From Nanobdellota archaeon (GTDB taxonomy: Archaea; Nanobdellota; Nanobdellia; Pacearchaeales; GW2011-AR1), in the NCBI GenBank assembly GCA_038044425.1, contig JBBTAB010000041.1, positions 1-37,777 on the forward strand: 37,777 bases of DNA. Direction: 5' to 3'. Shown here piece by piece: positions 1-37,777 of the stretch. Below the pieces are notes generated by a model. That model did not search any database, was not told where the DNA came from, and saw nothing but the letters and a program-made list of their open reading frames with translations. A program made the position numbers and the translations under genes. Positions within the stretch are counted from its first letter, which is position 1. Each line of letters opens with the position of its first letter.

Positions 1-1059
1 TCTGATTTTAAAATTCTTGAAAAAGAAGCCGCGACTGTTGAAATAATAAACAAAACAGTATTAATAACAAATACCGGAAACATTCCTTATAATAAAACAG
101 TTCTTGTAAAAATAGGGAACCAATCCTTGAGTATTGATGTATACTTAAAAGTTGATCAGAGCCAGAGGTGGTTTTTAACAGCACCGGATGGGAGATATCT
201 TATTGAGGTAGTTGCAGATGGGAAAATCACAGGCGCAAGCATAGCCTTGACAGGAGAAAGCATAGACATAAGGAAAGCTTCTGCAGGCATAGGAAGTCTT
301 GTAAAATTCCCCGTTGTATGGATATTTATTCTCGCGGTTCTGGGATTTGTAGCTTTCATATTCTTCAAACGCGGATACCAAAAAAGTTTTATAGGCTACA
401 TGAGAGCTGACCAGAAAAAAAGACCAATGGAAAAAGCAATGGATTTCCAGGTTTATAATCCAAAAAGCGCTAAAGCAGAACTAGAGCTTTCTATTAAAGG
501 TGACGAACAAGATGCCAGCATGATAACTTTAAAAATAAAAAACTTGGAATTGCTAAGAAGAACCAAAGAAAGCGGTTCTGAAGAAATCTTGAAAAAGATT
601 ACAGAGATTGCAGAAGGCCATAAGGCAGCAACCTACGAAAGCAATGATAATATTTTCTTTATCTTCTGTGCTACTAGAACAAAGACATTCAAAAATGAAA
701 TGACAGCATTAAATGCAGCTCAAAAAATAAGAGATTTCCTTCATGATAAAAATAAAGTGCTAAAGAATAAGATAGATTTTGGAATTTCTATCAACCATGG
801 TTCAATTGTGGCAAAGCAGGAATCAGACAGCTTCAAGTTTATGCCTATGGGAAACTTAATGACATTATCAAAGAAAATAGCTTCTGCTGCTGAAAAAGAA
901 ATTTTCATGAGCACGAGAATGGCAGACCTTGTAAGGACAAATGTAAGAGCAGAGAAACATGTAAGGGATGGAACAGATGTATATCTGTTAAAGGATATAA
1001 AGAATTCCGAAGAGCATGAAAAATTCTTAAAAGGATTTATGAAAAGGCAGGAGAAGTAA
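1..1059 (+). CDS. 5'-partial membrane protein with an extracellular N-terminal part, one TM helix and a cytoplasmic domain of weak class III nucleotidyl-cyclase-like layout
   Basis: The frame of track ORF 127..1059 stays open back to base 1 (SDFKILEKEAATVEIINKTVLITNTGNIPYNKTVLVKIGNQS...), so the gene begins upstream of the window. TM segment VVWIFILAVLGFVAFIFF. The C-terminal pattern IFFIFCATR...DFGISINHGSIVAK is loosely cyclase-like, but no clear metal-binding Asp is seen. Confidence 0.55.
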   Translation, partial: SDFKILEKEAATVEIINKTVLITNTGNIPYNKTVLVKIGNQSLSIDVYLKVDQSQRWFLTAPDGRYLIEVVADGKITGASIALTGESIDIRKASAGIGSLVKFPVVWIFILAVLGFVAFIFFKRGYQKSFIGYMRADQKKRPMEKAMDFQVYNPKSAKAELELSIKGDEQDASMITLKIKNLELLRRTKESGSEEILKKITEIAEGHKAATYESNDNIFFIFCATRTKTFKNEMTALNAAQKIRDFLHDKNKVLKNKIDFGISINHGSIVAKQESDSFKFMPMGNLMTLSKKIASAAEKEIFMSTRMADLVRTNVRAEKHVRDGTDVYLLKDIKNSEEHEKFLKGFMKRQEK

Positions 1060-1923
1060 TCACTTCTTCTTTTTCCCTTTTGTCTTAGTTTCTTTTTGTT
1101 TTTCCTGTGTTATTTCTTCTTTAACAATATCTTTTATCTCCTTCTTTGAAAATTTCTCTTTCATATAATCAGAACCAAGAAGTCTTAAGGCAATTCCTGT
1201 TAAAACCAAGACAATTCCCAAGGCAAGGGAAAGCACAAAAACTTTTTGAGTATTGCTCAAAAATATCTTAATTAATTCCGAAAAGCCGCCTGCAAGGGAA
1301 TATGCAAGGTCCTCAAGTTTTAGCATGCTAAATGCAGACAAAGCCAGTAAAGTTCCGACAGCTATTGGCGTGTTTCTTTTTTCCTCAATAAATAAAAAGA
1401 TAAGCGCTATGAGAATCAGGGAAGCTATCAAAGAAATATAAAATTTATTTTTCCAGTAATCTCTTGCTTTCTGGGAAACAAGAAAAAAGGGCAATTTTGT
1501 TTTTACAAAACAATTCCAGAATTTGCAGTCATATTGTTTATAATAAATCTCATAAATGACATCATTAAAAGTTTCATTAATCACCACACCCACATCAGTG
1601 ACATTTGCAGAACATGGGATTGTTACTGTATAACTTTCATAACTAAAAACGTATTCTGTATTGCTTTGGCAATAGTTCTTAATAGTATTTGCATTATCTC
1701 TTGCAACTTTGGTTAGATTAAATTCTCCTAAGACTTCTTTCTGGATTATGCCCCCTGTTCCAGACTCAGACAGGTTTTTTACAAACGGGTAAAGGCTATC
1801 CTTAACATTATCATATTTTAAAGAGGATTGCAGGATGAAAAAAGAGTTTAAAGCAAGGAATGAAAGGAAAAGAAGAACTCCTAATACCAAAACAAATCCG
1901 CCTCTAAAAAAACCCATGACCAA
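1060..1923 (-). CDS. Multi-pass membrane protein with a Cys-containing extracytoplasmic loop and a Lys-rich C-terminal tail
   Basis: 287-aa ORF with hydrophobic segments at the N-terminus and in the C-terminal half and a KQKETKTKGKKKK tail. It abuts the convergent upstream gene with no spacer. Confidence 0.55.
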   Translation of the reverse strand: MVMGFFRGGFVLVLGVLLFLSFLALNSFFILQSSLKYDNVKDSLYPFVKNLSESGTGGIIQKEVLGEFNLTKVARDNANTIKNYCQSNTEYVFSYESYTVTIPCSANVTDVGVVINETFNDVIYEIYYKQYDCKFWNCFVKTKLPFFLVSQKARDYWKNKFYISLIASLILIALIFLFIEEKRNTPIAVGTLLALSAFSMLKLEDLAYSLAGGFSELIKIFLSNTQKVFVLSLALGIVLVLTGIALRLLGSDYMKEKFSKKEIKDIVKEEITQEKQKETKTKGKKKK

Positions 1924-1947
1924 TGAATGGAAAGGGGATTTATAAAA

Positions 1948-2463
1948 TTAATTAAGAGTAAAGATTCTTTTTATGGGAATAAAAAAGCCATTGGGAGTTC
2001 TCTCAAATCTTTTTACCATTATAACCTCATCAATTCCCTTTTCATATAGTGGGGCTCTTACCAATTCTTCATAGCCGAAACTTCTAAAGGTATTAATTGC
2101 CTCTATCTGATTAGATCTGATATCTCCTATGATAGCATCATAAGAGCTTCTTTCTAAAGCCTCTCCCTGTTTTAACATAAATGCGCCAAAATATCTCCCA
2201 CGTAATTTTGGATTGATTCTCAGGTTTTTTATTTCTCTTACTCTTGTAAAAAGTTTATGGGGCTGGAATATCAGGTCTCCAACAAGAGTTCTTCCACTAA
2301 AGGCTAAAATTACAGTTTTGTAAGAATCTAATAATTCCTCTTTTGTTCTCGTAACCCAATCCTGATAATTTGGATAGTCAAGAGACTGGGATCTTAAAAA
2401 AGATTCAAGTTCTGCAAGTTCTCTTTCATCTCCGAGAGATCTGAAGCTAAAATCAAAACCCAT
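1948..2463 (-). CDS. GNAT-family N-acetyltransferase (probable)
   Basis: 171 aa. The segment IKNLRINPKLRGRYFGAFMLKQ resembles the acetyl-CoA binding motif A (R/Q-x-x-G-x-G/A) in a GNAT-sized protein. Confidence 0.5.
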   Translation of the reverse strand: MGFDFSFRSLGDERELAELESFLRSQSLDYPNYQDWVTRTKEELLDSYKTVILAFSGRTLVGDLIFQPHKLFTRVREIKNLRINPKLRGRYFGAFMLKQGEALERSSYDAIIGDIRSNQIEAINTFRSFGYEELVRAPLYEKGIDEVIMVKRFERTPNGFFIPIKRIFTLN

Positions 2464-2549
2464 CTAAAACAATTTAAAAGATAATATAAAAAGATTTAGG
2501 TTATGAATTCAAAGAAAACCTTTATTAATCTCTCCTATTTTTATTAAAT

Positions 2550-5084
2550 ATGCAGGTGAAAAAAGGGGCGACAGAAGAAAGCAAAGATTTCTTAAAGTGG
2601 TTTTCCGAATTAAACAGGGGCTCTGGCAAAGTCGCAGGGGGCAAGGGCGCAAACCTGGCTGAAATTTACAATCTTGGAGTTCCTGTTCCTCCTGGTTTTG
2701 TTATTACAGCGCAGGCATATGACTATTTCATAAAAAAAGCAGGATTGAATGATAAAATAAAGACTTTGCTTGAGAAAATAAATTATGAAGAGACGGCAGA
2801 ACTAGATGAAATAACTAAAAAAATCCGTGAATTAATTGAGAACTCCAGATTGCCTATGGAAATGGAGGAGGAAATTCTTGAAGCATATAAGGTTCTTGGA
2901 ACAGAAGATAACGAGGCAAAGGAACATGCAAATCATTTTTTAGAGGATTCTTCAAAAAATATTTTCGTCGCTGTAAGAAGCAGCGCAACTACAGAAGACC
3001 TGGCAGATGCAAGCTTTGCAGGCCAGCAGGAAACTTTCCTTAATGTAAAAGGAAAGGAGCAGCTTGTTAGTTCTATTAAAAAATGTTTCGCATCTTTGTT
3101 CACTTCCAGAGCCACATATTACAGGAATAAAAAAGGGTTTAAGCATGAGAAATCAAGCCTTGCTGTTGTGGTACAAAAAATGATTGATTCAGATAAATCA
3201 GGCGTTATCTTCTCTAAAGATCCTTCAAGAAACAGGGAAGATGTTGTCATAGAAGCTGTTTGGGGTCTTGGAGAAGGAATTGTCTCGGGAAAAATAACGC
3301 CAGACAGTTATTTGGTTTCCAGAAAATTCCAGATACTGGAGAAAGAAATCGGGAATAAAAAAATTGCAATAACCAGGGGTGTTTCAGGGGATGAAGAAGT
3401 AGTAAAACTAAATGAAGAAAGATCCAGGCAGCAGGTCTTAAAAGACCACGAAATAATAAAATTAGCTGAAATTGCGTTAAGGCTGGAAACACATTATCAA
3501 AAACCGCAGGACATAGAATTCGCGATAGAGAACAATGAAATCTATATAGTTCAGACAAGGCCTATAACCACTTTAGAAAAAAGATCAGAATCAAGTTCAT
3601 TAAAAGAGCTCAAGGGAGAAGTTATTCTGAAAGGCATGGCAGCATCTCCAGGAATAGGTGTAGGAAAAGTAAAAATTGTTCATGGGGTAAATGATCTCGG
3701 AAAAATTGAGAGCGGAGACATCTTAGTAACAGGCATGACAAATCCAGACATGGTAGTTACCATGCAGCGATGTTCTGCAATAGTTACTGACGAAGGCGGC
3801 CTGACAGCTCATGCTGCAATTGTTTCAAGAGAAATGGGAATTCCGGCAGTTGTTGGAACGCAGCACGCAACAGAAAAGCTAAAAGACGGGGAGATTGTAA
3901 CTGTAGATGGTTTTAATGGAAAAGTTTACCGTGGAAGAGTTTCTGAAAATGTGCAGAAAGAGATAAAACCTGTAACACACAAAACAAAAACCAAGTTAAA
4001 AGTAATACTTGATCTCCCCAGTTTCGCAGAAAGAGCTTCACGAGCAGGACTTAAGAGCGTTGGCCTTGCTAGAATTGAAGGGATAATTGCAGAATCAGGA
4101 AAACACCCTAATTATTTTTTGGAAAAAGGAAAAATAAAAGACTATGAGGAAATTATATTCCAGGGTATAAAAAAAATATCTGATTACTTTGACAACATCT
4201 GGGTAAGGACATCTGATATAAGAAGTGATGAATTTCATGATCTTCAGGGAGCACCAAAGGAAATAGAAGCTAATCCTATGCTTGGAATGCACGGGATTCG
4301 TTTCTCTTTGAAATACCCGGAAATTTTAAAGGCTGAATTAAATGCAATGAAGCGCGTTTCTGAACTTGGAAAAACAATAGGCGTAATGGCCCCACAGATA
4401 ATCTCTGTAGAAGAAGTAAAAAAATTAAAAGCCATTATTAAGGAAATAGGTTTTACTAAAGCAAAAATAGGGGTTATGGTAGAAACTCCTGCAGCTGTTC
4501 AGGTTATAAAAGAAATCTGTGATGAAGGAATAGATTTCATTTCTTTTGGGACAAATGATTTAACCCAGTATATTTTGGCTATTGACAGAGGAAATGAACA
4601 AGTCCAGGATTTATATGATGAGATGAATCCAGCTGTCCTGTATCAGCTGGAGTTTGTTATCAGAACCTGCAAGAGAAAAGGTGTTGAGACAAGTATTTGC
4701 GGCCAGTCAGGAAGCAAAAAAGAAATGGTTAAATTCTTGATAGAAAAAGGCATAGACAGCATAAGTGTTAATGCAGATGTGGCTGCAGACATAGCAGAAT
4801 ATGTTTCAGAATTGGAAAAAACAAATGGAAAAAGACCAGAAGAAAAAGAGGATGTTGATAAAGAATATCCGGAAAGCCAGAATAATTCTAATGAAGAAAT
4901 TCTTTCTGCAGAACCTTACTCTTCTGCCACAGATACAAATGAAGAACTTCCAATGATTCCTGGTGCAGAATATGTCAAAGACCAAGAGAACAAGGAAGAA
5001 ACTTCGTCCAGGCTTAGCCAAAGTAAGGAAGAAACTCGTCCTAGCGATGCCGAGTTAAAGGAAGAAACCCTTAATATCTTCTAA
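2550..5084 (+). CDS. ppsA: Phosphoenolpyruvate synthase (pyruvate, water dikinase) with a C-terminal acidic low-complexity tail
   Basis: N-terminal ATP-grasp signature GGKGANLAEI. Swivel phosphohistidine domain TGMTNPDMV...GGLTAHAAIVSREMGIPAVVG. C-terminal PEP-utilising TIM-barrel motif FISFGTNDLTQY. Domain order matches PpsA. Confidence 0.85.
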   Translation: MQVKKGATEESKDFLKWFSELNRGSGKVAGGKGANLAEIYNLGVPVPPGFVITAQAYDYFIKKAGLNDKIKTLLEKINYEETAELDEITKKIRELIENSRLPMEMEEEILEAYKVLGTEDNEAKEHANHFLEDSSKNIFVAVRSSATTEDLADASFAGQQETFLNVKGKEQLVSSIKKCFASLFTSRATYYRNKKGFKHEKSSLAVVVQKMIDSDKSGVIFSKDPSRNREDVVIEAVWGLGEGIVSGKITPDSYLVSRKFQILEKEIGNKKIAITRGVSGDEEVVKLNEERSRQQVLKDHEIIKLAEIALRLETHYQKPQDIEFAIENNEIYIVQTRPITTLEKRSESSSLKELKGEVILKGMAASPGIGVGKVKIVHGVNDLGKIESGDILVTGMTNPDMVVTMQRCSAIVTDEGGLTAHAAIVSREMGIPAVVGTQHATEKLKDGEIVTVDGFNGKVYRGRVSENVQKEIKPVTHKTKTKLKVILDLPSFAERASRAGLKSVGLARIEGIIAESGKHPNYFLEKGKIKDYEEIIFQGIKKISDYFDNIWVRTSDIRSDEFHDLQGAPKEIEANPMLGMHGIRFSLKYPEILKAELNAMKRVSELGKTIGVMAPQIISVEEVKKLKAIIKEIGFTKAKIGVMVETPAAVQVIKEICDEGIDFISFGTNDLTQYILAIDRGNEQVQDLYDEMNPAVLYQLEFVIRTCKRKGVETSICGQSGSKKEMVKFLIEKGIDSISVNADVAADIAEYVSELEKTNGKRPEEKEDVDKEYPESQNNSNEEILSAEPYSSATDTNEELPMIPGAEYVKDQENKEETSSRLSQSKEETRPSDAELKEETLNIF

Positions 5085-5125
5085 ATCAAGAGTAAATTTA
5101 TAAATAAGAAATCATTAAATAGGAC

Positions 5126-5686
5126 ATGATCAAAAAGTCTTCTTCTAAAAGGCGTAAAGGTCCTAAAGCTAAAAGTATAAAGAAAAAAATAAGCCATGGC
5201 GCAAAATCAACAGAGGTTGTATATCATTCTACAAAAGAGATAAAGGTTGAAAGAGCTCTTATTGAAAATTTTATTGGATTACAAAGAGTAATGGTAAATC
5301 TTTCTAATAAGTTTGACAATCTTTCTTCGCAGATTTCAAAACTTCTGGACCTATTTGAAATTTCTGCGAAGGCCTTGGCTAAAAAAGAGTTTTCTTCCTC
5401 AGGTAATTTAGAAACAGAAAGAGTTATGGAAAGGCTGGATAATATATCTCAACAGGCAGGCTTAATAGGAAAAGGCCTGGCTTTAATTCATGAAGTTGGA
5501 ACAGAAAATGAGAGGCCAATTATTCCCCTTAATCCTCAGAGAAAGGTCCAACTTCCCTCTGCTCCTTTATTTCAGCCAATTTTCCAAAACCAAAATGTGG
5601 CTTCTGCAAATTTGCCTGAAAAAATGACAAAAGAGCTCGAGGGTTTTGAAAAATCTATAGCTCATAAAGACGAAGATAAAATATAA
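5126..5686 (+). CDS. Hypothetical protein with a basic N-terminus and a predicted helical or coiled-coil middle
   Basis: 186-aa ORF preceded by an AT-rich promoter-like region. No recognisable catalytic motif. Confidence 0.45.
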   Translation: MIKKSSSKRRKGPKAKSIKKKISHGAKSTEVVYHSTKEIKVERALIENFIGLQRVMVNLSNKFDNLSSQISKLLDLFEISAKALAKKEFSSSGNLETERVMERLDNISQQAGLIGKGLALIHEVGTENERPIIPLNPQRKVQLPSAPLFQPIFQNQNVASANLPEKMTKELEGFEKSIAHKDEDKI

Positions 5687-5892
5687 TTGAGGATAATAGG
5701 TTAAGTTTTAATAATTTAAATGAATATATCTCATTATAACAAACCTTAGCCCTAATTAATAATTTTTCTAAGCTATAAGATAGCACCATAAATATTATTT
5801 AATAATTGCTTTATTAAGATGGGTTTCTTATTAAAAAACTGAAACTATAAAATGAGTAACTTATTTAAAATTAGAAAACATATCATATTACA

Positions 5893-6633
5893 ATGCTTGA
5901 ACAAACATCTAAAAAATTCAGGGAAGATTTTCTTTTAAAACTTACCAAAGAAATTTTAGAACACACGCAGACTTATAGAAATCTCACGTTAAAAAACGAA
6001 GTTCAAAAAGTAATAAGAAGAGTAGAAGAAGGAAAAACCATTGTAGAGCCTAATGTAATAGAGTTAGAGGAAGAAAGAAGAGAAGAGATAAAAAAAGAGG
6101 AAATGAAGCAGTTAGTAGCAGAAAGAATAAAAGAGGAATTTAAGAAAAATTATGAAATAGGAAAAAAAGATCTTTCTACAGAACTTAAAACTATTTCAAG
6201 GTCAGTATCCAGGCCTGTAATAAAAAATGTTTTTGCCAAAAAAATCCAGCCTTTTCTTAGAATCCCTGAACCAAGACTTCCTGAAACAGCTAGACACATA
6301 AGACCCCAAGCCACAAGGGAAGAGATAGATTTAGGAAAAATCAATGCCTTAATAAGAGATCCTTTAGTAAAAGTAATAGAATGCAATGGCCAAGATGAGA
6401 ATATTATTGTAATAGGAATAATGGGCAGGAAAAAAACACCCATAACTCTGAATAAGGAAGAGATGGAGCAGATATTGCAGACATTTTCCCAAGCTGCAAA
6501 AATACCTGTTCATGAGGGTCTTTTCAAGGCAGCTGTCGGTACTGCAGTAATTTCAGCAGTTGTCTCAGATATAGCTGGAATAAAATTTGTAATAAGAAAA
6601 ATTTCACAGGAGTTTTCATATCAAATAGAATAA
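5893..6633 (+). CDS. Stand-alone N-terminal domain of a FlaI/PilB/VirB11-type secretion ATPase, lacking the P-loop core
   Basis: INALIRDPLVKVIECNGQDENIIV matches the conserved DP-x-[IV]-E-[DI]-I-x-[CV]-N-G block. The ORF ends just after GIKFVIRK, the F-x-IRK motif that normally precedes Walker A. No Walker A follows; the convergent gene overlaps the stop. Confidence 0.45.
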   Translation: MLEQTSKKFREDFLLKLTKEILEHTQTYRNLTLKNEVQKVIRRVEEGKTIVEPNVIELEEERREEIKKEEMKQLVAERIKEEFKKNYEIGKKDLSTELKTISRSVSRPVIKNVFAKKIQPFLRIPEPRLPETARHIRPQATREEIDLGKINALIRDPLVKVIECNGQDENIIVIGIMGRKKTPITLNKEEMEQILQTFSQAAKIPVHEGLFKAAVGTAVISAVVSDIAGIKFVIRKISQEFSYQIE

Positions 6634-8105
6634 TTTCCCAAAAATTCGTTTCTCTGTTCTTCCAAAGTTTCGTTAGAGGAAAGCCTTTCCGCTAAGTCTT
6701 TGAGCCATTTTATCCTGTCTTGCGCCATGAAATTCTGCAGTTCTTCAGGATTTAGTGATTCATCATAAGAATACTCGACCCAATATCCTCCAAGCTCATA
6801 TCTTATGATTGCAAATCCGTTCTTTGTTTTTGCACTTTTTACCTCGAGAGAAAGATTTCCAAATTCATTAGAAAGAACACTTCTTTCTTCTTCTGTAAGT
6901 TCTAATTCCTGAATAGGTATCTCTGTTTTGTTCTGTGTCTCATTTAAAATTAGCCCTGGCGATATTTCCTGCGGTGCTGCCCCTGTCTGATTTTGTTCAG
7001 GCGTGGCTTGCGGGATAATCTCGCTCTCTCCTACAACTTCATTATCTCCAACAATAGTTTCCAGGGAAACTATTTCTTCTCCTTCATAAAAAATTCCAAC
7101 CTTTAGCTGGCCCTTTTCCAGCAAAAGATTCAGCTCGTTGAGATTTATTGTAAACTCTTTGATATCTTCTCCGGAATAGCTGCTCCCGAACCCTTCTTCT
7201 CTCTCTGAGTAAGTTGTAGAAACAGAGGCAATATTTCCCTCTGTTGTTAAAGATAAATCATCTTCAGATAATTGTTTAGAGCCAGATGTAACGCTCAGGG
7301 GCTTTATTTCAGCCCTTTCCCCGTCTTGTAAGGTATAGGTGAAAGGATTTCCCACAGATGCACTGCCCTGAACTTCTTTTTGAAATTCAACTATGGCATT
7401 CCCTGTTGGTGTCAAGCTCAAAAAGAAATTTGAAATAATATCCAAAGGATTGCTTGATTGCTCTCCTTGTGATGTTTCTTCGGTCTGTGTTTCTGTTGTT
7501 GCCTCCGCAGGGGTTGTTTCTTGTATTGTCTCTGTGGAAATTGTTTCAGTCTGTATTGTTTCATTTGTTGCTTCCGGAGTTTCTGCTGGAGCTTCTTCAA
7601 CATTTTTTTCAGAAGAGATTATTAATGTGAACCTAACCTCAGGATAAATTTCTCTTGTTCCTGAAATTCCAAAACCTTCTCCAGAACCATCTATATTTTC
7701 CCGGGAAATGAAAAAATCTCCATTTGTGCTTGGCTCTGAAATTAAATCCTTTAGGGGGTATTCGTATTTCTTCCCCGTATTTTCAAAAACTGCAACAGAA
7801 GATGCAGGGATTAACTCACCTTGCTTTAAAGAAAGCTTAAGTCCTCCATCAAGAGTTTTGCCTTCCTGATAATTTGCATTTAAATCAAGGACAGCATGTC
7901 CTGTCAATTTACTTGGCATCTGTCCAATAAAATAGGCTCCAAGAAGTATCAGAAAAATAAGCGGAAGTATCCAGATAATTTTTCTCAGATTTGTCTTTTT
8001 CTGGCCATGATATTCTGAAACAACTTTTCCGTCAATTCGTTTGCTGTGGTACAGATATGGTCCGTATATTTTTCCATCTTTTTTTATGTATTTCTCGTAA
8101 GCCAT
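6621..8105 (-). CDS. Membrane-anchored surface protein with a Thr/Glu-rich linker
   Basis: 494 aa. Short cytoplasmic N-terminus, TM helix IIWILPLIFLILLGAYFIG, then a large extracytoplasmic region including the low-complexity stretch EEAPAETPEATNETIQTETISTETIQETTPAEATTETQTEETS. Confidence 0.6.
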   Translation of the reverse strand: MAYEKYIKKDGKIYGPYLYHSKRIDGKVVSEYHGQKKTNLRKIIWILPLIFLILLGAYFIGQMPSKLTGHAVLDLNANYQEGKTLDGGLKLSLKQGELIPASSVAVFENTGKKYEYPLKDLISEPSTNGDFFISRENIDGSGEGFGISGTREIYPEVRFTLIISSEKNVEEAPAETPEATNETIQTETISTETIQETTPAEATTETQTEETSQGEQSSNPLDIISNFFLSLTPTGNAIVEFQKEVQGSASVGNPFTYTLQDGERAEIKPLSVTSGSKQLSEDDLSLTTEGNIASVSTTYSEREEGFGSSYSGEDIKEFTINLNELNLLLEKGQLKVGIFYEGEEIVSLETIVGDNEVVGESEIIPQATPEQNQTGAAPQEISPGLILNETQNKTEIPIQELELTEEERSVLSNEFGNLSLEVKSAKTKNGFAIIRYELGGYWVEYSYDESLNPEELQNFMAQDRIKWLKDLAERLSSNETLEEQRNEFLGNYSI

Positions 8106-8220
8106 TTTGGTTGAATCTAGATTTTGTCTAATCTTTTTTAAAAAGATTATTTTGTAGGGTAACTAATTTATAGTAAGAAAGGCGGAATATATTTAAAGGT
8201 TTCCAGAAGTTTAATCTTAT

Positions 8221-9645
8221 TTATTGCCCGCAATTTACAGCTTCCCAAACAGAATATCCTTCTCCAAAATTTATATCAGGGTATCCGAGAGAGTAATCAA
8301 GCCTCACGTAACTTATATTATTTCCATCTAGGTAATCTGCAAAGGTTATGAGGAAACAACCAGTCTCCGCAGAGTTGCTGAAATTTGCATAATTACCTAT
8401 ATATCCATTTACAGCACTGCTCTTTGGAAGGTTGTTGCTATTAAAAAAGATATTAATCCAGGTAGAGTTAATTATTCCTGTATTCAGGGGGGGATTAAGG
8501 GCACACCCTCCTGCTCCGTTAGCAGTAAATCCTGGCTCACATACACACAATGCAGAGCATCCGTTAGGAAGAGGGGTTCCATCGCACTCTACACCAAAAT
8601 CTTCTGAATTTCCTTGCCAGGCTCCATCGCAAGAAGGTGGAGCAGGATTTGTACATTGTGAAGTATCATATTGACAACTTGAACTACAATCCAATTGCCC
8701 GCCAACAAAGCCCAGGGTAATACAACTTTGCCCTCCAAGATTACTGCTTCCATCACATTGTTCTCCTGCGTCGATTGCACCATCTCCGCAGAATCCAGCA
8801 GTTGTTGTACATTGACTTGTATCAAAGCCACAGTTATTACATAATAAAGGTCCCCCATCAAATCCCTGTGTCTGGCAAGTTTCTCCTCCAAGTTCTGGGT
8901 CATCACAAAATTCTCCAGAATCTATTACACCATTGAGATTGCATGAAGAAGGTGTTTCAATTATACATGTTGCTGAACATCCGTCTCCTGGAACAGTTCC
9001 ACCGTCATCACATTGTTCTCCAGGACCAACATTTCCATCACTACAGAAACCTCCTGCATCGGAACAATCAGCAGGACAGCTAACACTTTCTTCTACTTCA
9101 CAAATAAAATTCCCGCAAACAGGACCGCTGCCTTCTCCAGGAGGAAGATTTCCGCTTATAATTGCAGTATCAGTAGGATTTCCTGCTTTTTCTGTTCCAG
9201 ATGATGAATAAATAGGTGCAATAGAAACCTCATCCCCTGCGCTTATTCCTGAAATTTCTGTGGAGTTAAAAGTAAAAATTCTTTCTTCTAACTCTTCTAA
9301 GGCCACATTTCTTCTTACTACTAATATTTCTGTGGAGTTCGTAAATAAAAATTTCATTCCGATTAATTCACCACCGCCAGGATTTCTCTTTACTCCAACA
9401 ACAATATCTGTTCCAGAAACATATGCTGATTGTATTCTTAAATCAAAAGTAAATTGCCCTAATTCGATATTTCCTGCACCACCGGCAAGAATATTTCTGA
9501 TGACGACCCAAACCACCCCTACAGCAACCAGAACCAGTAATATAATAAGAAGGTTAGTTACAACCTCTGATAATCCTTTACGATCTTTTCTATAAAGATG
9601 ATAAAAGTGAACAGGTATTTTTTTCTTTTTACCTCTTTTGTGCAT
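8221..9645 (-). CDS. Archaeal type IV pilin-like (class III signal peptide) protein with cysteine-rich repeats; putative adhesin
   Basis: The N-terminus ...YRKDRKG/LSEVVTNLLIILLVLVAVGVVWVV resembles a prepilin-peptidase site followed by a hydrophobic helix. Residues about 177-381 are Cys-rich, with GEQCDDGG / GEFCDD / GEQCDG motifs and two tandem ~46-aa repeats ending DTSQC. Confidence 0.6.
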   Translation of the reverse strand: MHKRGKKKKIPVHFYHLYRKDRKGLSEVVTNLLIILLVLVAVGVVWVVIRNILAGGAGNIELGQFTFDLRIQSAYVSGTDIVVGVKRNPGGGELIGMKFLFTNSTEILVVRRNVALEELEERIFTFNSTEISGISAGDEVSIAPIYSSSGTEKAGNPTDTAIISGNLPPGEGSGPVCGNFICEVEESVSCPADCSDAGGFCSDGNVGPGEQCDDGGTVPGDGCSATCIIETPSSCNLNGVIDSGEFCDDPELGGETCQTQGFDGGPLLCNNCGFDTSQCTTTAGFCGDGAIDAGEQCDGSSNLGGQSCITLGFVGGQLDCSSSCQYDTSQCTNPAPPSCDGAWQGNSEDFGVECDGTPLPNGCSALCVCEPGFTANGAGGCALNPPLNTGIINSTWINIFFNSNNLPKSSAVNGYIGNYANFSNSAETGCFLITFADYLDGNNISYVRLDYSLGYPDINFGEGYSVWEAVNCGQ

Positions 9646-9675
9646 TGCTAAAAAAAGGTATAGTTATTTATAAAA

Positions 9676-9999
9676 TTAACCTGCTTGTTGCCCTGATGTT
9701 TCTGTTTGCTGGGTCTGTTGTTCTGGAACAATTGGAGCAAGATAAATGCTCTGATTTCCTAAATCTATCTGAACAAATCCGTTCTGTTGCAGTTGTGATA
9801 TAAAATTTGAAACACAAACATTATATCCTTCGACCTGTCTGTCAACGACATATCCCGTATATGCTGGTCTTAGAACAAAAGCATAAACAACTACGCCGGC
9901 AAGGATAACTATTACCAGAACAAGGATAGCTATCAGGATGTTTTTATTTGCCATGGGTAGATTAAAGAAAACCTCTTTAAAAGATTTGTGATGGTTCAA
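9676..9999 (-). CDS. Small single-pass membrane protein
   Basis: 107 aa. TM helix ILIAILVLVIVILAGVVVYAFVL and a Gln/Thr-rich C-terminus. Confidence 0.45.
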   Translation of the reverse strand: MNHHKSFKEVFFNLPMANKNILIAILVLVIVILAGVVVYAFVLRPAYTGYVVDRQVEGYNVCVSNFISQLQQNGFVQIDLGNQSIYLAPIVPEQQTQQTETSGQQAG

Positions 10000-10017
10000 T
10001 TGATATTATTGATATCG

Positions 10018-10752
10018 CTAATTTTCAGTTGTTATTTCAATAAGCGTTATTACATCTCTCCAGGAAACATCACCAGTCTTTCTGACAACCACTGAAATAA
10101 CGTCTCCGGCCTCAAAATTCACAACTTCTTTTGCCTGAACATCATAATCCTTTTTAACTCCTATCGAATCTGTGCTAAAAGTATTTCCAAAGCCTATCAT
10201 CTCACCATTCCTTAATACAATGATATCTATCTGTCCTGGATTGCCCTGTATTATTTCGAGGTTTGTAGATATGGCTGTTACGCTTCCATCCCTCATCATG
10301 ACATAACCCTTGGCTTCGCTGGTCTCAACTCCGGCAGAAGTCTCCAAAAACCAAGAGTCATTCATTATTCCCTGATGCCCAAAGTCCAGGAAATTTCTCT
10401 TATCCTGTGCAACTATCAAATCGCCCTGGGAGCGAAGCTTCTCGACAGAATAGGTTACGACATAAATCTTTTTGTCATTGCTCTTCTCTGAATAATTTAT
10501 CTCATAGATTGCAAGATTAGTGTCTCCGACATTTTCGATGGCAACTTCTTTTGGCAATTCATTAAAATCAACTTCTCTCACGCCAGTTATCTTTTCAGAA
10601 TCTATACCACGCTGCGATACAAATTCTCCGACATATCCCAAGACCTGCTCTCCGACAGTTCCAGAACCTTCCGCAATTTCAGCAGAAATTGCAATAGCTC
10701 CTATTGAAAGAACCAGTACAAAAACCAATATTCCAAAAAAAATTCTTTTCAT
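10018..10752 (-). CDS. Secreted or surface protein of unknown function
   Basis: 244 aa with a Sec-type signal peptide, MKRIFFGILVFVLVLSIGAIAISAEIA. Confidence 0.55.
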   Translation of the reverse strand: MKRIFFGILVFVLVLSIGAIAISAEIAEGSGTVGEQVLGYVGEFVSQRGIDSEKITGVREVDFNELPKEVAIENVGDTNLAIYEINYSEKSNDKKIYVVTYSVEKLRSQGDLIVAQDKRNFLDFGHQGIMNDSWFLETSAGVETSEAKGYVMMRDGSVTAISTNLEIIQGNPGQIDIIVLRNGEMIGFGNTFSTDSIGVKKDYDVQAKEVVNFEAGDVISVVVRKTGDVSWRDVITLIEITTEN

Positions 10753-10838
10753 CTTTTTTTACTTATTAAATAAAGCGCAGTTATATTTAAAGATTTCTTA
10801 ACCGCATAGTATTTAAAATAAAGCATATTTAAGAAGAA

Positions 10839-11129
10839 ATGCCTGCAAAAAAAGACAGAATAACAAAGGAAAAGATAGAGAAATATAGGGGTTTAACTTC
10901 AAGGGCCCTGAAAACTGCAAAAAGTGCAATAGCTAAAGGAAGAAAAAAGGATGCTGATGAAATAATAAAAATGGTTTCTAATTATCTCTCAGATTCAGGG
11001 TATTTTGAAAAAACAGGTGATTTCATAAACGCATTCGCAGCCATAAGCTATGCACATGGCTGGCTTGACTCAGGGGTAAGACTTGGTATTTTTAAGGTTA
11101 CAGATGACAAGCTTTTTACGATTAAGTAA
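10839..11129 (+). CDS. Small conserved archaeal protein (possibly DUF357-like)
   Basis: 96-aa helical ORF. The motif AFAAISYAHGWLDSGVRLG recalls DUF357-type proteins; this is from memory only and is not verified. Confidence 0.4.
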   Translation: MPAKKDRITKEKIEKYRGLTSRALKTAKSAIAKGRKKDADEIIKMVSNYLSDSGYFEKTGDFINAFAAISYAHGWLDSGVRLGIFKVTDDKLFTIK

Positions 11130-11259
11130 ATTTTTATGATTTAATTTTATTAGGATTAAACTATATAATAAATGCTGTAATCGTTAGACAGCCTATACTA
11201 AATAACAATCAAATAAATTATAAGACAAATTTTATAAACAATTTTCCCTTCTAATAACA

Positions 11260-11946
11260 ATGAAAAAGGTGATTGTTCTCAGTCTTGGCGGCAGTCTGAT
11301 TATTCCAGATGACATAAACCTTGGATTCCTGCAAAAATTCAAAAAAGTTATTTTAAAAAATACAAAAAACCACAAATTTCTGATAGTTTGCGGAGGCGGA
11401 AGCATTGCAAGAAAGTACATTTCTGCTCTTAAAAAAGCAGGACTTAATGAAGAATTTCAGAGTTTTTCAGGAATCTCAGCCACGAGAATGAATGCGAGAT
11501 TTATGAATTATTTTTTTGGTATTAATCCTGATCTTGGAATTCCCCATACTACAAAAACTCTTGAGCAGTATTCTGCCAAAAGAGATGTCATATTTTTCGG
11601 TGCCTTAGAATACAACCCAAAACAAACTTCTGACTCTACAGCAGCAGAAGTAGCCAGGAATTTCAAGACTATTTTTATAAATCTTACAAATGTTCCTGGC
11701 TTGTACAATAAAAATCCCCTAGAACATAAAGATGCGAAGTTCATTTCAAGAATAACGTGGAGAGATTTCCACAAAATGGCTCTTGGACTGCGATTCAAGC
11801 CCGGACAGCATTTTGTCCTTGACCAGACAGCTTCAGAGATAATAATGAAGCACAAAATTCCCACCTATATTTTAGGACAGGATTTAAAGCAGCTGGAAGC
11901 TGTCTTAAATAAAAAGGCGTTTAAAGGAACCTTGATTGAAGGATGA
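11260..11946 (+). CDS. pyrH: Uridylate (UMP) kinase, archaeal type
   Basis: 228 aa. Amino-acid-kinase fold signatures KVIVLSLGGSLI and LIVCGGGSIARKY, with size typical of archaeal PyrH. Confidence 0.75.
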   Translation: MKKVIVLSLGGSLIIPDDINLGFLQKFKKVILKNTKNHKFLIVCGGGSIARKYISALKKAGLNEEFQSFSGISATRMNARFMNYFFGINPDLGIPHTTKTLEQYSAKRDVIFFGALEYNPKQTSDSTAAEVARNFKTIFINLTNVPGLYNKNPLEHKDAKFISRITWRDFHKMALGLRFKPGQHFVLDQTASEIIMKHKIPTYILGQDLKQLEAVLNKKAFKGTLIEG

Positions 11947-12000
11947 ATTATAAAAATAGGCTTACCCAATTTTTATAAATACTTCTTGTTTCTTTAAAGA

Positions 12001-12459
12001 ATGGATTATTTATTAGTTTCAGGGAAAGATTTTAATGAAATAAGAAGAAAAATAAGGGAAAAACATGGTAAGGAAGTTGTTTTTACCAGCAATGATGATG
12101 ATCTCGCAAGAAAAATTCTTGAAAAAGAAACCATAAAAGTTTTATTGATAAATCAAGCTGGTAGGAAAGACAGACTTAAACAGAGAAACTCAGGGTTTAA
12201 TCAGGTCTTTGCGAAATTAGCAAAGAAAAAACAGGTTTCTGTAGGTATTAATTTAGATGAACTTCTGGAAGCTGGTTTGGAAGAAAAAGCAGAAATCCTT
12301 GCAAGAATTACACAAAACATCGAACTTTGTAAAAAGAATAAATTAAAGATTGTCTTCTTTACTCGCGAAGAAAGAAACCAATATGATTTAAAAGCTCTCG
12401 GACTTGTCTTAGGAATGCCAACCTGGATGACAAGAGATGCGGGGGTAGCAAGATATTAA
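12001..12459 (+). CDS. RNase P protein component 3 (Rpp30-like), short form
   Basis: The C-terminal two thirds (GRKDRLKQRNSGFNQVFAKLAKKKQVSVGINLDELL...LKIVFFTREERNQYDLKALGLVLGM) follow the pattern of the C-terminal half of archaeal Rpp30 as I recall it. At 152 aa it is shorter than typical. Confidence 0.5.
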   Translation: MDYLLVSGKDFNEIRRKIREKHGKEVVFTSNDDDLARKILEKETIKVLLINQAGRKDRLKQRNSGFNQVFAKLAKKKQVSVGINLDELLEAGLEEKAEILARITQNIELCKKNKLKIVFFTREERNQYDLKALGLVLGMPTWMTRDAGVARY

Positions 12460-12460
12460 T

Positions 12461-12955
12461 ATGGATAAAAAAGAAGCAGAAAGAATTTCAAGTTCTATAA
12501 TTAATATTCTAAAAAGAAATTACTTGCTAACCCTATCAACTTCAAAAAATAATAAGCCCTATTCAAATACTGCTTTTTACGCATTTGATAAAAACATGGG
12601 TTTATATATCTGGAGTGAAGAAGAAAGCGTACACTCGGAAAATTTGAAGAAGAACAAAAGAGTAGCGATTAATATATTTGATTCCAGGCAAAAATTGGGC
12701 TCTTTACTTCAGGGCTTGCAGGCAACAGGAACGGCTAATATAGTTGATAGAAGGGAATTGATTAATGCTGGCATGCTCTATATTAAAAGATTTCCAAAAA
12801 CTATGAAATTAGTAAAAAACCCTAATGATTTTCATAGCAAATTATTTGAATCCAGAATATACAAGATTAACCTGGAAGAAATAAAGGTTTTTGATGAAAA
12901 AACTTTCGGGAAAGGGGGCTCAAGAAAGATATCTCTAAAATGGAAACAAACATAA
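12461..12955 (+). CDS. Pyridoxamine 5'-phosphate oxidase-like FMN-binding protein (probable)
   Basis: 164 aa. The N-terminal pattern LLTLSTSKNNKPYSNTAFYAFD...RVAINIFD is typical of split-barrel PNPOx-like proteins. It overlaps the pheS start by 16 nt. Confidence 0.45.
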   Translation: MDKKEAERISSSIINILKRNYLLTLSTSKNNKPYSNTAFYAFDKNMGLYIWSEEESVHSENLKKNKRVAINIFDSRQKLGSLLQGLQATGTANIVDRRELINAGMLYIKRFPKTMKLVKNPNDFHSKLFESRIYKINLEEIKVFDEKTFGKGGSRKISLKWKQT

Positions 12956-14460
12956 ACAGAATCCTTGAATCATTAAGCCCTAACGAAAGAAAAATTCTTC
13001 CTCATTTGGAAGAAAAAAATCTCATAGATATCTGCAAGAAATCAAATCTTGACAAAACTTCTGTCCTCAGGTCTTTGGAATACCTGAAAAATAAAGGCCT
13101 TGTTAATTTGGTATCCAAGGAAAAGAAGATAGTTGATGTAGGGGTTAATGGTGCATTATATAGAAAAAAAGGACTTCCAGAAAGAAGGCTGTTAAATCTT
13201 CTGAATGAAAAGAGAATTATCAGGCTTGAAGATGCCTTGAAGCAAAGCGGTTTGTCAGAAGAAGAATTTAAGGCTTCAATTGGGGTTTTGAAAAAAAAAT
13301 CCCTCATAGAGCTGAAGAATGAAAAAATAATTTTAGGTGCAAAAAAAGAAGAAATTTCCAAAAAAAGCCTTGAAGAAATTTTCCTGGAATCCCTTCCCCT
13401 AGAATATAATTCTTTAAGCAGCGAGCAACAGTATTCTCTAAAATCTCTGGAGAAGAGGAGAAATATAATTGAAATAATAAATGAAAAAGTAATAGAAATT
13501 AAAGCCACGGGGCTTGGAAAAAAGATCATGGGCTCAGGAATAAAGAGCCAGGATTTGATAGAGCAGATAACTCCGGAAGTATTGAAAAAAGATTCTTCAT
13601 GGCGGAACAAGAAGTTCAGGAGATATGACATTAGTCTGCCTGTATCAAAAATAAGCGGGGGAAAAAGACATTTTGTAAATCAGGCAATAGACAATGCGAG
13701 AGCTTTATGGGCACAGATGGGTTTCAAAGAGATGTCTGGAAATCTTCTTGTAAGTTCTTTCTGGAATTTCGATTCTTTATTCACTGCTCAGGACCATCCT
13801 GTGAGGGACATGCAGGATACTTTCTTTATAGACATGAAAACTAGTTTGCCGGATAAAAAAATAGTAAAAGCTGTAAAAGAAAGCCATGAGGCTGGGATCC
13901 CAGGCAGCATTGGCTGGAATTATTCCTGGAATGAAGAAGAAGCAAAAAAACTTGTTTTGAGAACACATACTACCTGCCTTTCTTCCCAGACACTTGCAAC
14001 ACTGGATTCAAAAAAACTTCCAGCAAAATTCTTCGCCATAGGAAAATGTTTCAGGAATGAAACAGTAGATTGGTCCCATAACTTTGAGTTCAATCAGACA
14101 GAGGGAATTGTCGTGGATCCAAGGGCTAATTTCAGGCATCTTCTCGGATATTTGAAAGCTTTTTTCGCAAAGATGGGATTTGAAAAAGTAAGATTCAGGC
14201 CTGGTTATTTCCCATATACAGAGCCAAGCGTTGAAATAGAGGCATGGATTCCAGAAAGAAAAGTTTGGCTTGAGCTTGGGGGGGCAGGAATTTTCAGGCC
14301 AGAAGTCGTAGTTCCCCTGCTTGGAAAAAATATCCCTGTGCTTGCATGGGGGCCTGGCTTTGACAGGATAATCATGGATTACTATGATATTAAAGACCTC
14401 AGGGACTTTTATAAAAACGATATAAATCAATTAAGAAAAATGAAGTTTTGGATGAAATAA
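12940..14460 (+). CDS. pheS: Phenylalanine--tRNA ligase alpha subunit (archaeal type)
   Basis: 506 aa. N-terminal winged-helix repeats, then a class II core with motifs FFAIGKCFRNE, GWIELGGAGIFRPEV-like (WLELGGAGIFRPEV) and WGPGFDRI. Confidence 0.9.
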   Translation: METNINRILESLSPNERKILPHLEEKNLIDICKKSNLDKTSVLRSLEYLKNKGLVNLVSKEKKIVDVGVNGALYRKKGLPERRLLNLLNEKRIIRLEDALKQSGLSEEEFKASIGVLKKKSLIELKNEKIILGAKKEEISKKSLEEIFLESLPLEYNSLSSEQQYSLKSLEKRRNIIEIINEKVIEIKATGLGKKIMGSGIKSQDLIEQITPEVLKKDSSWRNKKFRRYDISLPVSKISGGKRHFVNQAIDNARALWAQMGFKEMSGNLLVSSFWNFDSLFTAQDHPVRDMQDTFFIDMKTSLPDKKIVKAVKESHEAGIPGSIGWNYSWNEEEAKKLVLRTHTTCLSSQTLATLDSKKLPAKFFAIGKCFRNETVDWSHNFEFNQTEGIVVDPRANFRHLLGYLKAFFAKMGFEKVRFRPGYFPYTEPSVEIEAWIPERKVWLELGGAGIFRPEVVVPLLGKNIPVLAWGPGFDRIIMDYYDIKDLRDFYKNDINQLRKMKFWMK

Positions 14461-14461
14461 A

Positions 14462-15223
14462 ATGGAAATAATAATTTTGGGCTCTGGAACATTTATACCA
14501 GAGTTAAATAGAAATTGTTCAAGTTATCTAATTGAAATAGGAAAAGAGAAAATAATTTTTGATTTTGGAAGGGGGACGATTGATAGCTTATTGAAACTAA
14601 AAATTAATCTCTATGATTTAAAAACAATTTTTATATCCCATATGCATACCGACCATTCCTCTGAGCTATCTTCTTTTATATCTTTCATTATTGATAATCC
14701 AGACAAAAATAAATTAAAAGGAACCTACTTTATTTATGGTGCTAAAGGAATTAAAAGGAGAATAAATAAACTATTAGAAGCATTTGATATGGGTAATCAT
14801 AAAAATCTTAATAGAATTAAAATAGTAGAAATTTCTGCTAATAAAAAAATAGAAAATAAATATTGGGTTGTGAATTGCTTTAATGCTAAACATAATCCTA
14901 AAGGAGAATGTCTATCATATCGTTTAACCAGTGACGGGAAAACTATCTTTTACTCTGGTGATTCAGCATATTCTAAAAATCTAATTTTGGGATGTAAAAA
15001 TGCCGATTTAGCCATATTAGAAGCTACTCTCCCAAAAAGATGGAATTCAAAATGGCATATGGATGGACAAGAAGCAGGAAAAATAGCTCAAAGGGGTTCG
15101 GTTAAAAACTTACTTTTATCCCATATAGCTAATACTTATTTGCAAGAAGTGATACAAGATTTAAAAAAATCATATAAGGGTGAATTTGCTATAGCTAAAG
15201 ATTTAATGAGGATAAAAATATAA
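14462..15223 (+). CDS. MBL-fold metallo-hydrolase (RNase Z/BN-like family)
   Basis: 253 aa. Canonical HxHxDH motif ISHMHTDHSSE and a later HMDG... region. It starts 2 nt after the pheS stop. Confidence 0.75.
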   Translation: MEIIILGSGTFIPELNRNCSSYLIEIGKEKIIFDFGRGTIDSLLKLKINLYDLKTIFISHMHTDHSSELSSFISFIIDNPDKNKLKGTYFIYGAKGIKRRINKLLEAFDMGNHKNLNRIKIVEISANKKIENKYWVVNCFNAKHNPKGECLSYRLTSDGKTIFYSGDSAYSKNLILGCKNADLAILEATLPKRWNSKWHMDGQEAGKIAQRGSVKNLLLSHIANTYLQEVIQDLKKSYKGEFAIAKDLMRIKI

Positions 15224-15229
15224 TTAAAA

Positions 15230-15634
15230 ATGAAAAATTGTATATTTTGCAAAATCATCAAAGGAGAAATTCCAGCAGAAAAGCTGTACGAGAATAATGA
15301 TTTTCTTGTTATCTTGGATGCTTTCCCTGTTCTAAAAGGACAGGTTCTTGTTCTGACAAAAAAGCATATTTCTCCTTATGTTTTTGATTTGGATAATGGC
15401 ACATATTCCAGATTTATGCTTTTAGCTAAAAAATTTGCTAAAATTCTGGACAAGAGTTTTAACCCAATAAAAACAGGGATGATTGTAGAGGGTTTAGAAG
15501 TCCCGCACACACATATAAAACTTTTGCCTTTAATGAAAAAAGAGGGATATGGTCTAAAAACAATTGAGCCTCCCCCATCTAAAGAAAGTTTAAACAAAGA
15601 CGCCCAAAAAATAAAGGAGAATATAATAACATAA
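15230..15634 (+). CDS. HIT-family nucleotide hydrolase/transferase with a variant histidine triad
   Basis: N-terminal CIFCKIIKGEIPAEKLYENNDFLVILDAFP is typical of HIT proteins. The triad region reads VPHTHIKLLP (H-x-H-x-K rather than H-x-H-x-H). Confidence 0.8.
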   Translation: MKNCIFCKIIKGEIPAEKLYENNDFLVILDAFPVLKGQVLVLTKKHISPYVFDLDNGTYSRFMLLAKKFAKILDKSFNPIKTGMIVEGLEVPHTHIKLLPLMKKEGYGLKTIEPPPSKESLNKDAQKIKENIIT

Positions 15635-15641
15635 AAATAAA

Positions 15642-17294
15642 ATGGCAATTGTAACCTTCAGCAAAAAACAATTTGAAAAAGATGTTGGTTCTCTGGATGA
15701 AAAAATGAAATCCCTGATTTCAATGTTCGGAACCCCTGTAGAAAGAGAGGAAGAAAAAGAAATCAGCGTAGAAGTTTTCCCTAATCGCCCGGATTTGCTT
15801 TCATACAATGGATTCAAAAGAAGTTTCCTTGCTTTCTTGGGTAAAAAAACAGGTCTTCAGTCATATAAAGTGAACGAACCTGAAGAAAACTACCGGGTGA
15901 TTGTAGATTCTTCTGTTAAGGATATAAGACCATATACAGCATGCGCCATTATTCGTGGCTTGGCTTTGGATGATGAAAAAATAAAAGAGATAATTGAAAT
16001 GCAGGAAAGACTGCATGCCACAATAGGAAGAAAAAGAAAAAAGGCCGCGATAGGGATATATCCTTTAGAAAAGATAGAGCTTCCGATAACATTTAAGGCT
16101 TTAGAACCAGATAAGATAAAATTCATCCCTCTTGATATGGAGCGTGAACTTTCAGGTCTTGAAATTCTCCAAAGACATCCTGCGGGAAAAGAATATTCTC
16201 AATTGCTTGCAGGAAAAGTAAAGTTTCCTATATTCATTGATGCAAAAGAGCAGATTCTTAGCATGCCTCCGATAATCAATTCTCAGCTTACTGGAAAAAT
16301 CACAAGTGAAACAAAAGACATCTTTATTGAATGCTCTGGCTCTGACCTGGGAATTCTAAAAATATGTCTTAATATAATTGTCACTTGTATGGCAGATATG
16401 GGCGGGAAAATTTATCAGATGGAGCTTGTACGGGGGGGAATCAGAGCTAAGGAAATAACCCCTGACCTTACTCCAAGGATAATGAAAATTTCCCTGGAAA
16501 ATACTAACAAGCTCTTGGGGATAAGCCTTAACGAAAGGCAAATTAAAGAACTCCTTGAAAAAATGGGTTATGATTATAAGAATAAGATTGTTGAAATCCC
16601 TGCATGGAGAGCAGATATTTTACATGAAGTTGATCTCATAGAAGACATAGCAATTGCATATGGTTATGAAAACTTTATCCCTGAGATTCCAGAAATATCC
16701 ACTATAGGGGTGGAAGATTCAAAAGAAAAAATGAAGAAAAATCTTGCCTGGATCCTGGCAGGTCTTGGTTTTTTAGAAGCCTCAAGTTATCATCTAACCA
16801 ACAAAAAGAACCAGATAGAAAACATGGGTCTTTCTGAAAAAGAGAAAATAATAGAGGTAGAAGAATCAAAGACAGAGTATTCTGTTTTAAGAAAAGATAT
16901 AAGTCATTCGTTATTGAGAATTTTTTCAGAAAATGTTGATTCTGAATATCCCCAGAAAATATTTGAAATAGGAAGGGTTTTCCAGAATTCTCCTGAAAAA
17001 ATAATCGAGGAAGATGCCCTGGCCTTAGCCATAGCTCCAGGAAATTTCACAGAAGTAAAACAAGTCTTGGAATATCTTTTCAGGATGCTATCCCTGGAAG
17101 TTTCTTTCAATGAACCTATAGCAAAGCCTCCATGGTTCATAGAGGGAAGAACAGCTGAAATTTCTTTAAATGGAAAAATAATTGGATTCACGGGGGAAAT
17201 TCATCCAAAGATTCTTAAAAACTGGAAGATAAAAATGCCAGTAGCCCTTTTTGAAATAAGCTTGGGAGAGATTTTTAATGAATTGATGAAGTAG
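15642..17294 (+). CDS. pheT: Phenylalanine--tRNA ligase beta subunit (archaeal type)
   Basis: 550 aa. EVFPNRPDLLS motif, B3/4- and B5-like regions and a C-terminal class-II-like fold. Size and layout match archaeal PheT. Confidence 0.9.
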   Translation: MAIVTFSKKQFEKDVGSLDEKMKSLISMFGTPVEREEEKEISVEVFPNRPDLLSYNGFKRSFLAFLGKKTGLQSYKVNEPEENYRVIVDSSVKDIRPYTACAIIRGLALDDEKIKEIIEMQERLHATIGRKRKKAAIGIYPLEKIELPITFKALEPDKIKFIPLDMERELSGLEILQRHPAGKEYSQLLAGKVKFPIFIDAKEQILSMPPIINSQLTGKITSETKDIFIECSGSDLGILKICLNIIVTCMADMGGKIYQMELVRGGIRAKEITPDLTPRIMKISLENTNKLLGISLNERQIKELLEKMGYDYKNKIVEIPAWRADILHEVDLIEDIAIAYGYENFIPEIPEISTIGVEDSKEKMKKNLAWILAGLGFLEASSYHLTNKKNQIENMGLSEKEKIIEVEESKTEYSVLRKDISHSLLRIFSENVDSEYPQKIFEIGRVFQNSPEKIIEEDALALAIAPGNFTEVKQVLEYLFRMLSLEVSFNEPIAKPPWFIEGRTAEISLNGKIIGFTGEIHPKILKNWKIKMPVALFEISLGEIFNELMK

Positions 17295-17299
17295 AATTA

Positions 17300-17614
17300 T
17301 CAGGTAACAGCAGGAGTTTGAGTTAACTGAAAGTAAAACTCTTTTCCTTTATTGCTCAGACAATAACTTTCAGTACCAGCAACCATTACTGAGCCTACAA
17401 AACCACCAGCACATAGTCTCAAAAGAATATCTTCATCAAATCTATCTTTTACCCCAATAGCATATGGGCTATGCCAATTATTTCTTGTTTCTTGTGGCAA
17501 TTTGCTTAATCTTTCAAGAAGAATAATTGCCTTATTTAAAAATACATCCGGACAAAGTAATTTTCTAAGTTCTTCTCTAGGTTCTCTATCTCCAGTCATA
17601 AAAACAAATAGCAT
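17300..17614 (-). CDS. Hypothetical protein
   Basis: 104-aa ORF convergent with pheT. No recognisable motif. Confidence 0.4.
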   Translation of the reverse strand: MLFVFMTGDREPREELRKLLCPDVFLNKAIILLERLSKLPQETRNNWHSPYAIGVKDRFDEDILLRLCAGGFVGSVMVAGTESYCLSNKGKEFYFQLTQTPAVT

Positions 17615-17647
17615 AGGTGGTTTATAAGAATTATTGCATTAAATAGA

Positions 17648-18145
17648 TCACCCAAAATAACCCTTGCTGTTTTCCTCTGTTTTATTTCCTAGGTTTTTTT
17701 CTACTTTTTCTAAAATATCTGCCAGTTCTTTTTTTATTTCCTGCCACAGCCCATAAGATTTTTTGATAAATTCTGCCTCCTTAGTTTCTTCAAATTTCAA
17801 ATCTCTCTCAATAAAATTAATTTCGTTCTGTACCATCTTTTTGTAAATTTCTGAAAGCTTCTTTTTTTCCTCAGGGCCAATCAATTTTATTATAGAAAAG
17901 ATAAACATAGGTACATTAACCGGGTTTAATAGACTTTCAATAAATCTAAGATAATTATCGAATTTCTCTCCAACCGCCCTCCTTATCTCTCTTAATAGAA
18001 TCTCTGTTTCATTTTCAGCTATTTTTTCTATATAGAAATCTTCATTCAGTTCCTGAAAGCTTGGGAGCCTGTGCTTTTTCTGCAGCTTTTCATATTCTTC
18101 CTTTAGTCTAGCAAGCCCCATTCCTGTTTTTTCCATGTTTCTCAA
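17648..18145 (-). CDS. Hypothetical helical protein
   Basis: 165-aa ORF directly downstream of tRNA-Thr on the same strand. Charged and helical, with no known motif. Confidence 0.5.
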   Translation of the reverse strand: MRNMEKTGMGLARLKEEYEKLQKKHRLPSFQELNEDFYIEKIAENETEILLREIRRAVGEKFDNYLRFIESLLNPVNVPMFIFSIIKLIGPEEKKKLSEIYKKMVQNEINFIERDLKFEETKEAEFIKKSYGLWQEIKKELADILEKVEKNLGNKTEENSKGYFG

Positions 18146-18175
18146 TCATCAAAATTGTTTATAAATATATTGAAA

Positions 18176-18249
18176 AGCCTGAGGTGAGAGTTGAACTCAC
18201 GACCTCGTCCTTACCAAGGACGCACTCTTACCGACTGAGCTACTCAGGC
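18176..18249 (-). tRNA. tRNA-Thr (anticodon GGU)
   Basis: Hand-folded cloverleaf on the minus strand: acceptor GCCTGAG/CTCAGGC, D arm GCTC-AGTCGGTAA-GAGT, anticodon arm CGTCC-TTGGTAA-GGACG, variable AGGTC, T arm GTGAG-TTCAACT-CTCAC, discriminator T. No CCA encoded. Confidence 0.85.
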
Positions 18250-18427
18250 TTATAGCTAAGGTTATTACCATAGTATAAAAATTTAAGGTTTTTAATAAGA
18301 GAAAATAAGGGTAGTAAAGGGGGAAAAAGAGATTATTAATAAAGAAATCCTAAAACGAAAGGTAATTAGTATAAAATTTTTATTTGATTAAGAGACTTCT
18401 ATCTAAAAAATCATTATAACTTAACTT

Positions 18428-18682
18428 CTACTTCTTTCCTGATTTAAGGATTAAGAAAACCATGAGCACTATGAAAAGCGCAAGAGAGAGGAATCCAAAA
18501 ATTATAGATAACAATCCAAAAAGATTCAAAAAAACAGGGGTTGAGGAAAGCAGATACAATACAAAAGAGACTATGAATAGGACTAAGAAAATTAGGAAAT
18601 TTCTCCATGAAACCTGAATCTTATTTTTTAAGGGGGTTGTTTTTGCTGCCTCTTTTCTTTTCCCTCTTATTTTTTTAGCCAT
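18428..18682 (-). CDS. Small two-TM membrane protein
   Basis: 84 aa with a basic N-terminus and two hydrophobic helices. Confidence 0.45.
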   Translation of the reverse strand: MAKKIRGKRKEAAKTTPLKNKIQVSWRNFLIFLVLFIVSFVLYLLSSTPVFLNLFGLLSIIFGFLSLALFIVLMVFLILKSGKK

Positions 18683-18713
18683 CTTAAAATATAGTTATTT
18701 TGGTTTATAAACA

Positions 18714-18929
18714 TTACCGAGCTATTTCTGTCTTATCGGGAAGCCATTCAAATTTTACTACATAACCGGTTATATCTACAATTTGATAAAATATATTTGT
18801 AACCCATCCAGAATAAGCATCAAAAAAAACTTCCCTCTCCTCAGGAATTCCTAAATGCAGATTTTGGTTACTTATTATAAATAATGCACCAAGCACTAAA
18901 AGTTTAACAATTATTATCTGAATTTTCAT
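18714..18929 (-). CDS. Small membrane or secreted protein
   Basis: 71 aa with the N-terminal hydrophobic segment IIIVKLLVLGALFIISN. Confidence 0.4.
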   Translation of the reverse strand: MKIQIIIVKLLVLGALFIISNQNLHLGIPEEREVFFDAYSGWVTNIFYQIVDITGYVVKFEWLPDKTEIAR

Positions 18930-18938
18930 CTTTTATAT

Positions 18939-19217
18939 TTAATTTTTAATAAGTCCTATGGCCCTTCCCGTAATTTCAAAAACATTTACGACAAGGCCTT
19001 TAATCCAAAGGAAATAGACTCTTAGAGAAGATATTGCAGAACCTACATCAGAAAAATCAAAGCTTGATCCTGTTACAACCAGGAAAGCAATAAATAACAC
19101 TAATAAAAATCCAAAAAGTATGAAAAAGAAAGCAACTTTTGTCCTAAACTTATTCCATCTAAATCCTATAAATACTATAAGTACTGCAGCTAATGCCAAA
19201 AGTATAAAGATATTCAT
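18939..19217 (-). CDS. Small multi-TM membrane protein
   Basis: 92 aa with at least two hydrophobic helices. Confidence 0.45.
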   Translation of the reverse strand: MNIFILLALAAVLIVFIGFRWNKFRTKVAFFFILFGFLLVLFIAFLVVTGSSFDFSDVGSAISSLRVYFLWIKGLVVNVFEITGRAIGLIKN

Positions 19218-19257
19218 TTAGAAGGAAACATTCCTACATATAAAAATTTTTCTAATC

Positions 19258-19716
19258 TTAAAATAATGTGTAAAATACCGTTCCAAGAAAGACCAGGTCT
19301 ATAATGATGAAGGTATAAAATACTGTTTTTTCTACAGTCCCTCCTGTTGTCATAAGGCCTTTTGAAATTCCCTTTAATGGCCAGAAAGGCCTTATTCCCT
19401 GGACTGTGAAGCTGTCTGCAAAGAGATGAAAACTATATCCAATAAAAAAGGGAAGGGCAAGAACAGGGTAAAAAAAAGCTATCAAAATTGAAAGCAGAAT
19501 AGAGATTGTATAACTATGGACCACCCCCCTGTGCTCAACTCCTAATTGTATGGGTCTGAATATAATCTTTTTTCCCAGATAAGAAACTCCTGAATCTATG
19601 TCGGGAAAAAGGCTGGCAATCAGGACAACAGGAATAAAAATAATCGGCTTAGTTACACGGGTTGAAAAAAAAAGTGCGGCGGCAAGCCCTATCGCCAGGT
19701 GGGTTTTCCACATCAT
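19258..19716 (-). CDS. Membrane-bound metal-dependent hydrolase (DUF457/YdjM-like)
   Basis: 152 aa. THLAIGLAA start, FPDIDS, HRGVVHS and HLFADSFT motifs spaced across TM helices, as in the DUF457 family. Confidence 0.6.
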   Translation of the reverse strand: MMWKTHLAIGLAAALFFSTRVTKPIIFIPVVLIASLFPDIDSGVSYLGKKIIFRPIQLGVEHRGVVHSYTISILLSILIAFFYPVLALPFFIGYSFHLFADSFTVQGIRPFWPLKGISKGLMTTGGTVEKTVFYTFIIIDLVFLGTVFYTLF

Positions 19717-19766
19717 ATTTATATGTAGAAACTAAGATTTAAAAATCTGTTATATGATGTTTACCA

Positions 19767-20117
19767 ATGGGAGTATATGATGGAATTCAGTATTTAAGGA
19801 GCAAAAAGGCAAAAATATCTATTGTTCCATTAGCTATGGATGCTAGTATCTTGGATTGCTCTGAAGAACAAAAAGACAGTGAGTTTAGAATAGAAATCAA
19901 CTGCGATTTGCCTTTAGAAGAACAAGTTAAATCTCTTATCCATGAGATACTTCATTGTGGGTCTCCTTATAGAAATTATCTTGGTCGAGGAATATCATTA
20001 TTTCGGGGAACATATTCTGAATTCGAAGAAAAAATTGAAAATCTGACCGAACAGGTATATTCCTGTCAACCAAGACTAACAGATTGGTTAAGAAGAAAGA
20101 TAAAACAAAATACTTAA
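19767..20117 (+). CDS. Small protein with an HExxH motif (putative minimal metallopeptidase-like)
   Basis: 116 aa. LIHEILHCGSPY contains HEILH. No other support. Confidence 0.4.
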   Translation: MGVYDGIQYLRSKKAKISIVPLAMDASILDCSEEQKDSEFRIEINCDLPLEEQVKSLIHEILHCGSPYRNYLGRGISLFRGTYSEFEEKIENLTEQVYSCQPRLTDWLRRKIKQNT

Positions 20118-20181
20118 AAGACTCTTGTTTTAATAATAAGCATAGAAGCCCTATGTCGGCTCACCATAGACGATATAGCGG

Positions 20182-20225
20182 AAAGTTTTTACCAAAGTAA
20201 AAACTTTGTTCAATTTTGATTGAAC
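20182..20225 (+). terminator. Two tandem perfect hairpins followed by a T-run
   Basis: AAAGTTTTTAC-caaa-GTAAAAACTTT (20182..20207, 11-bp stem), directly followed by GTTCAAT-tttg-ATTGAAC (20208..20225), then ATTTTT. Lies between the stop of 19767..20117 and tRNA-Gln. Confidence 0.35.
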
Positions 20226-20242
20226 ATTTTTCGCAGAAAAAA

Positions 20243-20315
20243 AGCCCTGTAGTACAGCGGTCAAGTATACGGCCCTCTGAAGGCTGTGACCCAGGTTCGA
20301 ATCCTGGCAGGGCTA
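20243..20315 (+). tRNA. tRNA-Gln (anticodon CUG)
   Basis: Hand-folded: acceptor AGCCCTG/CAGGGCT (A1-U72, as in archaeal tRNA-Gln), D arm GTAC-AGCGGTCAA-GTAT, anticodon arm CGGCC-CTCTGAA-GGCTG, variable TGAC, T arm CCAGG-TTCGAAT-CCTGG, discriminator A. No CCA encoded. Confidence 0.85.
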
Positions 20316-20663
20316 TTTTAATTTCTTTTTTAGATTTCTCAATTTTTCCTCTGTTTTCTGAAGTTTCTTTCTCAGCTCTCTTTCATGCTTGTGATGCTGA
20401 TGGTCTCTATACATATAATAAAAACTCAAGCCAACAAAAGGGAGATATGCCAATTGGGTATACTCGTTTGATAAAAAGCTGTAGATAGTTTTATTTGATT
20501 CTGCAAAAGAAAGCCCTATTATTCCAATAGCGGGAATTATATGAGACAAAGTATGCAAAATAGAAATAAGCCCTGAACCAACCAAGGTAAAAATCCCGGC
20601 TCTTTTCTTAACCTTCTCTTTCAATGACTCTTCATCATAATCCAGTTTTTCTTTATGATTCAT
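20313..20663 (-). CDS. Small membrane protein with a basic coiled C-terminus
   Basis: 116 aa. Two or three hydrophobic helices, then HHKHERELRKKLQKTEEKLRNLKKKLK. Its stop overlaps the 3' end of tRNA-Gln by 3 nt. Confidence 0.5.
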   Translation of the reverse strand: MNHKEKLDYDEESLKEKVKKRAGIFTLVGSGLISILHTLSHIIPAIGIIGLSFAESNKTIYSFLSNEYTQLAYLPFVGLSFYYMYRDHQHHKHERELRKKLQKTEEKLRNLKKKLK

Positions 20664-20714
20664 CAGAAGAAAAAATTTTAATGATATAAATACTTATTGC
20701 CACAAAAAGTAGAA

Positions 20715-20876
20715 TTACAATTTCATCCTGAAATCTTCGGCAGTCTTCGGATTTTTTTCATGCTGGTCCATTCTTCCTTTAGCCAGGCAATCATAACAAA
20801 CATGAACTGTCCCGTCTTTCTCTTTTATTCTCCTTGTTCCTTTACACTTATCACAGTCAGGGATCTCATTTACCAT
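20715..20876 (-). CDS. 53-aa CxxC...CxxC zinc-ribbon protein, below the ORF-track cutoff
   Basis: Hand translation of the minus strand gives MVNEIPDCDKCKGTRRIKEKDGTVHVCYDCLAKGRMDQHEKNPKTAEDFRMKL*. Two CxxC pairs are spaced 16 residues apart. It is more protein-like than the antisense track ORF 20697..20894. Confidence 0.5.
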   Translation of the reverse strand: MVNEIPDCDKCKGTRRIKEKDGTVHVCYDCLAKGRMDQHEKNPKTAEDFRMKL

Positions 20877-20963
20877 GTATCTCAGAATAAATAAGGATAT
20901 TTAAGCATTATCAAGGTAGGATATAATCACTAAATTTAAATATATAGAAATCCTGAGTAAAAT

Positions 20964-21215
20964 ATGGAAGAAAAAGAAATTGGGAAGGTCTCTGGTTACT
21001 TTAGCCATGTCGGAGTTGCTGCGATAAAACTTTCAGGTGGTTTAAAGATAGGGGATAAAGTCCATATAAAAGGCCATACTACTGATTTTGAGGTCAAAGT
21101 AGGAAGCATACAGATAGAGAGAGAAGCTGTAAAAGAAGCGAAGAAAGGCGACCACATAGGCATAAAAGTACCTGAAAAAGTAAGGCCTAATGATAGTGTT
21201 TTTCTTGTTAAATAA
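20964..21215 (+). CDS. Stand-alone EF-Tu domain-2-like beta-barrel protein
   Basis: 83 aa. GDKVHIKGHTTDFEVKVGSIQIEREAVKEAKKGDHIGIKV matches the translation-factor domain II pattern (G-D-x-[IV]...signal...G-D-x-[IV]-G-[IL]). Confidence 0.5.
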   Translation: MEEKEIGKVSGYFSHVGVAAIKLSGGLKIGDKVHIKGHTTDFEVKVGSIQIEREAVKEAKKGDHIGIKVPEKVRPNDSVFLVK

Positions 21216-21276
21216 AATATAAATTTTTAGGTAGGATTTTGGGCTGCTTTTATAAATGAAACTCTTTTAAACCGGC

Positions 21277-21288
21277 TTTTATATAAAA
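21277..21288 (+). promoter_or_regulatory. TATA-box-like element upstream of the tRNA-Glu locus
   Basis: TTTTATATAAAA lies roughly 13-24 nt upstream of the orphan tRNA 5' fragment at 21301. No comparable TATA element lies directly upstream of the intact tRNA at 21354. Confidence 0.4.
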
Positions 21289-21300
21289 TATTATTGAGAC

Positions 21301-21353
21301 GCCCCGATAGTTCAAAGGGTTTAACAACCTAGAACTCTCGGATAAGAAAGCAA
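21301..21353 (+). pseudogene. Decayed duplicate of the 5' part of tRNA-Glu (orphan 5' fragment)
   Basis: GCCCCGATAGTTCAAAGG is 17/18 identical to the first 18 nt of the intact tRNA (GCCCCGATAGTTCAGAGG). After a ~9-nt insertion, CCTAGAAC versus CCAAGAAT continues the similarity. No matching 3' half or anticodon-stem partner follows. Confidence 0.55.
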
Positions 21354-21501
21354 GCCCCGATAGTTCAGAGGCCAAGAATACGGCCTTCTCAAAATTTAAT
21401 TTAGGATGGCCCAGCTCGGTGAGAGTATAGGCCTAGCATCTCAATGCAAATCCTAATATTAGAATAAGGCTGTGACCCGGGTTCGAATCCCGGTCGGGGC
21501 G
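21354..21501 (+). tRNA. tRNA-Glu (anticodon CUC) with a 75-nt intron at canonical position 37/38
   Basis: Exons fold as acceptor GCCCCGA/TCGGGGC, D arm GTTC-AGAGGCCAA-GAAT, anticodon arm CGGCC-TTCTCA|A-GGCTG, variable TGAC, T arm CCGGG-TTCGAAT-CCCGG, discriminator G. The mature length would be 73 nt. No CCA encoded. Confidence 0.8.
21392..21466 (+). other. tRNA-Glu intron with a bulge-helix-bulge splice motif and an internal structured stem
   Basis: The central 4-bp helix UUCU (21386..21389) pairs with AGAA (21461..21464), flanked by 3-nt bulges CAA (21390..21392) and UAA (21465..21467) that hold the splice sites. An inner helix AAU/AUU follows. A perfect 7-bp stem TTAGGAT (21401..21407)/ATCCTAA (21450..21456) encloses the GCAT-ctca-ATGC hairpin (21436..21447). 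Confidence 0.7.
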
Positions 21502-21523
21502 TGGATACTTAATGTTCGGTTTA
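21485..21523 (+). repeat. Direct repeat copy 1: the tRNA-Glu 3' end plus 22 nt of downstream flank
   Basis: 36/39 identical to 22040..22078 and contains the core CGGTCGGGGCGT at 21491..21502. Confidence 0.85.
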
Positions 21524-21611
21524 GAAATGTGAATCTTGGTTCGAAGTATGTCTTAACTTAAAAGTAACACAAAAAAGAAAAGTTTATAAACATCTATTCT
21601 TAATCAAAAAT

Positions 21612-22010
21612 ATGAATGAAATATCACCTCTAGGAAATTATGATATTAGAAAGTTGTTTGATGCCAAAAGAGAAATGTTTGGTAGATTTGGTCATTTTAC
21701 AGGAAGAAAAGTTACTGCAACACAATTAGAGAGTTCTTTAGTAAGTCATGGACTAGCAACATTAGAAAATGTTTCTGAAATAATTGCATATCTTCAAAGC
21801 GGAAAAGCTTTAACTTATAGTCCAAAGGGAGATGGAATGGAATTAGTTAGAAATGAAGATGGAACATACAAAATGAGAAAGCATAATTTCTACAGAGATT
21901 TAAGCAGAGCAATGGGTAATATAATGGACCATGATGGACCCTTACTCACAGAAGATGAGGGAGAAAGACTCAAACAAAAGTGGGTTCAGCCTATTGAGGA
22001 TTCAGCTTAA
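21612..22010 (+). CDS. Hypothetical protein (cassette 1)
   Basis: 132-aa ORF with a TATA-like AAAGTTTATAAAC about 20 nt upstream of the ATG. No recognisable domain. Its stop lies 35 nt before repeat core 2. Confidence 0.55.
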   Translation: MNEISPLGNYDIRKLFDAKREMFGRFGHFTGRKVTATQLESSLVSHGLATLENVSEIIAYLQSGKALTYSPKGDGMELVRNEDGTYKMRKHNFYRDLSRAMGNIMDHDGPLLTEDEGERLKQKWVQPIEDSA

Positions 22011-22030
22011 CTTCTAAATTAATCCCCGTT

Positions 22031-22078
22031 CTGTAATTTGAATCCCGGTCGGGGCGTGGATATTTAATATTCGGATTA
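22031..22078 (+). repeat. Direct repeat copy 2: a degenerate tRNA-Glu 3' half plus downstream flank
   Basis: CTGTAA-TTTGAATCCCGGTCGGGGCGTGGATATTTAATATTCGGATTA equals the tRNA from the anticodon-stem 3' strand onward, with the 5' T-stem strand (CCCGGG) deleted. It is 36/39 identical to copy 1 over 22040..22078. Confidence 0.8.
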
Positions 22079-22151
22079 AGAACCAGAGGGAACATTGTTA
22101 AGTTAAAAGGAGCTAATTTTTAAAAAGTAAAAATCAGATTAGTGAATCGCT

Positions 22152-23123
22152 CTATTCAAAAACTCCGTTTGGAAGCTTGTATCCTGTAGTCTCTTCCAAT
22201 ACTAAAAAAACATCTGAAATTTTAGCAATATCAGGAAAAGTCTTTCTAAAATTGTTAATAAACTCTCTTAATTCGTTGGAGTTTTTTACTATCAAACCAA
22301 GATCATAATCCCATACCCCTCCAAGATATTTGTAATAAAAGACAATACTTTTATGCTCCCTAAAATAATTAGATAACTCTTTATCTACTTCCTCACCAAA
22401 TTTGATGAGCTTTATTTGTATGTCATACCATTCATAATCTAGCTTCTTCCAATCTAATGATATAGTATAACCAATGAAAACACCTTTATTCTCCATATTT
22501 TTTATCCTATGATTAACTCCATTAGGTGTTAATTTTACTTTTTCAGATATTGAAACCAAACTTATCCTTGAATCTTTATTTAACAATGATAAAATCTCTA
22601 AATCTTTATTATCTAACTTAAAGGGTCTGGTTTTGGCATGATTAAAGACTCTTCTTTTAACAACTCCAAACATTTTAGAAGCAAAATAATCTCCTCCGTG
22701 AAGTTTCAAAACAACATAATCCTCAATAAATTCTCCAAAATTTATTAGTAGATCATTGAGTATTTTGTCTAATTTGGCTTTTTGGGATATGACAATATCA
22801 AAAACTAAACTCCATCTTCCTGCGGAAGTTCCAATCCAGCTCATAAATTTATTTTCTTTTAAATATTCTAAGATTCTTTTTTCTGTGTCTTCTTGTAGTT
22901 TAGCTAGCTCTAAGAATACTACATAATGGGAGAGTCCAAGCAATTCCTCATTGAGAATTGTATTAAATTCTTTTATCAATCCCAATTTAATTAAGCGATT
23001 TATTTTATAGTTAACATTCTCTCTTCTTAATCTAATATTCTTTCCAATAGTGCTAATTTGTTTTCTTGAATTTTCTAACAATATTTCTAATATCTTTTTA
23101 TCATATGCATCTATTTTTATCAT
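22152..23123 (-). CDS. Tandem (duplicated) Lrp/AsnC-type transcriptional regulator (cassette 2)
   Basis: 323 aa with two wHTH units, KKILEILLENSRKQISTIGKNIRLRRENVNYKINRLIKLGLI and DLEILSLLNKDSRISLVSISEKVKLTPNGVNHRIKNMENKGVF, each followed by an effector-domain-sized segment. Confidence 0.65.
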   Translation of the reverse strand: MIKIDAYDKKILEILLENSRKQISTIGKNIRLRRENVNYKINRLIKLGLIKEFNTILNEELLGLSHYVVFLELAKLQEDTEKRILEYLKENKFMSWIGTSAGRWSLVFDIVISQKAKLDKILNDLLINFGEFIEDYVVLKLHGGDYFASKMFGVVKRRVFNHAKTRPFKLDNKDLEILSLLNKDSRISLVSISEKVKLTPNGVNHRIKNMENKGVFIGYTISLDWKKLDYEWYDIQIKLIKFGEEVDKELSNYFREHKSIVFYYKYLGGVWDYDLGLIVKNSNELREFINNFRKTFPDIAKISDVFLVLEETTGYKLPNGVFE

Positions 23124-23238
23124 TTTTTACTTATAATAGATTATGGTATATAAATTTTTAGTTTTTGTAAAATTTTACTATAAGATATTTTATATAAGAG
23201 ATATAATTTATATAATCAAGTATCGGAGGAAAATAAAA

Positions 23239-23631
23239 ATGCCATTGTGTGGATTTAACCAGAAGATGTTGGAAGGATTGGTAGCGTTCCAAGAAGGATT
23301 AGTGGAACATGGAATCCTAGAAAGATCAACGAAAAAAGGACAAACTCCAGATAGAACATTAGCCGATGAACTGAGTGATATGACTGGGTTCTTAGCTGAA
23401 ACTGGAAGAATAAAAGATCCGAAAATAAGGGAAGTTACAGAAGCTTTAACTAGATATGCAGAAGCCTTCTATAAAATAGTAGAAAGTAGAGGAGTCGATA
23501 ATTATAAGGACACAGTTAGGGCATTAAATGACTTCTATGTAAAAATGGATGATAAATTCTATCAAGAATTGGAAGGAAAGCCAGAAGATATGAGGCAATT
23601 AGCTGAATACTTAAATAAAGTAGCTGTATAG
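23239..23631 (+). CDS. Hypothetical helical protein (cassette 2), divergent from the Lrp-like gene
   Basis: The ATG at 23239 is preceded by GGAGG about 9 nt upstream. The longer track ORF from 23143 adds only a low-complexity Tyr/Ile/Lys leader, so the shorter start is preferred. No known domain. Confidence 0.55.
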   Translation: MPLCGFNQKMLEGLVAFQEGLVEHGILERSTKKGQTPDRTLADELSDMTGFLAETGRIKDPKIREVTEALTRYAEAFYKIVESRGVDNYKDTVRALNDFYVKMDDKFYQELEGKPEDMRQLAEYLNKVAV

Positions 23632-23705
23632 TTTATCATCTCTTAGACATCTTAATCAAATCCAACCAATTATTAATCCTAACCCGTAAAACTTTATACT
23701 AATTA

Positions 23706-23717
23706 CGGTCGGGGCGT
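23706..23717 (+). repeat. Direct repeat copy 3: the tRNA-Glu 3' core only
   Basis: Exact CGGTCGGGGCGT. Upstream CTAAT retains partial similarity to the T-loop region. Confidence 0.7.
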
Positions 23718-23766
23718 CCAGAACAAAAGAAGAAACATTTAAATATAAGTAAGATTAATCTTATTT

Positions 23767-23985
23767 ATGATAATTGACACAACCAAAATGAGTTCAAGGG
23801 GGCAGGTAGTAATTCCATTAGATATTCGTAAAGATATTAAAGAAGGAGATAGATTAATTGTGATTAGAAAGGGCGATGAAATAATTCTAAAAAAGTCTAT
23901 TCCCGAAATTGCCTTGCTTTCCGAAAAATCTTTGGCAAAAACATGGCTTAATAAAGATGAGGATGAAGCATGGAAAGACTTGTAA
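23767..23985 (+). CDS. mazE: AbrB/MazE/SpoVT-family antitoxin (cassette 3)
   Basis: 72 aa. SSRGQVVIPLDIRKDIKEGDRLIV is the swapped-hairpin AbrB-type DNA-binding motif. It overlaps the toxin gene by 16 nt. Confidence 0.8.
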   Translation: MIIDTTKMSSRGQVVIPLDIRKDIKEGDRLIVIRKGDEIILKKSIPEIALLSEKSLAKTWLNKDEDEAWKDL

Positions 23986-24302
23986 AAGGAGATATAATTG
24001 TCATAGATTTCCCTTTCTCAAACTTAGTCCAATTTAAACCTAGACCAGTTTTAGTTATTAAAGTTCCAAAAGGAGATGATTTAATCGTCAGCCAAATAAC
24101 CGGTTCCTCTTATGAAAAATCTGTAGAAATAAAAATAGAAAGTAAAGATTTTAGTAAAGGTAGCCTAAAGAGGGATAGTTACCTCAGATTAGACAAGATA
24201 TTTTCTATAGAAAAATCATTAATAAAATACAAAATAGGTTCCTTAAAGGTTGAAAAATTTAAAGAGATTTTAGACAGTATAGTTACTTTCTTAAAAGAGT
24301 AG
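23970..24302 (+). CDS. mazF: MazF/PemK-family endoribonuclease toxin (cassette 3)
   Basis: 110 aa. VKGDIIVIDFPFSNLVQFKPRPVLVI...IVSQITGS...SYLRLDKIFSIEKSLI follows the PemK/MazF pattern (GDI-x-x-x-[DF]...RP-x-[LV]-V-[IL]). Confidence 0.8.
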   Translation: MERLVKGDIIVIDFPFSNLVQFKPRPVLVIKVPKGDDLIVSQITGSSYEKSVEIKIESKDFSKGSLKRDSYLRLDKIFSIEKSLIKYKIGSLKVEKFKEILDSIVTFLKE

Positions 24303-24334
24303 GAACCTAAGTTTTTGGAATATCTTTAACTTAA

Positions 24335-24358
24335 GGTTTATATCTCGGTCGGGGCGTG
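24335..24358 (+). repeat. Direct repeat copy 4: tRNA-Glu T-loop-to-3'-end remnant
   Basis: GGTTtatATCtCGGTCGGGGCGTG versus the tRNA GGTTcgaATCcCGGTCGGGGCGTG, 20/24 identical. Confidence 0.75.
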
Positions 24359-24436
24359 TGTTAAAAGAACGTTAGAAAAAGAAAGTATATTATAAATAAC
24401 CATAAACCTTATAAGAAGTTACTATCTGATTTTTTA

Positions 24437-25408
24437 ATGGATTATGCCGTAGATTTTGTACTAAAAACTATGCAGGATTTAAGTTCTTCTAAACCTGTTT
24501 TATTTCAAAGAGATGGGTCCCTATATGTTGCTTCATCTGATGGATTTGGACAAGTCAAATACGGGCTAAATACAAGACCTATAGAAATCCGAGATTGGGA
24601 AAAAAGAGAACAACCACCGGAAATTGCAGAATCCGAAGATATCTTTGAGGGGGTTAGTGGGGACGTTCGTGGAAAATTAAAAATAAGGGATAGTGAGGCC
24701 CCTTATTTAAAAGCAATCTCTTTCGGTTCTGATGATAATTCATTTACATTGGAAGATATCGCAAAAACAGCCGAACAACTTGCCGGATTGCCTGATGATG
24801 GAAAAATTCGTATGGTTTCCCATGATAGCGGTTATCATAGTCATAAATATGGGTATGCTTCTGATGGGATTGATGTTTGGATAGATAGAGCAAGAGTAAT
24901 GAACAGGGAGAGATATTTAGAATTATTAAGAAATGCGGAAGAGGGGATTATCCAAAATATTGAAGATTTAGATAAAATTGAAGATAAACAACGCATCTCT
25001 GGTGCTTATGAAAAACTACTGTTCCCAGACCGCATGATTATGACTCCTCATATGATAGTTAGTTTGCCAAGATATGGGTACTTGCATCTGCATAGAGAGG
25101 AACCAGATTCATGGACACGAATGACTAGCTTAGAGGGGGGAATCTTGCATTATTCAGAATTAAGGATTCATGATGAATCTCCTTTTGGTATAAATATTAA
25201 ATTAAATGCAAAAACTCAAAGGACAATAAGTGAAGCAAAGGAAACATTAAAAAAAATGGATGAGGAAGTAGATGCAGTAAAATCAAATATGGCAATTGCT
25301 GAAACATTTATTTCAAGAATTAATGAGGTACATAATAAAATCTGTGCAAAAGATATTGAATGGTCTAAAAGTCTAAGAAAAAGGGTAAGAGAAAAAGTAA
25401 TCGCCTGA
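24437..25408 (+). CDS. Hypothetical 323-aa protein directly after the last att-like remnant
   Basis: Long ORF with no domain recognisable by eye. His/Tyr-rich patches (HDSGYHSHKYGY, RYGYLHLHRE) and a helical C-terminal third. Confidence 0.55.
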   Translation: MDYAVDFVLKTMQDLSSSKPVLFQRDGSLYVASSDGFGQVKYGLNTRPIEIRDWEKREQPPEIAESEDIFEGVSGDVRGKLKIRDSEAPYLKAISFGSDDNSFTLEDIAKTAEQLAGLPDDGKIRMVSHDSGYHSHKYGYASDGIDVWIDRARVMNRERYLELLRNAEEGIIQNIEDLDKIEDKQRISGAYEKLLFPDRMIMTPHMIVSLPRYGYLHLHREEPDSWTRMTSLEGGILHYSELRIHDESPFGINIKLNAKTQRTISEAKETLKKMDEEVDAVKSNMAIAETFISRINEVHNKICAKDIEWSKSLRKRVREKVIA

Positions 25409-25461
25409 TATAATTCTCTATGCCTTAACATTTATAATCTTTCTGAATATAAGTATGCTTA

Positions 25462-26118
25462 ATGAATCAGCAACAAAAAATATCAAAAGTAATGGACCTC
25501 CTGGCTGCGCATTTTGATTACAAAGATAGGACTACATTAAATAGAATGCGGGAAAAGCCAAATGCATTCAAAATCCTCATTGCCTGCCTTCTCTCTTTAA
25601 GAACACAGGACAAAAACACAGAGAAAGCAAGTTCTGCGCTTTTTGCAGTAGCAGATACTCCTGAAAAAATAATCAAGCTCCCAATTAAAAAGCTAGAAAA
25701 AATAATCTTCTCTTCTGGCCATTATAAAAAGAAATCGCGGGTTCTGCAACATGTTTCTCGAGAATTAATAAAAAGGTTTCAAGGAAAAGTTCCTTCTGAC
25801 AAAGAACAGTTATTATCAATAAAAGGAATTGGGCCAAAAACAGCAAACATTGTTCTTGCTTTTGCATATGGGCAAGAAGTTCTTCCTATTGATACTCATT
25901 GCCATAGGATTCCAAACAGGCTTGGCTGGGTAAAAACAAAAACGCCTGAGCAGACAGAAAAAGAGCTTGAAAAAGTTCTTCCCAGAAAATACTGGCCAGA
26001 GTTTAATGCCCTTTTTGTCCTCTTTGGGCAGACAATCTGCCAGCCAATTTCCCCAAAATGCTCAGAATGCCCTGTGAGGAAATACTGCCCGAGAATCAGT
26101 GTTGTGAGAAGCAGATAA
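25462..26118 (+). CDS. nth: Endonuclease III (DNA glycosylase / AP lyase)
   Basis: HhH-GPD motif LLSIKGIGPKTANIVL and a C-terminal 4Fe-4S loop C-x6-C-x2-C-x5-C (CQPISPKCSECPVRKYC). Confidence 0.85.
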   Translation: MNQQQKISKVMDLLAAHFDYKDRTTLNRMREKPNAFKILIACLLSLRTQDKNTEKASSALFAVADTPEKIIKLPIKKLEKIIFSSGHYKKKSRVLQHVSRELIKRFQGKVPSDKEQLLSIKGIGPKTANIVLAFAYGQEVLPIDTHCHRIPNRLGWVKTKTPEQTEKELEKVLPRKYWPEFNALFVLFGQTICQPISPKCSECPVRKYCPRISVVRSR

Positions 26119-26307
26119 TTATTTTTTCTTTCTTTTCATTAAAACTATGTTCAAAATTAATCCAAGAACAGCAACTCCTGCTATCTCATAGTTATAAATC
26201 AAAACATTGCTCTGGAGAACCTTATTCATATTAAAAATCATGTTTATCAAGCTATAAACAAGAGCTCCTATCCAAAAACCTATCCCATATTTATATAATT
26301 CTTTCAT
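26119..26307 (-). CDS. Small two-TM membrane protein
   Basis: 62 aa, hydrophobic, with a KRKKK tail. It abuts the nth stop. Confidence 0.4.
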   Translation of the reverse strand: MKELYKYGIGFWIGALVYSLINMIFNMNKVLQSNVLIYNYEIAGVAVLGLILNIVLMKRKKK

Positions 26308-26406
26308 AGATTCCTAAAGGCTAATTTGCTTATAAATTCGCTTATTAAATTTGAAACTCCTAACAGGTGGTTGGAATTGATTAACTTTTCAAATCAAAAA
26401 ATTTAA

Positions 26407-26685
26407 TTAATTATCTCTATGGTCCAACTTTAGTAATAAACCTTCTAATTGATTTATTCTTTGCTTTGCGGTTTCCTCGGCGAACTCAAGTTCTTTGACT
26501 GTTGGCATATCACAAAGATGATAAATCTGTGCGCCAATAAGAGTTATAAGAAAATAATGGGGTATCCTACTAATAGTATAAAAAGGTCTTTTTTTAAATT
26601 CTCTTCCAAATGCTTTCGAACTACCTTTTATAGCCCTTGATAAATGTTGGCTATATGTATGGGGCATCTTTTTAGCTATCTTCAT
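26407..26685 (-). CDS. Hypothetical protein
   Basis: 92-aa ORF with no motif. Confidence 0.4.
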   Translation of the reverse strand: MKIAKKMPHTYSQHLSRAIKGSSKAFGREFKKRPFYTISRIPHYFLITLIGAQIYHLCDMPTVKELEFAEETAKQRINQLEGLLLKLDHRDN

Positions 26686-26784
26686 GTACTTTTAAATATT
26701 ATGATGTTAAAATTCAAAAGCCCATTTTACGCACCATATTAAACAAGTAGATAGCTTTAAAAATAAATTTTTCTAAGTTCTATT

Positions 26785-26901
26785 ATGAAGAGAAGCTCAA
26801 GGCGCTGGAAAAAGAAGAACCAGATGAGATGGAAATGGCAGAGAAAACGCCTTAGAAAAGAAAAGCACAAGAGAAAGCTGAGAAGAGCAAGAAGCAAGTA
26901 A
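26785..26901 (+). CDS. rpl41e: Ribosomal protein L41e (38 aa), below the ORF-track cutoff
   Basis: Hand translation gives MKRSSRRWKKKNQMRWKWQRKRLRKEKHKRKLRRARSK*. The extremely basic KRSSRRWKKK...MRWKW...KRLRR pattern matches archaeal L41e as I recall it. Confidence 0.7.
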   Translation: MKRSSRRWKKKNQMRWKWQRKRLRKEKHKRKLRRARSK

Positions 26902-27035
26902 GAATATTTCTAATTATAAGAATTCTCAAAAATAACACAACAATATTTATAAGCCGCATTTTCTTAAGGGATTTACGCCTCACGTCAAAGGTAAAATTGA
27001 CGGTCAAAATAAAATTTGACAAATTAAAAAATAAA

Positions 27036-27995
27036 ATGGCTTCTGAAATCTGGACAGAAAAATACAGGCCTGGGAAATTTCAAGAGATGGTTGGCCAAGA
27101 TAACATAATAAAAAAGGTTGAAGCTCTGGCTGGTTCTCTTAATATACCCCATCTTCTTTTTGCAGGCCCTGCGGGAACAGGAAAATCAACCCTTGCTTTG
27201 ATAATAGTAAAAGAGATTTTCGGAAAAAACTGGCGTGAAAACTACCTGGAACTAAATGCTTCTGATGAACGAGGGATAAATGTAATAAGAGAAAAGGTCA
27301 AGAATTTTGCAAGGACAAAGTCTATTGGAAACGTGCCATTTAAGATAATCTTCCTGGATGAAGCAGATGCTCTAACTCCTGAAGCCCAGCAAGCCCTGAG
27401 AAGAACAATGGAAAATTACTCCACAACCTGCAGATTTATTCTTTCCTGTAATTATTCCAGCAAAATAATAGACCCGATACAATCCAGGTGCGCAATGTTC
27501 AGGTTTAAGCTACTGGAAAAAAAAGATATAGAAAAAATTATCAGAAAAATAGAAGAAGGAGAAAAGTTAAAAATCAATCCTGATGCTCTTGAATTAATCT
27601 ACGAAGGAAGCGAGGGTGACTGCAGGCGATGTATCAACATTTTACAATCCACAGCATCTATATCTCCTGCAATAAGCTTTGACTTAGTTTCAACAATAAT
27701 TTCCAGTGCAAAGCCGAAAGACATCCGTGTTGTTTTGGATTATTCTATTTCCGGAGATTTCCAGAAAGCCAGGGAAAAGCTCCTGGATTTAATGCTTCGC
27801 GACGGGATTTCTGGGCAAGATGTAATAAAAGCAATTCAGAAAGAAATTTGGAACCTTCCTGTAGAGCCAGAAGTAAAAGTTAAGCTGACAGAAAAGACAG
27901 GAGAAGCAGAATTCAGAATTGTTGAGGGTTCTGACCCTTTCATTCAGCTTCAAAGCCTGCTTGCAAGCTTTGTCCTTGCGGGTTTAGGGCTTTAA
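27036..27995 (+). CDS. rfcS: Replication factor C small subunit
   Basis: WTEKYRP start box, Walker A GPAGTGKST, Walker B IIFLDEADALT and the SRC motif (QSRCAMFRF). The ATG at 27036 (MASEIWTEKYRP) is preferred over the TTG-initiated track start at 26997. Confidence 0.9.
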   Translation: MASEIWTEKYRPGKFQEMVGQDNIIKKVEALAGSLNIPHLLFAGPAGTGKSTLALIIVKEIFGKNWRENYLELNASDERGINVIREKVKNFARTKSIGNVPFKIIFLDEADALTPEAQQALRRTMENYSTTCRFILSCNYSSKIIDPIQSRCAMFRFKLLEKKDIEKIIRKIEEGEKLKINPDALELIYEGSEGDCRRCINILQSTASISPAISFDLVSTIISSAKPKDIRVVLDYSISGDFQKAREKLLDLMLRDGISGQDVIKAIQKEIWNLPVEPEVKVKLTEKTGEAEFRIVEGSDPFIQLQSLLASFVLAGLGL

Positions 27996-27996
27996 G

Positions 27997-28299
27997 ATGA
28001 TAAAAATAACCGAAGCAGGATTGAAAAGGCATCTTGAAGAAAGAGTGATTGTTGGGTTTGATAGAGAATCTATAATTAAAAAAGTTAGAAAAAATACAGG
28101 CTGGGTAAGATTGGGAGTTTTACAGATTGATTCTTCCGGAATCTATATCAGGCGTTTCAAAAAAATAAACACAGATATACGCGATTGCGCATGGGCAGAG
28201 CTAAACGGCTCGTACAGGCTGAGAAATGGGGATTACATTGCAATCCGTGTGGATGATCACCTAAGATATTATCTTATTGCCAGATTGAACAGGAGTTAA
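27997..28299 (+). CDS. Hypothetical 100-aa protein embedded in the RFC operon
   Basis: It starts 1 nt after the rfcS stop and ends 1 nt before the next start. No known motif. Confidence 0.55.
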   Translation: MIKITEAGLKRHLEERVIVGFDRESIIKKVRKNTGWVRLGVLQIDSSGIYIRRFKKINTDIRDCAWAELNGSYRLRNGDYIAIRVDDHLRYYLIARLNRS

Positions 28300-28300
28300 G

Positions 28301-28696
28301 ATGAAACAACTAACATTTCGATTAAAATCAGGTCAACTCCTGAAGGAAGAAATCGAGAGGAGAACTAAGAATATTAAAGCAGGAGTTTTATTATCTATTG
28401 TTGGTGGTCTTGAGAATGCCGTATTGAGAATGGCCGGGTCAGAACCAGACAATCAGATAGTGAAAGAATTGAGTGGTCCCCTTGAAATTGTGTCTGGTAC
28501 AGGAACTATCTCAAAAGATGGATGCCATATTCATGTGTCATTATCTAATCAAAAAGGATATGTTCTTGGTGGACATTTAAAAGATGGTTGCAAAGTAAAG
28601 TCTACAGCCGAGATTGTTATAGGATTATTCGAAGATATTTCCTATAAAAGAGTTTACGATGATAATACTGGTTTTAAGGAGTTAGAAACCGAGTAA
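28301..28696 (+). CDS. PPC/DUF296-domain (AT-hook-associated DNA-binding fold) protein
   Basis: 131 aa. GPLEIVSGTGTISKDGCHIHVSLSNQKGYVLGGHLKDGCKVKSTAEIVI follows the PPC pattern (...G-x-[IL]...H-x-H...G-G-H-[LV]...E-[IV]). Confidence 0.6.
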   Translation: MKQLTFRLKSGQLLKEEIERRTKNIKAGVLLSIVGGLENAVLRMAGSEPDNQIVKELSGPLEIVSGTGTISKDGCHIHVSLSNQKGYVLGGHLKDGCKVKSTAEIVIGLFEDISYKRVYDDNTGFKELETE

Positions 28697-28723
28697 TTTC
28701 AAAAGATAGTAATAAAATAAAAA

Positions 28724-29932
28724 ATGCCGGAACAAAAAATAGAACGCGCAACAACCTGGACAGAAAAATACAGACCGAAAACTTTTGCTGAGATAGAAGG
28801 CCAGGACCAGACTGTTTTTTTGTTAAAGGATTTTCTAAAAAAATTCGGGAGCGGTAACAGGGCTATAATCCTTCACGGCCCTCCTGGAACAGGTAAAACT
28901 TGCCTGGCTTATGCTGCTGCTAATGAAAATAAGGCAGAACTCTTTGAGTTAAATGCCTCTGACTTAAGAAACAGGGAAAAATTACGCGAGATTCTGCGAC
29001 CGGCAACAGAGCAAAAATCATTGGTAAGAGAGAATAAAATAATTCTCGTTGATGAAGTAGATGGTATTTCAGAGACAGACCGCGGTGGATTGCTAGAGTT
29101 GCTTGCTCTTGTTGAATCCTCTGCATATCCTATGGTAATAACTGCAAATGATATCTGGGACAGGAAATTTACAGGATTAAGAAAAAAATCAGATTTGCTG
29201 CAGCTGAAAGAAATAGATTACAAAACAATAAAAAATATTCTTATATCTATCTTAAGAAAAGAGAAAAAATTCCTTGATGAAGACGTTATTACAAATATTT
29301 CCATAAAGGCCCGCGGAGATTTAAGAGCTGCCATAAATGATCTGCAGACAGCTTCTGGCATGAAAGATCCTTCTAAAATAATAATAGATGAAAGAAATAA
29401 AGAGACAGATATTTTCTCTGCCTTAAGAATGATTTTCAAGGGAAAACCCACAGAAAGCATGCTCCAGATTTTTGATTCCGTCAACATGCCCTTGGATGAG
29501 ATAATGCTGTGGGTAGAAGAGAATATTCCGGCAGAATACTCTGGCATTGAACTTGCAAAAGCAATAGATGCTTTAAGCAGGGTAGATATTTTCAAAAGAA
29601 GAATCTACAAACAGCAGTACTGGCGTTTCCTTGTTTATGAAAATGCATTTTTAAGCTATGGAATTTCCAGCGCAAAGAAGAATGTTAAAACAGGTTTTAC
29701 CAGCTATAAAAAACCCACAAGGATATTAAAAATCTGGCTCAACAACCAGAAGACAGAAAAGAAAAAATCCATCGCAGGAAAATATGCACAGTATGTTCAT
29801 ATAGGAGAAAAAAGAGCTATAAAAGAATTTCTTATGATAAAACCATTTCTTTTAAAGCCAGAAGTTCAGAAAGAATTAAAGCTTTCGGAAGAGGAAATTG
29901 AGTATCTGAATAAAGTGGAACAGAATGCATAA
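28724..29932 (+). CDS. rfcL: Replication factor C large subunit
   Basis: WTEKYRPKTF box, Walker A HGPPGTGKT, Walker B IILVDEVDGIS and GDLRAAINDLQ (sensor region). 402 aa. Confidence 0.85.
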   Translation: MPEQKIERATTWTEKYRPKTFAEIEGQDQTVFLLKDFLKKFGSGNRAIILHGPPGTGKTCLAYAAANENKAELFELNASDLRNREKLREILRPATEQKSLVRENKIILVDEVDGISETDRGGLLELLALVESSAYPMVITANDIWDRKFTGLRKKSDLLQLKEIDYKTIKNILISILRKEKKFLDEDVITNISIKARGDLRAAINDLQTASGMKDPSKIIIDERNKETDIFSALRMIFKGKPTESMLQIFDSVNMPLDEIMLWVEENIPAEYSGIELAKAIDALSRVDIFKRRIYKQQYWRFLVYENAFLSYGISSAKKNVKTGFTSYKKPTRILKIWLNNQKTEKKKSIAGKYAQYVHIGEKRAIKEFLMIKPFLLKPEVQKELKLSEEEIEYLNKVEQNA

Positions 29933-30096
29933 AATGTAAAAAAGTTGTTATATGGAAAAGATAATAATTAATAATAAATTTAATCAGTTGCCGATAAAAT
30001 TAACATATTTATTATGGTTAAGGGCATCTTTATAATAACATTCACTCAACTTACATCCATAACTAATTTTATAAATCTCTTCTCCTAAATAGTAAG

Positions 30097-31407
30097 ATGA
30101 GTTATGATATAATTGTTGGCAGGGATTCTGCTGACAAAAAAGCTTTTGGTGACCGAGGTATTATATCTATTGGAAAAGGCTATGTAAAAATGGGGCAATA
30201 TACTTCTTTAAGCAATAAAATTTTCATGGATATTTCAAGAAGCCATGTTGTTCTTGTGGCTGGAAAAAGAGGCTCTGGAAAATCATATACATTAGGAGTT
30301 ATAGCAGAAGAACTTTCAAACCTCCCGAAAGAAGCAAGCCAGAATATAGGTTCTTTAATATTTGACACCATGGGAATTTACTGGACAATGAAGTTCAAGA
30401 ATGAAAAAGATAAAACCCTGCTTTCAGAATGGGACTTAAAACCAAGAAACCTTCCTGTAAAAGTCTTTGTTCCTTTTGGGCATTATGATTCATATCTTGA
30501 AAAAGGAATTCCGGCAGACAGTGTTTTCGCTCTTGATGTAAATGAGATGAATCCTGAAGACTGGGTTCTTACGTTTGGCCTTGATTTGATAAATCCAATT
30601 GCTGTTTTGATACAAAGAACTTTAACAAAATTGAAAGAGAGAGGATCTTTTGATCTGGATAATATTCTTGAAGCATTAGAAGAAGACAAAAAAGATTCTC
30701 AAGAGGTTAGGAACGCAGCAATAGGTTTATTTGAAGCAGCAAATACATGGGGAATATTTGCCAAAAGAGGCGAGGATTCCACAAGAGTTGAGGAACTGAT
30801 AAATGCAGGAACCACTAGTGTTCTTGACTTAAGTGTTTACAACGCTGTGGGAGCTTTTAATATTCGTGCTCTTGTAATAAGCCTTCTTTGCAGAAAGATT
30901 TTCAATCAAAGAATGTCTGCCAGAAAAGAAGAAGAAGTAGATTCTGTTGCCCGTGGCTTAGATTACTTGTCCAGTGAAATGAAAAGAGATAACCCTTTGG
31001 TATGGATTTTCATAGATGAAGCCCATGAATTTCTGCCTTTGGATGGAAAAACAGTTGCAACAGATGCCTTAATCCAGCTTTTGAGAGAAGGCAGGCAGCC
31101 AGGAATTTCCCTAGTCCTTGCCACACAGCAGCCAGGGCAAATACATCATGATGTTATGACCCAGTCAGACATCGTAATTGCCCATAGGGTTACTTCCAAA
31201 CCAGATGTCGAGGCCTTGAATTATATAATGCAGTCTTATATCCTTGAAAGCATAAAAAAGCAGATGGATGATCTGCCAAGTCTAAAAGGTTCTGCAATTC
31301 TTCTTGACGATAATTCAGAGAGAATCTATCCTATGAGAATCAGGCCGAGATTCACCTGGCATGGTGGAGAAGCACCAACTGCCATTAGGGCTGAAAAGAA
31401 TCTTTAG
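30097..31407 (+). CDS. HerA/FtsK-like P-loop ATPase (DUF87-type)
   Basis: Walker A LVAGKRGSGKSYTLG, Walker B WIFIDEAHEF, then LLREGRQPGISLVLATQQP (arginine-finger region), as in HerA-family ATPases. No NurA-like partner is visible. Confidence 0.7.
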   Translation: MSYDIIVGRDSADKKAFGDRGIISIGKGYVKMGQYTSLSNKIFMDISRSHVVLVAGKRGSGKSYTLGVIAEELSNLPKEASQNIGSLIFDTMGIYWTMKFKNEKDKTLLSEWDLKPRNLPVKVFVPFGHYDSYLEKGIPADSVFALDVNEMNPEDWVLTFGLDLINPIAVLIQRTLTKLKERGSFDLDNILEALEEDKKDSQEVRNAAIGLFEAANTWGIFAKRGEDSTRVEELINAGTTSVLDLSVYNAVGAFNIRALVISLLCRKIFNQRMSARKEEEVDSVARGLDYLSSEMKRDNPLVWIFIDEAHEFLPLDGKTVATDALIQLLREGRQPGISLVLATQQPGQIHHDVMTQSDIVIAHRVTSKPDVEALNYIMQSYILESIKKQMDDLPSLKGSAILLDDNSERIYPMRIRPRFTWHGGEAPTAIRAEKNL

Positions 31408-31441
31408 GAAGTTTTATAAATAAGTAGTATAAAACAATTTT

Positions 31442-31690
31442 GTGACAACAGAATTAACAGATTATATAGAAGCTGGGGAGAAGAAATTCCCAAGAATATC
31501 TACAAGAAAGAAGCTTGAAGAACTTGGAGCAAGACACTTAGAAACAGATAAATTTAATTTAGGCGGAGTAGAAAGAACTATAGAATATATGATTATAGAA
31601 GAGGGTTATGCTATAGTATGGCGAAGAGTTAAAAATAGTGAAAATTACCGGTTATATCTTATTGCACCAGAAGTAGTTAAATTTTCTTAA
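31442..31690 (+). CDS. Hypothetical 82-aa protein (GTG start)
   Basis: Short ORF 35 nt downstream of the ATPase. No motif, and the start codon is uncertain. Confidence 0.35.
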   Translation: MTTELTDYIEAGEKKFPRISTRKKLEELGARHLETDKFNLGGVERTIEYMIIEEGYAIVWRRVKNSENYRLYLIAPEVVKFS

Positions 31691-31700
31691 TTCAATATCT

Positions 31701-31767
31701 TAAAATCAACCCTAACCCTAAACTTGTAAGGCGCTATTTCCCCTGCTTTCTTAACTTTTAATATTTT
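31701..31767. repeat. 67-bp direct repeat, copy A (non-coding duplicate of the trm5 3' end)
   Basis: 66/67 identical to 32885..32951 at an offset of 1184 bp. The single mismatch (31708 A versus 32892 C) falls on a third-codon position of the trm5 reading frame (GTT versus GTG, both Val). Confidence 0.9.
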
Positions 31768-31768
31768 C

Positions 31769-32362
31769 TCAAGCATATACCTCAATTATCTTAGCATTAA
31801 CTTTATAGATTTTTATTAATTTTAAAATTTCATCCTTATTTTCAACTGGAACTATGATGCTGCTTTTTCCTGATTTTTTCCCTCCAAGCTTTTCCATCAA
31901 TCCCAGATAATGCTTTCCTTTTATTTTAACTCCATAAATTTTATTTAAAAATGCTCCCCTGTTTTTCTCAATCTTATCCCAAAAAATAACAATGTGCTTT
32001 TTTCCAGTAATATCAGAAGGGACATATTTACCATATAAAACAATTCCGGTGCTTTCAATGCTTTTTCCCAAGTCTCTCCATTTGTCCAGCTTGCCAATTA
32101 TTAAATTTATCTTATTATCTATTCCTTTTGACTTAAAGAGCAAAGATTCTCTGCTTTTATAAAAATTTTCAAGTATTTTTTCAATTTCATTTTTTATTTT
32201 TTGGGTTTCTTTTTTAACTTCAATGAAAATATCAACATCACTTTCCTTTGTTGCTTCATCTCTCGCTGCTGAACCGAATAATATAATTTTTTCGATACTT
32301 TCTTTTTCTTTCAAGTTAGCAAGCAAATATGATGAAAAATAACTCGCATATGCTTTAATCAT
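31769..32362 (-). CDS. Minimal nucleotidyltransferase (MNT-type) with a C-terminal extension
   Basis: The N-terminal LFGSAARDEATKESDVDIFIEV is the GS-x(n)-D-x-D pol-beta-superfamily NTase motif. The protein is 197 aa, with an extra ~85-aa C-terminal domain (HIVIFWDKIEKNRGAFLNKIYG...SSIIVPVENKDEILKLIK). Confidence 0.75.
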   Translation of the reverse strand: MIKAYASYFSSYLLANLKEKESIEKIILFGSAARDEATKESDVDIFIEVKKETQKIKNEIEKILENFYKSRESLLFKSKGIDNKINLIIGKLDKWRDLGKSIESTGIVLYGKYVPSDITGKKHIVIFWDKIEKNRGAFLNKIYGVKIKGKHYLGLMEKLGGKKSGKSSIIVPVENKDEILKLIKIYKVNAKIIEVYA

Positions 32363-32765
32363 TTTCTAACTCCTTTTTTAAATCAAGAAACAAATTTATC
32401 TTTTTATTCAAAATATCTTCTGAAACTTTCTTTCCATAAACAAGCTCATTTCTTTCACTTTCAATTTTAAATGCTACATCTAAAATTTTGTCAATATTTT
32501 CTATGCTGCCTATTTGAGAAGTTATTTGGCTTGAAATAAGTTTTTTGGCATTTTCCTTTTTCTTTTTTAGCCAAAGATGATTTATTTTAGCCCCGGGTTT
32601 TAAGACGTTTAATTTATCTAAATAGGATTCAAGAAGATTAACCATGCCAAAAGACAATGAAAAGGCCAGCCTTCTTTGATGCGCAATTATTCCCCTAGAA
32701 TCCTTTAATGAACTCTCAATTTCATCCATTACTTCACCAAATATCTCCTTATATGTTTCCTTCAT
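32355..32765 (-). CDS. HEPN-like helical partner of the MNT (putative toxin of an MNT/HEPN pair)
   Basis: 136 aa, all-helical in appearance. It has an R-x4-H candidate (SRGIIAH), overlaps the NTase gene by 8 nt and lies upstream in the same operon. HEPN assignment rests mainly on context. Confidence 0.45.
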   Translation of the reverse strand: MKETYKEIFGEVMDEIESSLKDSRGIIAHQRRLAFSLSFGMVNLLESYLDKLNVLKPGAKINHLWLKKKKENAKKLISSQITSQIGSIENIDKILDVAFKIESERNELVYGKKVSEDILNKKINLFLDLKKELEND

Positions 32766-32859
32766 TTAAGACGCCTGTCAAAAACAATTAAGACATCTGT
32801 CTTTATAAATCTTTCTTTCAGGTTAAGACATTTGTCTTATATTAATTAAGACACCTGAC
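32766..32859 (-). promoter_or_regulatory. Four 14-bp palindromic operator-like repeats (TTAAGAC-NN-CTGWC) around a TATA box
   Basis: Sites TTAAGACGCCTGTC (32766), TTAAGACATCTGTC (32788), TTAAGACATTTGTC (32823) and TTAAGACACCTGAC (32846). Sites 2 and 3 contain the perfect palindrome AGACA-NN-TGTCT. TTTATAAA at 32802..32809 lies between sites 2 and 3. Site 1 abuts the operon start codon. Confidence 0.55.
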
Positions 32860-32873
32860 TTAATAAACAAAAA

Positions 32874-33701
32874 CTACAGAACCCTAAAATCCACCCTAAC
32901 CCTAAACTTGTAAGGCGCTATTTCCCCTGCTTTCTTAACTTTTAATATTTTTATCTTTTTCTTATACATCTCAGCCTCTTTTTTTACTTTATTAACAATC
33001 TGGTTAATTTCATCAATCTTGCAGAAATCATAATAAAATATCCTTGTTCCTTTTTTACTAAGCAAAAAAGCTTGTTTCAAGAAAGTATCCCTAAGCTGTG
33101 GGCGTGGCATGATGATTACAGAAAATTTGGCAGGAATTTTTTTGTTATTAACAACTAACCCAGCCTTAATTTTATTAGTAACATTTTTAATATTTCCACT
33201 TAACAATATAACTTTATTTTTAACTTTGTTTAATTCTATATTTAACTTAGTATACTTGTTCGCCTCTTTGTTTAGCTCGTTAGAATAAACCATTCTGGCT
33301 TTGGAATTTTTAGCTATCACAATTGAATAAGGACCAACGCCAGCAAACATGACTAGAACTTCATCGCCTTTTTGAATCCGGGCCGCAATCTCTTTTCTCT
33401 CATTGCTCAATCTTGTTGAAAAATAAACTTTATCAATATTAAACCTAAAAACACAATTATTCTCTCTGTAAAGAGCTTCCTTTGTTTTTTCTCCTGCAAC
33501 CCATTTTGTCTCCTGCTTTCTCAATCTGCCTTTGAATTTTCCTGTTTTTTCAAGAACAGTTGTTATTGGTTTATTATTTTTAAGAATATTACTCGCAAAA
33601 TGCTTCTTATCTTTAACAGATGTTTTCTTATCGAACTTCACCAATGCTATATTACCAAAAACATCAAACGCCCTTGGATTTTTACTGGAATTTTTCATCA
33701 T
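32874..33701 (-). CDS. trm5: tRNA (guanine37-N1)-methyltransferase Trm5 / Taw2-like (Met-10+ family)
   Basis: 275 aa. SAM-binding VLVMFAGVGPYSIVIA, a catalytic-loop-like SNELNKEA (N-[DE]-x-N-[PK]) and overall Met-10+ layout. The last ~23 codons are part of repeat copy B. Confidence 0.7.
   Translation of the reverse strand: MMKNSSKNPRAFDVFGNIALVKFDKKTSVKDKKHFASNILKNNKPITTVLEKTGKFKGRLRKQETKWVAGEKTKEALYRENNCVFRFNIDKVYFSTRLSNERKEIAARIQKGDEVLVMFAGVGPYSIVIAKNSKARMVYSNELNKEANKYTKLNIELNKVKNKVILLSGNIKNVTNKIKAGLVVNNKKIPAKFSVIIMPRPQLRDTFLKQAFLLSKKGTRIFYYDFCKIDEINQIVNKVKKEAEMYKKKIKILKVKKAGEIAPYKFRVRVDFRVL
32885..32951. repeat. 67-bp direct repeat, copy B (inside the trm5 C-terminal coding region)
   Basis: See copy A. 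It encodes ...KKAGEIAPYKFRVRVDF on the minus strand. Confidence 0.9.
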
Positions 33702-33751
33702 AAAGGATAAAAAACATTAATCTTTATAAATATTAAATTTCTATTATTAAT

Positions 33752-34078
33752 ATGGGAATGTTCAGAAAACTATTGTTTATTATAGGAATTATTTTAATCG
33801 CGCTTCCCTTTTTGCCTCTAAACTTAATTCCTGCAGGTTCTCTTGTTGGAATTGATATGTTTGGTAATGATATTCTTTCTATTGCTCTTGGTATTATTCT
33901 TGTAATTCTTGCTCTCTGGTCCTGGAACAGAGAGAGAAAGAGAAGAATGCTTTTTGGCGGAAGATTTGTCGGACCTGGGGGGATTAGGGATGCTCGGCAA
34001 ATGAGGGCCATTAGCGACGCAGATTTAAGAAGAATGCAGGATGTTCAAAGATTACGGGCTCTGCAGGGTAGTTATTAA
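33752..34078 (+). CDS. Small two-TM membrane protein with an Arg-rich C-terminus
   Basis: 108 aa. LLFIIGIILIALPFLPLNLIP and ILSIALGIILVILALWSW helices. Preferred over the antisense track ORF 33733..34011. Confidence 0.45.
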   Translation: MGMFRKLLFIIGIILIALPFLPLNLIPAGSLVGIDMFGNDILSIALGIILVILALWSWNRERKRRMLFGGRFVGPGGIRDARQMRAISDADLRRMQDVQRLRALQGSY

Positions 34079-34098
34079 AAATTAGGTTTAAAGTTATC

Positions 34099-34509
34099 TT
34101 AGAAAGAAGTTATTCTACGAGCCCCAATTCTACCTTCACCAGCTAATGAATAGATTACTCCAATTAAAAGAAGAATAACTTGTCCACTAAAATTATATAT
34201 TGAAGTATAATATGCAATTTCTACCGGTAAAGAAAGGTAAGTATAGAAAACAGATGCTAGCCCAGATAAAATCATATAAACTCCAAAAACCCGTCTTCTA
34301 AAAAATTGGAGTCTTGGTCTAACAAGAGGGTATGCAGCTCCACTAATAGGCATTACTGTTGAAGGCTCGAGACTCGTAATAAATACAAGAAGTCCTAAAA
34401 GGATTACAATAAAAGGCAATAATGACTCTGGTAAAAAAGGGATAAACATGGCATCTAGTGCAACATATATTATTGCAAGCCCATAAATCCAATTGATTAT
34501 TTTTGCCAT
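34099..34509 (-). CDS. Multi-pass membrane protein
   Basis: 136 aa with four hydrophobic helices. Confidence 0.5.
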   Translation of the reverse strand: MAKIINWIYGLAIIYVALDAMFIPFLPESLLPFIVILLGLLVFITSLEPSTVMPISGAAYPLVRPRLQFFRRRVFGVYMILSGLASVFYTYLSLPVEIAYYTSIYNFSGQVILLLIGVIYSLAGEGRIGARRITSF

Positions 34510-34595
34510 TAGTAATAAAGAACCAAACCCTATTTTTAAACATTATTACAAACCCAAAGAATAATATTTATAAGAAAGCCTTTCTTCTCATAATA

Positions 34596-35204
34596 ATGCA
34601 GAAAAGAGGGTTGTTCTTTCTTTTAATTGGTTTGTTTACAATAAACCTCGTCAGCGCGCAGTTTGGTTATGGCTACGGAAGTTTTTCTCTTGCTGACATA
34701 CTTGACAGTATTGACCCTGCTACAATAACTTATGGTCTGCTCTTTTTTATTATGTTCACCCTTATTCATCTTGCTCTTTCACGGCTTCAACTTTTCAAGA
34801 CAACAAGAAGAACTCCTTGGGGTATGCCGGAAACCAGCCCGAATGTCCTTGCTTCAGGAGTGATTTCTTTTTCTGTAGCTGCATTAATAGTTTATTATCT
34901 CTACAGAAATGATTATAATCTTGAATCTCTATTCTATAGCCTAGGTTTTTCAGGAAATTTAATACAGATATTATTTGGGGTTGCTGTAATAATTGCAGCG
35001 ATTTGGATGATTAAAAAATTCAAATGGCCTGCATTTTTTGTAATATTCGGGTTATTAATAATGGCTATATCAATTTTCACAGAATTGATATATGAAAAAA
35101 CAACAGCTTTCTTTATAGGATTAGTTATTTTGGCTATTGGAATATATTTATGGAATAAGGCTAGATTAAAGAGATGGGCAGAGAGAAATCTAAAAGCATA
35201 TTAA
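34596..35204 (+). CDS. Multi-pass membrane protein
   Basis: The ATG at 34596 (MQKRGLFFLLIGLF...) is preferred. The TTG track start at 34503 would overlap the divergent gene's start, and an AATATTTATAAG TATA-like element sits about 25 nt upstream of 34596. Confidence 0.5.
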   Translation: MQKRGLFFLLIGLFTINLVSAQFGYGYGSFSLADILDSIDPATITYGLLFFIMFTLIHLALSRLQLFKTTRRTPWGMPETSPNVLASGVISFSVAALIVYYLYRNDYNLESLFYSLGFSGNLIQILFGVAVIIAAIWMIKKFKWPAFFVIFGLLIMAISIFTELIYEKTTAFFIGLVILAIGIYLWNKARLKRWAERNLKAY

Positions 35205-36238
35205 ATCCAGTTCCCTAATCCTTTCTGTTTTTTCTTTTCCTTCATTTCTCTTAATTTCTCCAGCTGCTTCTCAACCCTCTCCTCTGAAAAATCATGGTCG
35301 TGGACCAGGATCTTCTTGATTTTTTCTTCATCAGCACGGGAAAAATTAAAATCAACGTTAACTGTTTTTGGCTTGTGGAAAAGCTGAAAAATTTCCTGCC
35401 AGTCAAATCTGTCTTTCTCTGGCAAACCCATCATCTGCTCTTCTACGCTTTTAAAGATTATAACAGGCTGTTTGTATTTTTTTACAATCTCGAGAGCTCT
35501 CTTCTGCCCTATTCCTGGAATCCCGCGCGGATTGTAATCTGTACCAACAAGAATCCCGAGACATATCAACTGATCAAGGTTTATTTCAAGTAAATTCAAA
35601 ACCCTGTCAAGTTCTATCAACTCAGGCCTTATTTCCTGCCAGCCAGAAATTGTTTTTCTCTTTCTTGCCAAGCCCAGATTCCTGATTAACTTTGTTGCCC
35701 CAAAAAGTAGGCTGTCATAATCCTGGCTAACAACCCCAAAACTTTCCTTAACTCTTGAAAGATAAGCTGCCTCTGCTTCTCCTTCTCCAGGAGCTTGGAC
35801 AACCCCAACGCCCATTGCTTCTAAAAGTTCTTTGCTTTCCTGAATCATCTGTGAGTCCAACCTTATCAACTGCGAGCCATAACGCCTCATTGCATCTATA
35901 TCTTCTTCCTGTTTTGCTTCTTCATATCTTTCTTGCGCAAGCTCCCTGCTCTCTGACCTTATTTGATGGGTTCCTTCCTTTAATCCAGGAGCTTCTCCGT
36001 CAAAAACATAAACAAGCTTTATTCCTTCTGAAAGAAGGTTAACATTTCTGTAAAAAATTCCTGACAAATGTGAAGTCACCCGTTTTTTATTATCCATTAA
36101 AGGAGTGCCATCAGGCTGCCTTATAGTTGAAAGAAACTGATAAAGCATATTATAAGCATCTACAAAAACCAGTTTATCCTTCAGGTCAGAAATTTCGATT
36201 TCTTTTCTTGGAATTATGTCCTTAATATTTAGTCCCAT
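35201..36238 (-). CDS. fen: Flap endonuclease 1
   Basis: The N-domain MGLNIKDIIP...LVFVDAYNMLYQFL, I-domain SQDYDSLLFGA, H3TH GTDYNPRGIPGIGQKRALEIV and a C-terminal PIP-box-like QKGLGNWI. Confidence 0.9.
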   Translation of the reverse strand: MGLNIKDIIPRKEIEISDLKDKLVFVDAYNMLYQFLSTIRQPDGTPLMDNKKRVTSHLSGIFYRNVNLLSEGIKLVYVFDGEAPGLKEGTHQIRSESRELAQERYEEAKQEEDIDAMRRYGSQLIRLDSQMIQESKELLEAMGVGVVQAPGEGEAEAAYLSRVKESFGVVSQDYDSLLFGATKLIRNLGLARKRKTISGWQEIRPELIELDRVLNLLEINLDQLICLGILVGTDYNPRGIPGIGQKRALEIVKKYKQPVIIFKSVEEQMMGLPEKDRFDWQEIFQLFHKPKTVNVDFNFSRADEEKIKKILVHDHDFSEERVEKQLEKLREMKEKKKQKGLGNWI

Positions 36239-36278
36239 TTTCTTAAGAATTAATGCAGATGTAAATATAAATAATTAT

Positions 36279-36542
36279 CTAAGATGAAACAGCGCCTTCA
36301 AGTCCGTAATTTCTTCCCCTATTGGCCACTTCATAAGCCCTATTAGATAATCTTTGGGCTATTCTATAAAGTTGTGCATCCGGAATTCTAGAAATAGTCA
36401 TTCCCCTAATTCTAGTGTAATATATTCCCACTAAAGCTTCCAGTTCTGTCCTAGAAAGTCTGGATAAATTTGCCCCATCATACCTTCTAATAAGCTCCCT
36501 TGCCTTTGATGCATCAGAATCGATTCCTTTTCTTTGTCTCAT
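36279..36542 (-). CDS. Hypothetical 87-aa protein between fen and polB
   Basis: ORF with an Arg-rich helical sequence and no motif. Confidence 0.4.
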   Translation of the reverse strand: MRQRKGIDSDASKARELIRRYDGANLSRLSRTELEALVGIYYTRIRGMTISRIPDAQLYRIAQRLSNRAYEVANRGRNYGLEGAVSS

Positions 36543-36624
36543 ATTGTTACTCCTAAATAAGAGTATATAAATCTTATTGTTTAAAATTCTTAACCTTTAA
36601 ATAACTCTTGGACTTTAAACTTTT

Positions 36625-37777
36625 ATGGAAACAGATTTTATTCCTATAGATTATGACTATTTTGATTTTCAGGACAGAAATTACATAAGAATTTTTGGCC
36701 GGAATTCTGATGGAAAAAGAATTTGTGTTATTGATTCCTGCCCTGTTTATCTATGGGCTATTCTTGAACCTGATTTGAGCCAGAAAAAGATAGGCGACCT
36801 GATAGAAGAGATAGGATCAATAGAACTTGATTTAAAAGGCAGAAAAACCAAGGTTGAAAAAGTTGAACTTCATGATAAAAAGTTTCTTGATAAAAAAACC
36901 AATGCATTGAAAATTTTTGCAACAAACTATAAGGATTTGCACGACATCGCAGACAGGCTTGCTCTTTCAGGTATCAGAAACAGAAGAGGCTATGACTTGG
37001 GATTTGTTACTCACTATATAATTGAAAAAAAGATAAATCCTTTATGCTGGTACAGAATTTCAGGGGAAGTCCTGAATAATTCTCAGGAATTTGGCGGAAT
37101 AGATGCTGCACTTGATGTTGATATATGCATAAAAATTGAAAAGGCTGAAAAAATCCACGAAAAAGATTTCAAGCCAAAAATTCTTGCCTATGACATTGAG
37201 ACAGATGATATAAAAATTGGGCAGGGAGAAATTTTGATGATTTCGCTTGTTTCTGAAAATTTCAAAAAAGTAATTACCTGGAAGAAAACAAAGAAAACAA
37301 AGCCAGATTATGTCGAATATGTTAAAGACGAAGCAGATCTCATAGAAAAATTCATAGAATACGTAAAAAAAATATCGCCTGATTTTCTTGTGGGGTATTT
37401 TTCAGATGGTTTTGATCTTCCATATATAAAAGCCAGAGCTGAAAAAAATAATGTAAAGCTTGCGCTTGGATTAGACTCCAGTCAGCCGAGATTTTCCCGC
37501 GGGATTGAGATTTCGGCAAAAATCCGCGGGATTGTTCATATAGATCTGTTAAAATTTATAAGAACGACCTATTCCCAGTATATGCAGTCAGAAACTCTTT
37601 CATTAAATGAAGTGGCCGCAGAGTTTTTAGGAAGTTCAAAAAAGGATTTCAAAATAAAGCATTCCTCAAAGCTTACAGATTCTGACTGGGAAGATTATTA
37701 TGAATATAATCTGCAGGATTCTATTCTAGCCTCTGGCTTATTTGAAAAATTCTGGCCTGACTTGCTTGAATTCACCC
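36625..37777 (+). CDS. polB: Family-B DNA polymerase, N-terminal and 3'-5' exonuclease region (3'-partial, runs off the window)
   Basis: Not in the ORF track because there is no stop in the window. Hand translation from the ATG at 36625 is open to 37777. Exo I ILAYDIET, Exo II GYFSDGFDLPYI and Exo III YEYNLQDS are present. Confidence 0.9.
   Translation, partial: METDFIPIDYDYFDFQDRNYIRIFGRNSDGKRICVIDSCPVYLWAILEPDLSQKKIGDLIEEIGSIELDLKGRKTKVEKVELHDKKFLDKKTNALKIFATNYKDLHDIADRLALSGIRNRRGYDLGFVTHYIIEKKINPLCWYRISGEVLNNSQEFGGIDAALDVDICIKIEKAEKIHEKDFKPKILAYDIETDDIKIGQGEILMISLVSENFKKVITWKKTKKTKPDYVEYVKDEADLIEKFIEYVKKISPDFLVGYFSDGFDLPYIKARAEKNNVKLALGLDSSQPRFSRGIEISAKIRGIVHIDLLKFIRTTYSQYMQSETLSLNEVAAEFLGSSKKDFKIKHSSKLTDSDWEDYYEYNLQDSILASGLFEKFWPDLLEFT

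Follow-up and report, generated by a model that had tools for sequence, protein, structure and literature searches.

We found that, in a groundwater DPANN archaeon, the 3' end of a tRNA-Glu gene is repeated downstream of that gene, in the same orientation, and that small gene sets lie between the copies (Table 1). The locus is part of a 37.8-kb window (the whole stretch of DNA that was analysed). The gene, tRNA-Glu(CUC), has two exons (21354-21392 and 21468-21501) separated by a 75-nt intron (21393-21467). It was detected solely by intron-aware ARAGORN and was missed by default ARAGORN and at the Rfam gathering threshold. The first core copy is the 3' end of this genuine tRNA gene, and this end is best read, from its sequence, as the entry site of the array. 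The segment upstream of the tRNA, P1, consists of an acceptor 5' strand, a D-arm with a 9-nt insertion, and then CTCGG. P1 is 94% identical to the tRNA 5' end over 18 nt and is kept upstream of tRNA-Glu at two other loci (L061 and L082). It could be the relic of an earlier event.

Table 1. Features of the tRNA-Glu locus, with positions in the window.
Feature	Position	Strand	Remarks
P1, tRNA-Glu 5'-half-like segment	21301..21353	+	directly upstream of tRNA; separate element
tRNA-Glu(CUC)	21354..21501	+	intact; array anchor; ARAGORN, introns allowed
Core copy 1	21491..21502	+	last 3 nt of T stem, acceptor 3' strand, discriminator, plus T
Gene-less piece, head A GGATACTTAATGTTCGGTTTAG + T-loop-like remnant GGTTCGAAGTAT	21503..21549	+	remnant at 21538-21549
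Cassette C1 proper	21550..22045	+	promoter-like head, 132-aa ORF 21612-22010, tail
Core copy 2	22046..22057	+	closes C1; contigs fork at this point
Cassette C2	22058..23705	.	head A 22058-22079; type B tail from 23675
Core copy 3 with type B tail	23675..23717	+	CCTAACCCGTAAAACTTTATACTAATTA + CGGTCGGGGCGT; closes C2
Cassette C3	23718..24345	+	promoter-like head, mazE 23767-23985, mazF 23970-24302, tail
Core copy 4	24346..24357	+	distal array end; joined directly to C1 in L017
Chromosomal flank gene, outside array	24437..25408	+	conserved 323-aa DPANN protein

The core, CGGTCGGGGCGT, starts at 21491, 22046, 23706 and 24346, always on the plus strand. The chance expectation for the 12-mer is 0.02, and four copies were reached in 0 of 100 shuffles. 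A 16-mer query with up to three mismatches found the identical four sites alone across the window. Copy 2 shares 90% identity with 21482-21523 (42 nt) and continues 22 nt beyond the tRNA end; copies 3 and 4 are 71% and 83% identical over a 24-nt frame. The units closed by core copies are 555, 1660 and 640 bp long. These results agree with a preliminary description of this DNA, which had claimed that four 12-mers in one orientation are not chance, that copy 2 extends 22 nt past the tRNA, and that copy 4 is identical at 20 of 24 positions. Its claim that copy 2 also keeps the 3' strand of the anticodon stem is unconvincing (about 5 of 8 positions match).

The gene content first proposed for the three units was confirmed by Pfam annotation. 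Unit 1 looks composite, with a gene-less part (21503-21549) in front of the cassette proper (21550-22057). The T-loop-like remnant in the gene-less part occupies the position where other cassettes have a core. That is, C1 includes a decayed site, indicating that decay does occur. The head of C1 proper reads GTCTTAACTT..TTTATAAA, 21 nt, and then ATG, and its tail has a T-loop-like TTTGAATCC. Profile searches, Pfam among them, assigned no family to the 132-aa protein, which has 3 relatives among 1.84 billion representatives. C2 encodes a tandem Lrp/AsnC regulator (22152-23123, minus strand; two HTH_24 matches in Pfam, 2.3e-21) and a divergent 130-aa unknown (23239-23631, plus strand). C3 encodes MazE (2.6e-8) and MazF/PemK (2e-12; Pfam and PHROGs). 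The last plus-strand ORF of each unit stops 35, 74 and 43 nt before the core, the range noted earlier. Intact ORFs fill every unit, leaving no room for integrase remnants.

There was no integrase, transposase or integrase fragment in the window, no recombinase gene within about 20 kb on either side of the array, and no Cas1. A split SSV-type integrase gene was likewise absent, and no ORF of at least 50 aa crosses a core. The reported absence of a recombinase in or beside the array holds for the sequence covered, which was the window and short contigs; neither an integrase, whole or in fragments, nor a transposase turned up beside three other loci, the cassettes of L061 and L224 among them.

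We compared the window to contigs from other Hainich groundwater wells that are about 99.6-100% identical to it over shared stretches; the shared stretches of variant strains differ by 0-4 SNPs only. The presence/absence differences that the preliminary description had suggested looking for in relatives were found, as other cassette orders with core-exact junctions. One contig (L016; tRNA-C1|C3) lacks C2 and has C1 joined directly to C3. Another (L017; X|C1|flank) lacks C2 and C3 and has a new unit, X, upstream. Two contigs (L008 and L010) have a C1|yhhQ junction, and L008 also has a tRNA|Z junction. Contigs from well H52 (L022-24) have Y in place of C2, joined to C3, at 14-27x in three replicate samples. 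L226 (?|M1|M2|?) contains two further cassettes, of which M1 encodes a macro domain. The variant junctions in all of these contigs fall exactly at the core, with 12-13 nt common to the partners, too short for de Bruijn chimeras at k >= 21. X and Z are located between the tRNA and C1, which fits entry at the tRNA. C1 was seen beside four different right-hand neighbours. C1 (555 bp) could be a two-locus repeat, which would make the C1-yhhQ contigs ambiguous.

Assemblies also break at cores: 21501 is the end of both L011 and L012, 22057 that of L007 and 23718 that of L006. At the core copy 2 fork, in a sample at 19-20x, L001 starts at 22003 and overlaps L007 by 55 nt. Some variation is not core-mediated, since one contig (L019) departs 16 nt ahead of core copy 4 at a point that has no core. 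Neither a circular cassette junction nor an empty site (tRNA joined directly to the flank) was seen in the available contigs.

The layout recurs in three other DPANN species. L061 has tRNA-Glu(UUC), a Fic cassette and a core. L224 (JGI) has tRNA-Glu(UUC), a 1.2-kb one-gene unit and then CTGTCGGGGCGT. In L250 (Logan), a tRNA-Asp ending in CGGCGTGGGCG is followed by a kinase, RidA and a C1 homologue, and the units are separated by copies of a different core that matches its own tRNA-Asp. Among the tRNAs screened, exact 11-nt copies of the tRNA 3' end lie downstream of the tRNA at 7 independent DPANN loci; the chance value is ~0.2 by a hand estimate (113 tRNAs x up to 8,000 nt / 4^11). At least 11 distinct small units were found (C1, C2, C3, X/Z, Y, M1, M2, Fic, L224, L250a and L250b), and no integrase fragment was seen in any of them. 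L061 also has a mazEF homologue, without cores. One related unit (L194) contains an IS1595-family transposase. This IS looks like a passenger, with inverted ends of its own that were read by eye.

The ends of unrelated units are partly shared. The same 43-nt end (type B tail plus core) closes C2, Y, M1 and M2, which contain four unrelated ORFs. Head A follows five different cores, opening C1a, C2, M1, the yhhQ flank and the unit after tRNA-Asp, and the homologous cassette head comes straight after a core in L226 and L250. Tail B, core and head A together give 40-77 nt of near-identity between some junctions; beyond the core, tails and heads are otherwise heterogeneous. Each unit appears to have its own predicted promoter (TATA-21 nt-ATG). 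We found no terminal inverted repeats (cognate heads and tails scored 7.5 vs 6.9 +/- 1.3 for non-cognate ones) and no folding signal, R boxes or attC architecture at the sites. A weak 9-6-9 dyad (6/9) is present at the tRNA + head A junction only. The 12-bp site is short for a tyrosine recombinase, and the heterogeneous heads and tails offer no evident binding sequence.

The best reading is that this locus is a case of tRNA-targeted tandem integration that behaves like an integron-style cassette store, integron-like by behaviour only. We lean toward the view that a recombinase acting in trans moves the small integrase-less cassettes in and out of the array, and rearranges them, by site-specific recombination at a tRNA-end core of 11-12 bp. 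Each unit, 0.5-1.7 kb long with one to two genes, would carry a core that repeats the terminal bases of the tRNA exactly, from CGG in the T stem through the acceptor 3' strand to the discriminator. Conservative site-specific recombination between two cores, probably involving a circular intermediate, would insert a unit beside the tRNA, rebuilding the tRNA and leaving a second core behind the unit. Repeated insertion would stack units, with the newest adjoining the tRNA, and recombination between any two cores would remove or reshuffle units. Because the units encode no recombinase, the enzyme would act in trans. The most likely candidate is a tyrosine recombinase whose gene would lie at another genomic locus or on a helper plasmid or virus.

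It is also possible, although unlikely, that the array is a fossil of serial integrations of viruses or plasmids that lost their integrases and most genes, with strain differences caused by deletions between direct repeats and no ongoing mobility. Tandem integration and later integrase loss are documented in archaea (PMC8371274), as in bacterial tRNA islands (bioRxiv 10.1101/2020.12.28.424599). Two variants, C1|C3 and C1|flank, can be derived from the window order simply by deletion, C1 has a decayed site at 21538-21549, and the extent of tRNA identity varies by copy (12, about 24 and 42 nt), as it would if the parental elements differed. However, each of the at least 11 small units is one intact expression unit without an integrase fragment, one 43-nt tail is common to four unrelated ORFs, and variation occurs among strains differing by 0-4 SNPs in shared stretches. 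Furthermore, X, Z and Y are insertions and are inexplicable by deletion. The preliminary description had proposed either reduced remnants or cassettes mobilised in trans on an integron-like platform; the core-exact strain variants and the new units support trans mobility, and the likeness to integrons extends to behaviour but not to architecture (no attC, no folding signal, own predicted promoters).

Three other explanations are less likely. A transposase- or casposase-like enzyme, supplied in trans, could cut the tRNA 3' end in a staggered fashion, which would make the core a target-site duplication of fixed length rather than a place of crossover. Casposons target tRNA 3' ends, with duplications of 14-15 bp; the identity block here is a constant 11-12 bp over unrelated units, with a sharp start at CGG, and there is the IS1595-family transposase in the L194 unit. 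This mechanism seems improbable given that the units lack common ends or terminal inverted repeats on which such an enzyme could act, that identity at C1 extends 42 nt, that precise loss of a unit between cores is not a transposase reaction, and that the window contains neither Cas1 nor a transposase, the L194 IS looking like a passenger. Homologous recombination at tail-core-head modules (up to about 77 nt), rather than site-specific recombination, would use the 40-77 nt of near-identity at some junctions, and modular exchange between tandem integrated archaeal elements has been proposed (PMC8371274). We regard it as very improbable: at the informative junctions, C1|C3, C1|flank, X|C1 and M1|M2, identity to the presumed parents is limited to the 12-13 nt core, and the first entry of new units beside the tRNA is left unexplained. 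Least credible is an artefact, either mis-assembly at tRNA genes or mixing of related species in metagenomes. The data are all metagenomic, several variant contigs have a coverage of only 2-4x, L008 and L022-24 have N gaps, and C1 could be multi-copy. Nonetheless, the window order is identical in ENA H43 contigs, a Logan contig and an NCBI MAG; Y-C3 was recovered at 14-27x in three replicates; junction partners share 12-13 nt only; and unrelated projects (JGI L224 and Logan L250) yielded analogous arrays.

Recombination of cassettes at tRNA-end cores, our preferred reading, has partial parallels. Archaea, Nanoarchaeota included, have published examples of canonical integrons and of integrase-less attC clusters, or CALINs (Ghaly et al. 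2022, PMC9668308), and tandem integration and the loss of integrase genes are known in archaea too (PMC8371274), so the earlier statement that such a platform is not described for archaea needs qualifying. Like integrons and CALINs, the locus has small cassettes of 0.5-1.7 kb that mostly contain a single gene, share one orientation and have a recurring site between them, and cargo of toxin-antitoxin pairs, small unknown ORFs and modification- or resistance-type enzymes. Cassette order varies among strains, new units lie beside the entry site, and a recombinase is absent locally, as in CALINs. In contrast, there is no IntI, a tRNA gene end replaces attI as the entry, the site is a core of 11-12 bp that derives from a tRNA and has heterogeneous flanks, not a 57-141-nt attC palindrome with R and L boxes, there is no single-strand folding signal, and predicted TATA promoters of the units' own replace Pc.

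Islander-type tRNA islands, the tycheposon islands of Prochlorococcus (bioRxiv 10.1101/2020.12.28.424599) and the Dehalococcoides ssrA islands (PMC3146451) also have an intact tRNA with displaced, directly oriented copies of its 3' end behind it, older units pushed outward, integrase-less cargo remnants between partial tRNAs and a heterogeneous population. Those are several-kb elements that carry, or visibly once carried, a tyrosine or serine recombinase, whereas the units here are 0.05-1.7 kb, with standardised ends and no integrase or fragment at four loci. Cis-mobilizable elements (CIMEs) and other att-flanked integrase-less satellites of integrative elements (reviewed in PMC5704250) lie between functional att sites without recombination genes, accrete in tandem at one site and are thought to be moved by the integrase of a related element. 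CIMEs derive by deletion from integrative conjugative elements that can be identified, and adjoin them, unlike the present units, which are an order of magnitude smaller and have no known parental or helper element. Xer-dependent modules (pdif modules of Acinetobacter plasmids and IMEX elements; PMC6449649, PMC13141974) are likewise small, integrase-less modules, often of toxin-antitoxin or accessory genes, with short sites and a recombinase in trans, and are shuffled between replicons by a host-encoded enzyme; pdif is a 28-bp XerC-spacer-XerD site in alternating orientation, in contrast to tRNA-end direct repeats. Archaeal integrated elements and "gene capture" (She et al. 2001, 2002; review PMC8371274) share tRNA 3' ends as att sites, tandem integration and foreign genes kept after excision loss. 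In SSV-type elements int is split over att into intN and intC at the borders, whereas here no ORF crosses a core. The terms DPANN and Nanoarchae- are absent from the text of that review.

Beyond the array, the flank protein has 47 homologues (34-57% identity) in non-syntenic contexts without tRNAs. Its AlphaFold model (pLDDT 90) had no PDB match, and the modelled fold is apparently new.

We found that the 3' end of an intact tRNA-Glu(CUC) gene is repeated along the array in direct orientation. The 12-mer CGGTCGGGGCGT (the core) occurs four times on the plus strand of the window, versus 0.02 expected from dinucleotide-preserving shuffles, confirming the four-fold repeat reported in the preliminary description. 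A longer pattern, with three mismatches allowed, found no further copies in the 37.8-kb window. The tRNA gene itself was missed by default ARAGORN and by Rfam at its gathering threshold. The match of copy 2 to the tRNA end spans 42 nt at 90% identity and, as also described, runs on for 22 nt past the gene; the identity of copies 3 and 4 to the tRNA hardly exceeds the core. The locus has what characterizes a tRNA-targeted island: an intact tRNA and displaced, directly oriented copies of its 3' part that bound the inserted DNA.

Features of the array, variant contigs from Hainich groundwater wells, and related loci (L-numbers are retrieved contigs)
Feature	Sequence	Position	Strand	Description
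tRNA-Gln(CUG)	window	20243-20315		
P1	window	21301-21353		tRNA-Glu 5'-half-like segment
tRNA-Glu(CUC)	window	21354-21501	+	intron 75 nt, 21393-21467; canonical cloverleaf (ARAGORN, introns allowed)
Core copies 1-4	window	21491, 22046, 23706, 24346	+	start positions
Gene-less piece	window	21503-21549		probable first part of unit 1
mazE/mazF overlap	window	23970-23985		in C3
323-aa gene	window	24437-25408		flank
Contig ends	two Logan contigs; L007; L006 (MAG)	21501; 22057; 23718 (window)		assembly breaks at cores
Variant	L016			well H41; tRNA-C1-core-C3; without C2
Variant	L017			well H32; tail of unit X-core-C1-core-chromosomal flank; without C2 and C3; C1 no longer adjoins tRNA
Variant	L008			well H41; new unit Z directly after tRNA, then C1, then yhhQ-like gene
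Variant	L010			well H41; tRNA-C1-yhhQ; diverged allele
Variant	L022-24			well H52, 14-27x, three replicates; unit Y before mazEF cassette; other flank behind
Variant	L226			well H51; three cores bounding macro-domain cassette M1 and unknown cassette M2
yhhQ-like (Vut_1) gene	L008; L010	4466-4672; 2778-3020		transporter gene, well H41
Departure from window	L019	24330 (window)		16 nt before core 4
Departure from window	L013	21272 (window)		5' of tRNA promoter and P1
P1-like segment	L061; L082	4151-4208; 1467-1515		
Fic cassette	L061	4320-5626		
mazEF	L061	6550-7121		between GTPase and NUDIX genes
Gene-less inserts	L082; L125; L131	686-763; 1902-1998; 2965-3100		DPANN MAGs
Transposase gene	L194	100-1000		IS1595 family

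Profile searches agreed with the gene contents previously assigned to the three intervals. The first cassette (C1) encodes a family-less 132-aa protein, the second (C2) a tandem Lrp/AsnC regulator and a divergent 130-aa unknown, and the third (C3) a MazE/MazF pair. An exhaustive search of 1.84 billion representative proteins found only three relatives of the C1 protein, and no context beyond the arrangement in the window was found for C2 or its 130-aa ORF. C3 is a predicted type II toxin-antitoxin module (MazEF), in which the genes for an AbrB/MazE-fold antitoxin (PF04014, 2.6e-8) and a PemK/MazF toxin (PF02452, 2e-12; PHROG MazF, 2.4e-19) overlap by 16 nt.

Unrelated ORFs carry standardized ends. 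A 43-nt end, CCTAACCCGTAAA(A)CTTTTATACTAATTA plus the core (tail B), is common to C2 and to Y, M1 and M2, cassettes found on variant contigs. The 22-nt sequence GGATAYTTAATRTTCGGWTTAG (head A) lies directly 3' of the core before C1, C2, M1 and a yhhQ-like gene, and also 3' of a tRNA-Asp with the same 3' end as the core (L194). A second head, beginning GTCTTAACTTRAAAGTAA, is common to C1 proper, M2 and the C1 homologue of another species. In C1 this head is preceded not by the core but by GGTTCGAAGTAT, which resembles a T loop that has lost its core by deletion. Because GGTTCGAAGTAT stands where a core is expected, unit 1 is probably a composite, with a gene-less piece fused to the cassette proper. 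An 8-nt TATA-like box lies exactly 21 nt before the ATG of C1, C3, M1, M2, the variant cassette Z and a cassette of L250 (L250c), and also of yhhQ. This box at its fixed distance, read from the sequence, argues that the units are probably independent, leaderless expression units. The cargo across cassettes includes toxin-antitoxin pairs, Fic, macro-domain, kinase, RidA and regulator genes.

The cassettes vary among strains of the same aquifer. The window organism is a DPANN archaeon (34.5% G+C), and the genes around the array are housekeeping genes (PheRS, RFC, FEN1, endonuclease III). Exact matches of window proteins came from Hainich groundwater metagenomes (wells H32, H41, H43 and H52) and from MAGs labelled Nanoarchaeota. 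The comparison with related genomes proposed in the preliminary description turned up variants in which cassettes are present or absent, with junctions exactly at the core. There were nine alternative junction types at the core, on contigs from wells H32, H41, H51 and H52. On all of these contigs, which represent other ARRANGEMENTS of the population, the sequence switched exactly at the borders of CGGTCGGGGCG(T), and the stretches shared with the window were ~99.6-100% identical (0-4 SNPs). Mapped onto the window, assemblies also stop at the cores; in a 19-20x sample, the ends of L007 and L001 have exactly 55 nt in common across core 2, the signature of an assembly-graph fork. Neither an empty site (tRNA-core-GTGTTAAAAG) nor a circular cassette intermediate was seen in the contigs available.

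In two contigs from well H41, a yhhQ-like transporter gene replaces C2, C3 and the 323-aa gene, and the 4 kb upstream is ~99.9% identical to the window. Here, two tRNA-anchored arrays may have undergone a chromosomal rearrangement with one another, or the assembler may have passed through a C1 that is repeated. We considered yhhQ as a further cassette and rejected it: related genomes carry it as an ordinary gene of the chromosome that is not adjacent to tRNA-Glu. Two other contigs depart from the window outside the cores. L019 does so without a core and continues into new promoter-like sequence and an ORF, and L013 continues into an ORF starting MSKDNLKIEYIDVST. Thus, other rearrangement processes also act at this locus.

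We also found the arrangement in other DPANN species; scans of species-representative genomes for the tRNA end and of metagenomes added two cases. L061, which belongs to a different Nanoarchaeote from Hainich, has a 1.3-kb Fic unit behind its tRNA-Glu(UUC), with CGGTCGGGGCG as the closing copy. The JGI contig L224 shares 73% identity with the window in the PPDK region; behind its tRNA-Glu(UUC) lies a one-gene unit of 1.2 kb that ends in CTGTCGGGGCGT. The most telling case, L250, came from the exhaustive protein search, as it encodes one of the three relatives of the C1 protein. On this contig CGGCGTGGGCG ends a tRNA-Asp, CTGCGTGGGCG closes a kinase cassette and CGGCGTGGGCGT closes a RidA cassette; the C1 homologue, with a homologous head, is also there. 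That is, L250 has the same architecture with a different core, one that matches the local tRNA. Among 113 tRNAs screened in the fetched sequences, exact 11-nt downstream copies of the tRNA end were found at seven independent DPANN loci, and by our estimate ~0.2 would be expected by chance (113 tRNAs x up to 8,000 nt / 4^11). At three of the loci, the copy bounds an insert of 57-115 nt without genes behind tRNA-Ile or tRNA-Thr. Such inserts, closed by exact 11-21-nt copies of the tRNA 3' end, may be empty or collapsed units of the cassette kind.

Several observations on these contigs concern single units. The Fic cassette is the sole cassette with a perfect 12-bp subterminal inverted repeat. 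One arm, TTAGTGAGAATC, starts ~20 nt past the tRNA-side core; the other, GATTCTCACTAA, stops ~22 nt short of the distal one. The same contig has a mazEF pair 81% identical to C3, without core copies; the mazEF module also travels by another route. In L194, the unit behind tRNA-Asp (same core, head A) contains a transposase gene of the IS1595 family that, as read from the sequence, has inverted ends of its own, so the cassette region is also a landing pad for insertion sequences.

We searched for a recombinase that could act on these sites. None, including Phage_integrase, was found in ~37 window ORFs (30 scanned here, the rest from precomputed hits), with ORFs of unknown family scanned permissively (Pfam, E<=5). 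Pfam, NCBIfam and PHROGs gave no integrase, transposase, Cas1 or fragments of these in the window, and precomputed Pfam gave no recombinase among the genes downstream. The units are fully filled by other, intact ORFs. No ORF of >=50 aa crosses any of the four cores, and the ORFs bordering them had no similarity to integrases. The earlier statement that no recombinase, transposase or split SSV-type integrase was recognised in or beside the array was upheld by these scans. No integrase or transposase was found near the cassettes of L061 and L224. A helper virus or plasmid was sought in IMG/VR, with nothing relevant found: the core plus head A had three hits, and tail B plus the core and a degenerate head A had none. 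The one AT-rich hit was a chance match within the helicase gene of a T4-like phage.

The 323-aa protein encoded beyond core copy 4 was considered as a hidden recombinase, and we found no support for this. It has 47 homologues (34-57% identity) across Nano-, Woese- and Pacearchaeota, and in these relatives the gene lies in non-syntenic, tRNA-free contexts. The preliminary description had called for profile searches and structure prediction on the ORFs at 21612 and 24437; profiles placed neither in a family, and the AlphaFold model of the latter, the 323-aa protein, was confident (pLDDT 90, pTM 0.88). The protein had no match in Pfam, PDB sequences or PDB folds, and going by the model may have a new fold. 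Most simply, its gene is the chromosomal flank.

The explanation that we favor, with modest confidence, is conservative site-specific recombination between cores by a putative recombinase acting in trans. Units would enter at the tRNA end by core-core recombination, and the enzyme would be supplied in trans and not encoded by the units. The direct repeats of the tRNA end, the intact tRNA and the appearance of new units on the tRNA side argue for this explanation, as do the precise loss of internal units, the standardized ends, and the recurrence with a co-varying core. Its main rival, which we consider unlikely, is that normal elements integrated one after another and were then reduced by decay and deletion. 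Such histories are documented in archaea (PMC8371274) and in bacteria (bioRxiv 10.1101/2020.12.28.424599), and would account for the deletions and for the decayed site inside C1. Serial integration does not account for so many units being intact, holding one gene and having their ends in common, nor for the complete absence of integrase debris.

Other mechanisms are less likely. One is a staggered cut with target duplication; the length of the core duplication varies from 9 to 42 nt. Another is homologous recombination at shared modules; in aligned junctions, the partners share 12-13 nt only. This is also too short for chimeras in k-mer assemblies, and an assembly artefact is likewise less likely. 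All of the evidence comes from metagenome contigs, some at 2-4x coverage.

More tentatively, the units may belong to a dedicated DPANN cassette system, an analogue of integrons that is built differently. The ends of tRNA-Glu and tRNA-Asp would be the docks, an 11-12 bp core matching the local tRNA would be the only common recombination signal, the cassettes would be one-gene expression units with their own TATA promoter and common tails, and the recombinase would be host-encoded or so far unrecognised and act in trans.

A complete integron needs an adjacent IntI; a CALIN does not. An attC site is an imperfect palindrome that folds in single-stranded form and has R''/L''/L'/R' boxes (R' = GTTRRRY), and integron cassettes are mostly promoterless and driven by the platform promoter Pc. 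The locus is like integrons and CALINs in that cassette content and order vary among strains, with junctions at a recombination site. In contrast to integrons, no IntI was found at the locus, and the cassettes have their own TATA-like boxes, with divergently oriented genes in C2. The sites also differ from attC in having no R boxes, folding signal or cognate inverted repeats: the junctions read ..GGGGCGT/GGATA, /CCAGA or /GTCTT, and GTTRRRY is absent. We rejected attC-like folded sites, as single-strand DNA folds of eight junctions were no better than shuffles (z -0.7 to +0.7). Hairpins seen by eye before each core (CCGTAA..TTACGG and others) had no statistical support for a structural role. 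Palindromic circular-junction sites were rejected as a general feature; head-versus-tail inverted repeats were 7.5 for cognate versus 6.9 +/- 1.3 for non-cognate pairs (nine cassettes). Rfam (E<=10) gave only noise in the array. The integron-like platform proposed in the preliminary description therefore holds for behavior, with its strain-variable order, and not for IntI, attC or Pc. The locus resembles an integron, more exactly a CALIN, in behavior, but fails these defining tests. Integrons and CALINs have been reported in archaea, including Nanoarchaeota (PMC9668308). We found no description of arrays like this one in DPANN in the literature searched.

The locus is formally like tRNA-targeted tandem integrations (tycheposon islands, Dehalococcoides ssrA islands, CIME accretions), but these are defined by integrase-bearing elements and the locus has none. 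In tRNA-targeted islands, a tyrosine or serine integrase gene lies inside the element, usually beside one att site. In SSV-type (class I) elements the att core lies within the int ORF, with intN and intC fragments at the borders, whereas no ORF of >=50 aa spans the core here. Like CIMEs and satellites, the units have att-like sites on both sides and no recombination module. Units of that kind would also be expected to have a helper element that uses the same att site and carries the cognate integrase, and the IMG/VR scans gave no such element. Casposon-type transposons have terminal inverted repeats, a fixed-length target duplication, and Cas1 or a transposase; the locus has no general terminal inverted repeats, and the window encodes neither enzyme. 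Among known systems in which a host enzyme moves small modules lacking an integrase, the Xer-dependent pdif modules are the best precedent, but their sites appear to differ. A dif-type site has two ~11-bp inverted arms around a 6-bp spacer and resembles the host dif. The tRNA plus head A reads GAATCCCGG-TCGGGG-CGTGGATAC, a weak 9-6-9 dyad (arms 6/9), and no such dyad was found where other heads or tails meet the core.

The genomes of DPANN archaea are very small, these archaea depend on hosts, and to our knowledge few routes of gene exchange are known for them. If tiny cassettes that express themselves and lack an integrase are stored behind a tRNA and differ among strains, this would give the flux of accessory genes in DPANN a concrete mechanism. 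If the cassettes do form a dedicated system, these tiny-genome symbionts would have a shared, rapidly exchanged accessory gene pool. The mechanistic question is then which enzyme acts on 11-12 bp core-only sites, and how the core tracks the local tRNA across species. If the array is instead plain decay of serial integrations, it still records, cleanly and in datable form, three or more captures at a single tRNA.

The anchoring tRNA has features of its own. Its intron is a local hot spot of variation, with 3-4 SNPs between strains otherwise identical in 600 nt upstream and in the 555-nt C1. We dropped the horizontal spread of C1 as a reading of the SNP patterns, given this hot spot and the invariant 610 nt upstream. 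In the DPANN examined here, tRNA genes for Glu, Ile and Asp commonly have introns, of 38-149 nt. tRNA-Gln(CUG) lies 1.1 kb from tRNA-Glu(CUC), the two are 78-88% identical over both halves, and the Gln-Glu pairing also occurs on a Woesearchaeota contig (L133). P1 lies immediately 5' of tRNA-Glu, as do similar segments in two further DPANN species (L061 and L082); none was found at six other tRNA-Glu loci. Its pattern, GCCCCGATAGTTCAAARGGT..ACCTAGAACT.YCGG, comprises the acceptor strand of the 5' side, a D-arm into which a hairpin is inserted, and a CYCGG end. P1 could be a fossil of integration that used the 5' part of the tRNA, or a functional leader or small RNA.
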